This document shows positions 1 through 64,000 of a DNA stretch of 64,000 nucleotides, piece after piece. The stretch covers positions 39,549-103,548 of the forward strand of contig JAEOSU010000027.1 in the NCBI GenBank assembly GCA_016840165.1, read 5' to 3'. This stretch comes from Promethearchaeota archaeon (lineage in GTDB: Archaea > Asgardarchaeota > Lokiarchaeia > Sigyniarchaeales > SOKP01). Made by a program: the position numbers and the translations under genes. The first letter of the stretch is position 1, and every line of letters begins with the position of its first letter. The notes below the pieces were generated by a model. The model had not been told where the DNA came from. It ran no database searches and worked only from the letters and a program-made list of their open reading frames with translations.

Positions 1-11
1 TTATTTGAATT

Positions 12-539
12 TTAAATCCATTTATTTGCTAATAAAAGCGAAATGCTTCCATAGAAAAAACCATTTACAACTCCAGCAATAAAAACTGAAATGATTGTTC
101 CTACCTCTCCAAATGAATTAACCATATCAAACCAAACCACACCAAGATTAGCAGAGTAGATTTGTCCTATTCCAAATAAGATAGCATATACCCCAGAAGC
201 AAGTAGTGCTGTTGTAAACCATGCACCAAATCCCGTTTGATTATTATCTCCCAATCTAGCCCCAACGATAATTGCAACTAAAGGGGGAATAATAAGTCCA
301 AGGAAAATTATAAGTATAGATACTATTTCTAATGGAGCAGCATTGATTAATCCAACAATCCCATTATCTGTCCAAGCAACACCAGGTATTATAGCAATAG
401 GAGAGAAAAATCCTGCAATAATATAGAAAACATCTGTTGCGGGATAACCAGCTACAAGAAATATAGCAAGTAATACAAATAATGCATTTAATCCAATATA
501 TATTACAAGTGTTATAAGAAACGTTTTTAAGAAATTCAT
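12..539 (-). CDS. Hypothetical integral membrane protein (about 4-5 TM)
   Basis: 175-aa ORF that is almost entirely hydrophobic, with Gly-rich helices; no family motif recognised. Confidence 0.75.
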   Translation of the reverse strand: MNFLKTFLITLVIYIGLNALFVLLAIFLVAGYPATDVFYIIAGFFSPIAIIPGVAWTDNGIVGLINAAPLEIVSILIIFLGLIIPPLVAIIVGARLGDNNQTGFGAWFTTALLASGVYAILFGIGQIYSANLGVVWFDMVNSFGEVGTIISVFIAGVVNGFFYGSISLLLANKWI

Positions 540-740
540 TTATTTCAAATCCATATTTTTGTGTTTAAGATTTCTATATGTTATACTAAGTTCTTTCAAA
601 TATATAAATTTTTTAGAGATTTGTAATTTTTATCAATTTGATCCCCTCATATAACAACTTATTTTTAAAATCGGACAAATTAAGAGCATCATATCAATAA
701 TTTTATACTAAAAATTTATCAAACCTTTACGAAATATTAC

Positions 741-1286
741 TTATAATTTAAATTGAGGATTTTTTTCAAAAGCTTCCTTAAATATAGCACCATTTTCAAC
801 ATACTCACCAGAAGTCATCTCTCCTATAAGTTTACCTTGTGTTTCTAATTCTTTTTTGATTTTAGCAGGAATCCCAACTGCTAAAGTTCGAGGGGGTATA
901 ACTTTATTGACCAATACAGCTCCAGCGCCAATCATTGCACCCTCACCTAATTTCGTATTATGTAATACTTTCGCACCTATTCCAACTAAACAACCGTTAT
1001 TTATTGTAGTTGGTCCATGAATCATAGCATGATGTCCGATGATACAATTATCACCAATAATAACGGACTTACCCTTCTCAATATGAATAGCAACATGTTC
1101 TTGAATACTCGTATTTTCTCCTATACGAATTGTACCCCAATCTCCTCTCAAGACTGCGCCAAACCAAATGTTAGAACCTTTTCCTATGGTTACGTCTCCA
1201 ATAATCACCGCTGTGGGAGCTATAAAAACTGAATCATGAATTTGGGGTTTTATTCCGGTTACTGGACTTGGGATTATTATTACCAT
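741..1286 (-). CDS. Gamma-carbonic anhydrase family (hexapeptide repeat) protein
   Basis: FIAPTAVIIGDVTIG, IWFGAVLRGD, His ligands (AIH, IGHHAMIHG), left-handed beta-helix repeats. Confidence 0.92.
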   Translation of the reverse strand: MVIIIPSPVTGIKPQIHDSVFIAPTAVIIGDVTIGKGSNIWFGAVLRGDWGTIRIGENTSIQEHVAIHIEKGKSVIIGDNCIIGHHAMIHGPTTINNGCLVGIGAKVLHNTKLGEGAMIGAGAVLVNKVIPPRTLAVGIPAKIKKELETQGKLIGEMTSGEYVENGAIFKEAFEKNPQFKL

Positions 1287-1483
1287 TTATTACCACTTTC
1301 AAACTTAAGATTTTAAAATAAGAAATTAATAAATCTTTATTAGAATTTTTATTATGTTTTAATAGTATTTAATTAAAGCAAAAGAGGGGTTATTCACTCC
1401 AAAATTCTTGATTAAATTCCTTTAAATCATAGGGCGACCATGCTTTGGGTGGCTCAGCATTTTTAACAAATTTATGAGTAAAA

Positions 1484-2056
1484 CTATAATAAATAATCAT
1501 CAAGTTCTTCAAAACCAAGACTCTTGATAAATAGATAAGCCTTTTTGTTGTCTCTAGAGACTCTACATCTTAATTCGTCTATTCCTTTATTCTTAAAGTA
1601 ATTCCATATTTCTAGCCCCAGAATGGTGCCAAAACCTCTGCGTTGAAGTTCAGGAAGGACACCTAAAGCAGAGATCACACCTATTTTATTTTCTTCTCCA
1701 GTGTAATGAACAATCGCGAATCCAACATATTTATCATCCAGATTTGCGAGCAAAAATATAATATTAGGATCCTTAATTAATTTTGTTAATAATTCATTAG
1801 AAAAAGGTTTATAGGGCATTTTTGTTGATGACCAGATATTTTTATGTAATTTGATAAAGATATTAGCATCTAATATAGTAGCTTCACGAATTTGTATTTT
1901 TTTTATTGGCCTTTCAATTTTTCTTTTTAACTTCTTTTCAAATTCAGTCGAAATTTTTTTAATAGGAAGACTCATATGAATATAATTCTCATCCTCTTTC
2001 AAAAGATCTAATGTGTCTCCTAATGAATGTAAAATAATTGATCTAAACCATTCCAT
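1484..2056 (-). CDS. GNAT family N-acetyltransferase
   Basis: IREAT, motif A LGVLPELQRRGFG, motif B NKKAYLFIKSLGF. Confidence 0.9.
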   Translation of the reverse strand: MEWFRSIILHSLGDTLDLLKEDENYIHMSLPIKKISTEFEKKLKRKIERPIKKIQIREATILDANIFIKLHKNIWSSTKMPYKPFSNELLTKLIKDPNIIFLLANLDDKYVGFAIVHYTGEENKIGVISALGVLPELQRRGFGTILGLEIWNYFKNKGIDELRCRVSRDNKKAYLFIKSLGFEELDDYLL

Positions 2057-2215
2057 ACTAAAATCTCAAATTTAATTTTTATTTAGAAATTTCAAATTTC
2101 CCTACAAACCATTTAGATAATTGCGAAAAATCTTTAATATAATTAAAGAATTGTTAAATAATTTAATTATTCAGCATTCCTTTTAATTAATAGAAATAAT
2201 TAGAGTGCATCTCAT

Positions 2216-3160
2216 ATGTCAGTAAAGCAACTCCAAGAAGAGATTTTAAAGTTGAAGAAAAAAAATGATGTTACTATCCTTGCTCATTATTATCAATCAA
2301 TTGGTATACAAGACATTGCAGATTACTTAGGAGATTCTCTTGGTTTGTCAAGAATCGTTAATGAAAAAGTAACTTCCGAATATGTAATTTTTGCTGGTGT
2401 GCTTTTTATGGCAGAAACCGCTTCAATCTTAAATCAAGAGAAGCATATTTTAATGCCTAATAAGAATGCTGGATGTTCATTAGCAGACTATTTAACTCCA
2501 GATCTAATTTATAAGTTTAGAAAGATGCACCCTGAACTTCCTGTAGTGACCTATGTCAATAGTACTGCTGCTGTCAAAGCTGTTTCTGACATTTCATGTA
2601 CCTCTTCAAACGCCGTAAATATCGTCCAAAAGATCAGTCACGAATTCAATGTTAATAAAGTTTTATTCGGTCCAGATTCAAATTTAGCCGATTTTGTAGA
2701 GCAAAAATCAAATATTAAAACTATTAAAATGCCCGAAAACGGTCATTGTGCTGTACATTCACAAATTACTCCTAAAGATGTATTTGAATCCCGGAAAAAA
2801 TATTCTGATGCTTTGGTATTAGTTCATCCTGAATGCATTAGAAAAGTAAGAGATCTAGCTGATTTTGCTGGATCAACAGCACAGATGTATAATAGAGTTA
2901 AAAATAGTCGATCAGATGAAAAAAAATTTATCATTGGTACTGAATGTGGAATGCTAGAGCGTATGGCAAAAGATTTTCCCGAGAAAGAATTTTACTTGTT
3001 GAAAGATGAGATTACGTGTTTTGATATGAAAAAAAATAATTTATCTCAAATTAAATATCTCCTAAATAATTTAGATGATAAAGATTTTGAGGTGCGAGTT
3101 CCTCCCAAAATTGCCGAGCAAGCCTTAAAACCCATTAATAAGATGTTAGAATTTTCTTAA
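2216..3160 (+). CDS. nadA: Quinolinate synthase
   Basis: ILAHYYQ, GDSLGLS, FMAETA, AGCSLA, YVNSTA, CTSSNA, HPEC, GST motifs. Confidence 0.97.
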   Translation: MSVKQLQEEILKLKKKNDVTILAHYYQSIGIQDIADYLGDSLGLSRIVNEKVTSEYVIFAGVLFMAETASILNQEKHILMPNKNAGCSLADYLTPDLIYKFRKMHPELPVVTYVNSTAAVKAVSDISCTSSNAVNIVQKISHEFNVNKVLFGPDSNLADFVEQKSNIKTIKMPENGHCAVHSQITPKDVFESRKKYSDALVLVHPECIRKVRDLADFAGSTAQMYNRVKNSRSDEKKFIIGTECGMLERMAKDFPEKEFYLLKDEITCFDMKKNNLSQIKYLLNNLDDKDFEVRVPPKIAEQALKPINKMLEFS

Positions 3161-3171
3161 AACTACCATCT

Positions 3172-4665
3172 TCATTTTGATTTAAGAAGAAACTGGGTAA
3201 TTTTCAATTGTTTTCTGTCATCGAGATATTTTAAGAATGCTCTAGTCGGTTTTCCGGTTGGAATTGCACTAGATTTAGTTTTCGTTTCGTATCTCTGAAT
3301 ATCACGATGAGAAAATTGATGTTCATTCATTTGATCGTTGAACTTGAATAGCCATTTAACAAAATTTTTATATAACCTTCCGTTAATTCCAGCTTTTGAT
3401 TTATGGTATTTCTCATAATATTCAACGTCTTTATCAGAGTATTCGGTATAATAACGATAATTCTGGCCCATCCAAAAAATATGAGAAACAGAATCTGGAA
3501 AATCACTAATTCTACAGTTTGTTAATTTTACTTTCTTTAAGGACTCCATATCTGCTAAAAATTCGGGAATCTCGTGTATATCCATATTTTCCGAAAGATC
3601 GAGAGTTTCTAAATGCTTTAATCCTTTAATACCTTCAATTTTTTTAATATAATTATTCTTTAAATTTAATTCTTTTAAATTTATTAAATTTTCAAGACCG
3701 CTTATCATTGATATTCTATTATTACTCAAATCTAATTTCTCTATAGACTTGGAAATATTATTTATTCCTTGAATATCTAGAATGTTATCTATCATTTTAT
3801 TCGACAAATTAAGTGTTTTGTCAATTAAAAGTCCAATTAGATTATCATGATACTTAACAAGATTAAAATCTAAATCCTCATAATTTATTTGGGCTTTATT
3901 TAAAAATTTTAAAAGAGGAAACCCCCGGTGATTTTTATATTTATTATAAATAAATTCCACATAAGTTCGCAGAAACTCAATAGGTATTTTTTCCATAGCC
4001 TTAATAAGGATTAAATATTTGTAGGAAAAACGAAAGTTGCCCAAAAATTTGGATGTAGATTTTTTAGCGTTGTTAACTGCATCTTGATTATGAAAATCCT
4101 CCAGATATGCAATTATTTTACGTGAATATTCATCAATTGAGGGAAAATCAATATCCACTAAAACACTTTCAAATTCTTCTTCATTAAGATAGTATAAGTA
4201 TCCATTTTGAGTTAAAAAGCGAACAACACTCGGATGGCCAGTAGCATAACGAATTGCGATCTCTTCTTTGAATCTACTATTAGCTAATGGATCTCCTGAA
4301 TCTGATAGCGCCTTCAGTAATGGAAATGCTAAGTTGCGATGTAATATTCGAGTATCGTAGTTATTATCCACCCAAGCTTGAATATTTGAACAATGTCCCC
4401 AAAACTCGGTTTCAGGGGGGATTAAATTATGATTACGCTCCATCTTACGATCTAACTTTGACGCAGCTTCATCTATTGATCTAATCTCGTCATATTCCTT
4501 TATCTTGTCTACAGGAATGTTTAGTAAAAGATACATACATTGTCGAAAAGGTCGATTATTGACGTATATGACTGTCCTTCGATTCTCTAATCTTAAGCTT
4601 AAGTATTTATTTATTTTAAACTCATTATTAATTGGCCTTTTATCTATAGATGGATTGACAAACAT
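3172..4665 (-). CDS. Leucine-rich repeat protein with Lokiarchaeia-type N-terminal domain
   Basis: LRRs (IEKLDLSNNRI, LKELNLKNNYI, LETLDLSEN); N-terminal EFKINKYLSLRLE...EFWGHCSNIQAW...LHRNLAFPLLK domain typical of Loki paralog families. Confidence 0.85.
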   Translation of the reverse strand: MFVNPSIDKRPINNEFKINKYLSLRLENRRTVIYVNNRPFRQCMYLLLNIPVDKIKEYDEIRSIDEAASKLDRKMERNHNLIPPETEFWGHCSNIQAWVDNNYDTRILHRNLAFPLLKALSDSGDPLANSRFKEEIAIRYATGHPSVVRFLTQNGYLYYLNEEEFESVLVDIDFPSIDEYSRKIIAYLEDFHNQDAVNNAKKSTSKFLGNFRFSYKYLILIKAMEKIPIEFLRTYVEFIYNKYKNHRGFPLLKFLNKAQINYEDLDFNLVKYHDNLIGLLIDKTLNLSNKMIDNILDIQGINNISKSIEKLDLSNNRISMISGLENLINLKELNLKNNYIKKIEGIKGLKHLETLDLSENMDIHEIPEFLADMESLKKVKLTNCRISDFPDSVSHIFWMGQNYRYYTEYSDKDVEYYEKYHKSKAGINGRLYKNFVKWLFKFNDQMNEHQFSHRDIQRYETKTKSSAIPTGKPTRAFLKYLDDRKQLKITQFLLKSK

Positions 4666-4762
4666 GACTAAATAGATGATGTACAGAGATGAAAGGAAGG
4701 ATTTTTGTTATTTCAAAAATAATAAATTAAACTATATAAAACCAAGGGCTATACAAATTTTT

Positions 4763-4791
4763 AAAAAAAATAAAAAAAAATATCAAAAAAA
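4763..4791 (-). terminator. Oligo-T terminator downstream of the ubiquitin-like gene
   Basis: T7, T9 and T8 runs on the minus strand 20-50 nt after the stop at 4811. Confidence 0.55.
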
Positions 4792-4810
4792 GCTGTTAAG
4801 AGATTCCTAT

Positions 4811-5065
4811 TTAGGCTCCACCAGCTTGGGTTGCCATTACGGTTATTACATCTTTTTTAGGATGGATACCGACCTTAGCGAACTTTAGATTGTCGGGTAA
4901 TACTTTTCCTTTGAAAATAAATTGGATCGCTAAAATTGGATTAAGTTTATACTCTCTTTGAACAGTTTTCTTAATTTCTGCTATAGATTGATTAGGATCT
5001 ACCTCAATAAGCTTAATTGCTTGATCGGGTGGAACACCAGTAAGTCTAAATCGATATTGGGTAAT
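4811..5065 (-). CDS. Ubiquitin-like (beta-grasp) modifier, 84 aa, ATT start, C-terminal GG-A; not in the ORF track
   Basis: Manual translation: (M)TQYRFRLTGVPPDQAIKLIEVDPNQSIAEIKKTVQREYKLNPILAIQFIFKGKVLPDNLKFAKVGIHPKKDVITVMATQAGGA*. EVDPNQSIAEIK resembles ubiquitin EVEPSDTIENVK; FIFKGKVL resembles LIFAGKQL; diglycine present; SD GGTGA 6 nt upstream of ATT. Confidence 0.88.
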   Translation of the reverse strand: MTQYRFRLTGVPPDQAIKLIEVDPNQSIAEIKKTVQREYKLNPILAIQFIFKGKVLPDNLKFAKVGIHPKKDVITVMATQAGGA

Positions 5066-5071
5066 CTTTTT

Positions 5072-5077
5072 TCACCT
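5072..5077 (-). promoter_or_regulatory. Shine-Dalgarno AGGTGA of the ubiquitin-like gene
   Basis: AGGTGA-AAAAAG-ATT on the minus strand; matches the archaeal anti-SD consensus. Confidence 0.75.
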
Positions 5078-5220
5078 TGAGTTTTTTTATAATTTGATAA
5101 TTTTATCTTAATTTAATAATTAGTCTTGTAATTAAGATATAAGGTAAACGGTCTAACAGAGTATACTTTAGTATGAGTATTATGCTCATATATAAAGAAA
5201 AATTGAGATTCTCACTAATT

Positions 5221-5406
5221 TTAAAATCGAAACGGTTCTGGGGGCGGAGTAGGTGGACCAGGTGGATAAGGTCCGGGAGATGGACCTGGTCTCGATGGAC
5301 CACGTCCTATTCGGTTTTCGATTTGTGAAATTCTTGCTTCTATTTTGCCTAGTCTCTCTTCTATTCTTTTTATTCTTTCAATTATATTTGGAGTGTCTAT
5401 TCCCAT
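5221..5406 (-). CDS. Small coiled-coil plus proline-rich protein (61 aa)
   Basis: Heptad repeat RIKRIEERLGKIEARISQIENRI followed by a GPSRPGPSPGPYPPGPPTPPPEP tail; the locally high GC is explained by Pro/Gly codons in this frame. Confidence 0.78.
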   Translation of the reverse strand: MGIDTPNIIERIKRIEERLGKIEARISQIENRIGRGPSRPGPSPGPYPPGPPTPPPEPFRF

Positions 5407-5625
5407 TATTTAAATTCACATTCTTTTTACATTTTTATATTTTGATTATATTGATTAATTAAAATCTTCAAGATCAATTTATATCTAAGAAATCCCGACT
5501 TTAATCATTACTTAAAGATTAAGGTACTATACCAAATCTATAGTAAAATGTGTCATTATTAAAAATAAGTCTAAGTATAGGAAAAAAGTACAACTTTATA
5601 TATTAGAAAATGATATTAATTTTGT

Positions 5626-6717
5626 ATGGAAAGCTGGAATATTTCGAAAAAATTGAAAAATGACATGTTAAAGAAATCTGCTAACATTGAAGATAATAGC
5701 CGACGAATATTATTTATCTTAAGAAATTTAGGGCCGCAGAGGTTTACCAATTTAGTAAAATATTCAAATTTAAGCCGATCCACGGTTTCTAAATATCTTA
5801 AGCTTCATAGTAAGAATAATAACGTCGAACAGAAATTAATTACTGATAAAGATACCAATAATCAGTATCAAGGTTATGTCATTACCGAAAAAGGAATAGA
5901 GAAATTGGGCGAGGGTCCATTAAGACTAAAAGATGAGCTTTTAATTATCAATGAATTAAAGGAAAATGTACGTAGACTTGAGGAACTAATAGCCTTTTTC
6001 AAAAAAATTAATTTGGAAGACCCTTTTATCATCCATATCATAAGAATAGTATCGAAAATAGGAGATAATTTTTTTGAACTACAGCAAGATAGAGATTTGT
6101 TTTTATCATTGTTTTACATCTTTTATAATTCAATTCTCGGTCAGGGTGCATTAGCAAATAGATATTGGCGTTTTTATAAAGATGGAAGTCAAAAATTTAA
6201 AGGATATAAATTAAATATTGACCAGTTCTGTAAACTTTTTGAAGTGAGAAAGGAAGCAATAAATTATTTAGCTCGATTAAAATTAATTCAAAGCGATTTT
6301 GGATTTTATTTAATTAAACGTGAGAATAGTGACTTCTATTTTCATGAAGAGGATCTACTCGGCACTACAACTTTAAGACTTATTAGGGATAGGTTGTTTG
6401 ATGAGATAATAAATTTACAGGAAGGTATATCAGAAGCAATATTTAACTTAGACATCATGTCTGAAGAAATAGCGGAACAATTAAGTGAAATGGGTCTAAT
6501 CTGGGGAGCAATTAAACACCAATTTCAGTTATTATTAGTAAATCTAATAGTAAAAATAGCGATTGATATGGGTTTTTTAGATATAGAACGAGAAAAACTA
6601 ATGAATGCAGTTGCTCAATCGAAAATGCTCACTCTCTCTAATGAAGGTAAAATGCTGCAGGAATCAATAGAAGAGGGGAAAATTTTACTTTCAAATTTAA
6701 ATATTCTTACAACGTAA
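5626..6717 (+). CDS. Winged-helix DNA-binding protein with C-terminal helical domain
   Basis: RFTNLVKYSNLSRSTVSKYLK HTH and YVITEKG wing. Confidence 0.8.
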   Translation: MESWNISKKLKNDMLKKSANIEDNSRRILFILRNLGPQRFTNLVKYSNLSRSTVSKYLKLHSKNNNVEQKLITDKDTNNQYQGYVITEKGIEKLGEGPLRLKDELLIINELKENVRRLEELIAFFKKINLEDPFIIHIIRIVSKIGDNFFELQQDRDLFLSLFYIFYNSILGQGALANRYWRFYKDGSQKFKGYKLNIDQFCKLFEVRKEAINYLARLKLIQSDFGFYLIKRENSDFYFHEEDLLGTTTLRLIRDRLFDEIINLQEGISEAIFNLDIMSEEIAEQLSEMGLIWGAIKHQFQLLLVNLIVKIAIDMGFLDIEREKLMNAVAQSKMLTLSNEGKMLQESIEEGKILLSNLNILTT

Positions 6718-6748
6718 TAATTTTAAATTTTTAAAGATAAGATGTCTT

Positions 6749-7966
6749 ATGCTCAAAAGTATCGTTGCGATTCAAAAGATTAATAACGATGATGCAAAGA
6801 GTGCAGTGTTTAAAGCTCTCAATATGATTAATGCTGAAAAGCTCATGAATAAGGACAATATGTTGGTAGTTTTAAAACCAAACCTTTTAATTGGAAAACC
6901 TCCTGAAAGAGCGGTATGTACCCACCCTGAGATTGTTCGTTCCGTTATTCAATGGGTTAAGCAATTTAACCCATCAAAAATTATAGTATGTGATTCAGCA
7001 GGAGGTCAAAAACCAGGAGTGACCGAAGCTGCAATGAGAGACAGCGGAATTGATAAAGTCTGTGAGGAAGAGGGCGTAGAATGTATCCCTTTCGAAAAAA
7101 CGGAAAGAATTATTTATAAGGTTGAGAATCCCCTTGAACTTCAGGAATTTTCAAGTTCTCATCTACTAAAAGATGCAGATCTCATAATTAATCTTCCTAA
7201 AATTAAAACTCATGGCCAATGTAAGCTTACTTGTTGTATTAAAAATATGTTCGGAACCGTATTACTCGCAAATAAACCTAAAACTCATGCTCAAGCGGCG
7301 ACATTAGATCGATTCACTTCAGCACTAGTCGACATTTATTCCGTTTCGAAACCACAATTAACAATAATAGATGGATTTTATGCGATGGAGGGACAAGGGC
7401 CCTCGAGTGGCGATCCTGTAAAATTAGACTTAATTTTAGCAGGTTATGATGGCGTAGCATTAGATAGAACAGTATGTGAAATAATTGGGTTTAATCCTAA
7501 TGAAATTCTCTATTTAGCAAAAGCCGAACAAAAAAATCTTGGAACAACTATTCTATCTCAAATAAAGTTTATAGGCGAATCCATTGAGAATGTTAAAAGA
7601 AAGTTTAAACCTCCAAAGATTAGGCCCGTTTCGATGCCATTACCAAAATGGCTAGCGGATTACGTCGGACGGACAATTTTTAAAGCAAGAGTAAAATTTA
7701 ATCGTGATAAATGTAGATTATGTTCTACATGCTGGACTAACTGTCCAGTAGGTGCTATCACACCTCCGGAGCTAATTAAGAAGGGAAATATCCCTGAATG
7801 GAATAAAAGTAAATGCATAACCTGCTTTTGTTGTGTTGAGCTGTGTCCTTATGAAGCTGTTAAGTTTAGTATAAATTATATAAAAAATGCTTTATTCTCG
7901 TGGATGGGCTTAGGTTTAGTTGGATTTGTAGTTTTATTATCATTAATTATTTTATGGATAATTTAA
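6749..7966 (+). CDS. DUF362 family protein with 2x[4Fe-4S] ferredoxin domain and C-terminal TM
   Basis: VLKPNL, THP, INLPKIKTH, KNMFG, MEGQGP; two CxxCxxCxxxCP motifs. Confidence 0.9.
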   Translation: MLKSIVAIQKINNDDAKSAVFKALNMINAEKLMNKDNMLVVLKPNLLIGKPPERAVCTHPEIVRSVIQWVKQFNPSKIIVCDSAGGQKPGVTEAAMRDSGIDKVCEEEGVECIPFEKTERIIYKVENPLELQEFSSSHLLKDADLIINLPKIKTHGQCKLTCCIKNMFGTVLLANKPKTHAQAATLDRFTSALVDIYSVSKPQLTIIDGFYAMEGQGPSSGDPVKLDLILAGYDGVALDRTVCEIIGFNPNEILYLAKAEQKNLGTTILSQIKFIGESIENVKRKFKPPKIRPVSMPLPKWLADYVGRTIFKARVKFNRDKCRLCSTCWTNCPVGAITPPELIKKGNIPEWNKSKCITCFCCVELCPYEAVKFSINYIKNALFSWMGLGLVGFVVLLSLIILWII

Positions 7967-7984
7967 TTATAGAGGTGAAATAGT

Positions 7985-8170
7985 GTGGCCTGGGGTGGAT
8001 CTTTAAATAAAGATGGGTCTGATTATATTCGGAAATTAAAGGAAATAGAAAAGATCCTTAATTTTTTAGATGATTTTAAAAAATCACTAAAAGATGAGGA
8101 GAAAAAGAAAGTTGCTGAAGTAATAGATATCATTACAGATCATTTTAAAACTCTTTTCCAGGATAAATGA
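7985..8170 (+). CDS. Small helical hypothetical protein
   Basis: GTG start preceded by SD GAGGTGA; amphipathic helices; fills the gap between two genes. Confidence 0.7.
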   Translation: MAWGGSLNKDGSDYIRKLKEIEKILNFLDDFKKSLKDEEKKKVAEVIDIITDHFKTLFQDK

Positions 8171-8173
8171 AAT

Positions 8174-8746
8174 TTATTTTAGCGATTCTAATACCTTTTT
8201 TATAATTTGGATAACAATATCAGCGGATCTTTGCATCGGTTCTGTTAAATGAATTTCAAAAAAAGGGAGATCAATATTATTACTTAAATCTTCTAAATTT
8301 AATTCATCTTTTTTATATTGACGAAGCTCTGTAAATCCTTCAAGACTTTCGGGTACAAAACCTATCATAAAAACTTGCAGAGTCTGTATCTTATTGGTTA
8401 ACAAATCAATAACGATATGAACTGGAATAGTATGTGAAGAAATAGGAATGTAATTGCACATATTATCTCGTTCAAGGATACTTATTGTACCTGGTTCTTG
8501 CTTTAAAGTACAAGTATCGAAAAGAACCAAATGGGAAGGATGAAAGTTTAAAATATCATCTATTCTTGCCATAGGATCAATTCCAGCGTTTATAAAGAGA
8601 AATTTATGATTTGATAGATGAAGTAATTTACTGATGATATAGGGGCCGACGCCATCATCAGTTAATTTCTCTTCTCCAATCCCCATAAAGACAATTTTCA
8701 AAGCATCTTTAAGTTTTGAATAAATTTTGTTAAATAACTCTTCCAT
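8174..8746 (-). CDS. Hydrogenase maturation protease (HycI-like)
   Basis: MGIGEEKLTDDGVG, LFD, SSHTIP motifs. Confidence 0.85.
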   Translation of the reverse strand: MEELFNKIYSKLKDALKIVFMGIGEEKLTDDGVGPYIISKLLHLSNHKFLFINAGIDPMARIDDILNFHPSHLVLFDTCTLKQEPGTISILERDNMCNYIPISSHTIPVHIVIDLLTNKIQTLQVFMIGFVPESLEGFTELRQYKKDELNLEDLSNNIDLPFFEIHLTEPMQRSADIVIQIIKKVLESLK

Positions 8747-8879
8747 TCCTTTTTAAGAAATTTAGCATCCCAAATTAATTTTGAGTTATTTCATATATAG
8801 TTAATCATATCCCAAATTAAGATCTCATTTATTAGAACACCAAGGAAAATCTTTTATTTTACTAAGGGTTGATTTTATT

Positions 8880-9761
8880 ATGTTATTAAAGGGAAAAAAT
8901 ATTATAATTACTGGCGCTGGAAGAGGTATCGGGAGGGCAATTTCCATTGCTTGCGCAAAAGAAGGTGCTAACCTCGGATTAATCTCCCGAACTCTGGAAG
9001 AAATAAGTGAAACTAAAGATATTATTCAATCTCAAGCAAGCTCTTCAAAAGTGGTTATAAAGGTGGCAGATGTGACGAAATACGATGATTTATCAAAAGC
9101 ATTTAAGGAATTCTACGATGAATTAGGACAATTTAATGGAGTTGTTGCAAATGCGGGATATTCTCGAATGTGGGCAACACACGAGTTTATTAATGAGAAG
9201 TTTTCCGAGATTTTAGATATTAATGTTTTGGGGGTGTTTTATACTTTCAAAGCCGCTTATGGATTCATGAAGAAGGATGATAAAAAGGATAAGGCACGGT
9301 TTTTAATAACTGGTAGTGAGGCTTATCCCTATGCACCCCAAAGATTGACAGCATATGTTGCTAGTAAGTATGCTGTGGTTGGTATGCAAAAGGCGATGGC
9401 TACTGAGTATAAACGAGAAAATATCACATTTAATATGGTTTTGCCAACACAGGTTGATACACGATTGCTAAGAGGGAAGAATGCAGGAGATGGGAATAAA
9501 CCTGATCACGTTTTAAATCCAACGGAGTTAAACGATTACTATCTCTTTTTACTTAGTGATGATGCCAATAAAGTTGATGATACGCTTATTTTTACATATG
9601 ATATCCAGGATATAAAAAAGCTTTTACATGATGCTCCAGTAGATAAAAATGATAGTTGGGATAATTTTAAAGATTATTTAAAAGAAAAGTCATCAGAATT
9701 GTATGAGAAAGTCAAAAACCTAGGAAAGTTAATTGACTTCATAATTTCGCGGGAAAAATAG
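8880..9761 (+). CDS. SDR family NAD(P)-dependent oxidoreductase
   Basis: TGAGRGIG, NAG, YVASK catalytic motif. Confidence 0.95.
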   Translation: MLLKGKNIIITGAGRGIGRAISIACAKEGANLGLISRTLEEISETKDIIQSQASSSKVVIKVADVTKYDDLSKAFKEFYDELGQFNGVVANAGYSRMWATHEFINEKFSEILDINVLGVFYTFKAAYGFMKKDDKKDKARFLITGSEAYPYAPQRLTAYVASKYAVVGMQKAMATEYKRENITFNMVLPTQVDTRLLRGKNAGDGNKPDHVLNPTELNDYYLFLLSDDANKVDDTLIFTYDIQDIKKLLHDAPVDKNDSWDNFKDYLKEKSSELYEKVKNLGKLIDFIISREK

Positions 9762-9833
9762 CTTTTCAACACAACGTTCTATTCGTAATATAATTAAGTT
9801 CATTAGAAATCAATGATTGTATACTAATAGAAA

Positions 9834-10451
9834 ATGACCGAAAAAGCGAATGATAACAGCGAGAAAACGCAATTTGAGGGGATCATTGAAAAGGATAAAG
9901 TAATCCTTATTGATAAAAATGCAATTGATGAGTTTTACTATAATTCCTATATCGGAACACTAGAAGAGTCTAGTAAGAGTGAAATTAAGTTAATTTTGGA
10001 TCCTATTGAAGTACTTTTATTGAGCGAACGTAATAGAATTTTATTATGGAAAGATAATGTTAAAAAAAATCAATTATATGATTTTGAAAGTCTACTAACA
10101 TATTTTACCAAGTTTGATCAACGATTATGGCAGAAGTACATTATTTATATGGATTTAAGAAAACGTGGATATATCGTTAGACCTGGATATGGTGAGGGAA
10201 TCGATTTTCTCGTATATAAACGTGGATCGGACTTTGAAAATGATTCTGCTAAATATTTGATATATCCAGTATTTGAAGGAGATCCTGTTGAGTTAAAGGA
10301 GTTAGATAGAATGTCACGAGTCGCTTTAAGCTCTCGGAAAGATTTAATTGTTGCAACTGTCGATAGATTAAGTAAACCAATTTACTATAGCGTAAACAAA
10401 TTTGAAATAATTAATAAAATTAATTTAGATGAAAGAGAATATGCCCGATAG
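9834..10451 (+). CDS. endA: tRNA-splicing endonuclease subunit (probably non-catalytic/structural)
   Basis: LDPIEVLLL, YIIYMDLRKRGYIVRPG, DFLVY, RVALSSRKDLIVA; catalytic His position appears as Ser (DSAKY). Confidence 0.82.
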   Translation: MTEKANDNSEKTQFEGIIEKDKVILIDKNAIDEFYYNSYIGTLEESSKSEIKLILDPIEVLLLSERNRILLWKDNVKKNQLYDFESLLTYFTKFDQRLWQKYIIYMDLRKRGYIVRPGYGEGIDFLVYKRGSDFENDSAKYLIYPVFEGDPVELKELDRMSRVALSSRKDLIVATVDRLSKPIYYSVNKFEIINKINLDEREYAR

Positions 10452-12093
10452 ATTTGCTTGTGATACTTCCGTCATATTTAACGGATTAATCATTGATCTA
10501 ATAGAAGATGGTGAATTAGGAGATCATCCTGAAATCTTCATTTCAAATATAGTTGTAGCCGAAGTCGAATATCGTACAAACATTCAAAAAGAAATCGGAT
10601 TCTATGGATTAAATGTATTAAAAAAATTGCGACAATTCCATAATGAAGGAAAGATAACTCTAAATGTTATTGGTCACCGCCCCACTCGAGAAGAAATAAA
10701 GATGGCTCCGGGAGGAGAATTAGATGCCCTGATTCGAGAAAATGCAGGTGAAAATGATGCAATTTTGATAACTGCTGACAAAATCCAAGGAGATGTAGGC
10801 GTTTTTGAAGGCATTGAAGTAATGCTAGTAAAGGAAAAAGTACTCCATAAGGAAATCACTCCAGATTCCTTAAGAATCATGACTTTTTTTGATGAAGATA
10901 CGATGAGCATCCATTTAAAACGAGGATTACCTCCATATGCAAAAAAAGGAAGTCCTGGAAATTGGTATATGGAGCAAGTAGGAGATGAGATAATTGATAA
11001 GAAGAAAATTGAAGAGATTGCATTAGAAATCATAGAATATGTACGAGAAGACCCACATTCTTTTATAGAAATAGAAAAATATGGTGCAGTGGTCACCCAA
11101 TTACGAGATTTACGTATTGTAATCACTCGACCACCGTTTTCGAATGATGTAGAAATAACCGCTGTCAAACCTCTTGTTAATTTGACTTTAGACGATTATT
11201 CATTAGATATGCGAATTCGAAAGAGGTTAGAAAAAGCAGAAGGGATATTAGTTTCTGGTTCTCCAGGAGCAGGAAAAAGTACTTTCTCAGCAGCCTTAGC
11301 AAATTATTATTCACAAAAAAATATGGTAGTGAAAACATTAGAAAGTGTAAGGGATTTACAAGTTAATCCTAATATTACCCAATATACTAAGTTGGAGGGT
11401 AGCTTAGAGAAATCTGCCGACATTCTCTTGCTTGTGAGACCTGATTTCACTATTTTTGATGAAGTCAGAACAACTAAAGATTTTCAAATTTTTGCAGACT
11501 TTAGATTGTCCGGAGTAGGAATGGTAGGGGTTGTTCATTCTTCATCTGCTATAGATGCTGTCCAAAGGTTTATAGGTCGTGTTGAGCTTGGGATGCTTCC
11601 CTCAATAATCGATACCATTATTTTTATTGAGAATGGCGATGTTTCCACAGTTCTCGCATTAAAAATGACTGTCAAAGTCCCCCATGGATTTCGGGATAAA
11701 GATTTGGCTAGACCAGTAGTGGAGGTTAGAGATTATTTAACTAAGAAATTAGAATTCGAAATGTATTCTTTTGGACAAGATATTGTTGTTAACCCGATAA
11801 ACCCTTCAAAATCAAAAAGTGAACGACGTAATTTCGATTTCAATCTTGATAAATGGCAAAAAAGTGGTAAAAGAATTTCCTTAGATATTATCGAATTCAA
11901 GAAAAAGTTAATTATACGTGCTGATGAAGATTTTGCTAGCAGGAATATAGATGTGTATGCTGGTAATCATATTATCTTCAGCGGTTCCTTAAGTAGGAAT
12001 GCAGAAATATCACTCTCAATGCCTAACCGAGAGGCGAAACAAATACAAAAAGAATTAAGAAAAAATTCTGATATCTATGGAATTTTAAAATAA
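10441..12093 (+). CDS. PIN-domain / VirB11-like ATPase (PINA family)
   Basis: N-terminal PIN domain (DTSV, ELDALIR, LITAD), Walker A GSPGAGKS, LLVRPDFTIFDEVR, GMVGVVH; start more likely ATG 10441 than 10429. Confidence 0.93.
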   Translation: MPDRFACDTSVIFNGLIIDLIEDGELGDHPEIFISNIVVAEVEYRTNIQKEIGFYGLNVLKKLRQFHNEGKITLNVIGHRPTREEIKMAPGGELDALIRENAGENDAILITADKIQGDVGVFEGIEVMLVKEKVLHKEITPDSLRIMTFFDEDTMSIHLKRGLPPYAKKGSPGNWYMEQVGDEIIDKKKIEEIALEIIEYVREDPHSFIEIEKYGAVVTQLRDLRIVITRPPFSNDVEITAVKPLVNLTLDDYSLDMRIRKRLEKAEGILVSGSPGAGKSTFSAALANYYSQKNMVVKTLESVRDLQVNPNITQYTKLEGSLEKSADILLLVRPDFTIFDEVRTTKDFQIFADFRLSGVGMVGVVHSSSAIDAVQRFIGRVELGMLPSIIDTIIFIENGDVSTVLALKMTVKVPHGFRDKDLARPVVEVRDYLTKKLEFEMYSFGQDIVVNPINPSKSKSERRNFDFNLDKWQKSGKRISLDIIEFKKKLIIRADEDFASRNIDVYAGNHIIFSGSLSRNAEISLSMPNREAKQIQKELRKNSDIYGILK

Positions 12094-12150
12094 TGTGAGT
12101 TTGGTAAAAATTTATAATTATTGTTGAGCCTAAGTATTATGATTTTAAAT

Positions 12151-12798
12151 TTAGAGTTTAAAATCTTCTTCTAAATTTAAAATAATAAGATTATCCATGA
12201 TGAAAAAGACATACTTTAGATTTTTAAAATTCCTTAATGATAAACCAAATTCACTTAAATAAAGACCAGATCTCATTATACCGTTTAATGCAAGTAATAG
12301 AAGCAAAGATGCTAAAGATAACACAAAATTTAGTTCTACAAAATAGATTGCTAAGAAAGTAATAACCAATGTGGTACAACCAATTAATACATTTAGCTTT
12401 CTATAAAATGGAGAATAGACTTTTACAATTGAACCTTTTAAAATAGCAGCCAATCCTATTAGAAGCACTGGAATTGAGACAAAAAAAACCACATAACTTA
12501 AAGTAACATGTGGATATGAAAAGATCAACCAAAACATAAAAGCGGAGAATAACATATAAAAAGTACCTAGAATTGTTTTGACGACTTTCATGATAATAGT
12601 CCTATCTTTATTAGTAAAAAGTCTATAAAAATAATATAACCCATATATGAAAAGGGAGGAGAGTGGGTAAATTATAAGCGACATAATCAAAAATAGTCTA
12701 AAATATATAAATAAAAATATAATACCGATAATTAATATCCCAGATATTATATTATCGCATCGTAATTTTCTTTTATTCACTAATTCGTTAATATCCAT
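12151..12798 (-). CDS. Membrane protein, about 6 TM (DUF308/HdeD-like)
   Basis: Repeated paired hydrophobic helices with Gly. Confidence 0.65.
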   Translation of the reverse strand: MDINELVNKRKLRCDNIISGILIIGIIFLFIYFRLFLIMSLIIYPLSSLFIYGLYYFYRLFTNKDRTIIMKVVKTILGTFYMLFSAFMFWLIFSYPHVTLSYVVFFVSIPVLLIGLAAILKGSIVKVYSPFYRKLNVLIGCTTLVITFLAIYFVELNFVLSLASLLLLLALNGIMRSGLYLSEFGLSLRNFKNLKYVFFIMDNLIILNLEEDFKL

Positions 12799-12913
12799 GA
12801 TAAGAATTGAGTGCTATTATATTTATATTTAGCATGGAAATTTATATATTTTTTTATTTATCACTTTGAAAAAGTGAATTGATGAAAGAATATTTGATTT
12901 AAGGTACGCTAAT

Positions 12914-13666
12914 TTATTTCTTTTCTAATTCTTTTAATTTTTCTACAATTGGAGGTAGAACATTAATAATATCTTCGTTAAATCGTAGATCAGGATTATA
13001 TCTTGGCGGAATCTCCCCACGATTGAGAATAATGAGTTTTGCGCCGTTTTGTTTTGCATATAAGGGTAATTCAGCTGCAGGATAGACCACTAATGAAGAT
13101 CCAATTACAAAAAATACATCTGAATCGATTGATCTCCTTATTGCCTCATTGAGTTCATCTGCGGGCAATGGATCATTAAAATTTACAATGCTTGATACTA
13201 ATCTTCCATTACATTTAGGACATTTTGGTTGGTCTTTATGAGGTGTATCTGTGAGATAACCATTTCCCCAGATATTTTTATCCCAACCTACCTCAGTAAA
13301 AGAGAATTTTGTATTGCAATTAAGGCATTTCATAAAGTGTCGGTTACCATGCAATTCCGCCAACATTTCAAAAGGAATACCCGATTTAGCATGTAGTCCG
13401 TCTACATTCTGAGATATAACATAATCTAATTTTCCGAGTTTTAATAACTCGACCACAGCATAATGAGCCGCATTAGGTTTAACTTGATTCCATGGTACTG
13501 ATTTGGGAGGTGGAAGATTCTTCTCTCTTCTAGTCCAGACACCGTCGGGACCTCGGTAATCAGGTAATCCCGAATGAGTTGAAATTCCAGCGCCCGTAAA
13601 GACAACTAATTTTTTTGATTCAGAAATCCATTTAACTGCTAATTCTATTTTCTCATGTAATTCCAT
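12914..13666 (-). CDS. Sir2 family NAD-dependent deacylase, class IV (SIRT6/7)-like
   Basis: GAGIST, DYRGPDGVWT, SQNVDGLH, ELHGN, two CxxC, GSSLVVYPAA, ILN. Confidence 0.95.
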   Translation of the reverse strand: MELHEKIELAVKWISESKKLVVFTGAGISTHSGLPDYRGPDGVWTRREKNLPPPKSVPWNQVKPNAAHYAVVELLKLGKLDYVISQNVDGLHAKSGIPFEMLAELHGNRHFMKCLNCNTKFSFTEVGWDKNIWGNGYLTDTPHKDQPKCPKCNGRLVSSIVNFNDPLPADELNEAIRRSIDSDVFFVIGSSLVVYPAAELPLYAKQNGAKLIILNRGEIPPRYNPDLRFNEDIINVLPPIVEKLKELEKK

Positions 13667-13876
13667 ATTAAAATTAGAAATTAATTATATATAAAAATAT
13701 ACTGATTAAACGTAGTAAACTAATCCACTTATGCTTTAAATAAACTTTTAAAAAATTTAAATCATTAAACAATCCCTTTTTAAAGGTAAAGAATTATACA
13801 TAATTGGACAATATTAACCTAAAGTTTTTATGTTCATACGTTGAAATATTAATCAATAGTTAAAGGTTGAGTGTAA

Positions 13877-14269
13877 TTGACGTTTGCAATTCAATTTAAA
13901 GAAGATGCTATTAGAAGTATTCAGAGAGACTATATTCAAGTTAAATGTAATCCTTTACAATTAATGTTGATAAAAAAAATCTCGGAGGCTATATGTGAAC
14001 AGATCGATATTCCAATTTTAGCCATAAGAGCAGCAACTTGGTATGCTTTAAAAGAATGGCAGTTGAAATATAATAAATCCATCTCCGAGTTAAACTCTTC
14101 GGATATTAAAAGTAAAATTATCGCTGGAAAAGACATTTTCGATATAGGAAAGAATATTCTGAAGCAGTTTTTAAAAGAGCCAAAAAATGAAAATGAAATA
14201 AAATTGGATATCGTATATGAAAAAGCATTTAAAATATACTTAGAAATTATTAATCGAATGAATGGCTAA
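13877..14269 (+). CDS. Hypothetical helical protein
   Basis: 130-aa ORF with TTG start and upstream AAGGTTGA; converges on the PHP gene. Confidence 0.7.
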   Translation: MTFAIQFKEDAIRSIQRDYIQVKCNPLQLMLIKKISEAICEQIDIPILAIRAATWYALKEWQLKYNKSISELNSSDIKSKIIAGKDIFDIGKNILKQFLKEPKNENEIKLDIVYEKAFKIYLEIINRMNG

Positions 14270-15003
14270 TGATTTCTTTTTTCTAGTTTTTTGATAAATC
14301 TTGCGAAATTTAATTCTAAATCGTAAATTTGAATCCTTTGTAATGGTTCATCAAAATTAGCTAAGGTAGATAAATCATGAGAATCGCAACCAATTGAAAC
14401 CAAAATATCATTAGTTTTTAATTCCTTGAAAAAGAATTTATAACGTTGAGAATAAAAATCTGGATAGCTTGAATTGAATTCAAAATAGATATCGTATCTT
14501 TTTAAGAAGCTGATTAAAGTCCCTAATGAGCTATATTCAAAAAAAGAGGGGTCAAAATGCGCTAAGCCAATAAGACATTCATCATAATTTTTACCATATC
14601 TTTGCTCCCAGTTTAATAAAATATTCTTCACGAAGCCTATTCCCTCAACATTTTCAAGATATTCAAATAAGATGATATCAAAATTTTCTGGAACGATCAT
14701 CTTCGTGATATAGTCATAAGAACTACTAATGTCAATTTCAATTCCCTTTAATAAGGTTAATTGTCCCCCATAATCGATTAATTCTTGTTGCAAATCTGAC
14801 AATTCCGTTATATATTTTTCAATTTTAGCTTTTGTATTTAGATTAGGTATAACATTCGCTTTCCATGAATTTGTAAAATGATCAGTAATGCATATATAGT
14901 TTAATCCTAAGTTTAGCGCCTTCTCAACAATATCTCTTATTGAATTTTTTCCATCTGAATATATTGAATGAATATGTAAATTTATCTTAGGAAAGGGCAT
15001 CAT
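14266..15003 (-). CDS. PHP domain protein
   Basis: NLHIHSIYSDG, ITDH, GIE, AH, GCDSH; start probably ATG 15003 or 15000 rather than 15018. Confidence 0.9.
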   Translation of the reverse strand: MMPFPKINLHIHSIYSDGKNSIRDIVEKALNLGLNYICITDHFTNSWKANVIPNLNTKAKIEKYITELSDLQQELIDYGGQLTLLKGIEIDISSSYDYITKMIVPENFDIILFEYLENVEGIGFVKNILLNWEQRYGKNYDECLIGLAHFDPSFFEYSSLGTLISFLKRYDIYFEFNSSYPDFYSQRYKFFFKELKTNDILVSIGCDSHDLSTLANFDEPLQRIQIYDLELNFARFIKKLEKRNH

Positions 15004-15014
15004 TAAAGCAAAGT

Positions 15015-16880
15015 TCAATATGATTTTGATTCCTTGTAATTAAACCACATTAAAATTGAACTAAATATCATTGTAAATTCAAGAAAGATTAAAAGACCGC
15101 TAAATATGAATTTACTAGCTAATTGAGGTATAAGTGTTGCACCAAGAGAGATTTCTTGGATGACTACGATATCATTTAATATAATAAGGATAATGAAGAA
15201 GTTAACTACTATAAAAATTAATTCTAAACTTATTAGTAAAGAAGTCACAAAGAGTAGGATCTTTGACTTTTTCTTTCCTAGTTCGATTATCTGAGCCTTA
15301 CCTAAATTAATAGCAACTACTTGTTTATCTACTTTTTTTACAAAATAATAAACCATTTCTCGAAGTGATATAACATCAAAAACTAACAATCCAATATTAA
15401 ATATACAAATTAAGATTAATATTCGATTCAATAAAACCATCGAAGGATTGATTATGGAAAAGTTATTAATTAACCAAATAAATATGGCTAAAATTAGAAT
15501 GAGAGAAATTTTGATGCCCGCTAATGTCAATCTGACTGAGTGGCGATCTGTAATCGTTAATAAGTAATAAGTAACACCTACTATGGAGATAATGAAACCA
15601 AGGAGAATTGCGGTTAAAGATAAGAATAAGGAGAAGAACAAAAATAAGATACTAATAAGTATTGGTAAAAAAGGAAAAAATGGTGCTTTAAAGGGACGAT
15701 CTAAAGATTTTCTCTTTCTTCGGAGTTTAACGGCAGCATAATTTACTGTAGCTAAGCCAAAGAAAAAAATAAAACTCACTGTTTCTGCCGTTAATCCAAT
15801 TTCAGCAAAAAAGGTAAAGATACTAACAATTATTACAGTAATTATCAAAGCAATAGGAGGAAAATTAGATACTTTTTTCTTTTCTTTTATTTTTGCAGGT
15901 AGATAGCGATCTCTTGCTAATGCAGTTATTATACTTACTCCCGAACCTAATGAAGCATTTATAGCTATTAACGTGGAAATAAGAATTGCTAAAGCCATAA
16001 TAAAAAATCCAATCATCCCAAATGGACCTAAAATATTCATTAAAATATTGCCTAAAAGAATTGGACTGTCATTTAGAGTACTTGCATCATTTCCAATATT
16101 GATTAATACTACCACAGTTACTAATAGGTAAATTCCTAAAGCAATCAATATTGCTAGCATGTATATTCTTGGTATGGATTTTGAAGGATTTTTTAGATTT
16201 ACACTCAGATATGCAAGATTTGACGTAATCGAGGTATAACATATAAATAAGAGGGAAAAGATCGAAATAACACTAAAAAAGTCCGTACCACTCAAGAGAA
16301 ATTCAGGATTATAAGTAGGAGGCCTAATAATTGGTGAGATAATAAGTCCGCAAACAATAAAGAACCCCAAAATACCAATTAGACTTATAGTTAAATAAAT
16401 TAAAGCCTTTATTGCAATGTGTTGAGCACGAAAAATGACCACACTCGTAAAAATTATCGCAATTATTGCAATTGGAGCCGTAAAAGGAGAAATTACGCTA
16501 ATTCCAAATTTCTTGAATACTTCATCAAAAAGTAAAGCGAATATTTGTGCAGAGAACGAACAAGACGCTATATTAGCAATCCATAAAAAGAAGCCGATAA
16601 TAAACGCTAAAAATCCGCCTAAGCCTTCTTTACTGAAATTATAGGCACCACCGGCGATTGGAAGGCTTGTAGATAGTTCAGCGTAATTCAGAGCAGTAAA
16701 AAAGATTAATATTCCTCCCAGAAGCAGACTTATAAGCACACCTGGACCAGCAATTCTTATTGCATCACCTAATAGGATAAAAATGGAGCCACCAATCCCA
16801 CATCCAATCCCATAGAGGACTCCTTGAGAAGATTTTACGCCTCTTCCTGATAAAATTTCTTCTTGTTTAGTTTCATTCAT
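15015..16880 (-). CDS. APC family amino acid permease with extra C-terminal TM helices
   Basis: IGGSIF, AGP, YAELSTSLPIAGGAY, KNPSKSIP, ARDRYLP, RPFKAP. Confidence 0.92.
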   Translation of the reverse strand: MNETKQEEILSGRGVKSSQGVLYGIGCGIGGSIFILLGDAIRIAGPGVLISLLLGGILIFFTALNYAELSTSLPIAGGAYNFSKEGLGGFLAFIIGFFLWIANIASCSFSAQIFALLFDEVFKKFGISVISPFTAPIAIIAIIFTSVVIFRAQHIAIKALIYLTISLIGILGFFIVCGLIISPIIRPPTYNPEFLLSGTDFFSVISIFSLLFICYTSITSNLAYLSVNLKNPSKSIPRIYMLAILIALGIYLLVTVVVLINIGNDASTLNDSPILLGNILMNILGPFGMIGFFIMALAILISTLIAINASLGSGVSIITALARDRYLPAKIKEKKKVSNFPPIALIITVIIVSIFTFFAEIGLTAETVSFIFFFGLATVNYAAVKLRRKRKSLDRPFKAPFFPFLPILISILFLFFSLFLSLTAILLGFIISIVGVTYYLLTITDRHSVRLTLAGIKISLILILAIFIWLINNFSIINPSMVLLNRILILICIFNIGLLVFDVISLREMVYYFVKKVDKQVVAINLGKAQIIELGKKKSKILLFVTSLLISLELIFIVVNFFIILIILNDIVVIQEISLGATLIPQLASKFIFSGLLIFLEFTMIFSSILMWFNYKESKSY

Positions 16881-16940
16881 TATTAATCTTTTAGAGCAAT
16901 TTTTAGGAGAAAAGATTTATATAGATATTAAGATCATATA

Positions 16941-18434
16941 TTAAGATTTTTCTAAATGAAAGATTCCCGAAATAATCATAAATCCCGCACTAATCAACAA
17001 TAATAAACTAATAAAGCTCATATTAAAATCTCCAATTTCAATTAGAGGAACTCCACCAAAATCAATGAAATTAAATATATCACCAATTGCTAAGATAATG
17101 AAGAAGATCCCTACCCCTATTAATATCCCACCAAAAAATTTGGAAAGCCTATAAATTAATGAAAGTGTCTCCAATCGATTAATTCGGCTTTCTTTATCTC
17201 TTATTTCTTCTTCTTGGTTTTCTAATTCGGTTTTCAGTTTCTGAAGGAGAGCTTTTGCATCATTCGTACTCTCATCAATAAGTTCCTTTGATTTTACTAA
17301 TTTTTCATTCTCTTTTTGCATGTCTTCAAATTTTTCTGATAAAGAATTCAATCTCTCCTCTCGTTCGATATATTCATTATTGGTATTTTCAATATTTGCT
17401 TTTAAATCTTCTAAACGTTTTTCATTTACTTCTATTAGATCTTTCTGTTTCTCGATTTGACTTTTTATAGTATCAGATGATTCATTTAAGCTTTGAATTT
17501 TTGATTCCATTTCAATTAATTTCTGCTGTTTTTCAGAAAGCTGAACTTTATATTTAGCAAGTAATTCCTCATAAGTTTCTCTTTGCTCTTCCATCTCTGG
17601 GAATCCTTCTTTATAATCCTGAATTTGTTGTTCAATTAATTTGATCCGTGATTCGCGTTTTTCAATTTGTTCTGTTAATAATTTTTTCTCTTCTTCTTTT
17701 ACCTCTATTTCTTTGTTAGTATGATCTAATTCAAATTTATTTTTTTCAATCGTGGCTTTCATTGTTTCATTTTCTGCTTTTAAGCTTTTAATTTTCTTTT
17801 CTAAGGCTTCAGTCTCTTCTTTTTGATTTTCAATGAGATCATTATTTTCTTGGATATTTTTTTTCAATTTGGAAAGTCCATTCCTAAGTTCTTCTTGAGA
17901 GGTTACTTTTTCTTTTACACTGTCGGTAAGGACTATTAAATCCACTTGTCTTGCTTCGTATGTTTTCACTAACTGTTCATTTTGTTTTAACAGTTCTTTA
18001 TATTCCTCTTCAAGATTTTCTTTACTTTCTTTAATTATATTAAGACTCTCTTCTAGATTCTGCATCTCTTTATTTTTCTTATTGTATTTCTCTTCCAAAA
18101 TTCTAGTAGTCTCTTCTAACGCGGATAAATATTCATCTTTAGCATTAACTTTTTTATTAATTGTACCCAGACGCTCTTCTGCTTCAAGAATTTCTTGATT
18201 AATCTCCTCAAGTTCTTTCCTTTCTTTTACTTTAATCTCTTCATCTGAACCATTTTCTTTGATTGTTTCCGAGATGTCTTCTATGCTATTCTCAGAGGTT
18301 CGTATTTTTTTATCTATCATATCTCTAGAATTTTTTGCTTTAGATAAAAATTCTTTATCAACTCTCTCGATATCCTTCTCTAATTTACTGTCTGCTTTAC
18401 TATCCTTCTCTTCTTCTTTTAAATCGTCGGTCAT
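16941..18434 (-). CDS. Long coiled-coil protein with two C-terminal TM helices
   Basis: About 430 aa of E/K-rich heptads with almost no Pro, then two hydrophobic segments; no Walker motif. Confidence 0.85.
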   Translation of the reverse strand: MTDDLKEEEKDSKADSKLEKDIERVDKEFLSKAKNSRDMIDKKIRTSENSIEDISETIKENGSDEEIKVKERKELEEINQEILEAEERLGTINKKVNAKDEYLSALEETTRILEEKYNKKNKEMQNLEESLNIIKESKENLEEEYKELLKQNEQLVKTYEARQVDLIVLTDSVKEKVTSQEELRNGLSKLKKNIQENNDLIENQKEETEALEKKIKSLKAENETMKATIEKNKFELDHTNKEIEVKEEEKKLLTEQIEKRESRIKLIEQQIQDYKEGFPEMEEQRETYEELLAKYKVQLSEKQQKLIEMESKIQSLNESSDTIKSQIEKQKDLIEVNEKRLEDLKANIENTNNEYIEREERLNSLSEKFEDMQKENEKLVKSKELIDESTNDAKALLQKLKTELENQEEEIRDKESRINRLETLSLIYRLSKFFGGILIGVGIFFIILAIGDIFNFIDFGGVPLIEIGDFNMSFISLLLLISAGFMIISGIFHLEKS

Positions 18435-18932
18435 TTCATTATATTTGTATTGAATTGGTTTTAATTTTTATTAAATAGGAAGTAGTATTAGAAATTTAAA
18501 GTTTAATTTTTATTTAAATATGAAAAATAATTTTGCTTTTGTACAAATATGCTTTTAATAAAATCAATTAATATTTTATTATTCATCGATTACACTTCCT
18601 TAGTAAATATACGTAATTAATATTTTTAAGCTTTTGACATTTTCTTTCAATTCATAAGTTAGGGTAAAAATTTAAACGATAGATTTAAATATGAGTATGA
18701 CTTGGAAAAAAATTTTATTATGATTTCATTCTATAAAAATTTGAATGATATTAAATCGTTAAAAGAGTAAATATATCATATAGTTGAGAGTAAATAAATT
18801 TTCGCTCAAAAAATAATCATGGAAAACATTATCAATTTGGCTTAGCATATTTGTCAGGTTTTTCATCAAAATTTTCATACGTTGCTCTAGGATCCGATAT
18901 ACCTAACTAATTTAAGGGATTTTTTCTTGTTT

Positions 18933-20420
18933 TTAGTTTTCTTTGAATAGTTTTATTTGTATAAATATATCGAGAGTCCTTGGACCGAAAGTGGCTAATA
19001 TGTAAAAATTTTCCCTTGAGCCGAGTTCTAATTTTCGATTTCTGATAGGAATTACTATCTGCTTAGATCCGTAAGTGCTAGCGATTCTATGATCAGGGTG
19101 ATTAAAATCAGGGCGATTTTCTTTTGCGAAAACAGTATGCATATAATCAGAGCTATCTTTTGTACTTAATTCTGCAAAGTAATAATGTAAATCAAGATAG
19201 TTACCTATTTCATGCTCATTTATGATTAGTGTAGTTGTTGTATGGTAGGAACGTAAAAGTATTTCCCCATCGTTTAATTCTGGATATTTTTTTATGGTTT
19301 TATCAAAGATATTTTTAATGATATCAGTCAAAAAGAGTAACTGAGTAATACTATAACTTCTTAATTTTATTATGTGAGTAGATATGATTTGATTTTTATA
19401 GAATTTGTCAGAACTTTCTTTTATATTTAGAAAGGTATTAGAGGTTAGCTTATAAATAGGTTTGAATATGGTAGCATTCAATCGGTTTATATTTCGAAAT
19501 GTCCAAGTTCTTAATAAGTTTTTTTGAGTAAATTTTAATTGATCCGTTGCTTCTATAAAACCTCTTACCATTTGAGAGATCTCTAATGTTGGAGTAGCAC
19601 TCCCAATTGAAATTCTATGCCAGAAATTTTGAATAAAACCTTGTATTTTAAATATTTTAATAAATGTTTCAGTTGGAGTCATTCCTCCAATATATCTTGG
19701 GTCAATTTCTATCCAAAAATTAGTATTTTTTTTTAATCGGTCCACAATACTTTCCATTTGTCCATAACTGAGACCGCTAAGTATAATGTTATTCCTAGAA
19801 TAACTTGATATAAAACTCTCGATTTTTTCTAGTGTTACAAATTCAGAATAATTATCAGGAATGCTTAAATTACACATTTCTAATTTAATAAAAAGAGCCT
19901 TTTTACGACAATATTTCATCATATTGACTAATTGCTGATTATTCGGATTATTTAAATCTAATTTAGTAAGGGAAGGATATATTGCAACTCCACAAACTGG
20001 GATTTGTTCTTGAATTTTCCCAATTTTATTTATAATATTTTGTTCTTTTGATTTTTCAGAAAGATCGAATGAAAGAATACCTTTAAAAATAGTTGGTTCT
20101 CTTTTTACCACTTCAACAACGTCCGAATTCGAGATTCCGTATGATTTTCCAGTATCCATAGCCTGGATAAGCCCTAAATGGATATCAGAACAATTTAACT
20201 CTATTTTTTCATCTTCAATACTTATCTTTCTAGTATAAAATAGAAAATTTCCCGAATCATCTTTTAATTTTAAAAGATTTTTAAGAGGAAGGGAATTTTC
20301 TATATCAGAAAAAATAGGCCATATTAAACTATCGATTTTACTATAGGAAAATGCATTACCATATTTATCTCCAAAAATGCATGTAAAATCAGGTTGATAT
20401 AATCTTTCCATGATAATCAA
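18933..20420 (-). CDS. Degenerate amidohydrolase-like domain fused to YjbQ/UPF0047 domain
   Basis: C-terminal HTTTTLIINEHE...NHPDH...IPIRNRKLELG...GPR matches YjbQ; the N-terminal TIM-barrel-like part (GVAIYP, ISIGS) resembles amidohydrolase_2 without metal ligands. Confidence 0.65.
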   Translation of the reverse strand: MIIMERLYQPDFTCIFGDKYGNAFSYSKIDSLIWPIFSDIENSLPLKNLLKLKDDSGNFLFYTRKISIEDEKIELNCSDIHLGLIQAMDTGKSYGISNSDVVEVVKREPTIFKGILSFDLSEKSKEQNIINKIGKIQEQIPVCGVAIYPSLTKLDLNNPNNQQLVNMMKYCRKKALFIKLEMCNLSIPDNYSEFVTLEKIESFISSYSRNNIILSGLSYGQMESIVDRLKKNTNFWIEIDPRYIGGMTPTETFIKIFKIQGFIQNFWHRISIGSATPTLEISQMVRGFIEATDQLKFTQKNLLRTWTFRNINRLNATIFKPIYKLTSNTFLNIKESSDKFYKNQIISTHIIKLRSYSITQLLFLTDIIKNIFDKTIKKYPELNDGEILLRSYHTTTTLIINEHEIGNYLDLHYYFAELSTKDSSDYMHTVFAKENRPDFNHPDHRIASTYGSKQIVIPIRNRKLELGSRENFYILATFGPRTLDIFIQIKLFKEN

Positions 20421-20523
20421 TCCATTGAAATTTAATAAAATTTAGATATATTAATTTAATTACGATAATAAAATAATAATTATAAATTTACTTTCAACTA
20501 AATCTCCACCGAATTTTGGTATC

Positions 20524-22509
20524 ATGCTTAATCTCGAACAAGGAATATTCCCTATCATAATAAAACCAAACTTGGGTCAACCAATATTAATCAATTTAAG
20601 AGAATATCGTGATATGGATGGTCTTCTTATTAGTAACATAACGTTTGATGCGATTATAATTACATTGCCAGATTATCCAACCCAAAAAATATTAGAATCA
20701 TTTTATTCAAACCTTTTTATCCAGGTAATTTTAAAGGATGAGGGAGAGTTTTCAGAAAGAAGAGGAGAGAAAATAGGATTACAACCAATTGAAATTGAAA
20801 AGTTAGAGGAGTTTGATTTTAATAAGGTAAAACTTTTAGAAGAAGAAAATGGTATAGTCTGGGATATTTATAATTCTTTACTCGAGGTAGAAGAAGTCTT
20901 TGGAAAACGGAAAGAGTTGCATAAGATCACCTTCAAAATTGAAAATGTTAATATTATTGAACATTTAATGAAATCTTTAAAGAGAGATTTTTTATTATTT
21001 GATCTCGTTCATGACATCCCAAATATGATGGAATCCAAAATAAATTATCATAGTATTGCTATTTATGATAAATTATGGAATAATTTTAATTTCATCCATT
21101 CCACCGATTTTCATATTGCTCGTAGAAATGATTTTATAATTAATTTTATGAAAAATAAAGTAAAAATCAAAGTAAAGAATCGTGCTAAGCATCCAAAAAA
21201 GTCGAAGAAAGTTGATGATTTCATCCTTAATCGAAAGTTTGAATATAAAATAGGATTTCAAGAAGATAAGTTGGATGAAATAAAAAAGGGAAAACTAAAT
21301 TTTAACTACAGTCTTAGAAAATTAATTGATTTTATAAATCAGCGAGTTTCTAATAATGAATTAGATTTTGTTCTGATGACAGGAGATTTAATTGACTATC
21401 TTAATATAGCACGCGGAAATTATCAATATAAAAATAATATTGAAGTATTTCTGGATATTTTACTCGGAAGAAATAGAGGATTAGATAAACCTCCTTACTT
21501 AGGAAAAGACGAAGAATTCATTAACAAAAAAGAGATTTTAGCACCAATATTTACTACCGCCGGAAACCATGACTATAGAAGCAATCATTATGGAATGAGA
21601 TTTGGACAAATTCATAATATTTTCGGGATGACTCATTCAGATATAAAGGGATATTATGATATTAAGTTTTTTAACTATTTCACAGCATTACGCTCTCGGC
21701 TTAAATATTTGAAAGACTATTTCAGATATATTAATCCAAATCTTAATTATCAATTGAATATCGGTAATTCATATAGTTTTATCTTTCTCGATACAGGAGA
21801 GGATTCCATAGCAGATTTACATGATCTTCTAAAAGGGGGACCTAGCACTAAGGGAATTAAAGATTATCAAATAGATCTGCTTCGAGCCTATATTAAACTA
21901 AGCTATGATAAAAAAATTGTTATTATTATGCATACTCCTCCCATAGCCCCAAACTTAACATATAAGAAAAGAAAGAAATTTGCTAAGCAATTTGGAGTGA
22001 AAAATAAAGATTTAAAATGGGATCATTTCTATGAAGAAAATCTAAGAAAATTTAATGAAACAGGAAGGTTGGATCAGATTTTAAATATGAAATACCAAAC
22101 CATTATGTACAATTGGAGCACAATTCTCAAAATCTTTACGGGTTCTGACAAGGAGATTAGAAGGAAAGTAGATATTGTTGCCTGTGGACATACTCATACA
22201 TTAAGAGAATATCGGCTTAAAGAAGCAAAAGAGACGGAGATAATTAACTTTGGTTTCTGGCTATTCCCTATCTATATCAAAATTCCCTGTGAAATGTACA
22301 CATCAAATTATAGTGAAAAATTTAGTGAATTTACTGAAGATGAATTTAAGATCTGGTTTGATGTTAATAAACCATTCATATTCCAAACACAAGCAACCGG
22401 TCCAATCTCGGCTAAAAGTAAATTTAAACCTCCTGGTTTTCGTTTCTTCAAAGTTAAAGATAATCAAGTCGTATCTGCAGATATATATTCAATCCATTTA
22501 AAGTACTAG
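20524..22509 (+). CDS. Calcineurin-like metallophosphoesterase with large N-terminal domain
   Basis: TDFH, TGDLID, GNHD, MHTP, CGHTH. Confidence 0.88.
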   Translation: MLNLEQGIFPIIIKPNLGQPILINLREYRDMDGLLISNITFDAIIITLPDYPTQKILESFYSNLFIQVILKDEGEFSERRGEKIGLQPIEIEKLEEFDFNKVKLLEEENGIVWDIYNSLLEVEEVFGKRKELHKITFKIENVNIIEHLMKSLKRDFLLFDLVHDIPNMMESKINYHSIAIYDKLWNNFNFIHSTDFHIARRNDFIINFMKNKVKIKVKNRAKHPKKSKKVDDFILNRKFEYKIGFQEDKLDEIKKGKLNFNYSLRKLIDFINQRVSNNELDFVLMTGDLIDYLNIARGNYQYKNNIEVFLDILLGRNRGLDKPPYLGKDEEFINKKEILAPIFTTAGNHDYRSNHYGMRFGQIHNIFGMTHSDIKGYYDIKFFNYFTALRSRLKYLKDYFRYINPNLNYQLNIGNSYSFIFLDTGEDSIADLHDLLKGGPSTKGIKDYQIDLLRAYIKLSYDKKIVIIMHTPPIAPNLTYKKRKKFAKQFGVKNKDLKWDHFYEENLRKFNETGRLDQILNMKYQTIMYNWSTILKIFTGSDKEIRRKVDIVACGHTHTLREYRLKEAKETEIINFGFWLFPIYIKIPCEMYTSNYSEKFSEFTEDEFKIWFDVNKPFIFQTQATGPISAKSKFKPPGFRFFKVKDNQVVSADIYSIHLKY

Positions 22510-22525
22510 CACTATTTCTTATTAT

Positions 22526-23485
22526 TTATGACTTTTTCATAAATTCTAAAACTTGTTCGTAGGATGTATCGGGCATTGGACCAAAATGGGTCACTTTTAG
22601 CGCACCTACAGCATTTGAAAAGCGAGCAACATCCAATAGATCGTTTCCAGCTAAATAAGCAACGATAAATGCGCCCCCAAAGCAGTCTCCTGCACCGGTT
22701 GGATCGATCTCTTCCACAGTATAACTCGATACATGGATAGGATCGCTTTTTTCTTTCGTATAAATAGTACAACCATTTTTTCCTTCTTTAAGAATAATAA
22801 GTGGAATATTTCTTTTTAAGAAATATTGGCAAGCCTCTTCAGGACTTTGTTTTTGGGCTAACATCATAGCTTCTTCTACACTAGGCAATAAGATATCTGT
22901 ATGTTTTAGGACAGGGTCGCAAATTTTTAAAATTTCCCTAATATTTAGCATTTCTGGACGCAAATTGGGATCAAAAGAGATAATAACTTTTGGATTCACT
23001 TCTCTCGCTATTTTTATTGCCTCATAACATGCATCACGGGAGCTAGAACTAATTGCTAGGCTACTGCCCATTATATGAAGTACTTTTACTTTAGAAAAAT
23101 ATAGTTGCTTTAGATCATCAACTGAAAGATCTCCAGCAGCTCCAGGCGCAAATATGAATTTTCGAGAACCATTAGAATTATATTGATTAAATGCAATTCC
23201 TGTTGTTTTCTGTTTATCAATTCGGATTTGAGAGATATCAACTCCATCTAATTTAAGTTTATTTAAAATACTTTCTCCAAATTCATCATTTCCTACAACA
23301 CCAATGCACCCCGTAGAAAATTTAAAAGGTTTTGACATTCGTGCAGCTGAATCTATAAAGATAGCTGGGGCTCCACTTGGATATGGTCCTCGATAGAATT
23401 CACCCACTACACCATGGGGAGTATCTACATCTCCACGCATAATTTCAACTAATAATTCTCCAAATGAAATAATATCTGGTGGCAT
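22526..23485 (-). CDS. PfkB family sugar kinase
   Basis: SGAPAI, VGNDEFG, FDPNLR, DPTGAGDCF. Confidence 0.95.
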   Translation of the reverse strand: MPPDIISFGELLVEIMRGDVDTPHGVVGEFYRGPYPSGAPAIFIDSAARMSKPFKFSTGCIGVVGNDEFGESILNKLKLDGVDISQIRIDKQKTTGIAFNQYNSNGSRKFIFAPGAAGDLSVDDLKQLYFSKVKVLHIMGSSLAISSSSRDACYEAIKIAREVNPKVIISFDPNLRPEMLNIREILKICDPVLKHTDILLPSVEEAMMLAQKQSPEEACQYFLKRNIPLIILKEGKNGCTIYTKEKSDPIHVSSYTVEEIDPTGAGDCFGGAFIVAYLAGNDLLDVARFSNAVGALKVTHFGPMPDTSYEQVLEFMKKS

Positions 23486-23635
23486 AATAAGTATAAGTGA
23501 ATTATAACTTTAATTTCTTCTAAACCAATATAAAAAGTCATTTTGATTCATCTTCTTTTATATTAAAACAAAATAGCTTTAAATTCTCCAAAATTCAATA
23601 TTATATTAAAAATTTATATTTTAAGGGTTTTAAAA

Positions 23636-24670
23636 GTGGTATTAAAGACAAAATTAACATCATTGTTTGGTATTCAACACCCTATAGTCGCAGCACCAAT
23701 GGGACCTTTTTATACTACTAAATTATGTGTAGCAATCTCAGAGGCAGGCGGCTTAGGTGTTTTAAGCCATACTAATCTATTTGGCAAAAGTAGTCTTCAG
23801 GAAATGAAAAAAAATATGGAATATGTAGTGGAACATACAGATAAACCATTTGGTTTTAATATTCGAACCTCAAGACTCCAAATTGACGCACCTACTCTGT
23901 GTAGAGCAATTCCGAAATTTATCAGCAAAAATCCTAAATTAAGAGAGCAATGTTTATATGCAGTTACAAGTGCTGGTACTCCCAAGATGTTTCAGAACAA
24001 TTCATTAAAACGATTAAGAGAAACAGGATCACAAATAAAACACTTTCATGTGGCTCCAGCACTTTGGCTTTCAGATAAGTGTGTGAGTGCAGGAGTTGAT
24101 GGGATAGTGGTAACGGGTTGGGAAGGAGGCGGTCATCAATCTTATGAAAAAATAAGTACTTTGGTACTACTTCAACAGATTAAGCAGAAGCATCCTGACA
24201 TTCCATTAATCGCTTGTGGTGGTTTTTCTACAGGAGAAGGTTTAGCTTCGGCTTTGTCGATTGGAGCGGATGGAATTGCTATGGGATCACGATTTATTGC
24301 ATCAAAAGAAAGTGAATTTCATGAAAAATATAAAAATATTGTTCCGAGTGCTAAAGCAAGCGATACAATATACGTGACGGGAGTTTTAGGACCAATTAGA
24401 TTGTGGAAAAACAATTATTCATTGCATCATGGGGTTATATCAAGTAAAGAAGAAAAACTTGCTGAAGAGAGTGAATTAACCCCTGAAAAAGCATTGGATG
24501 ATCAGAAACACTATGAAATGACTTATGATGGAGACATTGAAGATGGAGCTGTATTACTGGGACAAAGTATAGGCTCTATTGACTCGATTGATAGTTGTAA
24601 AGATATCATCGAGAAAATTGTAAAAGATGCTGAAAATCGTTTACGTGAATCACATGCTCATATTCAATGA
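23636..24670 (+). CDS. Nitronate monooxygenase / FabK-like FMN oxidoreductase
   Basis: PIVAAPMG, EAGGLG, EGGGH, IACGG, GIAMGSRF, GQSIG. Confidence 0.92.
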   Translation: MVLKTKLTSLFGIQHPIVAAPMGPFYTTKLCVAISEAGGLGVLSHTNLFGKSSLQEMKKNMEYVVEHTDKPFGFNIRTSRLQIDAPTLCRAIPKFISKNPKLREQCLYAVTSAGTPKMFQNNSLKRLRETGSQIKHFHVAPALWLSDKCVSAGVDGIVVTGWEGGGHQSYEKISTLVLLQQIKQKHPDIPLIACGGFSTGEGLASALSIGADGIAMGSRFIASKESEFHEKYKNIVPSAKASDTIYVTGVLGPIRLWKNNYSLHHGVISSKEEKLAEESELTPEKALDDQKHYEMTYDGDIEDGAVLLGQSIGSIDSIDSCKDIIEKIVKDAENRLRESHAHIQ

Positions 24671-24735
24671 GAAAGTATAAAAATTTAATATTTTTCATTT
24701 TTAATTATATAATATACATTTCTTTGAAATCTGTG

Positions 24736-24975
24736 ATGAAGGCTAAAAAAAAAGTAAGTTTGATTAGTGAAATTTTAGATCGGTATGATGAGGGTGTATG
24801 TTTTTACTGTGGAAGTACATTAAATCGAGATTTTGAAGGAGATGATTATGATGAAGGCTATTCTCCTGATTGGTGTCCAAATTGCTGTAAAAATATTGAT
24901 CCTTATGATGATTGGGACCAGGCTTGTCTTGACGCAATTAATAAAGTAATTCATGATGAACCCTTTGAAGCATAA
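24736..24975 (+). CDS. Small acidic zinc-binding protein
   Basis: CFYC...CPNC; real start probably GTG 24733 or ATG 24736, not 24667. Confidence 0.72.
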   Translation: MKAKKKVSLISEILDRYDEGVCFYCGSTLNRDFEGDDYDEGYSPDWCPNCCKNIDPYDDWDQACLDAINKVIHDEPFEA

Positions 24976-25013
24976 TGTTAGAATTTTTTGAATTTATAAA
25001 TTAAGGTAATGAT

Positions 25014-25496
25014 ATGACTGAGAATAGAACCCAAATAACTCCATATGAGTATATGGAATATTTTATGCCCGATACCGCCAATTTAGTGTCCATGGGTGCG
25101 GATGGGAAAGTAAATGTTATGGCTTTATTATGGAAAACAATTGGACAACTGTGGATGATCCCCACAATAACTGTTGCAGTATCCCCCTCTCGCTATACAT
25201 TTGAATTGTTAACTAAAGGCGTTCCAGAATTTACGTTGAATATTCCCTCTCCTAAAATTGTAGATTCAGTAAATGTTACTGGATCATTATCTGGCCGTAA
25301 CTTAGATAAAGTTAAGAAGGCAGGTATAGAACTAATAGATGGTGTCAAAACTAAAGTTCCTACCATAAAGGGAAGTTTGTTAAGTTATGAATGTAAAATC
25401 ATCCATACATGTCAATCAGGAAAAATGGCAAGCCATCATCTATTTTTCGGACAAATTTTAGCTGCATTTGCCTCCAATGATCTCATTGAGAAATAA
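25014..25496 (+). CDS. Flavin reductase-like family protein
   Basis: NVM, VAVSPSRYT, EFTLN, GSLSGR, SYEC, HHLFFG. Confidence 0.9.
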   Translation: MTENRTQITPYEYMEYFMPDTANLVSMGADGKVNVMALLWKTIGQLWMIPTITVAVSPSRYTFELLTKGVPEFTLNIPSPKIVDSVNVTGSLSGRNLDKVKKAGIELIDGVKTKVPTIKGSLLSYECKIIHTCQSGKMASHHLFFGQILAAFASNDLIEK

Positions 25497-25562
25497 AATT
25501 GAAGATTAATTTCTTAATAATTTTAGAAATTAATTTTTATGGAACATAAACGAGGTAATTGA

Positions 25563-26996
25563 ATTATTAAACCACCCCTTCCTTTCATTTGTACAAGATG
25601 TCATAAAGAATATGACTTAGACAAGATAATATATCAATGTCCTGAATGCAATGGGCTTTTATGGATAAAAACAGAGGTTAATAAGTATAAAACGCATTTT
25701 TCTAATATTAAATCCATATCTAAATTTTGGGATTTATATTTTACTCTACCAAATATCAAAATGGAATATAGAACTAGTATGGATGAAGGAGGTACGCCTT
25801 GTAGTGATTCGGAAAAGATTGGAAAAATAATTGGTTTAAAAGAATTGAGCTTTAAAAATGAAATAAAAAATCCAACCAATTCATTTAAAGACCGAGTAGG
25901 AGCGTTATTAATCTCACATGCTAGAAGCTGGCTTTATAATAAGACCATTTGTGCATCCAATGGAAACCAAGGAGCCTCAATCGCTGCTTATTGCTCATTG
26001 GAAGGAATAAAATGCGTTAACCTTATTCCAAATAAGCTTGATATGGGAAAGAGAGCCCAAATGATTGCATATAATTCTGAAATTATTATCAAGGGTGAAT
26101 TTGTTGATGAAACAATTAAATATGCATTGGATGATAAATATAAAGATTATTATCAGGCTACCCCAATCTATAATCCTCTTACAATTGAAGCTCAGAAAAC
26201 AATAGCTTTTGAAATTTGGAAACAGAGAGGAGTACCCGATTGGATAATTATACCCATGGGAAGTGGTGAACTGTTAGTAAGTTTATGGAAAGGTTTTTTA
26301 GAATTAAAACAGGCAGAAATAATTCATACTGTTCCAAAGCTAGTTGGGGTTCAATCTGCGTTATCTTCACCGATTGTAGATGAATTTATGAATAAAAAGA
26401 AATCTGATATATTAACTACAGATATTCGGAATTCTCATGCATTAGGTATATTAGTGCAGGAACCGATGTATAAAGACTTAGCAATTAAGTTTATAAAAGA
26501 AAGTACCGGAACTGTTATAGCCATTCCTGAGGAGTTAATCGTCTCATCAGTAGATGAATTGGTAAGAAGTGAAGGGATTTTCGCTGAACCATCTTCAGCA
26601 TTAACTTTAGCTGCGGTCCATGAATTAAATGAGCAAAAAGTTTTTGATTCAAACGATTGTATAGTATGCCTAATAACAGGAAGTGGTTTAAAAGCACCCT
26701 ATATTTTAGAAGCAATTTCTTCTCAAACCACTACCTCAGGAAAAGGTTCCATAATAATAACCAAGTTAAAAATATTATCTCAAATATCTCTATCTAGTAT
26801 AAGGGGTATAAGTGGGACAAAGATTAGAGATATTATTAGTTCTATAAGTTTAGCAGCTGTGTATCAGCATTTGTATGATTTAGAAAGTAAAGGTTTAATT
26901 TATCGCAAGAAAGAAGGAAAAATTGTGCTATACTTCATATCAGACACGGGTAAAAGAGTTCTAGACGCATTAGATATACTCCTTACCCTAATCTAA
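25563..26996 (+). CDS. thrC: Threonine synthase with N-terminal Zn ribbon and C-terminal winged-helix domain; non-AUG (ATT) start
   Basis: NPTNSFKDR PLP lysine, ASNGNQG, PMGSG, EPSSA, TGSGLK; the in-frame upstream extension encodes CTRC...CPECNG and is bounded by TGA at 25560. Confidence 0.88.
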   Translation: MIKPPLPFICTRCHKEYDLDKIIYQCPECNGLLWIKTEVNKYKTHFSNIKSISKFWDLYFTLPNIKMEYRTSMDEGGTPCSDSEKIGKIIGLKELSFKNEIKNPTNSFKDRVGALLISHARSWLYNKTICASNGNQGASIAAYCSLEGIKCVNLIPNKLDMGKRAQMIAYNSEIIIKGEFVDETIKYALDDKYKDYYQATPIYNPLTIEAQKTIAFEIWKQRGVPDWIIIPMGSGELLVSLWKGFLELKQAEIIHTVPKLVGVQSALSSPIVDEFMNKKKSDILTTDIRNSHALGILVQEPMYKDLAIKFIKESTGTVIAIPEELIVSSVDELVRSEGIFAEPSSALTLAAVHELNEQKVFDSNDCIVCLITGSGLKAPYILEAISSQTTTSGKGSIIITKLKILSQISLSSIRGISGTKIRDIISSISLAAVYQHLYDLESKGLIYRKKEGKIVLYFISDTGKRVLDALDILLTLI

Positions 26997-27019
26997 CCGA
27001 AATGACAGTTATCACATAA

Positions 27020-27616
27020 TTATTGAAAGATAAATATCTTATTAAATGCTTGAGGGAGATTGGTTATAATATTTTTGCGAAATGTGAGGTTAAAGATGAT
27101 AGTTGCTAATGCTGCTAATCCAAATTGGATGGCACCGTTAAATATAGATTCAAATAAAGCTCCTGCAAGTCCATAAAGAAGTAACTCAACAAAAAAATAT
27201 CCAAAAACCATAATTGAGCCCCCAACCAATATTGCAAGAATATCTCTATAATTCAATTTATGATAATTTTTGCGTGGATTGGCAATTAACCCAATAAAAA
27301 ATCCTTCCAAGCCCTTAATAATCAATGTAGGTATAGCATAAACAGGTGCTAAAAATAAATCAGTGAATGCGGATCCAATACCACCTGCTAGTCCTCCTAC
27401 AATTGGGCCAAATAAACTCCCAGTTATCATGACGCCTATATCTCCAAGATTTATATAGCCATTAGTTGCAGGAATAGTGATTGGTACTATAAAAGTAAGT
27501 ACAGAGGTTAACGCCGCAAAAATTGCGATTATTGATAGTACTATTGAATTTGTAGGCCTAAAATATCCTTCAAACGTCTTGAATTCCATAGTATTTTCTA
27601 TTTCAGACATATTCAT
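27020..27616 (-). CDS. ECF transporter S component
   Basis: AIFAAL, IPATNGYINLGD, GGIGSAFTDL, TLIIKG. Confidence 0.92.
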   Translation of the reverse strand: MNMSEIENTMEFKTFEGYFRPTNSIVLSIIAIFAALTSVLTFIVPITIPATNGYINLGDIGVMITGSLFGPIVGGLAGGIGSAFTDLFLAPVYAIPTLIIKGLEGFFIGLIANPRKNYHKLNYRDILAILVGGSIMVFGYFFVELLLYGLAGALFESIFNGAIQFGLAALATIIFNLTFRKNIITNLPQAFNKIFIFQ

Positions 27617-28170
27617 TCAATTTATTTATTTCTAGGATTCAACTTATATAAATTTCAACTTATGTAATTTTGCATTCCTTTATAAATCTTTCCACCCGCT
27701 TTGTTCATCTTAAAGAAGGGTATTATTACTAATTACTTTAAATCTATAAATCAATTATAAAATTAGGTTAGGTTAAATACAAGTTAAATTATTCCGCAAA
27801 TAAAGAGATTAATATCTATAATTTTAATTTTTGTGATTATTAATTATCTAATCATTTTATTAATAGATTTTTTCATTCTATATAGGATGATACAAACGAT
27901 ACTTTACAATCTTATCGGATTATCTCTTTTTTTCATCATATTTCCTTCGAAAATATTTATCCTAACATTTTCTTATTTAATCTACGCATTATTAGCAGAA
28001 GTTTCTCTCATTTGCTTAGTTATTTTTGTAAAAACCACTTTCCCCCAATGATAAGTAAATAAAAATTATCATAAGATAAATATATAAATTCAATTAATTT
28101 CATTATATTTACGATAAGGCTACTTAATAAAATAAATCATTCTCAGCTTCTACTCTTGGGTTGATTCATA

Positions 28171-29703
28171 ATGGTAAAGGATATCCAAAATAACAATTCA
28201 CTCTCAATAGAAAAAGATATTTATAAGGTTTTAATGGAAGATTTCCCAGACGTCGTATTATTACTTGATGAAAATGGGATTATTGAGAATGTTTCCAAAA
28301 ATTCCACATCTTATTTTGATATAGATAGCGAGATCGAACTTATTGGAAAAAATATCAGCGAACTCACAACCTCCGAATATAAAAAATATATTAATAAAGA
28401 TTTAGCCCAATTAAAGATTTCTAAAAATATTAAAATGGCAGAATATGAATTTTGTAGTAAAAAAGGAGCTAAATTTATTGGAGAGTTAAGTTTAAGTGCT
28501 TTTTATAATAATAAATCTGGTAAAAAATATTTCATCGGTATTATTAGGGATATAACTGATCAGAAGATTATTGAAATCGAATTAAGAGAAAATAAACAGA
28601 TGCTTCAATTAGTTATGGATAACATACCAGAATTGATCTCATGGAAAGATATTAACTCTACATATTTAGGTTGTAACAAAAATTTTGCACGAGTCGCTGG
28701 ATTGAGAGACCCTAAGGAAATAATTGGAAAAACCGATTATGAACTTCCTTGGAAAGTTAGTGAAGCAGAATCATTTTTTGAAATAGATCAATTTGTTATG
28801 GATACGGATAAACCAGAGTATAAAATTATCCAACCTCAGCTTCAAGCTGATGGAAAGCAGGCATGGTTAGACACAAATAAAATTCCGTTACATAATTCTA
28901 AAAATGAAGTAGTTGGTATTCTATGCACTTATAATGATATTACTGAGCAAGTGAATTCCGAGGTTGCGTTAAAGAATTCAGAAAGGAAATATAGAGAAGC
29001 ATATAATCGAGCAGAATTTTATAAAGATGTCTTTGCACATGATGTGAGTAACATATTACAAGGTATCTTATCTTCTGTCGAATTATGTCGGTTAAATTCA
29101 GCTAATTCCAAAAATTTAAGCGATATAGACACTTTGTTGGGTATTATAGAGGATCAAGTTAATCGTGGAGCCAATCTAGTCTCAAATATAAGGAAAATCT
29201 CGTCTATTGATTATATTAATAGAAATTTAGAAAAAATAGAATTATGTGAAATATTAAAAACAGCAATTGAAACTATTAAAAAGAATTTTCCAAAAAGAAA
29301 AATTAATATTTCGTTTAAGAGCAATTATGACAAATTATATGCTCAAGCCAATCATTTAATCATTGATGTTTTCAATAATATTCTTTATAATGCCGTCAAG
29401 CATAACTCCAGACCTGTTGTAGAAATAGAAATAGAGATATTGAAGGAATTACTCCAAGAAGAAACAGAAATTAAATTACAATTTAAGGATAATGGACTTG
29501 GCATCCACGATTCTCAAAAATTAAGTATTTTTCAAGCAAGCTCAGTCGATTCCCAAAGCTTTAATAGGTTAGGATTAGGCCTATCCTTAGTGAAAAAATT
29601 AGTAGAGAACTATAATGGTAAAATTTGGGTAGAAGATAGAATTGAAGGTGATCCTACGCAAGGTAGTAATTTTGTTTTGACTTTTAAAGCATTTAAAGAA
29701 TAG
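28171..29703 (+). CDS. PAS-PAS sensor histidine kinase (cytoplasmic)
   Basis: Two PAS/PAC domains, H-box AHDVSN, N-box NAVKH, DNGLGI, GLGLSLV. Confidence 0.95.
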
Positions 29704-29758
29704 TCTTGTTTACAATCCACTAAGCTTATTTGTTTCGATTAATTCTAACTTCATATTA

Positions 29759-32350
29759 ATGTATGTGTTATTAGAGAATTTAGATAAAAGCGAGATTATA
29801 AATAATAAGCTTTATCTTATACCAAAACCCCGTTATATTCGTAAGAAAGAGTCCCCTTTATTGGAGATCACTGCTAATTTAAAAATTAAAACAGACATTT
29901 CGGTTGATTTACGTTATATAATAGATGAATTTTTGGACGCTTTAAACGTTTCAAATGGAAAGAGGGAAATAGATTTAAAATTTGACACTAATGATGAGGT
30001 AATAAACCTTAAATCTATTTTAACGTTGATTGAAAGCAGCTTTCCAAAAATGGATTTTGGTAGCATCAGAAAAGAAAAAAAGTGGAAGGAGCAAGGTTAT
30101 CTTGTAAATTGTGTTGAGAATTCCTTGGTGGTGTATTCAGAAAGTGTTCAAGGATTATACTATGGTCTTCAAACAGTAATACAAATAGGAAATTCAAATA
30201 GTATTAAATTGTCTTTTGCACCAGTAACCATAATTGATTATCCAGACCTATTAATAAGAGGCGTTTCAGATGATATATCGAGGGGGCAAGCTCCAAAAAT
30301 TTCTAATTTAAAAAAATTCCTCAAAGATTTAAGTCATTTCAAGATCAATCATTATTATTTGGTCTATATGCATGATATGTATCAGTTTCAGAATTATCCC
30401 GAAATAGGTAAGAATCGTGGAGCGTATTCCAAAGAACAAATGATTGAATTATTCAATTTTGCAAAAATGCATTTCATTGAATTAATCCCTATTTTCCAAA
30501 CAACAGGACATTGGGATAATATTCTGCATAATCAAGAATTTTGGCAATATGGAGAATTTCCCGGCTCTAATAGTCTAAATATAGCCAATAAAGAAATTTA
30601 TGACCTATTAGATTTGATGATTGGTGAATTGAGAGAGAGTTTTAAGTCAAATTATTTTCATATCGCATCTGATGAAAGTTGGGACGTAGGAAAACTAGCT
30701 TCAAAAGAATATATCGAAAATCTTGGTATTGGGAAAGCATATCTCGAACATTACATAAAGATCTATAATATTGCTAAAAAACATGGCTATGAAAAAATTA
30801 TAATCTATCATGATATTCTGAGCAAATATGATGAAATACTTGAAAATTTGCCGAAAGACATGATAATAATGTACTGGAAATATAATTCCAAGAGAACTCA
30901 TCCGATAGTAGATAAAATCAGGAATTATAATCTAGATATTATTGTCAGCCCGAGTGTAATGGATTTCAATAGGATATTTCCTTCTCTTACTAAAGCGGAA
31001 AATAACATAATAAACTTAACGCAATATGGTTTTCAAAAGGGTGCAATTGGAGAGATTACCTCAAGTTGGGGTGATTATAATAACAAGGAGATTAGGGAAA
31101 ATCGATATTATGGTTTTATTTTTTCCAGCGAGATGGGATGGAACGCTTCAAAGAACATTGATATAATGAATTTTTGGGCATCACTTTTTATTCAATTCTT
31201 TGATATACAAGAAATGAAATACTTAAAGATCTTTTCGATTTTAAAATCAATTCAAAACAAAAAAAGATTACATATAAGAGATAATGCTTATTATAATCAT
31301 TTTTTTAGTCATCCATACAATAAAAAAAGCTCTTCTTATCGAAAAAATATTAAAATTAAGAATTTTGACAAAGTCGTTGCTGATCTTGACTTGATTATTA
31401 CACTTTGTAGTGAACTAGCACAGATGGATATAAAGCATAGAGAACAGATCCGAAATTTGGCATTTGTTGCTAAACATATGAAGTTCTTTTGCATGAAAAG
31501 GACAAATTCAAAGAAAATGGTTTCCTTTCTTCCTGAGAAAGGCAATCTCAAGTTTGCAAATATATATCGTGACGAAATAACATCAATACAAGACAATCTA
31601 AATGAACTGATAAAAGATCATGAAATTTTATGGAATGAGTGCGCGAAAAAGTATGGATTTAACTCTGTTAAGCAGAAATACTTATGGTTAAATAAGTTTT
31701 ATGAGAAGATGTTGTCAAAAATCGAAAATAAAGAGCCATGGGAAAGTCCCAATATCCCAAGTGAAACAATATATCTAGATGCTAAAAAAAGGAATAATAT
31801 ATACACTACTTACTATAGAAAAGATCTCTCGATAGATGGAGAAATAATAACTGCGTCAATCCAATTAATGGCAGGAAGCTTTACTAAAGTTAAAATTAAC
31901 AATGTTTATGTTGGTTATGTTATAACAAGAAATTCACTCAATTATATTATGAACGAAAATAATCTCAAGATTTTCGATATTACCTCCTATCTTTTTTCCG
32001 GAAAAAATACAATTCTTATTGAAAACAGCGATTTTGAGGGAGGTCTTTGCCCGATCAATATTTATGGCGAGATTAATTTGAAAACAGGGAAGAAAATATT
32101 CATTACTTCCAATAAGTCTTGGAAGGGATCCCACAGATTAAATTCAGATTGGAAAAAAGTAAAAAGTTTAGGAGCACCTCCTCGGTATATTGGTGGTCTT
32201 TGTTATCCAGATTTTAAAAATAAAATTATCTCCTCTAGATCTGACTATATTGCCCAATTTAACTTTCTAGTAGGTCGATTTTCAAGAAAATTTTATAGAT
32301 TATTGAAAGTTGCTTTTAAATTATTCCATAGATATGATTTAATTGAATAA
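29759..32350 (+). CDS. GH20 family beta-N-acetylhexosaminidase-like glycosidase with C-terminal beta-sandwich
   Basis: EQGY...[30 protein letters not shown] catalytic pair, WGD; C-terminal YRK...FDITSYL.GKN domain. Confidence 0.88.
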
Positions 32351-32371
32351 AAAAATAATAAATAAACATAA

Positions 32372-33331
32372 TTAGAAATTAGAATAAATCATAAATTTAT
32401 TGGCCGAACCTAAACTATAGATTTCAAATTTCGAACCTTTTTTAGTTTCACAAAACATTTGAATTAGTGGGAATAGATAAATTTGAGTTGTAATCTGAGT
32501 ATCTTTATCTTTATCATAGTTTTTATAATCACTTCTAGATGAGTTGACAGTTTTTTTAATATTTTTATTCATATAACCCAAAGAAGCTTCAACTTTCGAT
32601 TCTAAATCTTTAAAATCAGTAAATTTTATACCCTCTACTTCATCTAATACTTGCTGTAGATCATTACCTATTTCTTTTTCATACTTTGTCGTGGCACTAC
32701 TATGTAAAACAGGGACACCAGTAACAATCGTTTGAAAAGGAACAGGCAAAATCTCATACTTATACAAGTTTTTATGACCTTCACATTCTTTGCATAATTC
32801 AGTTCTATTTCCAGAACCATGGCACGCTCCACATGGATAAGAAAATGATTTCTTTTCTTTTTTGAGTTCCTCTCCAACTAAAACAGTTATAGTTTCCTCT
32901 ATCTTTCCCGTTCCACCACAAGTTTTGCATTTATTCTCAATATAACCTTTCCCTTTGCATGATTTACACGGAACAGCTTGAATCGACTCATACATTGGTA
33001 CTAAGTCCTTTTCTTTCCAATTTTCTTTATTAACTTTCCCGCTTCCTTTAAAACTGTAAAATTGTTCTCTTCCGACTCTCGGAGCAGTCACTAAATTCTC
33101 GTCTTTACCTTTTGGTGCTGGACCTAAGGTTTTTTTAACAGCAAAATAAATTGCAGCCTCTTTTAGCGTGTCTTTTACATATTCCGCGGCACTTATAGCA
33201 TCTAATGAAAAAATAGCTCCCTTGGTTCCAAATTGTTTTTCCATCTTTTTATGATCAGTTCTGCTCGCTTTTTGCTTCCATTTTTCAAAAATATCATCTA
33301 AATTTGGAGTTTTTATTCTTACATCAGGCAT
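32372..33331 (-). CDS. DnaJ-type zinc-finger repeat protein without J domain (SSUH2-like architecture)
   Basis: CKSCKGKG, CKTCGGTG, CGACHGSG, CKECEG; no HPD motif. Confidence 0.8.
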   Translation of the reverse strand: MPDVRIKTPNLDDIFEKWKQKASRTDHKKMEKQFGTKGAIFSLDAISAAEYVKDTLKEAAIYFAVKKTLGPAPKGKDENLVTAPRVGREQFYSFKGSGKVNKENWKEKDLVPMYESIQAVPCKSCKGKGYIENKCKTCGGTGKIEETITVLVGEELKKEKKSFSYPCGACHGSGNRTELCKECEGHKNLYKYEILPVPFQTIVTGVPVLHSSATTKYEKEIGNDLQQVLDEVEGIKFTDFKDLESKVEASLGYMNKNIKKTVNSSRSDYKNYDKDKDTQITTQIYLFPLIQMFCETKKGSKFEIYSLGSANKFMIYSNF

Positions 33332-33509
33332 CGAATTTCACATCTAAATATTATTATTTTTATAATTATAAAATTATACAATCGATGACACTAAATAAAT
33401 CCTCTCTTTAGAAAAGATTAAAACTAGAAATTATTAAAATAGTGTAATTTCTAATAATATATAGAGTTTAGATTATACACTTATTGAATAAAAAACTCTA
33501 ATGATTAAT

Positions 33510-33677
33510 ATGTCAGCGGAAGAACGTCAAGCAGTTGAGTATTTTCTTCAGTGGATGATTCCCAATGGTGGAGGTCTCGCGCAGTGGATTGAGCACTTTT
33601 TAAATCAAGGTGATGAGGCTAAACTAAAGCAAATTAAGGAGATTTACGATAAGATTAAGCAAATTTTTGGCTTTTAA
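33510..33677 (+). CDS. Small protein (55 aa), not in the ORF track
   Basis: MSAEERQAVEYFLQWMIPNGGGLAQWIEHFLNQGDEAKLKQIKEIYDKIKQIFGF*; GC higher than flanks; T-tract follows; alternative in-frame ATG at 33501. Confidence 0.72.
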   Translation: MSAEERQAVEYFLQWMIPNGGGLAQWIEHFLNQGDEAKLKQIKEIYDKIKQIFGF

Positions 33678-33810
33678 TTTTAAGTCCTTTTTTTATTCGT
33701 AACTTAAATATTAAGGTATAATGAATTATTTGCTCGGGAAAAGTAAAAAAATTGATTTACAATATTTAATTAATTTATTTATTCAATTAGATTTAATTGC
33801 GTAATTAATT

Positions 33811-36492
33811 TTGAGTATCCCCTCGAAAAAGTTTTTCATCGTCTTAGATAGGAATCTAAAGAAAGCAGAGGATGAGCATTATAAGGTCAATTTTTTCTAT
33901 ATTAAATCTGCTAAGCATAACCTGTCCAAATTTTCGTATGTTAGCCAACCTTTTTTTCAAGGATATGTAGTGATAGGTTTAGATATGAAAAATAAATTAC
34001 GTCCTTTAACTTTCTATAAAATTAATAAAGATGGCAGCCAAGATCCAATCAATCCTCGATTATTTAAAAGTTATTTGCTAGCAGAAAATAATAAATTCAT
34101 TGGGTTTTCGAGCCAAGCAAATCAAGAAGAGTATGAGTCTATTAAAAAGATGTTACGTAATTTTCAATTTAATCAAGATAAAATTAAATATCTCACCTTC
34201 TGCAGTAGTTGCTTGGAAAATGGTACTTTCAAAATTCTTCCCAAGGGGCTCCAAATACAAACAATTAATCAACAAATTGTATGTCCTAATTGTGCTTTAG
34301 AATTTGTGGTAAAACAGGCTGAGGTACGAGGTTTAATTCCAAAGGAACGTATGGATCCTAAATTGAAAAATTTTTTTAATCACATGATCTTGAAATTTAA
34401 AGATATTAAAAGAATAATTAGCTTGTTTAAAATAAACTTTAATCCGGTTAATAATAGAGAGGTAACAATTTATGACGTTGAAAAGAATCCTAAAATTCGT
34501 AAAAATTTACTAAACGTGGCAGTAAAAGATATTGAAATTCCACAAGGATTCAAAGATATTCTTTTAAAACTAAATATTAAAACTTTATTGCCTATCCAAG
34601 CAATCTCTATTGATGCTGAATTATTAAAAACAAGAGCGAATCAATTAATTATGGCCCCTACCTCCGCAGGGAAAACTTTAGTTGGTGAACTGGCAGGAGT
34701 GAATCAGATTCTCTTGAAAAATGAAAAAATGCTATATTTAGTTCCAATTGTTGCACTTGCGAATGTGAGAACTGAAGAATTTAAAAAAAAATATGCTCCG
34801 TTAAATTTTAAGATTATTAAAAAGATAGGAGAGTCCCTATTAGAACCAAGTGAAGAAAACAATTTGGATGACCTTTTTGACGCTGATATAGTTATCGCAA
34901 CTTATGAAGCAATCGATTATATTCTAAGGAGTGGTTTGAAAGAAAAATTGGGAAGGATTGGAACAATTATAATTGATGAAATCCAAACTTTAATCGATCC
35001 TGAGCGGGGATTTATTCTTGATGCTCTCATATCTCGCCTTAAATGCATTTATCAAGGTGCTCAGTTTCTTTATTTAAGCGCAACAATCGGCGCTCCAGAT
35101 ATATTAGCACAGAAACTTAATTCTCAATTAATTAATTATAAGAATCGCCCAGTTCCCATTGAAAGACATTTAATTATGTGTATTAATGAAGCAATGAAAC
35201 ATAGGATAATAATGAAATTAGTGAGGTATGCATATAATCTGAAATCTGAATATGGCTTCAAAGGCCAATCAATAATATTTACGAATACAAGAAAAAAGTG
35301 CGAATCTTTAGCAAACTATTTAACAAAGAGAGGCATTAGGACAGAACCATATCATTCGGGTCTAACTAATGACGAACGGAAATATATCGAAGAAAAATTT
35401 CAAAATCAAGAAATTTCAGCGGTAGTTGCAACAGCGGCTCTTGCTGCAGGCGTTGATTTTGCAGCGAAGCAAGTAATATTTGAATCTTTAGGGATGGGGA
35501 TAAAAACGTTAACCGTTGCTGAATTTGAACAAATGTTAGGACGAGCAGGGAGATTAAAAAAGCATTCTCTCGGATATGCTTATCTACTTGTGGAACCTGG
35601 TAAAATTTATAATCCTAAGATGAAAACTACCGAAGACAATGTTGCGATTAGTCTGTTAAATGGTAAGATAAAAGATTTTGAACTGGATCCCGATGAAGAA
35701 AAATCATTAACCGAATTATTAGCTATGATTTCTACTTTCCCTAAGGGGATCACTATGAATAAGATAATCCAATTTCAAGATTTTTTAATCAATGGAAATT
35801 TTGAATTAAATAAGTTTTTGAATAAGCTGATTTCATTAAATTTGATTGAATTAGATGAAAAGTCAAGCTATAGCTCAACCAATTTAGGAAGAGCAATCTC
35901 GAAGTCCTTTATAACTATTGCAAAAAGCTTTGATATCATTGAAAAATTAGTAAAAAAAGATGATACTTTGTTAAATATTATATTAGAATTAAAACCCCTT
36001 AAGAATGTTTACTTGTCAAAAAGTATTGTTGCGGACTTATCAAAAAATATGAATATGAAATATTTTAGCAATAATTTCTTTAGTGCGAGTGTAGTTTCCC
36101 TTATGAATGCAGAGTATGTGCGAAAAAGAAAAAAATTCTCTCAAGAATTTATCGAATATGTATCGAAATGGACAACTGATATCTTCAATTGCACTTGTAA
36201 AGATAGTCCTTACTGTGATTGTGGTAGAATAAATCTGGAAAAAATATTACTCGCCCTAAGAATTGAAGATAAATTGAGTGTTGAGGAAATTCGAGATTAT
36301 TTTGAGGAACAGTATAAAATTATGATATTTAAAGGTGATATCATTGACTATTTGGAAAATTTGATTTATACCTTTGAAAGCATCTCCCATATTACTAAAG
36401 CTATAGATAAACTAGATATAGAATATAAAAAGGAGTTAGAGCAAATTCCAAATACTATCCTTGCTATTAAAAATATTGATATTATACAATAG
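33811..36492 (+). CDS. Archaea-specific Ski2-like SF2 helicase (ASH / DUF5814 type)
   Basis: LLPIQ, APTSAGKT, DEIQ, LSAT, YHSGL, QMLGRAGR, C-terminal CTCKDSPYCDC. Confidence 0.9.
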   Translation: MSIPSKKFFIVLDRNLKKAEDEHYKVNFFYIKSAKHNLSKFSYVSQPFFQGYVVIGLDMKNKLRPLTFYKINKDGSQDPINPRLFKSYLLAENNKFIGFSSQANQEEYESIKKMLRNFQFNQDKIKYLTFCSSCLENGTFKILPKGLQIQTINQQIVCPNCALEFVVKQAEVRGLIPKERMDPKLKNFFNHMILKFKDIKRIISLFKINFNPVNNREVTIYDVEKNPKIRKNLLNVAVKDIEIPQGFKDILLKLNIKTLLPIQAISIDAELLKTRANQLIMAPTSAGKTLVGELAGVNQILLKNEKMLYLVPIVALANVRTEEFKKKYAPLNFKIIKKIGESLLEPSEENNLDDLFDADIVIATYEAIDYILRSGLKEKLGRIGTIIIDEIQTLIDPERGFILDALISRLKCIYQGAQFLYLSATIGAPDILAQKLNSQLINYKNRPVPIERHLIMCINEAMKHRIIMKLVRYAYNLKSEYGFKGQSIIFTNTRKKCESLANYLTKRGIRTEPYHSGLTNDERKYIEEKFQNQEISAVVATAALAAGVDFAAKQVIFESLGMGIKTLTVAEFEQMLGRAGRLKKHSLGYAYLLVEPGKIYNPKMKTTEDNVAISLLNGKIKDFELDPDEEKSLTELLAMISTFPKGITMNKIIQFQDFLINGNFELNKFLNKLISLNLIELDEKSSYSSTNLGRAISKSFITIAKSFDIIEKLVKKDDTLLNIILELKPLKNVYLSKSIVADLSKNMNMKYFSNNFFSASVVSLMNAEYVRKRKKFSQEFIEYVSKWTTDIFNCTCKDSPYCDCGRINLEKILLALRIEDKLSVEEIRDYFEEQYKIMIFKGDIIDYLENLIYTFESISHITKAIDKLDIEYKKELEQIPNTILAIKNIDIIQ

Positions 36493-36504
36493 GTAAAGCA
36501 TAAA

Positions 36505-37698
36505 TTAAATTATATGAATTTCAATAATATCATTATCTTTTAAGGGATAATCCAAACCTACGCGTTTTTTCTTTTGTTTTACTCCCTTTCGTATAACTAT
36601 TGCATAATCAAATAAATCATAAAAACTTCGATGTATTTTTAAAGCAACGTCTTTAACTAGGGATCCTTTGTTCATAATTAAGGGTTTTTCTGCTATTTCA
36701 CTTGCGTGCATGGTATATATTTTTATCTTTTCCAATATCTCAAGTATGAGATCACCAAAGTCGTCTGGGAACTCCTTTTTCTTAACGCTAGTTCCGATTA
36801 TAATCTTAAATTCGTTTGAATATTGCTCTTTTAAGTCATCAAAATGATCTTCAGTATCAGGAAGATCACCTTTAGTCCCGAATATTATTGCTTTTTTATA
36901 TACAACTGATGGATCTAAAGCATCTACCACATCATTAATCCTTACTTTTCCAAATAACTTTACAACGGCATTTCGAATACCATTCTCGAAGATAACTTTC
37001 TTTATATTTTCTGTTAATTCATCAATATTAGCAATTTTTTTCGCCTCCCGAGTTAAATAAAACACTTGAATTTTATTGGAACCAGTTTTATCAATTGTTA
37101 TTGGAGGAGGATCAACATTGAGCCGAATACTAGCACTCGATAACTCATTTAAGATTAAATCCATTTGTTTTTCATAATCACGGGATAAATCAACACATAT
37201 ACAGATTAAATCACAGGATCGTAATTGTGAAAGTATTTCCTTTCCATTGCCTACCCCAATAGATGCTCCTTCCATTAAGGATGGCATGTCTACGATCTGG
37301 AATCTAATCTTATTATATTCATAAATTCCAATTTCTGGAATGGCTGTAAATTTTCCTATTTTTTCTTTAGCAGCATGAGTTAGATGATTGAGGAGTGAGG
37401 TTTTACCGACTCCAGGTACATAGTAATCACTAATTAGGATTAGTTGAATCCCCTCTTTTTTGATAGAGAAAGGACTTATCAATTTTGAGATACTTTTCGA
37501 ACGGACCCTCCTCTCTTCTTGTTGCTTTCTAAGTTTAGCTAAACGAGATTTATTTAATGCTACAATATTTTCTGTAGCCTTATGTTTTGGAACTAATGAG
37601 AGAAACTCTTCAAGGCGCTTAATTTTTTCATCAATAGTGCTAGCATCTAAATATTTCTGGTATGCTGCTTGCGCTTCAGGGCCAATATTACTTGACAA
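36505..37698 (-). CDS. DRG/OBG-family GTP-binding protein with TGS domain (divergent G motifs)
   Basis: PKHKATE, GVGKTS, IQIVDMP, TKGD, TGS (VALKIH...VGLDYPLKDNDIIEI). Confidence 0.9.
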   Translation of the reverse strand: MSSNIGPEAQAAYQKYLDASTIDEKIKRLEEFLSLVPKHKATENIVALNKSRLAKLRKQQEERRVRSKSISKLISPFSIKKEGIQLILISDYYVPGVGKTSLLNHLTHAAKEKIGKFTAIPEIGIYEYNKIRFQIVDMPSLMEGASIGVGNGKEILSQLRSCDLICICVDLSRDYEKQMDLILNELSSASIRLNVDPPPITIDKTGSNKIQVFYLTREAKKIANIDELTENIKKVIFENGIRNAVVKLFGKVRINDVVDALDPSVVYKKAIIFGTKGDLPDTEDHFDDLKEQYSNEFKIIIGTSVKKKEFPDDFGDLILEILEKIKIYTMHASEIAEKPLIMNKGSLVKDVALKIHRSFYDLFDYAIVIRKGVKQKKKRVGLDYPLKDNDIIEIHII

Positions 37699-37721
37699 AA
37701 ATTATCTACCTTTTATTTCTC

Positions 37722-38180
37722 TTATAATATAGATCGAAAGCGATCTTCTGTTTTTAGTTTTAAATCTCCAATTATTTCATCAATTCTAGTTTCAAAGCCC
37801 TTAAAAAATTTAGATTTTTTGGAAAAAATATCATTAAGCGAATACCTATTGAGAAAATGGTTATTGATTTCCTTTAAATGTTTCTTAACAATCTCTGCTT
37901 CAGTTTCTTTTTCAATAATAGCATAGGAGAGTAAAGGTTGTTTATTCGAAAGTTTTTCAGAAGGTAAAGATATGACATCACAATAACATACTAATTTAAA
38001 TGATGCGAGTGAAACAACATTTATATTATCTCCAAAAACTTCTGAGGTAAAACTCTCAAGAGCAGAGAGAAAACCAGCTCTTAGTTCTGGATCTAATCCC
38101 ACTCTTGTATCAGAAGAATAATATTTCTGGTTTATTAGATTTTTGGTTCCTAGATTTATTCCAAGTTCTAAAATTGCCAT
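37722..38180 (-). CDS. Longin-like domain protein (Asgard type)
   Basis: beta-beta-alpha-beta-beta-beta-alpha pattern with LRAGFLSALESFTSE helix and C-terminal FLNRY...FETRIDEI, typical of Asgard longins. Confidence 0.72.
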   Translation of the reverse strand: MAILELGINLGTKNLINQKYYSSDTRVGLDPELRAGFLSALESFTSEVFGDNINVVSLASFKLVCYCDVISLPSEKLSNKQPLLSYAIIEKETEAEIVKKHLKEINNHFLNRYSLNDIFSKKSKFFKGFETRIDEIIGDLKLKTEDRFRSIL

Positions 38181-38297
38181 GTATTAATCGTTATTTTGCT
38201 TAAATTTTAAGATTAGTATAACAATGTTTAATATTTATTTCGTGAAAGTTTATATTAAAATTTAGCTTATTTCTTCAATTCGAGTATACTGAGAGAA

Positions 38298-39164
38298 TTA
38301 ACTCAATTTCAATTGTTTTTTAAATACATGAAAAGTGTTATGACACAGAAATGAAACAGTCAAGGGTCCAATTCCACCTGGAGAGGGTGTTATTTTGGAG
38401 CATTTTTCTATCACTCCATTAAAATCAACATCGCCGCATAATTTTCCATCAACTTTATTGGTCCCAACATCGATAATAATTGCTCCTTTTTTTATTTTAT
38501 CTTTAGTAATGAACTTTGGTTGTCCTACTGCTACAACTAAAATGTCTGCCCGCTTTATATGATTTACAATGTTTATTGTAGAGGTGTGACATACTGTGAT
38601 CGTAGCATTTCTTTTTAGAAACATAAAGATCAAGGGTTTACCGACAAGATTTGATCGATTAATTATAATTACTTCCTTACCCTGTAAATCAATATTATAA
38701 TATTCAAGCAATGAAATTATACCTTTTGGTGTGGCTGGAGCAAATTCTTCATCATAATTGAATAATTTTCCTTGATTATATGGATGTAATCCATCAACAT
38801 CTTTTATAGGAGAGATTCGATCCACAAATTGCATTGAATTATCACGAAGATGATTTGGAATGGGTAATTGTAAGATTATTCCATTTATAGTTTCATTATT
38901 GTTTAATTTGTCTATTTCATTAAACAATTTTTCTCGTGTAACATTTTCATCCAAAGTTATTAAGGTAAAATCTATACCAATTTGCTCACATGTTTTGCGT
39001 TTGATATTTACATAAATCTTTGATGCTGGGTTATCACCAACAAGTATAGCAGCCAATCTTGGTTTAATTCCTGTATGTTGGTAAGCGATACTAATATCTT
39101 CCTTTAATTTAGCATTTAATTTGTCAGCTAAACTTTTTCCGTTTAATAGTTTTTCCTCAGTCAT
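38298..39164 (-). CDS. folD: Methylenetetrahydrofolate dehydrogenase/cyclohydrolase
   Basis: YVNIK, GIILQLP, KDVDG, PATPKG, RSNLVGKP, DVG, GDVD, PGGIGP. Confidence 0.97.
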   Translation of the reverse strand: MTEEKLLNGKSLADKLNAKLKEDISIAYQHTGIKPRLAAILVGDNPASKIYVNIKRKTCEQIGIDFTLITLDENVTREKLFNEIDKLNNNETINGIILQLPIPNHLRDNSMQFVDRISPIKDVDGLHPYNQGKLFNYDEEFAPATPKGIISLLEYYNIDLQGKEVIIINRSNLVGKPLIFMFLKRNATITVCHTSTINIVNHIKRADILVVAVGQPKFITKDKIKKGAIIIDVGTNKVDGKLCGDVDFNGVIEKCSKITPSPGGIGPLTVSFLCHNTFHVFKKQLKLS

Positions 39165-39263
39165 CGTATTTTAAGAAATGAAAATTTAAAATATATTTTA
39201 ATTAGTAATTTTTCTTTAAAATTAAATTACTATTATTAGATATTTATTAATTTTAAAAAAAGA

Positions 39264-40364
39264 TTAGATCCTTCTTTTACGCCATACTAAGTAAATTAGT
39301 ACGATGACGACTGCAATGATCGCCAATAGGATAAACAATATGATAAGATTAAATTCTACCATAAAAATATCTTCATTTAATAATCCTAAACTGTTAAAAT
39401 CCATAAGAAGCTTAAATGCATAATATGATGCTGATATCGAGGATAATCCTTGAACAGTTCCCCCAAAAAGATTACTGAAACCACCATCTTCGAAATTTTG
39501 ATGATTTAAAACCCATACTAAAGTTGCGGCTTCATTTAATTGAGTGCTGTCTAATAGTTTAATTGCACCTACACAATAAAAGGTACTACTAAAGAGAGTT
39601 GATTCTGAGAGAAGCCCAGCTTTATATCCCCCATAATTAGCATAATTATCACTATCACTATTATAAAAGGATTTAAAGTAATTTAATGTTGCCGTTCTGT
39701 TTTCTAAATCATTTAAATCACCTATCTGGTCAATCAAATAAACGGCTAGGAACGTTGTTAGTTGAGATGAATCTAGAGTACTATTTCCTCCATAACCTCC
39801 ATCAGAATTATTGCAAGATAATATCCAATTTTTAATTGAAGTAAAATTAAGTTCTTCGTTCAAATATGTTTTAATTTCATAGACAAAATACGTAGAGGTC
39901 ATATCTGCTGAAGAGGTAGAATTATCAGAAGCATAACCCCCCTCGCTTTGCTCAGTTTGATTTAGATATTCCGAGATCTTAGTTTCTAAACTTGTATCCA
40001 TTGTAGCGTCCAAAATGTCCAAAGATTTCACAAGATAATAGAGATCATATAATTTTATAACACCCTCAGTGAACATATTCTCGATCGCAGTTTCTAAATT
40101 TTCTTGAAATAGGGAGATATCTACTTTAGTTTCCGGACCAATTTGATAGATATCGTAATAGTCAATGATCTCTAACGAATAGGCAGTATCTTGATAGGAA
40201 GATCCAAATCTTTCATTTTCTACTTGATTTTCAAAAAGGAAGTCAACTAAATAAGATTGTCTTGTTTTTGCTAATGCAATTGGGGTTATCAATATGAAAA
40301 TGATTGCAGTAGTAATTATGAAAGCAGTGATTCGAGTTTTTGATTTCAATCTAAAAAACCTCAA
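39264..40364 (-). CDS. Secreted, membrane-anchored prenyltransferase/squalene-cyclase repeat protein
   Basis: Signal peptide, QSEGGY/NSDGGY/QNFEDGGF repeats, C-terminal TM plus RKRR. Confidence 0.82.
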   Translation of the reverse strand: MRFFRLKSKTRITAFIITTAIIFILITPIALAKTRQSYLVDFLFENQVENERFGSSYQDTAYSLEIIDYYDIYQIGPETKVDISLFQENLETAIENMFTEGVIKLYDLYYLVKSLDILDATMDTSLETKISEYLNQTEQSEGGYASDNSTSSADMTSTYFVYEIKTYLNEELNFTSIKNWILSCNNSDGGYGGNSTLDSSQLTTFLAVYLIDQIGDLNDLENRTATLNYFKSFYNSDSDNYANYGGYKAGLLSESTLFSSTFYCVGAIKLLDSTQLNEAATLVWVLNHQNFEDGGFSNLFGGTVQGLSSISASYYAFKLLMDFNSLGLLNEDIFMVEFNLIILFILLAIIAVVIVLIYLVWRKRRI

Positions 40365-40506
40365 GCGAGTTTTAACTAAGTTTTAAGTTTTTAAAATTTA
40401 ACTTGTAATTAAAAATTAACGATAAATATAGAGAATAATCGAAATTTCACAATTAAAGATGAATTGCTGCAATTCATTTTTTATATAAGTAAAGATAGAA
40501 AAATAC

Positions 40507-42033
40507 TTAGAAAATTTCGCTAATATCTTTATATAACACAGCACTATTTTCGATAAATTGTTCATGAGTAATGAATAGATTTTGAAAACTCGGAAGACTT
40601 CCCAAAATTGCGGCACCATTAAATATCGCATATTGAAGATTTTCTGGTACGTAAAACTTGATAAGTGTATCTGTTGACTTGTAATATCCTGAAAACTCAC
40701 GAGCGGGTTTTGCTTTTTTGATCACTCCAGTGGGGAGATCTTCTAAACTCGGAGGCTCTAAAGATTTCCCACAATATGGACAAAAGATTGAAGTTTCATC
40801 TACTATTTCTTTATTGCAATGGGGACATAATAATTTACCATTTACTTTTTTAACTTTTTTAGGTTCCACTTTTGGTTTAATTGGTAATTCAGGTAATACA
40901 ACTCTTCCTCCACATGAAGGACAAAATTCCTTTCCGTCAGTGAGGTCCACTAACACCCCACAGTGAGGACAAGTATCTTTACTTTTCTTTGCTACTTCTT
41001 TCGCTTGCATAGTTAATTTCTGACTAACTGTCGAGATCATTTCTTTTGGTTTTGGAATTTTTCCTAATTGCGGTAAAATCTTGTTTAGTTCTACTCGTAA
41101 ACGTTCCTCAAAACCAGAATATGATACATTACCCCCTGAAATGACAATATGTGATAATAAATCACTCCAATAATGATCATCAATCCCTTTGAGAGAAGCA
41201 ATAATGGCTTCAGGTATATTCATCATTGTATAACCAATAAGTTGGGGATTAAAAAGTACTTCAGGAGCTTCATGAAATATATAATTGGGGATTTTAATAT
41301 TTGAACCATCTGGCATGGCAAAGCTAAAAGAATCTTTTACTTTTGGAGGGTTATCAGGGTCTATTGCAAAATAACAATTTTTTTCCTTTATATCCTTAAT
41401 TATTTCATCCACAGCGGAGGATTCTATATTAATACCTTCTCGCATTAACAGGTTTTTTAAGTGCTGATTAATATCGGTACCGGCAAGAGGTAATTTTTGT
41501 ACCGCCTGATCGACCAACTCTCCGTTGATAATGGGACAAATCCAAGTTATACCATCTCCACTTTCAATGACTAGTCCTGTGGTTAAACCAACGCTGAAGA
41601 TTGAAAGTATTGGTGTAGGAATCATAATCAAGCTTTTAACTCTATGTGTTTCAAATAAAACTCGAGCAATATATTCCTTTGTCTCTTTCTGGACAAATGG
41701 TTGTTCTGTATATAATAAAGGATAATCAGAAAGATTGGGGATTCGTAGAAGGGAATAAAAACAATAATTAAGAATTTCATAATAATCATTCCAATCCATA
41801 ATTGCCCCACGGTCAATTGGATATTTTATTTTTAGCACACCTCGCATTTTTGCCGCATCTGAGCCGATATATGTGTTTCTTGCACTTACATCGACCATTA
41901 CTGATTTATATTTCTCCTTTCCCGTCATTGTTGGAAATACAAATCGAGGACTTGGTTCACCAGCAAATCCAATTTTAGTATATGCGGATCCAATGTCTAA
42001 AATCACCGGGGTGCCTGGGAGAGGGATTGCCAT
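40507..42033 (-). CDS. Actin-related protein (Asgard actin family) with double zinc-ribbon insertion
   Basis: DIGSAYTKIGFAGE, LKIKYPI, LYTE, LFET, ESGDG, LAG, IKEK, PDG, APEVLF, SGG, GAAILGSL all align with actin; insert carries four CxxC. Confidence 0.95.
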   Translation of the reverse strand: MAIPLPGTPVILDIGSAYTKIGFAGEPSPRFVFPTMTGKEKYKSVMVDVSARNTYIGSDAAKMRGVLKIKYPIDRGAIMDWNDYYEILNYCFYSLLRIPNLSDYPLLYTEQPFVQKETKEYIARVLFETHRVKSLIMIPTPILSIFSVGLTTGLVIESGDGITWICPIINGELVDQAVQKLPLAGTDINQHLKNLLMREGINIESSAVDEIIKDIKEKNCYFAIDPDNPPKVKDSFSFAMPDGSNIKIPNYIFHEAPEVLFNPQLIGYTMMNIPEAIIASLKGIDDHYWSDLLSHIVISGGNVSYSGFEERLRVELNKILPQLGKIPKPKEMISTVSQKLTMQAKEVAKKSKDTCPHCGVLVDLTDGKEFCPSCGGRVVLPELPIKPKVEPKKVKKVNGKLLCPHCNKEIVDETSIFCPYCGKSLEPPSLEDLPTGVIKKAKPAREFSGYYKSTDTLIKFYVPENLQYAIFNGAAILGSLPSFQNLFITHEQFIENSAVLYKDISEIF

Positions 42034-42093
42034 GGTTAATCAATTTTTTTTTAATATTTAAGACTATATTTTCTTCTATATAATTATCAAAAT

Positions 42094-42528
42094 TTAAGTG
42101 TTAGTATCCTTTAAAAATTTAAATAATCGTTCTAAAATCGATTGTTTCGTAATTAAGCCAATTAATTCTTTATTGGGATTAACAACGGGTAATCTTTCAA
42201 TATTTTTGGTCATCATTTTTTCTATAGCCATTTCAAACGTATCTTCTTGTTGAAGGGTTATGGTATCTGAAGTCATAAGATCTTTAACTCGAGTATTTGG
42301 AGAATCAAGATTTGTTGCGAATCGGGCTAACCGTATATCTCTTTGAGTAATAATTCCAACGATCTGTTTATCTCTACTATTATTAACGACTGGTAATCCT
42401 CCAACATTCTTTCTCAACATAAGCCTTTCTGTTGCACTTATTTTTTCATCGGGAACTGTGAAGTAAGGATCACGAATCATAAATTCCGAAATGTTGATTT
42501 TACCCAATGATCGCTTATTTTCTCCCAT
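42094..42528 (-). CDS. CBS domain pair protein
   Basis: GLPVV...GIITQRD; RLPVV...GLITKQS. Confidence 0.93.
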   Translation of the reverse strand: MGENKRSLGKINISEFMIRDPYFTVPDEKISATERLMLRKNVGGLPVVNNSRDKQIVGIITQRDIRLARFATNLDSPNTRVKDLMTSDTITLQQEDTFEMAIEKMMTKNIERLPVVNPNKELIGLITKQSILERLFKFLKDTNT

Positions 42529-42620
42529 TTAATTTAAAACCTTCTAAAGATACTATATAACCAAGTAAAACTAACTCGTTCTAAGAATAAATAATATCTC
42601 TTTCATTTAAAAGATATTTA

Positions 42621-43031
42621 TTACTGAATCGTAAGGGTTTTTTTTAAATTAGTCTCGATGGCTTCTAATTCAGAACGTAAATTATTGAAAGTATTAAGTA
42701 GAAAGTCCCCCCATTCATTCAATTTTATCCAACCACCTCCTCCTGGTCCACCACGTGCTGTTTCCACCGGTGAAATACCTGTTCTTTTCTCTATCCTCCT
42801 TAAAATATTCCAAGCATATTTGTATGAATACCCACATTCTTTTGCAGCTTGGGTTAGCGATTTTAAACCTTTAGATGTTTCTGATTTAATATTTTCAAGT
42901 AATTTGGCCCACCCCGAGCCTAATATATTCGCAGATTCGTTATCTTGAAATTCAAGCCATATTTTTATCCCAAACCCCACTTTAGATTTATACTTCTCTA
43001 GATCCACATCTTCAATAGATTTTCTCTTCAT
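42621..43031 (-). CDS. ModE-family winged-helix regulator
   Basis: KIWLE...LG.G...SLTQAAKECGYSYKYAW...RGGPGGGG. Confidence 0.9.
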   Translation of the reverse strand: MKRKSIEDVDLEKYKSKVGFGIKIWLEFQDNESANILGSGWAKLLENIKSETSKGLKSLTQAAKECGYSYKYAWNILRRIEKRTGISPVETARGGPGGGGWIKLNEWGDFLLNTFNNLRSELEAIETNLKKTLTIQ

Positions 43032-43150
43032 ATATGATTGTATGCTAGTTCTTTAAATATAATTATTTGATAATATTGAACAATAAAAAATTAAAACAAA
43101 GCTGTTTTTATTCTCACATTAATAAATAAGACAACGCAGAGAGTATATTT

Positions 43151-43903
43151 ATGTTCTTTTCAAATTTAAGTGGAACTGTTAAACAGGGGAAAAAAGTTCT
43201 CGATAATCTTTACTTTTTTGATGAAAATCCGATGTTAGATTGTAATCAGTATGTTCTAAATAACTCTGATACTGACGAACTGTCGCTATTTGATGCGGGT
43301 AACGGAATATCACTTAAAGGTTTAATTCAAGGAATGAATCAGTTTGATTTAAATTATAAAAAAATTACGCGTATTTTTTTAACACATGAGCATGTTGATC
43401 ATGTTCTTGGATTATATCCTCTTTTAAAGTTGCTGGATGATAATCCACCTCAAATACTTGCTTATGGAGAAACAGCACAGATTTTAAAAACAGGAAATGA
43501 ATCAAAAATTTTCCCAGGTAATCTTGGAATAAGACCAAGTATGTTTGGAGTCGAAATAGTACCGTTAAATGTTGTTGATCTAAAGGATCAACCTAATATT
43601 CAAATTACACCTGAATTTAATTTTAAAATTTTTTATACTCCTGGTCATTCTTTAGGTTCTATTTCTTACTATGAAAAAGAACGTAAGATTTTGATTCCAG
43701 GGGATTTAGTATTCACTGGTGGGAGTTTTGGGCGATATGATTTTCCAGGTGGCTCCCTTAAAGTTTTGACGCAATCAATCAAATTTGTGAGCGAGTTAGA
43801 TGTAAAGTATTTACTTCCAGGACATATGGGTATTAGTTCGAAAGGGAATCAAGATATTGCTCATTCTTATAGAATGGTTCAATCACTTAGCGATTTCTTT
43901 TAG
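43151..43903 (+). CDS. MBL-fold metallo-hydrolase
   Basis: THEHVDH, TPGHS, GD, PGH. Confidence 0.93.
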   Translation: MFFSNLSGTVKQGKKVLDNLYFFDENPMLDCNQYVLNNSDTDELSLFDAGNGISLKGLIQGMNQFDLNYKKITRIFLTHEHVDHVLGLYPLLKLLDDNPPQILAYGETAQILKTGNESKIFPGNLGIRPSMFGVEIVPLNVVDLKDQPNIQITPEFNFKIFYTPGHSLGSISYYEKERKILIPGDLVFTGGSFGRYDFPGGSLKVLTQSIKFVSELDVKYLLPGHMGISSKGNQDIAHSYRMVQSLSDFF

Positions 43904-44069
43904 GGTATAATTTTCAATACATATTCAACCATATCTCAATTCAATACACCTTATTATAATATTAGGATTATAAGAAGGTTTTTTAAATAGAATTTCTATA
44001 TATATTGTTAATCATTGAATTATTTAATTACAAATATTATTTAATCCAAAACCAAAATACGTGATAATT

Positions 44070-44738
44070 ATGTCAGAAAAACCAAAAAAACCAATTACCG
44101 AAGTCATTTTAAGATCTTATCCGAAGATAATCTTTTTCTGGCCCTTACTTCTGACCTCCTTTGTACTTTGGCTTCTTCAAATGCTCGCTCCTAATACTCC
44201 AATTGCATGGTATGGAAACTTCTGGTTCATTATGTTCTTTATTAATATTTTCATTACTGCATTTGATTTTTCCTCAACGAAATTTTTTGTTCTGGTTCTC
44301 GTAGGAGTTGTGGTTATATTATTAGTTGTATTTTTAGTATTACCAAATGTAGCATTTGAATTTACTGCTGCTGAATTCAATCCAAACTTAAGTGTCGAAT
44401 TTTATTTTCTGATGACAATAATTCTAGCTTTAATTCTTGGAATTGTCGTATTAAGTGCTCAATTTGATTATTGGAAGATCGAACGAAATGAAATATACCA
44501 TAAAGCTGGAATTTTTACTTCTGCCGAAAGAATTCCCACTAAAAGCTTACGATTAAAGAAAGAGATTCCGGATGTTTTTGAATTCTTTATATTACGCGCT
44601 GGTACCTTTGTACTATCTCCTGGTCATGGAGATGTTATTCCTTTAACTACTGTATTAAACATAAACAAGAAGCAAGAGCAAATCGATTACTTATTGAGTC
44701 ATATTAGTACAGAAGCTGATGAACTGGACGCAGTTTAA
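44070..44738 (+). CDS. Membrane protein (4 TM) with C-terminal cytoplasmic beta domain
   Basis: Four hydrophobic helices followed by a beta-rich domain; ATG at 44070, alternative GTG at 44061. Confidence 0.75.
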   Translation: MSEKPKKPITEVILRSYPKIIFFWPLLLTSFVLWLLQMLAPNTPIAWYGNFWFIMFFINIFITAFDFSSTKFFVLVLVGVVVILLVVFLVLPNVAFEFTAAEFNPNLSVEFYFLMTIILALILGIVVLSAQFDYWKIERNEIYHKAGIFTSAERIPTKSLRLKKEIPDVFEFFILRAGTFVLSPGHGDVIPLTTVLNINKKQEQIDYLLSHISTEADELDAV

Positions 44739-44763
44739 TAAGATTTAAACTTGTGAAATACAA

Positions 44764-44787
44764 TTTTTATTTTTTTTTAATTTTTTT
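44764..44787 (+). terminator. Oligo-T terminator
   Basis: Several T runs directly after the stop at 44738. Confidence 0.5.
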
Positions 44788-44865
44788 ATAATCTCTTGAT
44801 AACTTAAATCTAAATTCAATTTTTTAATTAAGTTTAAGAATGTAATAAAATTTTTAGAAATACAA

Positions 44866-45591
44866 ATGCCTCATTCTCCGATATTATTATTTGATTTTGA
44901 TGGAGTGGTTATTACACAAAAAGCACTAGAATTTAGTGCATTAGTCTATAGTCGAAAAGGTTATTTTAATTGGAGAAATACGGAGAGCTTAAGATTAATT
45001 GATTATGCGCGCTTATTTGAAGAGTCTGATTCAAATAATAGAGTTAAGGCTCTTATTCAAGTTTATAAAGCATACAAGCCTTATATCTCAAATCCATTAA
45101 AGCGAATCTTATTTTTCATTAAATTTCGTCGTACCTACCCTAAATATGAGATATATGAAACTATAAAACCTAATTTAAAATCGATATTAGAACTATTCAA
45201 TACTATAGATGCTCCTTTAGGGATCGTATCAAATACCAAAAATTCGCGATTGTCAACTTTTAGAAAGCATTTGAATTTGGATAAATATTTTTCTGCTTAT
45301 GTTTCTAGAGACGATTCGCCTTTTAGAAAGCCACATCCTTATCCTATCTTCAAAGTACTTGAAAAAATTAAACAGAAATATCATTTTCCGATAGAAAAAG
45401 ACCGTGTGTTTTTTATTGGAGATCTTCCCACAGATATTATATGTGCTCATAATGCGGGTATAAAGAGTATTGCTCTTCTGAATGGTCATGGAACAGAGAA
45501 GGCATTAAGAGAGGTAAATCCTACTTATGTGTTGCGAGATATTTTAGATATCACAGAAATAGAGCTATTCAAAAAATTATTATTCGATTAA
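44866..45591 (+). CDS. HAD family hydrolase
   Basis: FDFDG, VSN, KPHP, IGDLPTD. Confidence 0.93.
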   Translation: MPHSPILLFDFDGVVITQKALEFSALVYSRKGYFNWRNTESLRLIDYARLFEESDSNNRVKALIQVYKAYKPYISNPLKRILFFIKFRRTYPKYEIYETIKPNLKSILELFNTIDAPLGIVSNTKNSRLSTFRKHLNLDKYFSAYVSRDDSPFRKPHPYPIFKVLEKIKQKYHFPIEKDRVFFIGDLPTDIICAHNAGIKSIALLNGHGTEKALREVNPTYVLRDILDITEIELFKKLLFD

Positions 45592-45610
45592 GCATTAAAA
45601 AGGATTAGTT

Positions 45611-48352
45611 ATGTTTAATCCGGAAGAATTTAGAGACTATAATACTATTATTCCTTTTGTAGAGAAATTAAATAAGTATTTAAAAAAAAATAAACTAAAC
45701 AAAATCCCGCAAGTAATCGAGGCCTTAAATTCCTCATTGAAGGATGAAAATTTAGCTATTCCAGTCACATATGTTTTTAGTATATTGGCGGAGAGTGATG
45801 CATCATTCATTCCATCTGAATTAATTAAAAATTTAGAGCCTTATCTGGACTCAGATGAGAAAAAGCTACAATTAAACACTATCATTATCATTGGATTTTA
45901 TTTGATAAAGAATTCAGAGAAAATTGAGTCATATATTTCAAATTTTATCCAAATACTTAAACAAGATTCTGAAGAAGTTTTAGAAAATACTTATTATTTC
46001 TTGCAAAAATTCATTGAGTTCAATCGAAACTTGTTATGTCCATATAAAAATGTACTTTTAGAGTATTTAAAATCTGAAAGAAATGAAAAAAACCAGCTCT
46101 CATTGTTAGAGTTTATTGAATCTTGTTCTAATTTCGACTTTGATGATTTATATTCATTTAGAGATGTCGCTCTACATTTAATTTCACAATATCAAAATAA
46201 AGTTGATAGTAAAATTGTCTCTACGTTAAAAAGGAAAGTTTCCCAAGTTTTCCCAAAATTTCAGGAGAAAGACTTTGATGATATTGAAGTTGAGGAGCTT
46301 AGAAAAGAAATACAAGATTTTTTTATTATGAAAAAGTTTGACCTTAATAAAATAGCAAATGCCCAAGGAATAACTCCTAAAGGATATATTCAAACGCGAA
46401 AAAAAAGCTTGCTAATTGATAAAAAGTTCACTTTTTATACACGAATCAAAGATGATAATCAAATTTTTTATTATGAACTTGAAAAAGAAAAATTAAAAGC
46501 CTTTTTCGAAAGTTCTGATAAAATTTCAGGGAATCTAATTATAAATAGATTCTCTCAAATAATTGATGATGATTCAGAATTAGAATCATTTATGAATACA
46601 TTAATTAAATTAAAAATAATTAGTGGTTATTTCTCAGATCTACATTATTTTTATCCTTATAAGTATTTAAGGCAAGATATTTTGCAAAATATTCAAGAAA
46701 AGGGATTAGTTAACTTCGAAAAGTATAATTACATACCAATAGAATTTTTTAAAGCAATTATAAACGATATATCATCAAATATTAAGCAAATACTTCTCAT
46801 AGGAAAAAATGGAAGGATTTATTACTCTCAAGACAAGATTAATCGAACCATAAATAAGGAGGCAGCTAAGGCAAGTGTGATTGATTTAAAATCGTATAAA
46901 GAAAGATTAGGAGAAGATGCCTATTTAAAGTTAATAAACAACTTACCAATGGAGTATTTAACTAAATATCATGAAGCGACTCAATATCTTACTAACTTAG
47001 GTTTGATTAATGTACGTAAAGAAATTGATAATTCCAGAATTATTGGATATTTTTCTATTTTGGATGTTTCTGCAAAATTAAAATTACGTAAATCAATTCT
47101 TTATAGCATTTTAGAAGAATATATTGACATGCGAAGTGGAATATTTGATAAAAATAGAAATAATTTTTATTACTCGAAATTTCTAAATGAAAAAGTTAAT
47201 CAAATCAATCAGATTAAAGAGGAAAATAAGAGAAATGAATTGATAAATCAACTTGCCTCTGAATTAAATATTGATAAAAATGTTATCTTTGCGAAGTTAG
47301 AGGAAAATCTTAAGTTAATTGGTGAAGAGATCAAACAACAAAAGGAGATCAATATTAATGATTATGTTGACAAAATTGGCATGGATTATGAGGATTTTTT
47401 AAAATTTATAAGTAGTTTAAAGGTTGATTATTTCAAAAAAGGAGATAGCATTATCATCGAACAAGAAAGAATAATTGAAGCGAAAAATGAAATTAAATCG
47501 AGCCTAATTGTGAGATCTAAATCGGAGGATTTTATCGCATTTAGAGATCTCAATCTTAACCAGAATATTATTGACGATATAATTCGTGAATTAAAAGAAG
47601 AGAAAAAAATTATAGGGATTTCTTATGATGACGAAGATAAAATTAGATTCTATACCAAGAAAGGAATTGAGAATCTTATGCTAGAAAACCAACATTTTTT
47701 CTCTTTCCAAGATTTCTTTCCAGAAAAAACACTTTCTGAATCAGAAACACAGTTAATGCGTTCTATTTTAGATGATCTGTTGAAAGCGAAAAGATTATCT
47801 GGTACTTTTGACGAAAAGAATATGATTTTTTCCAGTAATGAAGTCCTCTTTGTTCAAAACTATAATACTATTCTTAATGAATTTGAAACCCTCATTCAAA
47901 AATATATACAATATTTCGAAGTTGAATTCCAAAAAATAAAGAAGACTTTAATAAAAAAAGAAGAAACTATTTTCCCAAATGAAATAAAAATCATCCAAGA
48001 AATAATTAAGCGGGTGAATAAAAATTATGTTCATTGGAGAAGCGGATTAGAGGCATTTGTTAGAAATGCTAATAGTCATTTGTTAAAAAAACAGGGGATG
48101 ACTCTTAAAAAATATAGAGCAATAGAAATCTCGCCTGATCGAAAGAAAGATGTCAAATTATTTGAGGAAGATCCAGAAGTAATTGATTTTTTGAATCAAT
48201 TTAAAGAATGGGTAAGAATTTTTAATGTTATTGAATTGAAATATGGCAATGTAATTTTTTATCAAAAAAGATTATTTAATAATCCAGATAATAAGGAAGA
48301 TCAAAAGAAATTAAATGATTTATTAATTCAACTAAAACTGATAGAAGGCTAA
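45611..48352 (+). CDS. Large HEAT-repeat plus tandem winged-helix (PCI/UFL1-like) protein
   Basis: N-terminal HEAT-like repeats; repeated helix-helix-wing units (LIKLKIISGYF, LKEEKKIIG, LLKAKRLSGTFDEKNMIF); C-terminal coiled coil. Confidence 0.6.
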   Translation: MFNPEEFRDYNTIIPFVEKLNKYLKKNKLNKIPQVIEALNSSLKDENLAIPVTYVFSILAESDASFIPSELIKNLEPYLDSDEKKLQLNTIIIIGFYLIKNSEKIESYISNFIQILKQDSEEVLENTYYFLQKFIEFNRNLLCPYKNVLLEYLKSERNEKNQLSLLEFIESCSNFDFDDLYSFRDVALHLISQYQNKVDSKIVSTLKRKVSQVFPKFQEKDFDDIEVEELRKEIQDFFIMKKFDLNKIANAQGITPKGYIQTRKKSLLIDKKFTFYTRIKDDNQIFYYELEKEKLKAFFESSDKISGNLIINRFSQIIDDDSELESFMNTLIKLKIISGYFSDLHYFYPYKYLRQDILQNIQEKGLVNFEKYNYIPIEFFKAIINDISSNIKQILLIGKNGRIYYSQDKINRTINKEAAKASVIDLKSYKERLGEDAYLKLINNLPMEYLTKYHEATQYLTNLGLINVRKEIDNSRIIGYFSILDVSAKLKLRKSILYSILEEYIDMRSGIFDKNRNNFYYSKFLNEKVNQINQIKEENKRNELINQLASELNIDKNVIFAKLEENLKLIGEEIKQQKEININDYVDKIGMDYEDFLKFISSLKVDYFKKGDSIIIEQERIIEAKNEIKSSLIVRSKSEDFIAFRDLNLNQNIIDDIIRELKEEKKIIGISYDDEDKIRFYTKKGIENLMLENQHFFSFQDFFPEKTLSESETQLMRSILDDLLKAKRLSGTFDEKNMIFSSNEVLFVQNYNTILNEFETLIQKYIQYFEVEFQKIKKTLIKKEETIFPNEIKIIQEIIKRVNKNYVHWRSGLEAFVRNANSHLLKKQGMTLKKYRAIEISPDRKKDVKLFEEDPEVIDFLNQFKEWVRIFNVIELKYGNVIFYQKRLFNNPDNKEDQKKLNDLLIQLKLIEG

Positions 48353-48409
48353 TTTAGAAGGCCTTTATTTTATAAAAAGTCATAGCATGATTGATGGATC
48401 TTTTTTTAT

Positions 48410-48712
48410 TTAATAAGAATTACTTGAATCTTTTTTTTGTTCAATCTTTGTGACTATTGCATCCACATCGATTTTTTCATGCGGTTTTATTTTATAGGTC
48501 TTAGGGGAGTATGTTCCATTCATTTCTAATATGCCCTCTTCCGCAAGACAATCCAATGATCTCCAAATAAAATTTATTTTTGAACGATCTGAAGATTTTA
48601 TTCTATTGCATCTCCGAATTCTTTTAGTATTAACAATATTGACATTGTTATCAATTAATTTATTGATTGCTTCGACAGTTTCCCTTAAATTTTTCAAAAA
48701 AAAGTCCATTAA
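48410..48712 (-). CDS. Hypothetical protein, possible winged helix
   Basis: FIWRSLDCLAEEGILE...PKTYKI; start probably the ATG of MDFF rather than 48772. Confidence 0.6.
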   Translation of the reverse strand, partial: LMDFFLKNLRETVEAINKLIDNNVNIVNTKRIRRCNRIKSSDRSKINFIWRSLDCLAEEGILEMNGTYSPKTYKIKPHEKIDVDAIVTKIEQKKDSSNSY

Positions 48713-48924
48713 TTGCTCATTTAGATTAATAATTCGGATATGGAAGAGTAATTTAAATTTATTTTTAGACATATATAAACTTTTTTTATGTTTCTGAAAA
48801 ACCTCTTATATCAAGGAAGAGAGAAATTTTTCGATAGATATTTTGAATATCTTTTAAATTGTAAATCATTTTTTAAAAAAGGATAAGGATACAGAAAATT
48901 TGGGAAAAAATAATGGGAAAAAAA

Positions 48925-50529
48925 TCAATGTCTAAAAACTCGTTTATCACAGAAAATTAATGCACAATTAAGTTCATTTGCTTTTTTAATCACCAAATCA
49001 TCTCTGATTGACCCCCCTGGATTTATAATAGCTTTCGCTCCTGCTTCTACTGCTGCTTCTAAGCCATCAGGAAAAGGGAAAAATGAGTCCGTTCCCATGA
49101 GAGAATCTTTTAACTCATCTTTATGTCCAAATTCAATTGCTTTTTGTACTGCTAATTTTACCACATGAACGCGGCTTTGTTGTCCCGCTCCTATACCAAT
49201 TGTATAAAAACCATTGTCATAAATCTGGACAAAACATGCAGAATTTGATTTTGTCCATTTTGAAATTTTGTAGGCAAAAATTAGAGCCTCTTTTTCTTTT
49301 TCATTAACGCCACGATTACTCACTACCCTCCAGTTCTTTATAACTGGCTTAGAGTCATATTCTTGAATTAAAACACCTCCCAGTACACTTCGCAGTTCAG
49401 GATTTCTATAAAGTTTGTCTCGTTTAGTTAAAAAATCACCAAATTCCAGAAGAATCATTTTTTCTTTTTTTTTCAATATATCAAGAGCTTCTGGTTCGAA
49501 AGATGGCGCCATTAATACCTCAATGAATATTTTTTCTTTATTTACGATGAAATCCGCAGTTTCTTCTGATACTGGTTTATTTAATCCCCACACACCCCCA
49601 AAAGCAGACATTGGATCGGTTTTGAATGCCATCTGTATCGATTTTAATTGATGTTTTTTATCTACAGCCACACCATTAGGGCTAGTATGCTTTAAAATTG
49701 CAGTATTGTAATAGGAATTATTGAAATCTAAAAGAATTTGCATACAAGAATCAATATCCAGATAATTATTGAATGATATTTCTTTTCCAGATATTTTTTT
49801 AATATTATATAATCCTTCCTTAATATCGATGTCTCTGTAATAGGCTGCAAATTGATCCCAATTCTCTCCATACCGGCAATCTTGTACTTTTTCATAGATT
49901 TTGATAATTTTATCTCCAAAAGAAAGATCAGGATAATTATAATTCTGAAAATAATTAGCAATTATGGAGTTATATTCTGCAACTTGAAAAAAGACCTCTT
50001 GGGCAAGAAAAGCTCTTGTTTGTAAACTAATACCTTTCTTTTCCCTCATTTCTCTTATTATTTTTGGATAATGTTCTGGATTAGAAATTACCACAACATC
50101 ATTGAAGTTTTTTGCTGCAGCTCTTATCATTGTTGGACCACCTATATCTATCATCTCTAAAGCATCTTCTAATGAGAGATTAGGCTTAGATATTGCCTCT
50201 TTGAAATTATAGAGATTACAAATAACCATATCGATTGGTTTTATACTAAATTTTTGGGCTTCCTGAAGATCTTTTTTATTATTACGGCGGAATAATATCC
50301 CTCCTTCCACTTTTGGGTGCAGAGTTTTAACTCTTCCATCAAATATTTCGGGTGATTTAGTGTAATCTGCTATATCAATCACATCAATACCGTTACTCCT
50401 TAATAGCTTACTTGTTCCCCCAGTTGAGAGAATCTCGACTCCAAATTCATCTGCTAATATTTGAGCAATTTCTACTACTCCCTTTTTGTCAAAAACCGAT
50501 ATTAAAGCTCTTTCTATTTTTTTCATCAT
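48925..50529 (-). CDS. purH: Bifunctional AICAR transformylase / IMP cyclohydrolase
   Basis: ALISVFDK, STGGT, GRVKTLHP, IDIGGPTMIRAAAKN, GIGAGQQSR, DSFFPF, PGGSIRD, RVFRH. Confidence 0.97.
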   Translation of the reverse strand: MMKKIERALISVFDKKGVVEIAQILADEFGVEILSTGGTSKLLRSNGIDVIDIADYTKSPEIFDGRVKTLHPKVEGGILFRRNNKKDLQEAQKFSIKPIDMVICNLYNFKEAISKPNLSLEDALEMIDIGGPTMIRAAAKNFNDVVVISNPEHYPKIIREMREKKGISLQTRAFLAQEVFFQVAEYNSIIANYFQNYNYPDLSFGDKIIKIYEKVQDCRYGENWDQFAAYYRDIDIKEGLYNIKKISGKEISFNNYLDIDSCMQILLDFNNSYYNTAILKHTSPNGVAVDKKHQLKSIQMAFKTDPMSAFGGVWGLNKPVSEETADFIVNKEKIFIEVLMAPSFEPEALDILKKKEKMILLEFGDFLTKRDKLYRNPELRSVLGGVLIQEYDSKPVIKNWRVVSNRGVNEKEKEALIFAYKISKWTKSNSACFVQIYDNGFYTIGIGAGQQSRVHVVKLAVQKAIEFGHKDELKDSLMGTDSFFPFPDGLEAAVEAGAKAIINPGGSIRDDLVIKKANELNCALIFCDKRVFRH

Positions 50530-50662
50530 ATTTCGCGTGAAAATGTTTACTATAAAAGTCTTTTTCTAATATGAATTCTAACGATTAATCTTGTAAAAAG
50601 CTTATTGATTAATGATTAATAATAACGAGCTAAGAAAAAGGATTAAAATGAAAATTCATATC

Positions 50663-52141
50663 TTAATATTTTCCGATTAAATCATGGGTATGAGTCTCAC
50701 GTTGACCTGTTGGTGTGATAATACCAATTCGTGCTTTTTTCATTTCTTGGATATTTTTCGCTCCAGAATAAATCATGCCATTAATTAATCCCTCTTTTAA
50801 TGATAATAGTACTCCAGAAAGATCTCCTGTGAAAGGTACATAATCACTTACTCCTTCTGCTAACATTTTAGATCCTTCGATATATCTATCTGCGACATAG
50901 CCAGAGGTGCGTGCTTCTTTAGAGCCCATACCACGATAGACCTTTACTTTTCTTCCAGCTATAGTATCAATGAATCCTGGACTTTCCTCTGTGCCTGCAA
51001 AGAAGTGTCCCGACATGATAAGATCAGCACCCGCAGTAATTGCTTTAGGGATATCACCTGGATTTTTAAAACCTCCATCCGCAATTAAGGATATTTTAGG
51101 ATTGTAATCATTTATTGCATCAGCTACTTGAGCAGTAGCAAACATAGTAGGTGCACCCACACCAGTTTGTATAGATGTCGTGCAGATAGAACCCGAACCC
51201 ATTCCGACTTTTAATCCAATAAATTTTTCACTATCGAATCCACTTTTAGTAAGAATATGCTCTGCTGCTTCATAGGTTCCAATATTACCTAATACAAAGT
51301 CAGAATCTAAGAAATCCATGAGTTTTTTTGTTCCTGCAATATCAGTTGACTTATAATAATCTGCAACATCTATAAAAAAAATATCTACAAAGTTATCAAT
51401 TTCCTTTAATATTTCTCGAGCTTGGATAGCTTCAGGGAATCGTGGAGATAATGCTAATGCACATAACAAATGGCCTTCATTGTCCATAGAGGCAAGAGGA
51501 AATTCAGGAGCTAAATCCTTCTTTGTTATCAATCCTGTAAGATTTCCTTTATCATCAATAACTGGCAGTTTTTCCTTACGAGATTCAAATAACAAATTCA
51601 GAGCATCGATTCTAGATGCACCTGGTTTAATAGATATAACTTCTTTAGTCATATAATCTTTTACTGAACAGTTTTTGATCTGATCCTCAGAAAAGGGAAT
51701 ATCCCTTTTAGTTAATATCCCACATACTTTATTTTCATTATTAACAACTACAAGACCACTAATGTTATAGTTTTCCATCATAAATTTTGCTTTTGAGATA
51801 GGTTCATTAGGAAAGATGGTTGCAACATCCTCGATCACGAAAGATCTGGCTCTTTTAACAATTCTTACCATTTCTAGCTGCCGCTCAAAAGAACAATTAC
51901 GGTGTAAAACACCTAAACCCCCTAAAAGCGCCATTTTTATTGCCATTATCTCTTCAGTTACCGTATCCATCGCTGAAGTTAAAATTGGAACGTGAAATTT
52001 GTAGTTACCCAAATGCGAAGAAATGTCCACTTCATTAGGGCTAAAATCAGTATATCCCGGTAATACTAATACATCATCAAAAGTAGCGATTATGCTCTCA
52101 TGATGAACTTTTTTACGAAAATAATCTGACATTTCAAACAC
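50663..52141 (-). CDS. guaB: IMP dehydrogenase
   Basis: TFDDVL, SAMDTVTE, CBS pair, GMGSGSICTT, IADGG, YRGMGS, EGV. Confidence 0.96.
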   Translation of the reverse strand: MFEMSDYFRKKVHHESIIATFDDVLVLPGYTDFSPNEVDISSHLGNYKFHVPILTSAMDTVTEEIMAIKMALLGGLGVLHRNCSFERQLEMVRIVKRARSFVIEDVATIFPNEPISKAKFMMENYNISGLVVVNNENKVCGILTKRDIPFSEDQIKNCSVKDYMTKEVISIKPGASRIDALNLLFESRKEKLPVIDDKGNLTGLITKKDLAPEFPLASMDNEGHLLCALALSPRFPEAIQAREILKEIDNFVDIFFIDVADYYKSTDIAGTKKLMDFLDSDFVLGNIGTYEAAEHILTKSGFDSEKFIGLKVGMGSGSICTTSIQTGVGAPTMFATAQVADAINDYNPKISLIADGGFKNPGDIPKAITAGADLIMSGHFFAGTEESPGFIDTIAGRKVKVYRGMGSKEARTSGYVADRYIEGSKMLAEGVSDYVPFTGDLSGVLLSLKEGLINGMIYSGAKNIQEMKKARIGIITPTGQRETHTHDLIGKY

Positions 52142-52317
52142 TCTTATGATTATTGATAATTATTGATTTTTTAATTATGAATGATATATATTTTGAGATA
52201 TAAATATTAATAATATAGAAAAGGCAAATATTAAATTGTTATCAATTTAGTTTACGAAATATATATATTTTTGATTAAAAACGTATAAAGTTAATAAATT
52301 AAAGAGAAATTATATAA

Positions 52318-53256
52318 TTACATACGAGATAGGTTCCTTCTCGGCATACTTTTTATTCGAGGATCATTCATAAAAGTATCTAATGTTTTTATGAACATCT
52401 CTCTGTCTTCCTTAATGTTAGAACTCTCTATAGCACAGTAATTACTCATATGGTCATTATAAACTTGAGAGGTTACATTCACTCCCAGATTTGCGATGAT
52501 ATCACGTTCTTCTTTTAGATTTTCGACTGGTGTGAGCAGGGTAAATTCACCCCTTTTCCATATATCCCAGAGTTCTGAAAAAGGCACAATATTCAAAGTC
52601 CTGAATCTAAAAATTGTTGGATTAATCTCTGTTAGGACTCTAGCAGTTTCTTTAACATGCTCTTCGGAAAGTTTTTTCCCACCTAGTCCAAGAATAATAT
52701 ATAAGCTTAATTTTATCCCAGCTCTTAAAACCCGTTTTCCAGCAGTTATCATTGATTCAGCATTCGTTCCTTTTTTCATTTTCCTCAATATTTTGCTACT
52801 TCCACTTTCTAAACCCATATAGACAATATCTAATCCAGCATCCGCTAATTGGTTCAGCTCTTCATCTGATTTTCTCAATACATCTAAGGCTTTTGCATAG
52901 CAACTTACTCTTGGAACATTATTGATTTTTTCTCTAACGTATCTGATGATTTTGACTAGATATTCTGTGGGAGCAGATGTAGGATTTCCACCAGCTAAAA
53001 AGACGGGAAAGCCATGATAATTATGTTCTGAAAAGTAGTCAATATCTTTAAAAACATCTTCAATTGGACGAACAGCATAATTCTGGATTACTCCATACAT
53101 TCCTTTATAAGTTCCACAGAATGCACAACCACCTGTGGCTGTATTCCATGAGCATCCTCCAGTAACCGGAATAATTACCGAGTGAGATGCTCCCTCAACT
53201 GGAGGTCGAATAATTATATAATCAGGTGGTACAACTTGTAAATTTGATTCATCCAT
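52318..53256 (-). CDS. Radical SAM protein with expanded CX8CX2C motif
   Basis: IRPP.E, GCSWNTATGGCAFC, YMGLESG, GLGG, DHMSNY. Confidence 0.9.
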   Translation of the reverse strand: MDESNLQVVPPDYIIIRPPVEGASHSVIIPVTGGCSWNTATGGCAFCGTYKGMYGVIQNYAVRPIEDVFKDIDYFSEHNYHGFPVFLAGGNPTSAPTEYLVKIIRYVREKINNVPRVSCYAKALDVLRKSDEELNQLADAGLDIVYMGLESGSSKILRKMKKGTNAESMITAGKRVLRAGIKLSLYIILGLGGKKLSEEHVKETARVLTEINPTIFRFRTLNIVPFSELWDIWKRGEFTLLTPVENLKEERDIIANLGVNVTSQVYNDHMSNYCAIESSNIKEDREMFIKTLDTFMNDPRIKSMPRRNLSRM

Positions 53257-53417
53257 TTATAAAAATTTGTCCTTTTTTATTTCAAATTAGTTAGCTTAAC
53301 ATTAAGAACTAACTAATATAATGAAAAAGCATTAAAATTAGTTATTTTTTTAAAAAATAAAATTTTTGTAGTAAAAATAATTTTCTTGATTATAGAATTT
53401 AATGTTAAGCCATACAT

Positions 53418-54038
53418 ATGGATTATTCGGTATTTAAATTGATTAAAAATCCTAAAAGTGAGGTACTTTACACCTTTAAAATCGTGATTATTGGTGGTGG
53501 TGGGGTAGGAAAGACTTGCCTTTTCAACCGATTCTGTTTTAATTCCTTCAATTTTGATACATCTATGACAATTGGGATAAATTTCCATTCAATTAATTTA
53601 AAGATCCAAAATAAAGATAATCCAGATGAGCTTATCGAAAAAGGTATCGCGAACTCAATTTTTGACTTTGGTGGTCAAGATAGGTTCAAACCATTGATTC
53701 CAAAATTTATAAGTGGCGCTAACGGAGCTTTATTAGTTTTTAATCTGACAGACTTCACATCGCTTAATCAATTAAATTTCTGGTATGATAGATTAATTCA
53801 ACATGCCAATGGTTATAAAATCCCTAAGATCTTAGTTGGAAGTAAAAAAGATCTAATCAAAAATGAAAATGGGAACTCCTTGAAAGAAAATACCCAGATT
53901 AATGAATTTATAAAATCTAAATCACTTGATGGTTTCTTTATGACCTCATCATTAAACAACTATAATGTAGTGGAAGTTTTTAAAGAATTAAATAATTTGA
54001 TGTTGGAAAAAATCAAAACATCATATGAAGTGATATAA
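53418..54038 (+). CDS. Rab/Ras-superfamily small GTPase
   Basis: G1 GGGGVGKT, G2 TIG, G3 DFGGQDRF, G4 SKKD, G5 TSS; no C-terminal Cys. Confidence 0.93.
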   Translation: MDYSVFKLIKNPKSEVLYTFKIVIIGGGGVGKTCLFNRFCFNSFNFDTSMTIGINFHSINLKIQNKDNPDELIEKGIANSIFDFGGQDRFKPLIPKFISGANGALLVFNLTDFTSLNQLNFWYDRLIQHANGYKIPKILVGSKKDLIKNENGNSLKENTQINEFIKSKSLDGFFMTSSLNNYNVVEVFKELNNLMLEKIKTSYEVI

Positions 54039-54054
54039 CTTTTTAATTGAATGA

Positions 54055-55128
54055 TTAAAGTTCCCGCATATATATAAAATCAGCAAACTCATTGAAAAAT
54101 TGCTTTTGTTCCTTATTAAGATCAGGATAAATATCACTTAGATAGCTTTTAGCTTGAGAAACTAGATTTTTTGAAAAGTGTTCAGCTATAATTATTGCAT
54201 TGGTTTCTGCGAAGATTTGCGTTACTTCCTTTACATCTGATTTAGTTAATTCTTCTTTTCTGTAGATTTCATTCAAAATGCGGGATTGTTCCTCATCTGT
54301 ATTTTGAACTGCTAAGATATATATCGCCTTTTTCGCTTTATTTTTTATATCTTTTTGCATATCCAAAATATCATCTCGAATTGCATATGCTTGACCGATT
54401 CTTAGCATAGCTTCGCTCAATGGCTGAATTTGGTAATGCATGTTACCTTTTGCCATAATTGCTCCAATTTTAGATGACTTTTCAAATAAACTGGCTCTTT
54501 GTAACTCGGCAATAGAGAGATATTGTTCTATTGACATTGTAATATTATGATAACTCATGTACTCTTCGATAATTTGTCCTTTTAATAATGAATCCATCGC
54601 AGCACTATATTCATTAATTGCTAGTAATTTTTCTTTATTTGGAAACTTAGATTGCTTTATTATATCTAAGCCAAGTAAATATGCTTGTAGCCCCCCTAAA
54701 ATACTTAAATCCCTACCGTACTTACTAATTGAGCTTTCACTGCCTTGCAGATCGGAATTTTTATATAATTCTTTTAGTTGATTTTCTAATTGGATGTGGA
54801 AAGTAGGTTTACTCCTTCGTATTTTATCTTCATCAATCAGATCATCATGGATTACATATCCATTATGCAACAATTCTACAGCCAATGAGACTTTCCGAAT
54901 TTGTTCAATTTGCTCATCTAAATACTGAGGATTGACAATTCCAATAAAAGCAGCGATTAATAGGATGGGGTGGATCCTCTTGGTTTGTTCATTCAAAATA
55001 AATTCCTGAAGCTGTTGTAAGAAATCTTGTAATAAAATTTCATGTTCGCTATTATTGAGTATATTAAAATAATCTTTTAACTGGTTGTCGATTTCTCTCT
55101 TTTCTTTTTTTAAAAAATCTTCAATCAT
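54055..55128 (-). CDS. Polyprenyl (geranylgeranyl) diphosphate synthase
   Basis: ELLH...HDDLIDED.IRR, GQ, RDDILD. Confidence 0.9.
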   Translation of the reverse strand: MIEDFLKKEKREIDNQLKDYFNILNNSEHEILLQDFLQQLQEFILNEQTKRIHPILLIAAFIGIVNPQYLDEQIEQIRKVSLAVELLHNGYVIHDDLIDEDKIRRSKPTFHIQLENQLKELYKNSDLQGSESSISKYGRDLSILGGLQAYLLGLDIIKQSKFPNKEKLLAINEYSAAMDSLLKGQIIEEYMSYHNITMSIEQYLSIAELQRASLFEKSSKIGAIMAKGNMHYQIQPLSEAMLRIGQAYAIRDDILDMQKDIKNKAKKAIYILAVQNTDEEQSRILNEIYRKEELTKSDVKEVTQIFAETNAIIIAEHFSKNLVSQAKSYLSDIYPDLNKEQKQFFNEFADFIYMREL

Positions 55129-55265
55129 TTGATATCACAGAAATAAAAATACACGTATTTTTACATATTATATTACTATTATGCCTTTTTAAGTTAACAA
55201 TATTTTTATTGTTACTTTTCCATTACAAACTTAAAATGATAGCAAAAATGCAATCGTGATTTGAA

Positions 55266-55781
55266 ATGTTAATTGGAGTTATTTCGGATACACATGATCA
55301 TAAAGATAATATTTTAAAAGCCATTAATATCATGAATGAAAGAAATGTTGATGTTTTGATTCATTGCGGTGATTTTTGTTCTCCATTTGTAAAAATTTGG
55401 TTTGATAAATTAAATTCAACAATCAAAGAAAATTTTTTTGGAGTGTTTGGGAATAATGATGGGGATCATGTGTTTTTAAGACAAAATTTAGGTAAAATTT
55501 GTAAATTGGTGGAAAACGGACATGAACTGCTACAAGAATTTGATGGTAAGAAAGTTTATGCATCTCATATGCCAAAACCAAAGACAATTGAGGCACTAAC
55601 AAATTCAGGTAATTTTGATATTGTACTCTCAGGTCATACTCATTCATATGTACATAAAAAGCATGATAATGGTGTTTTAGAACTAAATCCTGGAGAATGT
55701 TGTGGATATCTTACAGGAGATGCTACATTTGCCATTATCAATACTAAAAACTTGGAAGCAGAGATAATTCATCTGGAATAG
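55266..55781 (+). CDS. YfcE/MJ0936-family metallophosphoesterase
   Basis: SDTH, HCGD, GNND, GHTH, NPG. Confidence 0.93.
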   Translation: MLIGVISDTHDHKDNILKAINIMNERNVDVLIHCGDFCSPFVKIWFDKLNSTIKENFFGVFGNNDGDHVFLRQNLGKICKLVENGHELLQEFDGKKVYASHMPKPKTIEALTNSGNFDIVLSGHTHSYVHKKHDNGVLELNPGECCGYLTGDATFAIINTKNLEAEIIHLE

Positions 55782-55859
55782 TTATTAAAAATCAGGGTTT
55801 CATGATATTTTTTAATGGATTAATAAGATTTTTTTAGGTATTTCACATTAATCTTTATT

Positions 55860-57074
55860 ATGAAATTGCCTTTAGAAGGAATTAGAATCTTAGATTTATC
55901 AAGAATGCTGCCCGGTCCTTATTGTTCAATGATTTTAGCCGATCTGGGGGCAGAAGTTATTCATGTTAACAATCCACGTTATCCTTACGCCAATCCACCT
56001 CCTTTTTACCAGAAAGGAAGATATCGGGAAAGTGCATTTAATTCAATTTTAATGCGTAATAAAAAATCAATTTCACTCAATCTGAAAAATGAGAAAGCTA
56101 GAGAAATATTTTATGAGCTAGTAAAAGAAGCAGATGTAGTTTTAGAGACTTTTCGTCCAAAAGTAACTACTAAGTTAAAAATTGATTACGATATCCTTTC
56201 TAAAATTAATGAATCAATTATTTACTGCTCCCTAACAGGATATGGCCAAAATGGACCATATGAGCAAATAGCAGGTCACGATATGAATTATGTTGGATTA
56301 TGTGGAATTTTGAATTTAAATCGAGAACAGCGGCCTTATAAAAAAGAACAGTCAGAAAGAAATCCAGTTGTTCCTGGGATCCAAGCTGCAGATATTGGAG
56401 GAGGATTAGTAGCTACTATTGGGATTTTGGGGGCAATAATAGGACGAAATAATCATCCGCAAAAAAAGGGACAATATATTGATGTTTCAATGCTAGATAG
56501 TGTATTTTCTTTTATGCCTATGGCCGCGGCAATTAATTTCTCGAAAGAATTAAATGATGGAATACAGAATGAGAATATTCTTCACGGATCGGTACCCTTT
56601 TATTCTATTTATAAAACTAAAGATCATAAATATGTATCTGTTGGAGCTATTGAATTAAAATTCTGGCATGCATTATGTGAAGGATTAAAACGTGAGGATT
56701 TAAAAAATAAACAAACTGTGAGAGGAGAAGAAAGAGAATATGTTTTTCATGAACTCGAAAAGGAATTTTCCAAGAAAAAACAATCTGAATGGATTGAAGT
56801 ATTTAAGGGATTAGATGCTTGTGTCATGCCAATTAAAAGCTTTAATGAAGCATGTCAGGATCCTCAAATCATCGCACGAAATATGGTAGCATCCTTGACT
56901 CATCCTAAGTTTGGTCAAGTCCCAAATATTGCCTCTCCTATTAAATATTCGCATACTCCTCTCTCAATAAGAACACTCGCTCCAAAAGTCGGACAACATA
57001 CGAAAGAAATTTTGAAACAACTTAATTATTCTGATGAGCAAATTAGAGAGTTCAAGAGAAAGAGTATAATATAA
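55860..57074 (+). CDS. Family III CoA-transferase (CaiB/BaiF)
   Basis: PLEGIRILDLS, PGP, LADLGAEV, RNKKSI, GYGQ.GP, GHD. Confidence 0.95.
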   Translation: MKLPLEGIRILDLSRMLPGPYCSMILADLGAEVIHVNNPRYPYANPPPFYQKGRYRESAFNSILMRNKKSISLNLKNEKAREIFYELVKEADVVLETFRPKVTTKLKIDYDILSKINESIIYCSLTGYGQNGPYEQIAGHDMNYVGLCGILNLNREQRPYKKEQSERNPVVPGIQAADIGGGLVATIGILGAIIGRNNHPQKKGQYIDVSMLDSVFSFMPMAAAINFSKELNDGIQNENILHGSVPFYSIYKTKDHKYVSVGAIELKFWHALCEGLKREDLKNKQTVRGEEREYVFHELEKEFSKKKQSEWIEVFKGLDACVMPIKSFNEACQDPQIIARNMVASLTHPKFGQVPNIASPIKYSHTPLSIRTLAPKVGQHTKEILKQLNYSDEQIREFKRKSII

Positions 57075-57181
57075 TAGAAAAATTTCTCTAAGAATGATTT
57101 AGACCTCGATAAATAAAGAAATTTATATTCTAGCAGTTATATTATCAATAGTAAAGTTTTAATTTCATTGGTGAGCTCCGA

Positions 57182-58108
57182 TTGGTTGATTACTGTAATG
57201 AATGTGGAAAGCCATTAAAGGAAAACGCAGAATTTTGTATATATTGCGGTAATGATGTGAGAAGTAGTCGTACAATCTCCAATATCCAAAATAATCAATC
57301 TAAAAAAGAAAATGATTTAAAAAAGCAGTCTAGATATCTTTTGAGTGATTCTCAGCGAAAATTGTTTTTAAATCGGATAATTCCTTATTTAATCATAGGG
57401 TGTACAATATGGTTAACCACAGAGATTTTGTTTAGTTTTCTATTTAAAGGTACTAGTTTTACACCGGAGTTTATTATAATTTATGTTAGTTTCATAATTG
57501 CTGACTTAATCGCTTTTTTTCTATTTTTTTTAACAGCCCGAAAGAATCAAATCTTAATCAGTTTGCTATTCTATTTTATGTTTACCTGCTTAGCTGGAAC
57601 GATAAGTTTACCTATTATTATGTTTAATCCTAACTTATCTCGGCAGGTAAATATGTTTATCGTAGCAAGTCTTGAAGGAACACTTATCGTTGCTTTATTA
57701 TCCATTTTATTAAGAAATAGATATCTCAATAAAGGGAATGTTTTTATTCATGTAATCTTATTTTTAGTTTTTTTAGCTCTTGCTGAAGGAGCTTTCTTTT
57801 TAATTTTTTCAATAGAAAACTGGATATTGACCTTATCTATTACGCTACCGTATATTCTAATTGTGTCTCTTATTATTATATTTTATGGTGCAATTGCGAT
57901 GAAAAATGAGGGTAAACAACCTTGGTCTTACATACTTTTTAAAGTATTGGGAATTCTTTTAATGTCATTATTAATAGCAGTTGCTGTTGCCATTTTAGTA
58001 TTAGTTATCATCGGTTTGGCTATTATCTGTGGCGATGGAAATTTAGACTTATCAGGTCTTAGCTTTAGTGGCTTTGGAGGTAAAAAGAAAAAGAAGAAAA
58101 ATACATAA
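57182..58108 (+). CDS. Zinc-ribbon plus about 7 TM membrane protein (possibly Bax inhibitor-1/YccA-like)
   Basis: CNECG...FCIYCG, seven hydrophobic helices, Lys-rich C-terminus; SD GGTGA before TTG. Confidence 0.7.
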   Translation: MVDYCNECGKPLKENAEFCIYCGNDVRSSRTISNIQNNQSKKENDLKKQSRYLLSDSQRKLFLNRIIPYLIIGCTIWLTTEILFSFLFKGTSFTPEFIIIYVSFIIADLIAFFLFFLTARKNQILISLLFYFMFTCLAGTISLPIIMFNPNLSRQVNMFIVASLEGTLIVALLSILLRNRYLNKGNVFIHVILFLVFLALAEGAFFLIFSIENWILTLSITLPYILIVSLIIIFYGAIAMKNEGKQPWSYILFKVLGILLMSLLIAVAVAILVLVIIGLAIICGDGNLDLSGLSFSGFGGKKKKKKNT

Positions 58109-58130
58109 GACTTGTTTATAAAAAGCGATC

Positions 58131-58643
58131 ATGGAGAAAACAATCACTGCCTTGGAAGACTTGTTAAAGAAAGATAAAAATAATGCAGAACTTTGGTTTA
58201 AGTTAGGTTATGCATATTTTCAAGAGGGCAATCTCACTGAAGCAATTAAGGCTTACAAACAAGGATTAGAAATAAATTCAAATGATGCAATATATTGGCA
58301 CAATCTTGGTTATCTTTATTATGAATCGGAAAATGAACAAAAAGCGATAGAATGTTTAGAAAAAGCAATAGACTTAAACCCTAAATTAGCTATAGCGTGG
58401 ACTGAATTAAGTTCTGTGTATGTTGATAGCGGAGATTTCGATAAAGCAATAGATGCAAGCAAACGGGCTATAGAACTTGATTCCAAAGATGATATAGCTT
58501 GGACTAATTTAGGATCTGCTTATTATAATAAAAAAGAATATGCACGAGCGATCAATGCGTTAAATACAGCTCTTAAATTAAAACCAGATTTGAAATTTGC
58601 GAAAGAGATTCTAAAATTAGCCCAAGAAAAGCATACAAATTAA
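58131..58643 (+). CDS. Tetratricopeptide repeat protein
   Basis: Four canonical TPRs (WxxLGxxY...AxxxYxxALxLxP). Confidence 0.95.
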   Translation: MEKTITALEDLLKKDKNNAELWFKLGYAYFQEGNLTEAIKAYKQGLEINSNDAIYWHNLGYLYYESENEQKAIECLEKAIDLNPKLAIAWTELSSVYVDSGDFDKAIDASKRAIELDSKDDIAWTNLGSAYYNKKEYARAINALNTALKLKPDLKFAKEILKLAQEKHTN

Positions 58644-58746
58644 TAATCTTCAATTTGAATAAACCATAATTTTATTTAATAGGGCTTTTATAATATTCTA
58701 AAAAGCGGATTATTAAGCATAATAGTATAAATCTATAGTAGTAATT

Positions 58747-60300
58747 ATGCCTGAAGAATTGGAAAGAAAAAAGTCAAATGATTTGAACAATCAACAAACT
58801 AAAGATATCGAATCTCAAGAGAATGAATCTGTTGTGGCTGTCAAAAGTAAGCCCGTGATTGTTCAAGCTGAAGCTTATAAAACTATCATCTTATATGCCA
58901 GCAGATATGCTAATAAAGAAATCCCAAAAGCAGATTGGAAAGAAATTTATGGCATACTAACAGGATATGTTGATGATGATTTTGTGCATGTTGAAAATGC
59001 GTATGCTTTAACTTTTGGCCATGATACTGATGTGCAACTAGATCAAAGACATTATATCTTTATTGATGAGATACAACAGCGATTAGATGAAGAAGCAAAA
59101 GGTCATTTTATTGTTGGATGGTTCCATTCTCATCCAGGGCTTTCACTCTTTTTCTCATATATTGATTTGATCAACCAGTTAGGATTCCAAGCCAAAAATG
59201 AGGATGCCATCGGTTTAGTTTTTGATCATACGTTATTGGGTAAAAAGAAAAAAGAGAAAATAGGAAATAACATTTTAACCAAGCATGACACTGGATTTGA
59301 GATCTATAAACTTACAGATGTAAATATGGATCCTAATGATCCTGTTTATGAGAATAATTATCATCGCGTAGATTATATTGTAGAGGGATTAAATAAATTC
59401 TTTTTTGCTAATTTGTTAGCAGAATTATCATCTCTTTCTTCTGCGGGGAGACCACTTCAGTCTGCTTATAAAGAGGTTAAAGAGATTGAAAAAAATGATG
59501 AGAAGAACCTTAATTTTTCTGAAATTGATTATAGTTCGGATACAAACTTATTAGTCGATATCCCTATGTCTGAAGATGTAAGTTTTAACTTGGACAAATT
59601 ATTTTATGATGTCCCTATTCAAAAAGAAGAAGGAGGAGTCACACAAGAAAAAGAAAAGGCAGAAAAATTAATTTATGAGGGAAATTTAGCTTTTAAAACA
59701 AAAGACTATTATAGTGCAATTGAGAAGTATAGACAAGGTATAGAAATTTATAAAGATTTGAATGATTTTGAGCGCAGTATGGACTTATTGCGAACTTTGA
59801 TAAAACTATGTATTACCAATGATCATTTTGTATTAGCAAAAGAATTTACAGACGATTTATTGGATTTAGCAGAAAAACATAATAATCAATTCTATAAAGG
59901 CGTGGCTAACTATATGGAAGGGTACTTATTACTAAAGGAAGGAGATAATACATTTTTAAAGACAGCATTAAACAAAATTCGTGATTCTGCGATGTTATTT
60001 GAGAAGGAAAGGGATTATGCAGGTGCTGGGATGGGTTTCAATAAAATTGGAACTATTTATCAGACTAGGTTAGAGAATTTTGATAGTGCTTGTCTTTTTT
60101 ATAGGGAAGCAATAGAAAATTATAATAGAGCAATTGTTAATAGCCATCCCTTAAGAAAATCCTTCTGGAGTATGCCAGAGTCATTACAAGAGAAAATTCT
60201 TGAATTAAAAGATTTAATAGATGAGCTGATTGACAAACTTAATCCTAGTATACGAAGAAAAATATTAGAAGACCTCCAATCAATCCGGTATAATTTTTAA
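58747..60300 (+). CDS. JAMM/MPN+ metalloprotease (Rpn11/CSN5-like) fused to TPR/SNAP-like helical repeats
   Basis: EIYGIL...GWFHSHPGLSLFFSYID is a complete E...HxH-x7-S-x2-D motif; C-terminal helical repeats. Confidence 0.9.
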   Translation: MPEELERKKSNDLNNQQTKDIESQENESVVAVKSKPVIVQAEAYKTIILYASRYANKEIPKADWKEIYGILTGYVDDDFVHVENAYALTFGHDTDVQLDQRHYIFIDEIQQRLDEEAKGHFIVGWFHSHPGLSLFFSYIDLINQLGFQAKNEDAIGLVFDHTLLGKKKKEKIGNNILTKHDTGFEIYKLTDVNMDPNDPVYENNYHRVDYIVEGLNKFFFANLLAELSSLSSAGRPLQSAYKEVKEIEKNDEKNLNFSEIDYSSDTNLLVDIPMSEDVSFNLDKLFYDVPIQKEEGGVTQEKEKAEKLIYEGNLAFKTKDYYSAIEKYRQGIEIYKDLNDFERSMDLLRTLIKLCITNDHFVLAKEFTDDLLDLAEKHNNQFYKGVANYMEGYLLLKEGDNTFLKTALNKIRDSAMLFEKERDYAGAGMGFNKIGTIYQTRLENFDSACLFYREAIENYNRAIVNSHPLRKSFWSMPESLQEKILELKDLIDELIDKLNPSIRRKILEDLQSIRYNF

Positions 60301-60400
60301 CTATTATTTTTGGCAACTTTTCATTCAATTTCACCTTATTTAAACAAAAAAATTATATTTTAAGAATAATTATATTACTTACTTCTTTTGGTGATTAATA

Positions 60401-61081
60401 ATTCCACGTAGAAAGCAGAAAATTAAATATTCAAGAAAAATCGCTTGTAAATTTCTCGAACCGATGGGCGATATCAGTAATAATCTACAACCACTCTGTT
60501 ATTGTAAAGAGAGAGATTTAATTCTTGGTAGAAAAGCATATGTTTGCCAAGTCTGCGAATTATATGAACCCACAAAGTCAAATCAGAAAATTTCAGAAAT
60601 TTATGAAGATAGTAAAAAGAAAGCAGAAAAGAAAATCAAAGAAAAAAAGATTGCACTAGAAGATTTCGAATTAGCAGAAATGCAAATTGAGGAAGAAATT
60701 GATCTTACTATTGATGAATTTGAAGAAGAAGATGAGGAAGTACCTTTAAAATTCGAGAAAAGAAAAGCTGGAAAAGAAGAATTGGGCGATAAAGAAGAAT
60801 ATGGTGAAATAGAATGTCCATTTTGTGGTGAAGTGCATGAGGATTTAGCAACCCACTTACAAACTTGTGAATTTGCGCCCGATGATGCAAGTATCGAAGA
60901 TATTCTTCCGAGTAAATCTAAAAGAAAGAAGCGGAAACCCACAACTGGAAAATCTAAAAGTCAAACTGGAGGTACGAAAGAAAAATGTCCTTATTGTGGG
61001 AAAGAATACACGAGACTTGGAAGGCATATCACTTCCTGTCCTCAGAGACCTAAAGATGAGGATAAAGATTCCGATGAATAA
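60401..61081 (+). CDS. Multi-zinc-finger protein (N-terminal Cys cluster, acidic linker, two CCHC fingers); probable ATT start
   Basis: CPFC-x9-H-x3-C and CPYC-x9-H-x3-C; in-frame extension (M)PRRKQKIKYSRKIACKF upstream of ATG 60464, with SD GGTGA 6 nt before ATT. Confidence 0.8.
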   Translation: MPRRKQKIKYSRKIACKFLEPMGDISNNLQPLCYCKERDLILGRKAYVCQVCELYEPTKSNQKISEIYEDSKKKAEKKIKEKKIALEDFELAEMQIEEEIDLTIDEFEEEDEEVPLKFEKRKAGKEELGDKEEYGEIECPFCGEVHEDLATHLQTCEFAPDDASIEDILPSKSKRKKRKPTTGKSKSQTGGTKEKCPYCGKEYTRLGRHITSCPQRPKDEDKDSDE

Positions 61082-61109
61082 TCCTTAAACTTAGATAGAA
61101 ATATATTTT

Positions 61110-62045
61110 ATGAACATTAATATGGAAAAATCAAGGAATATATATTACTGCTACCCGGTATATCGCCCTCCTTCAGAACATGCATCTCTATTAATCCAAC
61201 TGACTGAGGGTTGTACTTATAAATGTGATTTCTGCGTATCAAACTTAAATAAGAATTTTAAAGTACGAGCTATAAATGATGTTAAGAAAGATTTAGATAC
61301 TGCAAATAATCTTTATGGCGCTAGGGTAAGGAAGCTCTTTTTTTTGGATGGTAATGCAATGGTTACTCCCTTTAAAACATTATTAGAAGTAACTGAGTAC
61401 GCATTCAAGTTGTTTCCTGAGCTTCAAAGAGTTGGCGTATATGCTCACGCAAAAGACATTCTTAAAAAGTCAGACAAGCAACTTGAGGCTCTATCTGAAG
61501 CAGGATTGAAAATTGCCTATGTAGGTTTTGAAAGTGGAGATGATCAACTCCTTCAGTCAATCAATAAGCATGCTACAAAACAAGATTATATTGAAGCGTC
61601 AAAAAAGTTAATGAACGCGAATATTACACTCTCTGCAACATTAATCAATGGATTAGGGGGCGCTAACAAACCTGAAATATCAAGAATTCATGCCATTGAA
61701 TCAGCTGACTTAGTAAATAAAATTTGCCCAAGTGACGAAAGGATTTGGTATATCTCTTTTTTAACTCTAATGATTCCTCCCGGTACTGTCTTTTATCAAA
61801 GAATAAAGCAAGGTGAATTTAAAGAGATGAATTCCTTTGAAATTCTTCAAGAATTAAAGATTTTTATGGAATATATCAATTTTGTGAATAAAAAAGCAAA
61901 TTGCGTATTTCGATCGAACCATGCTAGTAATTATCTCCCTCTTAAAGGAGTGCTTGAACGAGATAAAAAAAAAATTATTGATACTATTAATTATGGTTTA
62001 AAAAATAAAGAAGCGTTACGTCCTGAATTTTACCGGGCTCTATGA
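61110..62045 (+). CDS. Radical SAM protein (paralog of 52318-53256)
   Basis: YRPPSE, CTYKCDFC, FFLDGN, GFESG, NHASNY. Confidence 0.92.
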   Translation: MNINMEKSRNIYYCYPVYRPPSEHASLLIQLTEGCTYKCDFCVSNLNKNFKVRAINDVKKDLDTANNLYGARVRKLFFLDGNAMVTPFKTLLEVTEYAFKLFPELQRVGVYAHAKDILKKSDKQLEALSEAGLKIAYVGFESGDDQLLQSINKHATKQDYIEASKKLMNANITLSATLINGLGGANKPEISRIHAIESADLVNKICPSDERIWYISFLTLMIPPGTVFYQRIKQGEFKEMNSFEILQELKIFMEYINFVNKKANCVFRSNHASNYLPLKGVLERDKKKIIDTINYGLKNKEALRPEFYRAL

Positions 62046-62060
62046 AGCAAATTTATTGTT

Positions 62061-62807
62061 TTATAATTTTTTTTTAAACACAACTTCTTGAGTCCTTGAT
62101 AGATAGTTGCTTATCGGGAACTCTTCCTTTTTCATTAATTTAGTTATAAGTTCAGATAATGTGTGAGGGTCAATTGCTAAAATTTGAGAGAGCTCAGCAA
62201 GTTTTATTCGCCTATGTCTATCTGATATTTCATTCAGTTTTGAATAAAGTAATTCATTGTAAAGAGAATAAGCGAATTTTGTAATATTTGGACAGTGTAC
62301 ATGTTTAAGTTCACTTGCAAATCGCAATATTTGGTTTGAAGCTTTATGAAAGTTCAAAATTTTGTAAGAACTGAGGATTGCGTATAATTTTTTTATGTAT
62401 TTAAAATATGTGGTGATCTCATTTTGAACTTCATGCAAATTTAATCGCTCCACATTGTTATCGACCTGAACTTTCAACATTGTTAGTAATTTACAAAAAT
62501 CTTCAAGATTTTGCTCCGTAAGTCGTTCATTTAGTAAACCATGGTATCTTCTGAGAAATTTCCTACGACTAGTCATCATTTCTGATCTAATATCAAATCT
62601 TATTTGTTCTAGTTCATGGCGTTCTTGTTCTAGATCGAAATCTTCTAGATTTTCGTTAATCAAGATTAATGCAGATTTTAGCTTTTCAAGAGCAGAAGAA
62701 TAGTCTTGCTGATTATGTTTTTTTATAATCAAGGCTTTATAAAGATTTAATTCCTTGATTACTTCTTTCTTTGTTCTAAATTTATCATACCTCTCTTGAA
62801 GACTCAT
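62061..62807 (-). CDS. Helical-repeat protein with C-terminal PCI-like winged helix
   Basis: C-terminal IKLAELSQILAID...LSELITKLM...TQEVVF resembles the PCI consensus. Confidence 0.6.
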   Translation of the reverse strand: MSLQERYDKFRTKKEVIKELNLYKALIIKKHNQQDYSSALEKLKSALILINENLEDFDLEQERHELEQIRFDIRSEMMTSRRKFLRRYHGLLNERLTEQNLEDFCKLLTMLKVQVDNNVERLNLHEVQNEITTYFKYIKKLYAILSSYKILNFHKASNQILRFASELKHVHCPNITKFAYSLYNELLYSKLNEISDRHRRIKLAELSQILAIDPHTLSELITKLMKKEEFPISNYLSRTQEVVFKKKL

Positions 62808-62923
62808 GATTTAGAAATAGTCACTATTGTATTTATACCCTTATTGTCACAAAAACTTAATTTCAAATATAAACTTAACATTACACAATTAATAATCGCT
62901 TCACAATTGAATAGGAAAAGAGT

Positions 62924-63550
62924 ATGACAAAAATAGTATTGATTAATGGGTCACCACGAAAGAATCGAGCATGTAATTTTTTGCTCGAACAAGCAATTGA
63001 GGGAATTAAATCTGTATCAGAGAACATAATCATCGAAAAAATACAGATCTCCGATTATCAAATAACACCTTGTAATGGATGTGATCAATGTTTAAGACCA
63101 CCAAACAATTGCCCACTCGCTGAGAATGATGACACCGAGAAATTAGAAAAAGTTGTATTAGATTGCGATGCACTTATCATTGCGGCTCCTAATTATTTTG
63201 GTTCAGTTAGTTCTCAAATTAAAACCTTTATAGACCGATCAAGACCTTGGAAGATGAAGAATTATCTATTAAGAGATAAAATTTTAGCCCCAATGGCAGC
63301 AACTGGCCTAAGAAATGGAGGAGAAGGTGTGATAGGCGATCTGATCAATTTTGGTCTTATACACGGTATGATTATTGTTGGGAATACATTTGGAAGCCCT
63401 GTACTTGAGGGAAATATCGCAATAACGAGCGTTCAAAAGCATTCATTAAAAGAGTTCTTAGGTAAAGGAGAAATTGATGAATTAGCCGGATTAATCGCAA
63501 AAGACACGGGGAAACGTGTTGCAGAATTAGTAAATAAATTAAAAAAGTAA
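62924..63550 (+). CDS. Iron-sulfur flavoprotein / flavodoxin family
   Basis: INGSPRK, CNGCDQC-x6-C, APNYFG, KTFIDR. Confidence 0.92.
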   Translation: MTKIVLINGSPRKNRACNFLLEQAIEGIKSVSENIIIEKIQISDYQITPCNGCDQCLRPPNNCPLAENDDTEKLEKVVLDCDALIIAAPNYFGSVSSQIKTFIDRSRPWKMKNYLLRDKILAPMAATGLRNGGEGVIGDLINFGLIHGMIIVGNTFGSPVLEGNIAITSVQKHSLKEFLGKGEIDELAGLIAKDTGKRVAELVNKLKK

Positions 63551-63613
63551 AAAAAATAAAAATATACTTTTTCTTTAATTTTTCTCTTTTCGATATTATT
63601 TTAGTTGATTTTG

Positions 63614-64000
63614 CTAATTTTTATCCTTTGAGTCTGTTTTCTCAATTTCTTCCTCTTCAGCTTCTTCCTCTTCTTCTTCTTCAATTTCTTCCTCTACTTC
63701 TTCCTCTTCCTCTATTTCCTCCTCTTCTTCTTCCTCTTCAGCTTCTTCCTCTACTTCTTCCTCTTCCTCTATTTCCTCCTCTTCTTCTTCCTCTTCAGCT
63801 TCTTCCTCTTCTTCCGCTTCCTCTATTTCCTCCTCCTCTTCTTCTTCTTCAATTTCTTCCTCTACTTCTTCCTCTTCCTCTATTTCCTCCTCTTCTTCTT
63901 CTTCAATTTCTTCCTCTTCTTCCGCTTCCTCTACTTCCCCCTCTTCTACTTCTTCAATTTTTTCGACCTTTTTCTTGACTTTTGGCTTCTTTATCTTTTC
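63614..64000 (-). CDS. Partial CDS: C-terminus of a protein with a very long poly-Glu tail
   Basis: Open minus frame from the window edge: EKIKKPKVKKKVEKIEEVEEGEVEEAEEEE...EKTDSKDKN* (TAG at 63614-63616). Confidence 0.85.
   Translation of the reverse strand, partial: EKIKKPKVKKKVEKIEEVEEGEVEEAEEEEEIEEEEEEEIEEEEEVEEEIEEEEEEEEIEEAEEEEEAEEEEEEEEIEEEEEVEEEAEEEEEEEEIEEEEEVEEEIEEEEEEEAEEEEIEKTDSKDKN
63640..63958 (-). repeat. Imperfect tandem GAA/GAG-rich coding repeat (units of about 54-57 nt)
   Basis: Recurring EEEEEEEIEEEEEVEEE(I/A) units. Confidence 0.85.

Follow-up and report, generated by a model that had tools for sequence, protein, structure and literature searches.

A ubiquitin-family gene of Lokiarchaeia with an ATT start codon behind a Shine-Dalgarno motif

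How is translation of a conserved protein started when its reading frame holds no usable ATG, GTG or TTG? This question is raised by a short minus-strand frame in the window, by which we mean the whole stretch of 64,000 nucleotides analysed here. The frame (hereafter Ubl) translates as ITQYRFRLTGVPPDQAIKLIEVDPNQSIAEIKK...FIFKGKVLPD...TQAGGA* with GCC (4816-4814) as the last codon; the 84-residue protein begins with ITQYRFRLTGVPPDQAIK and ends with ...VMATQAGGA. Three codons ahead of an ATT, the frame is closed by a TGA (5074-5072) within the motif AGGTGA, and the sole in-frame ATG is Met77, the eighth codon from the end, with no other ATG, GTG or TTG in the frame. The frame is absent from the list of ATG/GTG/TTG ORFs of at least 30 aa. 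Every feature named in the original prediction, including the T-tracts that follow the gene, was confirmed (Table 1). A scan for hairpin-type terminators found none for the Ubl gene. Archaeal RNA polymerase terminates at oligo-T, and the result fits this mode of termination rather than bacterial hairpins. Rfam searches over 4400-5700 gave no credible RNA family in the leader region, and the fold of the leader is unremarkable (z = -0.2). The genome holds one copy of the gene.

Table 1. Features of the Ubl locus (window positions) and of other loci of the same genome discussed in the text (contig positions)
Feature	Position	Strand	Basis
Ubiquitin-like protein CDS, 84 codons, ATT to last Ala	4814..5065	-	Translation, Pfam PF00240, AlphaFold2, dN/dS
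ATT start codon, at the position that is ATG in most relatives	5063..5065	-	79-locus codon census; contigs of three other studies
Shine-Dalgarno AGGTGA, 6 nt before ATT, with in-frame stop TGA (5072-5074) inside	5072..5077	-	16S 3' end, motif in all loci, duplex energies
Gly82-Gly83, C-terminal di-glycine motif	4817..4822	-	Conservation in 40 homologues
Ala84, one-residue tail after GG, presumed pro-peptide	4814..4816	-	Homologue tails
Stop codon TAA	4811..4813	-	Sequence/translation
Oligo-T tracts T7, T9, T8, 20-50 nt after stop, likely archaeal transcription terminator	4763..4791	-	Sequence; function inferred
Three Ras-family GTPases, ATT 5-7 nt after strong Shine-Dalgarno	C78:13201-13728; C2:19204-19719; C58:85151-85930	-; -; +	Pfam
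GFO/IDH/MocA oxidoreductase, ATT start			Shine-Dalgarno census + Pfam
HisB, imidazoleglycerol-phosphate dehydratase, ACG behind GAGGTGA	C102:138-743	-	Pfam
Flavodoxin, CTG start			Shine-Dalgarno census + Pfam
aIF1/SUI1 gene (L077)	C49:34438-34653	-	113-codon open frame
Ubiquitin-type operon: Ub-like (114 aa)-E1-like (410 aa)-E2-like-JAB/MPN	C58:100026-103104 (L124 4026-7104)		Gene content

The Ubl protein scores 40.3 bits (E 2.6e-10) with the Pfam ubiquitin model PF00240, whose curated cut-off is 25.4, and in the whole-genome Pfam search it reaches 39.4 bits for ubiquitin. Its remaining Pfam matches at E ≤ 1 are weaker and all belong to ubiquitin-type UBL families. Homologues at 71-98% identity are found in 37 of 41 close relatives, which together with the E value of the Pfam match places the frame well beyond chance. 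Across 301 sampled Asgard genomes the gene is present in 68, all of them in the four families of its own class, which is Lokiarchaeia/Promethearchaeota by the source names of the records. Within its family the protein is 93-98% identical, and with synonymous sites saturated between species, dN/dS is about 0.02 (0.019 among loci with ATT; dN = 0 among loci with ACG), and lineages without ATG show no higher value. Overall, the frame is a real, highly conserved gene of the ubiquitin family, specific to Lokiarchaeia among the sampled genomes.

The predicted structure agrees with this assignment. AlphaFold2, run on an alignment of 40 homologues, gives a beta-grasp fold with a mean pLDDT of 92.5, in which residues 2-8, 17-22, 46-51 and 73-79 form strands and residues 28-38 a helix, and Foldseek matches the model to ubiquitin, SUMO, NEDD8, ISG15 and the Caldiarchaeum ubiquitin with TM values of 0.7-0.8. 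By HMM alignment, Ile50, Gly53 and Lys54 correspond to Ile44, Gly47 and Lys48 of ubiquitin. These three residues and Gly82 are invariant across the 40 homologues, and Gly83 is kept in at least 90% of them. By inspection, Leu8-Thr9-Gly10 coincide with the same residues in ubiquitin and are followed by a six-residue insert. No match to the ThiS and Urm1 HMMs, which would mark a sulphur carrier of the ThiS/MoaD/Urm1/SAMP type, was obtained in the Pfam scan at E ≤ 1. NCBIfam holds no specific family for it, its sole match there being a sub-threshold one to Rad23.

The original prediction of a real ubiquitin-like modifier gene therefore holds as to the gene and its family, on the combined evidence of Pfam, AlphaFold2, Foldseek and dN/dS. 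The checks proposed with it on the beta-grasp fold and on homologues across Asgard genomes were carried out as well, the latter with a comparison of start codons and GG tails (see below). Its proposal of a UFM1-like N-terminal half finds no support, as the Ufm1 HMM (PF03671) gives no match to the protein at E ≤ 1 and none in the genome. The idea of an intermediate Ubl family fares no better, with no UFM1 among the best 50 Foldseek matches or among the profile matches to solved structures. Ubl belongs to the ubiquitin family proper, as a divergent member, and is not an intermediate between families. Relatives also have Ubl domains of lower similarity (42-57% identity; G225:C234:489-731, G306:C31:2060-2299 and 12861-13097, G037:C630:1617-1862), which sit in open frames of 389-535 codons and point to fused Ubl-domain proteins.

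We took a census of the start codon by aligning the DNA of 79 Ubl loci at the codon before Thr/Ala-Gln-Tyr. This position is ATG in 43 loci, ATT in 25, ACG in 6, ATA in 2, TTG in 2 and GTG in 1. NCBI table 11 does not include ACG among its start codons. Of the 33 weak-codon loci, 30 have a stop upstream in the same frame and no ATG, GTG or TTG in between. ATT is the usual start in genera g12 (15/18) and g16 (4/5); in the genus of the present genome, four genomes, this one among them, have it at one locus each, and ACG, TTG and GTG occur there too. At least eight switches of the start codon are needed, a lower bound counted by genus with genera taken as clades, because synonymous saturation precludes a start-codon tree. 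In the window, no canonical start precedes the conserved residues, and the codon found at the homologous position behind the Shine-Dalgarno (SD) motif is ATT. Public gene calls for weak-codon relatives read TGA as Trp ('MW...'), over-extend the protein upstream or trim it to 75-76 residues. A start with TGA read as Trp was considered and rejected, since TGA ends 232 of the 1,496 long frames of the genome and no start precedes the TGA in the window; the 'MW...' proteins P0002 and P0003 reflect the reading of the annotation pipeline.

The ATT was also checked across studies, using assembled contigs. A contig from study P2 is identical to the window over 5051-5201. Two others, from study P3 (2,087 nt, depth 20.8) and study P4 (574 nt), show 10 and 17 differences to the window, respectively, none of them within 5060-5080, and the contigs of all three studies retain the ATT and the run of six A. 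The differences of these contigs within the CDS are all at third codon positions, which is true of every one in the X6 and X10 contigs; the low-depth X5 contig has one first-position change. As judged from these sequences, the ATT start is real, and assembly error is excluded for practical purposes. The obligate ATT start that had been proposed is thereby supported by the census, by the closed upstream frames and by contigs in which ATG, the sign of an assembly error, did not appear. The expectation that standard gene callers would miss the gene was right too, in that it is absent from the ORF list and that its ATT and ACG relatives are mis-called. Its novelty as a hidden gene had been overstated: the gene was indeed missed, but some public records already name the family 'ubiquitin-like protein', and its ATT is one case of a habit that extends over the genome and the lineage.

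The weak-codon loci also differ in the sequence in front of the start. In this genome the 16S rRNA has the 3' end ...GGATCACCTCCT, with which AGGTGA therefore pairs, and an (A/G)GTGA motif is found 6-8 nt upstream of the start in every Ubl locus. Predicted SD/anti-SD duplexes have median energies of -9.8 kcal/mol at ATT, -9.3 at ACG and -10.7 at ATA loci, against -4.7 at ATG loci, and the stronger SD at weak-codon loci is seen within all three genera in which both kinds of start occur; as the genomes are related and non-independent, this comparison describes a pattern and is not a test. A TATA-like TTATAAAA at 5092-5085 would, if it is a promoter, put the transcript start near the ATT and leave the SD outside the mRNA, but a leaderless mRNA of this kind is considered unlikely in view of the SD pattern. 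We infer that initiation takes place at AUU in the cell: pairing of AGGTGA with the 16S 3' end would place the small subunit on the AUU six bases downstream, and the initiator Met-tRNA would read this near-cognate codon with one mismatch, giving a protein that begins with Met, which would probably be removed before the Thr. A weak codon combined with a strong SD would result in a modest initiation rate, and the ATG and weak SD of relatives may amount to a similar setting.

Other explanations of the start place it elsewhere or involve a second frame. The ATT could be an artefact, either as a miscalled ATG or because the true start is the GTG within AGGTGA (5075-5073), joined to the frame through an error or slippage in the A6 run. 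The GTG and the six A would indeed enter the frame if one A were lost, and the contig of one run (X10) has a single gap, at a position that was not reported. However, contigs from two other studies over 5051-5201 show no difference or indel at 5060-5080; ATT recurs in 24 other species-level genomes with differing leaders, mostly with an in-frame stop two to three codons upstream; and the GTG is part of the SD motif common to all loci, so that a GTG start would be left without an SD of its own. We consider such an artefact extremely improbable. Only marginally more credible is reinitiation, in which a start-stop mini-ORF (GTG-TGA or ATG-TGA) in the SD region is translated before a restart at ATT or ACG with relaxed codon demands. 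Such a pair does lie two codons before the start in L009, L011, L032, L033 and most g12 loci, but the window has AGG-TGA, without a start codon ahead of the stop, and the ATG-TGA of L013, L014 and L041 is out of frame and at a different distance. The same motif also occurs in the ATG-start loci L012 and L039, and these cases, together with the out-of-frame ones, indicate that it is explained by SD variants such as GG(T/A)GTGA.

Frames with a weak codon behind an SD and no canonical start are also found at other genes. In an SD-anchored census of the whole genome for frames without a canonical start, six frames have a Pfam domain that begins 2-32 residues after the weak codon, far upstream of the first ATG, GTG or TTG. 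Three Ras GTPases among them have their P-loop upstream of any such codon and their Pfam Ras domain from residue 8-9, and HisB has no canonical start before codon 98, which already lies within the domain (Table 1). The frame of the initiation factor aIF1 has no ATG, GTG or TTG before its zinc knuckle, and its candidate starts are ATA or ATT near AAGGAG/GGTTGTGA. The ATT start of Ubl is thus one instance of a genome-wide and lineage-wide use of weak starts. Our literature search returned no paper linking Asgard archaea with non-AUG starts. Within the window, a threonine synthase frame (25563-26996, plus strand; C4:65111-66544) carries ATT ATT behind GAGGT, has its first canonical start at codon 66 and its PALP domain from residue 72; a start at the ATG would lose a CxxC...CxxC zinc-ribbon-like N-terminus. 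A separate observation concerns the tRNAs, for which ARAGORN reports 13 genes only in a genome rated 99.7% complete; unusual introns or unassembled genes may explain this.

Whether Ubl acts as a modifier depends on its C-terminus and on the enzymes available to it. The protein ends in ...TQAGG-A. Of 120 homologues, 26 have nothing after GG, and the others have either a single variable residue (N, F, I, K, Q, Y...) there or a longer tail; some homologues have long tails or no terminal GG, and a paralogue in genome G020, from a congener (L045, G020:C18:14200-16600), itself with an ATT start, has 19 residues after GG. The last repeat of polyubiquitin likewise carries an extra residue after GG, and a variable or absent tail is the pattern of processed modifiers, as in this repeat and in the Caldiarchaeum precursor. 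The GG-A pro-form put forward in the original prediction is plausible on this sequence pattern, with relatives carrying anything from no tail to 19 residues. Ala84 would most likely be clipped, exposing Gly-Gly, and the processed protein could then be activated and transferred by one of the E1-like and E2-like enzymes of the genome.

Genes for such enzymes are present. Contigs C53 and C58 each carry E1-like and E2-like genes, and C4 carries an E1-like gene. The JAB/MPN genes number five and include one in the window, one at C58:102558 and others on C51 and C2. The operon on C58 (Table 1) has its own Ub-like protein, which ends ...STAGRLI, and two further Ub-domain frames just upstream, while C53 holds a 529-aa E1 and an E2 with no Ub-like gene beside them. 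A 250-aa ThiF protein is encoded on C4, 5 kb from Ubl. Around Ubl itself, no E1, E2 or deubiquitinase gene adjoins it here or in five relatives (10 kb on either side, 20 kb), with the exception of the small ThiF gene near it here and in genus g16. The conserved neighbours are genes for a divergent winged-helix protein, a 61-aa protein and a DUF362/ferredoxin protein; a leucine-rich repeat (LRR) protein downstream (3172-4665) is not conserved in the relatives examined. The Ubl copy L045 of G020 adjoins an LRR protein that shares 54% identity with the N-terminus of the one in the window, and the Ubl-LRR pairing thus recurs. Just before the window (C4:38399-39518), a Roadblock/LC7 gene overlaps the start of the 250-aa ThiF gene, with an LSM gene upstream, and this Roadblock/LC7-ThiF-LSM block is syntenic in genus g16. 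The JAB/MPN domain in the window (57.6 bits, ~58846-59196, plus strand) lies in a 524-codon frame, a possible deubiquitinase about 54 kb from Ubl. The phyletic profile of the C53 E1 equals that of Ubl; we discarded this as evidence of pairing, because any lineage-specific orthologue matches at such a strict cut-off.

Ubl could alternatively be a non-covalent adaptor, like the UBLs of Get5/Mdy2 or Rad23, whose Gly-Gly end is not used for conjugation. Among solved structures, the single domains closest to Ubl in sequence are the UBLs of Mdy2/Get5 and Rad23, which are not conjugated; it never adjoins an E1 or E2 gene in the loci examined, the separate Ub-like/E1/E2/JAB operon on C58 has a small Ub-like gene of its own, and the homologues with long tails or no terminal GG would suit such a role. 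On the other hand, Gly82 is invariant and Gly83 nearly so at the exact C-terminus, followed mostly by an unconserved tail of 0-1 residue that is typical of processed modifiers; the equivalent of Lys48 is invariant, and the E1 and E2 pair on C53 is without an adjoining Ub-like gene. We therefore regard an adaptor as unlikely. If Ubl is a modifier, the C53 E1 and E2 would be its likeliest enzymes. The reading as a whole, namely a ubiquitin-like modifier gene with an SD-held AUU start, whose product is clipped at the tail and transferred by an E1 and E2, is in our assessment probably correct.

What is new here is the turnover of the start codon, with a compensating ribosome-binding site, at one very conserved gene; our literature search returned no paper describing start-codon variation of Ubl with SD compensation. 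In Asgard genomes, ubiquitin-like genes are listed among the eukaryotic signature proteins. About 40% of the species sampled in this family lack a standard start for Ubl, so that surveys of the Prodigal type will report it as absent, truncated or oddly extended. One conserved gene with six start codons in about 80 species, and with a stronger SD at weak codons, is also a clean natural data set that bears on start-codon choice in archaea with eukaryote-type initiation factors. A more speculative view, which we hold to be rather unlikely, is that the start codon is a tuned dial and not the result of drift: codon and SD strength would be traded against each other to set the level of Ubl, and its supply would be coupled to initiation fidelity through aIF1, given that weak codons depend on aIF1 stringency and that aIF1 itself lacks a canonical start. 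Such tuning would explain why the codon has switched at least eight times although the protein has remained about 95% identical. If true, eukaryote-like control of translation through near-cognate starts would exist in the archaea most closely related to eukaryotes.

The closest known proteins are the annotated Lokiarchaeial 'ubiquitin-like proteins' (NEF87_002374 of Candidatus Lokiarchaeum ossiferum and proteins from Promethearchaeota MAGs), which belong to the same family, with 71-98% identity, the same length and the same ...TQAGG end. These records start at ATG, whereas the present gene and about 40% of the sampled loci of its own family start at ATT, ACG or ATA and are missed or mis-called for this reason. 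With eukaryotic ubiquitin, Ubl shares the beta-grasp fold (TM ~0.76), the invariant equivalents of Ile44, Gly47 and Lys48, and Gly-Gly with a short unconserved tail; it differs in its sequence (~22% identity), in the insert VPPDQA after the first strand and in ending TQAGG instead of LRLRGG. Unlike eukaryotic ubiquitin, it is a single-copy stand-alone gene and neither a repeat nor a fusion to a ribosomal protein. In Caldiarchaeum subterraneum, an archaeal ubiquitin precursor is matured by an Rpn11/JAB protease and used by E1, E2 and RING proteins (PMC5654768, PMC6043591), the protease being an Rpn11 homologue (PMC6043591). That system also has an archaeal ubiquitin-family protein, with structures 6fnn and 6fno among the Foldseek matches of Ubl, but its genes lie in one operon, whereas here Ubl stands alone and the E1, E2 and JAB genes are on other contigs (with one JAB domain in the window). 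For the start codon, the nearest parallels are bacterial infC (IF3), which starts at AUU, and eukaryotic near-cognate initiation, which is controlled by eIF1 (PMC4705826, PMC5666671). The present case is unlike these in being archaeal and SD-led and in using ACG as well, and we claim no feedback loop; the likeness lies in a conserved start with one mismatch that would be read by the initiator tRNA, and in a start-policing factor, here aIF1, that is itself without a canonical start.

Follow-up and report, generated by a model that had tools for sequence, protein, structure and literature searches.

The question raised by this locus is what an actin-family protein with two zinc ribbons built into its fold does in cells of the Lokiarchaeia. 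The window, which is the whole 64,000-nucleotide stretch of DNA that was analyzed, contained an open reading frame of 508 codons plus a stop (40507..42033; this and all other features described here are on the minus strand) that encoded a 508-aa member of the actin family (Pfam Actin, 3e-73), which we call ZnR-Arp. The Pfam Actin profile (PF00022) scored 247.1 bits against a cut-off of 27 and matched in two pieces, residues 9 to 323 and the C-terminal end, that flanked an insert. The N-terminal part of the actin core (residues 1 to 322; 41068..42033) comprised subdomains 1, 2, and 4 and most of subdomain 3, and the C-terminal part, as delimited by alignments (residues 458 to 508; 40510..40662), had a family-specific end, S-E-I-F/L. 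The AF2 model had a mean pLDDT of 82.6, with most of the core above 90, and Foldseek matched its four-subdomain actin fold to 50 solved actins with TM(target) values of 0.88 to 0.92. The closest solved relative by sequence was the Hodarchaeales 'HC1 actin' (9wc4; 1e-73).

Alignments to solved actins ended at query residues 322 to 326 and restarted at residue 458. Because the actin numbering continued across this query gap (328/328 in 8trm), about 130 to 135 residues are truly inserted. The insertion point followed the equivalent of actin residue 325/326, and the results showed that the loop in question connects helix K to strand 15 in subdomain 3. The insert, of about 135 residues, contained two CPxC...CPxC zinc ribbons. 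An earlier note on this DNA had proposed a double zinc-ribbon insert in an actin fold, and the Pfam actin and zinc-ribbon profiles, together with the alignments to solved actins, bore this out. The range that it gave (nucleotides 40666-41067) corresponded exactly to residues 323-456, the flanking strings (RLRVELNKILP and IKFYVPEN), the Lys/Pro-rich linkers, and all four cysteine pairs were as first read, and its placement of the insert in a subdomain 3 loop adjoining the longitudinal contact was supported.

The cysteine pairs were C355/C358 (CPHC) and C371/C374 (CPSC) in zinc ribbon 1 (residues 352-380; 40894..40980) and C403/C406 (CPHC) and C418/C421 (CPYC) in zinc ribbon 2 (residues 402-425; 40759..40830). 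Over residues 355-425, the profiles Zn_ribbon_3 (PF13248), Zn_Ribbon_1 (PF13240), and DZR (PF12773) scored 39.2, 33, and 33 bits against cut-offs of 27, 25, and 27.3, respectively, and the best stretch for ribbon 2 was residues 403-425 (Zn_ribbon_3 and Zn_Ribbon_1). Three tethers accompanied the ribbons. Tether 1 (residues 323-351; 40981..41067; pLDDT below 50 for 333-347) had a conserved start, L-G-x-[IL]-P-x-P, followed by a variable part that was Lys-rich in the window's family. Tether 2 (residues 381-401; 40831..40893; pLDDT below 50 for 381-392) varied in length (10 to 24 aa) and sequence. Tether 3 (residues 426-457; 40663..40758; pLDDT below 50 for 428-442 and about 78 for 445-457) ended in a conserved P-A-x-E-F that led back to the core, with E446 in 94% and F447 in 82% of 51 sequences. 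When the insert was folded by itself, the pTM was 0.28 and both ribbons formed small beta ribbons with pLDDT values of 74 to 81. Modeling and sequence comparison showed the insert as two putative zinc ribbons, predicted to fold independently, on three flexible, fast-evolving tethers.

The two ribbons were not equally conserved. In an alignment of 51 sequences that reached down to 36% identity, the four cysteines and G359 of ribbon 1 were invariant; the cysteines of ribbon 2 were 92% conserved and were missing in three one-ribbon forms. By this cysteine conservation, the double-ribbon feature is far beyond chance. Ribbon 1 was the sole ribbon retained in Ca. L. ossiferum and in family f4. Identity within the genus was 0.80 for ribbon 1 and 0.83 for the core, and it was 0.64 for ribbon 2, 0.45 to 0.54 for the tethers (0.54 for tether 1), and 0.74 for segment 444-457. 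By this measure of sequence identity, the conservation of ribbon 1 matches that of the actin core. The origin of the module was also considered. A word-indexed search of limited sensitivity for a stand-alone donor of the double ribbon returned no protein of 47 to 151 aa at E <= 0.001. A membrane-targeting amphipathic helix in tether 1 was rejected, as the hydrophobic moment was not above that of shuffled sequences (mean z, -0.36), and no conserved amphipathic helix was found in the tethers. A type I membrane protein from the same genome had ribbon-2-like modules on its cytoplasmic tail.

Could the insert have come from chimeric assembly or mobile insertion, or be a functionless, decaying remnant? 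Beyond the unusual architecture, this idea could draw only on genome G196, which had an extra, insert-less paralog and so indicated that the core can exist without ribbons. The architecture, however, was shared by more than 300 homologs. It recurred in hundreds of independent assemblies, three of them closed genomes, and an independent metagenome contig that spanned the entire gene differed by 23 substitutions and had no gaps. Together with the conservation of ribbon 1, these observations refuted the idea, and we give it practically no chance. The earlier note had named a chimera, or orthologs free of the insert, as the outcome that would overturn its reading; this outcome was excluded by the homologs, the family-wide genomes, and the independent contig. 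Full-length matches were present in 127 of the 134 genomes of the window's family, the whole gene was found at 62-91% identity in more than 100 genomes, and the remaining three families of the order had weaker insert-bearing forms. The insert-bearing form was absent among about 245 other Asgard genomes searched. Our results showed that the gene truly belongs to the actin family and is under purifying selection, and, by sequence search, ZnR-Arp is confined to one order of Lokiarchaeia. Two cultured strains carry it, namely, Ca. L. ossiferum (UYP44711.1, with one ribbon) and P. syntrophicum MK-D1 (QEE17409.1).

The earlier note had called the product an actin-related protein rather than a bona fide actin, and the phylogeny agreed. 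ZnR-Arp formed its own clade (SH-aLRT, 100) outside the Lokiactin clade. Lokiactin, represented by L001 and L002 in the window's own genome and by the related 'HC1 actin', shares with ZnR-Arp the fold, the Pfam family, the V-M-V of the D-loop, and the glycines of the phosphate-1, phosphate-2, and adenosine motifs. ZnR-Arp differs in that it is only 38-39% identical to L001 and L002, has lost Q137, H161, and D154, carries the 135-aa insert, has a different C-terminus, and is found in one order only, whereas Lokiactin occurs across the phylum at 70-100% identity. Within the family, identity was 51-91% for ZnR-Arp and 97-100% for Lokiactin, and on these sequence comparisons ZnR-Arp evolves much faster. 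The sister clade of ZnR-Arp (SH-aLRT, 93) was an L003-type Arp of 371 aa from the same genomes, although both branches at this node are long and the grouping may be an artifact. The L003-type protein has likewise lost Q137 and H161 and has E in place of D154, and the loop that holds the ZnR-Arp insert is extended in it by a short Lys-rich stretch, but it lacks zinc ribbons and is only 32% identical to ZnR-Arp. The best 150 library matches included a centractin cluster (P0243) besides actins, and neither Arp2 nor Arp3 appeared among the ten clusters that were named. Some homologs have the automatic JGI name Arp1/centractin, an assignment that we rejected, as the tree placed the centractin-named representative P0243 in a starred clade among eukaryotic actins and away from ZnR-Arp.

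The catalytic positions were altered (41542..41616, by alignment): actin Q137, D154, and H161 corresponded to T140, E157, and W164. Among 51 family members, the Q137 equivalent was T in 29, S in 20, and A in 2 and was never Q, the D154 equivalent was E in 49, and the H161 equivalent was W in 37 and H in 2. The Lokiactins of the same genome retained Q, D, and H at these positions. The alignments therefore showed that the residues actin uses for ATP hydrolysis have been lost from the predicted ZnR-Arp active site. The nucleotide-binding motifs were a different matter, with D11/G13/K18, G156/G158, G301/G302, and E214 invariant in 51/51 members. The S14 equivalent was S in 37/51 and E or Q in 14/51, and the D157 equivalent was D in 34/51; because the phosphate-1 Ser is Glu or Gln and the phosphate-2 Asp varies in distant families, nucleotide binding may not be universal.

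To which part of an actin filament, if any, might such a protein bind? The D-loop equivalent (residues 40-53; 41875..41916; pLDDT below 50 for 44-51) had the length of the eukaryotic actin loop and kept the central V-M-V. It was 0.93 conserved within the family, and the family consensus was 58% identical to the genome's own Lokiactin there compared to 36% overall. For faces defined by small residue sets based on F-actin structures, identity between the family consensus and Lokiactin was 0.60 at residues 61-65, 0.43 in the barbed-face hydrophobic cleft (0.87 within the family), 0.29 at lateral-contact positions, and 0.21 in barbed-side subdomain 3 (for example, R290 is replaced by W). Only 9% of the C-terminal 11 positions were identical to Lokiactin, and 79% were conserved within the family. 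The earlier note had proposed a non-filament Arp that may cap or nucleate. As the pointed-face elements appear to have been kept and barbed-side subdomain 3 appears to have been remodeled, we infer that a barbed-end terminator or adaptor is favored over a nucleator.

The reading that we prefer, with a probability of roughly 0.4, is that ZnR-Arp docks on Lokiactin as a non-hydrolyzing adaptor or terminator subunit, with its ribbons recruiting a partner. Within the Lokiactin cytoskeleton it would be a non-dynamic subunit. The D-loop and subdomain 2, which make up its actin-like pointed face, would dock into the barbed-face cleft of Lokiactin, either at the barbed end of a filament or on a monomer, and the remodeled barbed side of ZnR-Arp would present the two ribbons as a reach-out module. 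This module would recruit or anchor a protein partner, probably near the membrane, with ribbon 1 as the putative essential module and ribbon 2, which is missing in some lineages, as an accessory. The mean net charges of the ribbons (-1.9 for ribbon 1 and +0.9 for ribbon 2) favor protein rather than nucleic acid as the ligand.

It is also possible, though we consider it doubtful, that ZnR-Arp is a polymerizing subunit that forms stable filaments of its own or co-polymerizes along Lokiactin, with the ribbons projecting as cross-linking or anchoring modules. The retained D-loop, the retained length of the hydrophobic plug, and the retention of much of the barbed cleft are consistent with this possibility, and the loss of the hydrolysis residues would result in static filaments. 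The insertion site corresponds to actin K326/I327, and we take K326 and K328 to face outward on F-actin; the insert therefore need not block polymerization, and, with the barbed cleft fairly conserved, polymerization or co-polymerization is possible. The title of PDB entry 9zbp ties K326/328 to tropomyosin binding. Nevertheless, the barbed side of subdomain 3, which makes the longitudinal contact, was the most diverged surface, the lateral-contact positions were poorly matched to Lokiactin, and the fast evolution of the family is not what is seen for Lokiactin. Expression data argue in the same direction: UYP44711.1 was an RT-qPCR target beside Lokiactin in L. ossiferum, where the Lokiactin transcript was several-fold above those of the other actin homologs (PMC9834061). 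The supplementary files of PMC9834061 made no mention of UYP44711 or NEF87_000996. Finally, the main text of a Lokiactin co-immunoprecipitation study in L. ossiferum (PMC13716822) reported enrichment of profilin, five gelsolins, and an ARF GTPase and named no ARP, which counts against polymerization with Lokiactin and also against our preferred reading of docking on it.

The genes around ZnR-Arp brought up two further ideas. Upstream of it were a gene for a 144-aa CBS-pair protein (42094..42528; Pfam CBS, 1.8e-27) and a gene for a 136-aa ModE-N-domain-like winged-helix protein (42621..43031; NCBIfam TIGR00637, 4.3e-13, which is below the cut-off). The ModE-N-like HTH gene was upstream of the Arp gene on the same strand in 13/13 loci of family f1 and 4/5 loci of family f3, including those of L. 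ossiferum and MK-D1, and the CBS gene lay between the two in most genera of the window's family. A sigma-70 promoter and terminator scan gave nothing above shuffled sequences, and the sigma-70 model is not relevant for archaea.

The HTH neighbor is an argument for a non-cytoskeletal Arp, in which, as in eukaryotic nuclear Arps, the actin fold would be a scaffold and the ribbons would bind nucleic acid or a regulator, such as the ModE-like protein. The Lys-rich tether 1 (charge of +3 to +10 in the window's family) and the weak profile matches of the ribbons, none of which reached the cut-off, to RNA polymerase subunit P and TFIIB-type ribbons fit this idea, as does the lost catalysis, which is typical of scaffold Arps. 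We consider it improbable, however. The basic character of tether 1 was gone in distant families, and DNA binding by the ribbons is disfavored because they are net acidic or neutral. Foldseek of the insert alone returned nothing below E 0.05 and hence no significant match to nucleic acid-binding ribbons; since the fold search yielded only generic ribbons (Nop10, RanBP2/Nup153 ZnF, RpoP, L40e, and ArnA), it did not discriminate. The D-loop, which has no known role beyond actin-actin and actin-partner contacts, was among the best-conserved parts, and the HTH neighbor is more simply explained as a local regulator.

The downstream neighbor (39264..40364) encoded a 366-aa predicted surface protein with a signal peptide, a prenyltransferase-type alpha/alpha toroid (Pfam PF00432, 3e-25), a C-terminal membrane helix, and a short basic tail; no NCBIfam match to a C-terminal sorting signal was found in it. 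It was the same-strand downstream neighbor of the Arp gene in 18/20 loci from four GTDB families, down to 26% identity of the surface protein. This arrangement and the ribbon-2-like modules on the tail of the type I membrane protein argue for the membrane context of docking on Lokiactin. A more specific version, which we regard as a long shot, is that ZnR-Arp provides the cytoplasmic half of a link across the membrane, in which its actin-like face would cap or hold Lokiactin ends and the acidic ribbon 1 would grip the conserved basic C-terminal tail (R-[I/L/V] end) of the adjoining surface protein. Strict co-occurrence of the two proteins was rejected. Relatives of the surface protein were present in Asgard families without ZnR-Arp, and in one 92%-complete genome the Arp was present and the neighbor was undetectable; thus, the surface protein is not an obligate partner. 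Genome G147 lacked the Arp, the neighbor, and the flanking genes, so this region was probably unassembled. Genomes G233, G165, and G152 were also without FolD.

Known systems offer partial parallels to ZnR-Arp. Eukaryotic Arps (Arp3 and the nuclear Arp4 to Arp9), which we compare with it by design and not by any shown orthology, also use the actin fold as a specialized subunit and have lineage-specific insertions with family-specific functions. In the nuclear Arps, ATPase activity is lost or weak, and to our knowledge no characterized Arp carries zinc ribbons. Two inserts of Arp3 have complex-specific functions, according to a passage of PMC4947185 that cites Liu et al. 2013. The closest working analog for what the insert may do is CdpC of Haloferax volcanii, a protein with two CPxCG zinc ribbons and a disordered linker, in which one ribbon region is membrane-associated and the other binds FtsZ1 (bioRxiv 10.64898/2026.07.16.738847). 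In CdpC, two small zinc ribbons on a disordered linker act on a cytoskeletal polymer, as the ZnR-Arp insert may do; CdpC, however, stands alone as a protein and its target is a tubulin homolog, whereas the ribbons of ZnR-Arp are built into an actin-fold subunit.

No paper describing the ZnR-Arp architecture was found in the literature searched, and it seems to be undescribed. The only Lokiactin regulators studied so far are profilins and gelsolins, and 'ARPs' have been named in trees with no known function. ZnR-Arp is a distinct Arp lineage whose predicted design, an actin fold without hydrolysis residues plus tethered zinc ribbons, is testable. As both cultured Loki-type strains have it, antibodies, tagging, co-immunoprecipitation, and in vitro polymerization assays are feasible now. 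If ZnR-Arp caps or anchors Lokiactin filaments, archaea would have evolved actin-fold filament-end or anchoring subunits independently of Arp2/3. Should it truly be linked to the surface protein, ZnR-Arp would be the first candidate for a cytoskeleton-to-envelope connector in Asgard archaea. PMC9834061 and PMC13716822 describe a Lokiactin cytoskeleton that drives protrusion dynamics and crawling. If the transmembrane link is true, it would join the cell surface to the actin skeleton and serve as a primitive anchor for adhesion or protrusion, of relevance to the actin-dependent crawling that has been reported in L. ossiferum.

The minus-strand ORF at 40507-42033 (508 codons) encoded an actin-related protein interrupted by a double zinc ribbon, referred to here as ZnR-Arp. 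Pfam matched Actin (PF00022) in two pieces (247 bits, cut-off 27), and between them PF13248 (39.2 bits), PF13240 (33 bits), and DZR PF12773 (33 bits) each scored above the family cut-off within residues 355-425. Among solved structures, the Hodarchaeales 'HC1 actin' (9wc4) matched best (1e-73), ahead of ordinary eukaryotic actins. The structure alignments broke off at query residues 322-326 and restarted at 458 with the actin numbering unbroken; thus, about 135 residues were inserted after the equivalent of actin M325/K326. The earlier note had described this insert from the sequence, and its coordinates and flanking strings proved exact, as did its four CxxC pairs (C355/358, C371/374, C403/406, and C418/421), which confirmed the observation.

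The earlier note had also considered that the insert might be chimeric or missing from orthologues, which was ruled out. The Actin plus zinc-ribbon architecture recurred in more than 300 database proteins (504-512 aa; 62-89% identity) from independent Asgard assemblies, and a single 10.4-kb contig from an unrelated study (one run) spanned 40300-42200 with 23 substitutions and 0 gaps. Among 29 species of the window's genus, the amino-acid identity of ribbon 1 was 0.80, compared to 0.83 for the actin core; the values were 0.74 for the P-A-x-E-F re-entry segment, 0.64 for ribbon 2, and 0.45-0.54 for the three tethers. The independent homologues, the gapless contig, and the core-like conservation of ribbon 1 excluded a chimera or junk sequence.

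When 400 genomes of the phylum were searched, full-length matches (query 1-508, 51-91% identity) were found in 127 of the 134 genomes in the window's GTDB family. Three checked genomes among the remaining seven also lacked the neighboring FolD gene, and a fourth lacked the flanking genes, so these four absences were probably assembly gaps. The order's three remaining families had weaker homologues that also carried the insert (36-47% identity; ORF length, 487-566 aa). Beyond the order, the top matches (about 1e-70 to 1e-80) reached query residues 5-324 only and were Lokiactins wherever checked. Exact-sequence look-ups identified orthologues in the closed genomes of Ca. Lokiarchaeum ossiferum (UYP44711.1), Promethearchaeum syntrophicum MK-D1 (QEE17409.1), and Ca. 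Harpocratesius repetitus (MCF2140085.1). Most forms had two ribbons, and only ribbon 1 was present in L. ossiferum and family f4. NCBI names these proteins just 'zinc ribbon domain-containing protein', and a literature search on Asgard/Loki actin or ARP plus zinc ribbon found no description of the architecture. Rodrigues-Oliveira et al. (PMC9834061) included UYP44711.1 as one of the three 'ARPs' covered by their actin tree and RT-qPCR; their paper mentions no zinc ribbon and reports Lokiactin expression several-fold above that of the other actin homologues in L. ossiferum.

In a 97-row tree (IQ-TREE quick search, LG+C20), whose rows included no named Arp2, Arp3, or Arp4-10 sequences, the ZnR-Arps formed a single clade with an SH-aLRT of 100 and a stem length of 0.52. 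The f4 forms, which have one ribbon, diverged first, and because the one-ribbon L. ossiferum protein was nested among two-ribbon forms, its placement suggests secondary loss of a ribbon. The sister group was the third Arp of these genomes (SH-aLRT 93, short branch), which shared the D154 to E change with ZnR-Arp; this placement is tentative because both branches are long. Lokiactins, eukaryotic actins, and the centractin-named representative were on the opposite side of the tree, so the automatic JGI label 'centractin' for ZnR-Arp was unsupported.

Several other actin-family genes were observed. In the window's own genome, the third Arp (L003:1480-2595, minus strand, contig C15; 371 aa) had lost Q137/H161, carried the D154 to E change, and was lengthened by a short Lys-rich stretch in the loop between helix K and strand 15, the site of the ribbon insert in ZnR-Arp. 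The same genome carried two Lokiactin genes (L001:1474-2619, plus strand, contig C77; L002:1426-2616, plus strand, contig C54); one Lokiactin was 97-100% identical throughout the GTDB family, and the second was 83% identical with a longer N-terminus. A sister-genus MAG (G196; 88% complete, 7% contamination) encoded, beside a normal ZnR-Arp, a 385-aa paralogue of 46% identity (L096:3818-4975, minus strand, contig C37), the only insert-less one among 154 genomes of the order. An 11-residue linker replaced the whole ribbon insert, the exit and re-entry motifs typical of the family were retained along with its changed catalytic site, and the adjoining gene encoded a 379-aa Ras/Rab-like small GTPase. 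In another Asgard family, proteins of 571-754 aa (L089, L090, and L091; genomes G398/G399) had an actin-like start matching Lokiactin from about residue 75-82 and were extended C-terminally by several hundred residues; P0129 and P0130, two library representatives of 742-761 aa, may resemble them.

Across 51 ZnR-Arp family members, the nucleotide-binding residues D11, G13, K18, G156, G158, E214, G301, and G302 (actin numbering) were invariant. The Q137 equivalent was T, S, or A in every member, the D154 equivalent was E in 49, and the H161 equivalent was W in 37 and H in 2; the own genome's two Lokiactins retained all three residues. In distant families, Glu or Gln replaced the phosphate-1 Ser, and the phosphate-2 Asp was variable. 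Because the hydrolysis residues were gone and these phosphate-loop residues varied, selection on ZnR-Arp does not preserve an ATPase cycle. An AlphaFold2 model built from the 51-sequence alignment had a mean pLDDT of 82.6 (core mostly >90), and its Foldseek matches were actins only (TM 0.88-0.92). The ribbons had pLDDT values of 74-81, and values of <50 were confined to the tethers (333-347, 381-392, and 428-442). Folded by itself, the insert gave a pTM of 0.28 and is therefore predicted to have no fixed arrangement. The insert would thus resemble two beads on a string, with a conserved exit (L-G-x-[IL]-P-x-P) and re-entry (P-A-x-E-F).

Residues known to make contacts in F-actin were located in the alignment, and the family consensus was compared with the own-genome Lokiactin; the following values are only suggestive. 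Identity to Lokiactin was 0.36 over all mapped positions (within-family conservation, 0.82), 0.58 in the D-loop (0.93), 0.60 in subdomain-2 residues 61-65 (1.00), 0.43 in the barbed-face cleft (0.87), 0.21 in barbed-side subdomain 3 (283-294 and 320-326; 0.71), and 0.09 at the C-terminus (0.79). The D-loop was equal in length to that of eukaryotic actin and retained the central V-M-V. This asymmetry is suggestive of a pointed face that may still plug into the Lokiactin barbed face, and of a barbed side, where the insert sits, that differs from Lokiactin's. The insertion point was equivalent to K326/I327 of actin. K326 and K328 point outward in F-actin, and the PDB title of 9zbp connects K326/K328 to tropomyosin. 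An insert at this outward-facing position need not abolish polymerization, which keeps alive the idea that ZnR-Arp is a co-polymer, although we consider it rather unlikely. Lokiactin co-immunoprecipitation in L. ossiferum enriched one profilin, five gelsolins, and an ARF GTPase (PMC13716822); the main text of that study names no ARP, which is mild evidence against an abundant, stable ZnR-Arp-Lokiactin complex.

ZnR-Arp lay in a single-strand gene order of a ModE-N-like winged-helix protein (42621-43031, minus strand), a CBS-pair protein (42094-42528, minus strand), ZnR-Arp, a 366-aa surface protein (39264-40364, minus strand), FolD, and a 152-aa ORF. The 136-aa winged-helix ORF was similar to the DNA-binding N-terminal domain of ModE, a molybdate regulator, down to the G-G-P-G-G-G-G turn, and lacked molybdate-binding domains. 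The surface protein had a signal peptide, a prenyltransferase-type alpha/alpha toroid, a C-terminal membrane helix, and a basic tail of 5-8 residues that usually ended in R-[I/L/V]; a search against known C-terminal sorting domains gave no match. Across four families (the window and downstream ORFs L035-L054), the short basic cytoplasmic tail almost always ended in R/K plus I, L, or V, and the protein evolved fast (48-52% identity inside the genus). Its gene came next after ZnR-Arp at 18 of 20 loci in the four families, including those of L. ossiferum, MK-D1, and Harpocratesius, where the surface protein was just about 26% identical. The winged-helix (HTH) gene preceded ZnR-Arp at all f1 loci and four of five f3 loci. 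Intergenic gaps were 42-338 nt, and the genes may be co-transcribed. The link between ZnR-Arp and the surface protein was not obligate: relatives of the latter occurred in Asgard families without ZnR-Arp, and one 92% complete genome (G276) had ZnR-Arp and no detectable neighboring surface protein.

The ribbons were net acidic or neutral (mean net charge, -1.9 for ribbon 1 and +0.9 for ribbon 2) and the Lys-rich tether 1 was limited to the window's family, features that speak against nucleic-acid binding. A search of tether 1 found no conserved amphipathic helix, Foldseek with the insert returned only generic ribbons, all at non-significant scores, and a search for a stand-alone homologue of the double ribbon found none. 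Modules resembling ribbon 2 (CPxC..I/L.D....FCPxCG) were seen elsewhere in the own genome: a 208-aa protein (L114:1138-1764, plus strand, contig C15) had two at its C-terminus, and a 233-aa type I membrane protein (L115:1471-2172, minus strand, contig C92) had one on its cytoplasmic tail.

The closest working precedent for the tethered ribbon pair is CdpC of Haloferax volcanii, in which a disordered linker separates two CPxCG zinc ribbons; one is membrane-associated, and the second binds FtsZ1, whose assembly it promotes (bioRxiv 10.64898/2026.07.16.738847). ZnR-Arp is securely an Arp lineage of its own, restricted to one order, in which the catalytic site is dead and a double zinc ribbon is carried on tethers. 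That it is a scaffold outside the cytoskeleton seems improbable. With a probability of about 0.4, ZnR-Arp would act on Lokiactin as a non-dynamic adaptor or terminator, and its ribbons would recruit a partner that is probably membrane-proximal.

Follow-up and report, generated by a model that had tools for sequence, protein, structure and literature searches.

A conserved zinc-finger gene of a Promethearchaeota archaeon with a probable AUU start codon, and signs of frequent Shine-Dalgarno-led AUU and AUA starts in the same genome

A gene encoding a zinc-finger protein was located on the forward strand of the window, by which we mean the whole 64,000-nucleotide stretch of DNA that was analysed. 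A JAB/MPN-plus-TPR gene precedes it by 100 nt and a radical-SAM gene follows it (58747-62045, +), and this order is kept in close loci, with the JAB/MPN-plus-TPR neighbour present in 27 of 27 and the radical-SAM neighbour in 22 of 27. The features at its 5' end are as follows:

60380-60395 (+): conserved 5' leader, TACTTCTTTTGGTGAT, nearly identical among same-genus loci
60390-60395 (+): GGTGAT, the Shine-Dalgarno (SD) sequence, of which GGTGA is 60390-60394; 5-7 nt ahead of the start column in relatives
60392-60394 (+): in-frame TGA inside the SD, which bars every upstream start in this frame
60395-60400 (+): spacer TTAATA, the N6 after GGTGA
60401-60403 (+): ATT, the proposed AUU start codon; its column is ATT, ATA or ATG in 30 close loci and ATG in other genera
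60401-61081 (+): predicted full coding sequence, 226 codons plus TAA (61079-61081), with no internal stop
60404-60463 (+): 20-codon N-terminal segment, PRRKQKIKYSRKIACKFLEP, absent from the ATG-based call; pN/pS 0.125 in nine loci
60464-60466 (+): internal ATG (Met22), the start in public gene calls; its column is variable in relatives

Read directly, the window gives ...TACTTCTTTT GGTGAT TAATA ATT CCA CGT AGA..., and the frame opened by ATT 60401 continues through CCA CGT AGA as PRRKQKIKYSRKIACKFLEP. The ATG at 60464 is in the same frame, 63 nt or 21 codons away, as codon 22; no ATG, GTG, or TTG occurs in this frame of the window from TAA 60341 to 60463. The 16S rRNA of the same genome ends in ...GGATCACCTCCT, to which GGTGAT is a perfect complement, and the motif is therefore a perfect six-base SD. 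Its spacing to ATT 60401 is 6 nt, and the ATG and TTG starts of the genome peak at 5-7 nt. An earlier sequence-only reading of this DNA had described the GGTGA-N6-ATT geometry, the shared frame with ATG 60464 and the TGA within the SD, all of which were confirmed here. The TGA is not a separate feature, because a start 6 nt after GGTGA always has one.

Searched in six frames, 39 of 40 related genomes contained the gene, and same-genus matches reached back as far as the first or second residue of the stop-to-stop frame; a scan of genome contigs for the gene gave 8 loci only. Thirty close loci were assembled, three of them apparently duplicates of assemblies already in the set. In these 30, the codon ahead of the first proline was ATT in 16, ATA in 11, and ATG in three (L019, L043, and L045). 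The leader was nearly identical, tttttttggtgatcatc, in three loci that carry different codons (ATT in L010, ATA in L011, ATG in L019). At all readable loci from other genera of the order, the alignment column of ATT 60401 held ATG-CCN or ATG-GCN, opening proteins that begin MPKKSSKSKK.., MPRRSKKKRD.., or MAKKKKTTK... The simplest reading of these alignments would be a single start column whose codon has drifted among ATG, ATT, and ATA.

The availability of canonical codons varied among the relatives. Six loci (L001, L002, L013, L014, L039, and L040) lacked any canonical codon in frame from the upstream stop to the start column, and in three others (L003, L004, and L009) the sole one was a TTG 27 codons upstream, in an AT-rich region of non-coding appearance. 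More than 85 codons separate the start column from the next canonical codon downstream in L004, L009, L012, L014, and L039, so that a start at that codon would delete the entire N-terminal domain. A canonical start for the conserved protein is thus impossible in the window and in L002, L014, L039, and L040. About half of the relatives carry an in-frame GTG (within the GGTGA of the SD) or TTG 2-4 codons upstream, and a canonical start is therefore possible in those species. The presence of these codons in some relatives is also what would favor a canonical upstream start joined to the gene by stop-codon read-through or frameshifting. Against this, the window frame from TAA 60341 to TGA 60392 lacks ATG, GTG, and TTG; SD-to-start spacing is 5, 6, or 7 nt across relatives, which means that no upstream frame is conserved; and pN/pS in the upstream pseudo-codons was 0.7-1.1, with no conserved upstream ORF or slippery site seen. 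We find such an arrangement barely credible.

Codon-level inspection of the extension showed that PRRKQKIKYSRKIACKxLEP is kept while the differences are mainly synonymous (CGT/CGA/AGA, AAA/AAG, ATT/ATA/ATC, TCA/TCT/TCG). In the nine loci without a nearby canonical alternative, pN/pS over the 20 codons was 0.125, as compared with 0.21 in the following 30 codons and 0.72 in the upstream pseudo-codons of the same frame; pS in the latter was 0.43-0.49 versus 0.63 at coding-region synonymous sites, the leader changing less. Judged by these ratios, the segment of 20 codons between ATT and ATG is under purifying selection. The ATG itself is not a conserved start, because its column reads TTA, GCT, ATA, CTA, or AAA in relatives.

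The public annotation nevertheless starts the gene at ATG 60464, the first canonical codon and the one picked by gene callers, which would make the preceding 63 nt an untranslated leader, coding-like by chance or conserved as RNA. This we regard as having only a slim chance of being correct: relatives have codons for Leu, Ala, Ile, or Lys in this column, the extension combines its low pN/pS with many synonymous changes and an invariant cysteine (C16), a strand of the structural model (residues 19-25) crosses Met22, and no SD lies ahead of this ATG. Another candidate is ATA 60398, one codon 5' of the ATT, which would give (M)IPRRK. It is near-cognate, ATA is enriched genome-wide like ATT, and it is positioned 3' of the in-frame TGA; however, it follows GGTGA by 3 nt, as against the genome peak of 5-7 nt, and its column is variable (AAT, AAA, ATT, GTT) whereas the column next to the proline is always ATT, ATA, or ATG. 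A start at ATA 60398 thus seems quite unlikely. The coding-type conservation of the extension, the ATT/ATA/ATG column, the ATG of other genera, and the non-conserved internal ATG together uphold the AUU start that had been proposed for this gene.

The protein read from ATT 60401 contains these features:

60428-60580 (+): N-terminal Cys-cluster domain, residues ~10-60 (C16, C33, C35, C49, C52); pLDDT 83-92, Cys columns invariant or nearly so
60446-60448 (+): TGT codon of Cys16, invariant in the alignment of 29 sequences
60815-60868 (+): C2HC finger 1, CPFCG-x9-H-x3-C; strand-strand-helix in the AlphaFold2 model
60986-61039 (+): C2HC finger 2, CPYCG-x9-H-x3-C; C196, P197, C199, H209, and C213 invariant, other genera included

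An alignment of 29 sequences with order-level divergence had invariant columns at K7, C16, L32, C35, R38, C49, C52, C196, P197, C199, H209, and C213. C33 is replaced by Ser in some relatives, which leaves C16, C35, C49, and C52 as the remaining four-Cys ligand set. The suggestion that the extension supplies a cysteine completing the N-terminal cluster therefore holds, in that C16 lies within the extension, is invariant, and belongs to this set; the conserved cluster that contains it is probably a zinc site. In the AlphaFold2 model, residues 11-60 form one domain (pLDDT 83-92, and 83 for residues 11-20) with a strand at 19-25 that spans Met22; this domain is followed by a long charged helix and then by two strand-strand-helix fingers, the spacing CPxCG-x9-H-x3-C occurring twice in the protein.

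Comparison with known families gave little beyond zinc fingers. Pfam returned only zinc-finger rows, all below threshold (zf-Di19, E 0.006, 17.2 bits against a 27.5-bit cut-off). Foldseek gave no match in the PDB at E ≤0.001, only weak C2H2-finger rows at E ≥0.8; the wide VIA-align search gave no significant solved structure (top Z 3.7, dominated by the long helix); and the Atlas feature search scored 0.78, under the useful level. Homologues numbered 403, the named ones labelled Promethearchaeota, Lokiarchaeota, or other Asgard, and the precomputed Pfam label PF28519 was attached to 118 of the 120 homologues listed (403 found). A role for this zinc-finger protein near a ubiquitin-like system is offered as a lead only.

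Elsewhere in the window, the bare motif GGTGA-N6-ATT was observed four times where 2.7 would be expected, a count reached by 24 of 100 shuffles. Because it is not above chance, this count is no evidence alone; an excess emerges when the downstream open frame is counted as well. The sequence-only reading had spoken of three GGTGA-N6-ATT starts in 64 kb. That description stands for the zinc-finger gene and for the Ubl gene, whose layout is the same (minus strand, GGTGA-AAAAAG-ATT with ATT 5065), but the third case, probably ATT 25563, follows GAGGT-N6 instead. The two further genes are:

4814-5065 (-): Ubl gene, 84 codons, Pfam ubiquitin E 2.5e-10; region to 5076 with the SD
25543-26993 (+): PLP-dependent enzyme, GAGGT-AATTGA-ATT with ATT 25563; PALP domain from residue 72

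The Ubl protein ends in ..QAGGA, and the sole canonical codon of its frame is an ATG nine codons ahead of the stop, which makes it undetectable by standard gene callers. In the PLP enzyme no canonical codon occurs until 66 codons downstream, and a start there would lose an N-terminal CxxC..CPxC ribbon. Two other occurrences of the motif were rejected as ATT starts. The one at 48013 is inside a 913-aa gene. The one at 57170 fits the pattern because its ATTG overlaps TTG 57182, and for no other reason; the ATT frame is closed by TGA one codon later, and a zinc-ribbon ORF begins at TTG 57182. Two side observations were made in the window. The region 57170-58108 (+) has a GGTGA-N7-TTG start (57182) and encodes a membrane protein that has a zinc ribbon at its N-terminus (MVDYCNECG..). 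At 63614-64000 (-), an open-ended ORF of almost nothing but Glu-rich repeats (EEEEIEEEEE..) runs off the end of the window.

The frequency of such starts was assessed over the whole genome (3.6 Mb, 31.6% GC), every GGTGA being taken. For a spacing profile we counted, at each spacing, the codons that open at least 100 codons and have an in-frame stop close upstream. At spacings of 5, 6, and 7 nt, in that order, the numbers of long frames were:

ATG: 16, 18, 17
TTG: 8, 12, 6
ATT: 3, 12, 4
ATA: 6, 11, 3
AAT (control): 1, 5, 4
TAT (control): 0, 0, 0
TTT (control): 1, 1, 1
AAA (control): 6, 6, 3

ATG, TTG, and GTG have a common spacing peak in this genome, at 5-7 nt. A strict test then required GGTGA at a spacing of 5-7 nt, a stop no more than five codons upstream with no canonical codon between, a frame open for 100 codons or more, and the first eight downstream codons free of canonical starts. 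Long and short frames were distributed as follows:

ATT: 10 long, 120 short
ATA: 8 long, 100 short
54 control codons: 7 long, 2423 short
ATG: 30 long, 50 short
TTG: 15 long, 80 short
GTG: 4 long, 14 short

The odds ratio against the 54 control codons was ~28, with Fisher p values of 1.2e-9 for ATT and 4.2e-8 for ATA. Enrichment of ATT and ATA was seen with SD words of six, five, and four nucleotides, observed (expected) counts being:

6-mer SD word: ATT 8 (0.5), ATA 7 (0.4); ATG 36, TTG 15, GTG 7
5-mer SD word: ATT 21 (3.1), ATA 10 (2.3); ATG 109, TTG 38, GTG 10
4-mer SD word: ATT 37 (16.7), ATA 24 (12.2); ATG 299, TTG 84, GTG 21

The near-cognate share grows with the length of the SD word, as SD-assisted use predicts. 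From these conservatively filtered counts, AUU or AUA would start at least about 25-30 genes in the genome, that is, two to three dozen.

Twenty strict candidates were screened with Pfam, and in five of them a Pfam domain starts ahead of the first canonical codon:

NAPRTase_N (pncB): ATT start, domain from residue 8, first canonical codon 15
GFO/IDH/MocA Rossmann fold: ATT start, domain from residue 2, first canonical codon 42
IGPD (HisB), contig C102:141-743 (-): ACG start, domain from residue 32, first canonical codon 98
GDPD: ATC start, domain from residue 7, first canonical codon 10
ABC_tran: ATA start, domain from residue 20, first canonical codon 22

A HisA-like protein with a CTG start carries an N-terminal LKKPIPAIDL.. 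ahead of canonical codon 14, with Pfam matching a later stretch only. Contigs with ACG, CTG, and ATC starts behind GGTGA are C102:141-743 (-), C50:5631-7130 (-), and C51:3836-4573 (+). For pncB, GGTGA-N6-ATT is present in orthologues from three species, which belong to two genera; in other genera an ATG stands ~8-10 codons ahead of the LTDFYQLTM motif. Some strict candidates may be false, being without homology support (e.g. the antisense-looking frame at C18:2843).

Were the AUU start of the zinc-finger gene real but isolated, the other cases in the window would be chance and the lineage would have no such habit. The chance-level count of the bare motif in the window agrees with that idea, but the genome-wide odds ratios (~28, p <1e-7), the independent homology support in at least six other genes, and the conserved start of the aIF1 gene (below) all speak against it, and we judge it very unlikely. 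The sequence-only reading had supposed frequent SD-assisted AUU use in this lineage; the genome-wide count, ~28-fold over control codons, and the domain homology in several genes bear this out. On sequence comparison and the structural model, the zinc-finger gene is very probably a 226-codon ORF that starts at AUU 60401, as dozens of other genes in the genome appear to do.

Among these other genes is the single SUI1/aIF1 gene:

contig C49:34399-34737 (-), locus L047: SUI1/aIF1 gene, with no canonical codon ahead of its CPxC..CxC zinc knuckle

Its first canonical codon falls inside the SUI1 domain, and its product aligns with the aIF1 of M. jannaschii, beginning at chain residue 3 of the latter. 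A canonical codon before the zinc knuckle was found in none of the 27 readable family loci. An ATT (ATC in two) five codons ahead of the Cys codon is conserved in the 24 closest loci, and three more distant loci likewise have ATT a few codons upstream; in other families of the order the start is TTG, GTG, ATG, or ATA. A conserved ATT start on this gene would be compatible with relaxed start selection or with translational control, and fits either. The aIF1 of S. solfataricus rejects AUU in vitro (PMC4705826), and the efficiency of AUU here could therefore be low.

Neither ARAGORN nor RF00005 recovered the initiator tRNA in the assembly (rated 99.7% complete). ARAGORN found 11-13 tRNAs and RF00005 20, many with long introns (genes of 100-132 nt), and none of the 20 RF00005 matches had a CAU initiator arm. 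Reading by ordinary tRNAi is for this reason an assumption. The same gap would leave room for AUU not being read as such, either because editing of the mRNA turns it into AUG or because a dedicated initiator tRNA serves AUU and AUA. The occurrence of ATT, ATA, ATC, ACG, and CTG at homology-supported starts is a better fit to single-mismatch reading by one tRNAi, and we know of no U-to-G editing system in archaea; both variants are highly improbable.

The steps by which initiation at AUU 60401 would proceed are as follows: GGUGAU would pair with the 16S rRNA 3' end and position the 30S subunit; AUU, 6 nt downstream, would thereby be placed in the P site; and the ordinary initiator Met-tRNA, we infer, would read it by a third-position mismatch, giving a product (M)PRRKQK... 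that carries the N-terminal basic stretch and Cys16. The ancestral ATG start of the family would have given way to ATT or ATA in an AT-rich lineage, where AUU and AUA, when preceded by a strong SD, may serve as starts of many genes, including Ubl, pncB, and aIF1.

ATT, ATC, and ATA are given as rare starts in NCBI table 11, and gene callers accept ATG, GTG, and TTG only. Asgard proteomes, on which eukaryogenesis studies draw, therefore hold truncated or missing proteins. The exact 205-aa ATG form of the zinc-finger gene is present in NCBI and Logan, shortened just as the expectation of under-annotation had it. The ten nearest database clusters (197-229 aa) begin MGDISNN, and other clusters start at the GTG of the SD (MIIIPRRK, VIIIPRRK) or at a TTG (MTIPRKK); the MPRRKQK N-terminus occurs in 27 of the 120 homologues listed. 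The annotation loss amounts here to 21 residues and one probable zinc ligand, and the Ubl gene is left without any callable start.

Archaea and eukaryotes have a common start-selection core of e/aIF1, aIF1A, and aIF2. Eukaryotes scan without an SD and use near-cognate starts at a few percent of AUG, mostly for uORFs or extensions. The eukaryotic near-cognate starts have the common factor set (e/aIF1, e/aIF1A, e/aIF2) as their likeness to the present case but, unlike those described here, do not act as the only start that a housekeeping gene has. Canonical archaeal SD-led initiation at AUG, GUG, or UUG has the same GGUGA SD, the same spacing of 5-7 nt, and the same kinds of genes served. It differs in that reviews give AUG, GUG, and UUG only and that S. 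solfataricus aIF1 rejects AUU (PMC4705826); a 2020 review of archaeal initiation makes no mention of AUU (PMC7531240). A limited literature search found no report of Asgard archaea starting genes at AUU or AUA.

The bacterial infC gene, which encodes IF3, resembles the present case in its SD-led AUU initiation and in that the gene of the proofreader itself begins at AUU (infC there, aIF1 here); the ordinary initiator tRNA reads AUU in bacteria, and the same is presumed here. The differences are that IF3 is not of the aIF1/eIF1 fold, and that AUU is used by a handful of genes there and by dozens of ordinary genes here. Both infC (AUU) and eukaryotic eIF1 (AUG in poor context) are autoregulated via weak starts (PMC4705826). 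In eIF1 the feedback acts through a weak start on the eIF1 gene (PMC4705826), and the aIF1 gene here would likewise be on a weak start; for aIF1 only the precondition of such regulation was seen, namely the conserved ATT.

A bolder proposal, possible but in our opinion doubtful, is that in this Promethearchaeial family third-position (AUN) loosening under a strong SD is joined to feedback at the level of aIF1, a loop suggested by the AUU start of the aIF1 gene itself. Under this proposal, the stringency of proofreading would control, as one translational regulon, all genes that start at AUU or AUA, among them pncB, Ubl, and the zinc-finger gene with its JAB link. The free exchange of ATG, ATT, and ATA at one start column among sister species suggests that AT pressure and a strong SD may together erode the AUG rule. 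With AUU or AUA as the sole start of housekeeping genes, and with aIF1 itself on AUU, such a lineage would be a natural system for the setting of start-codon stringency and for its possible use in control.
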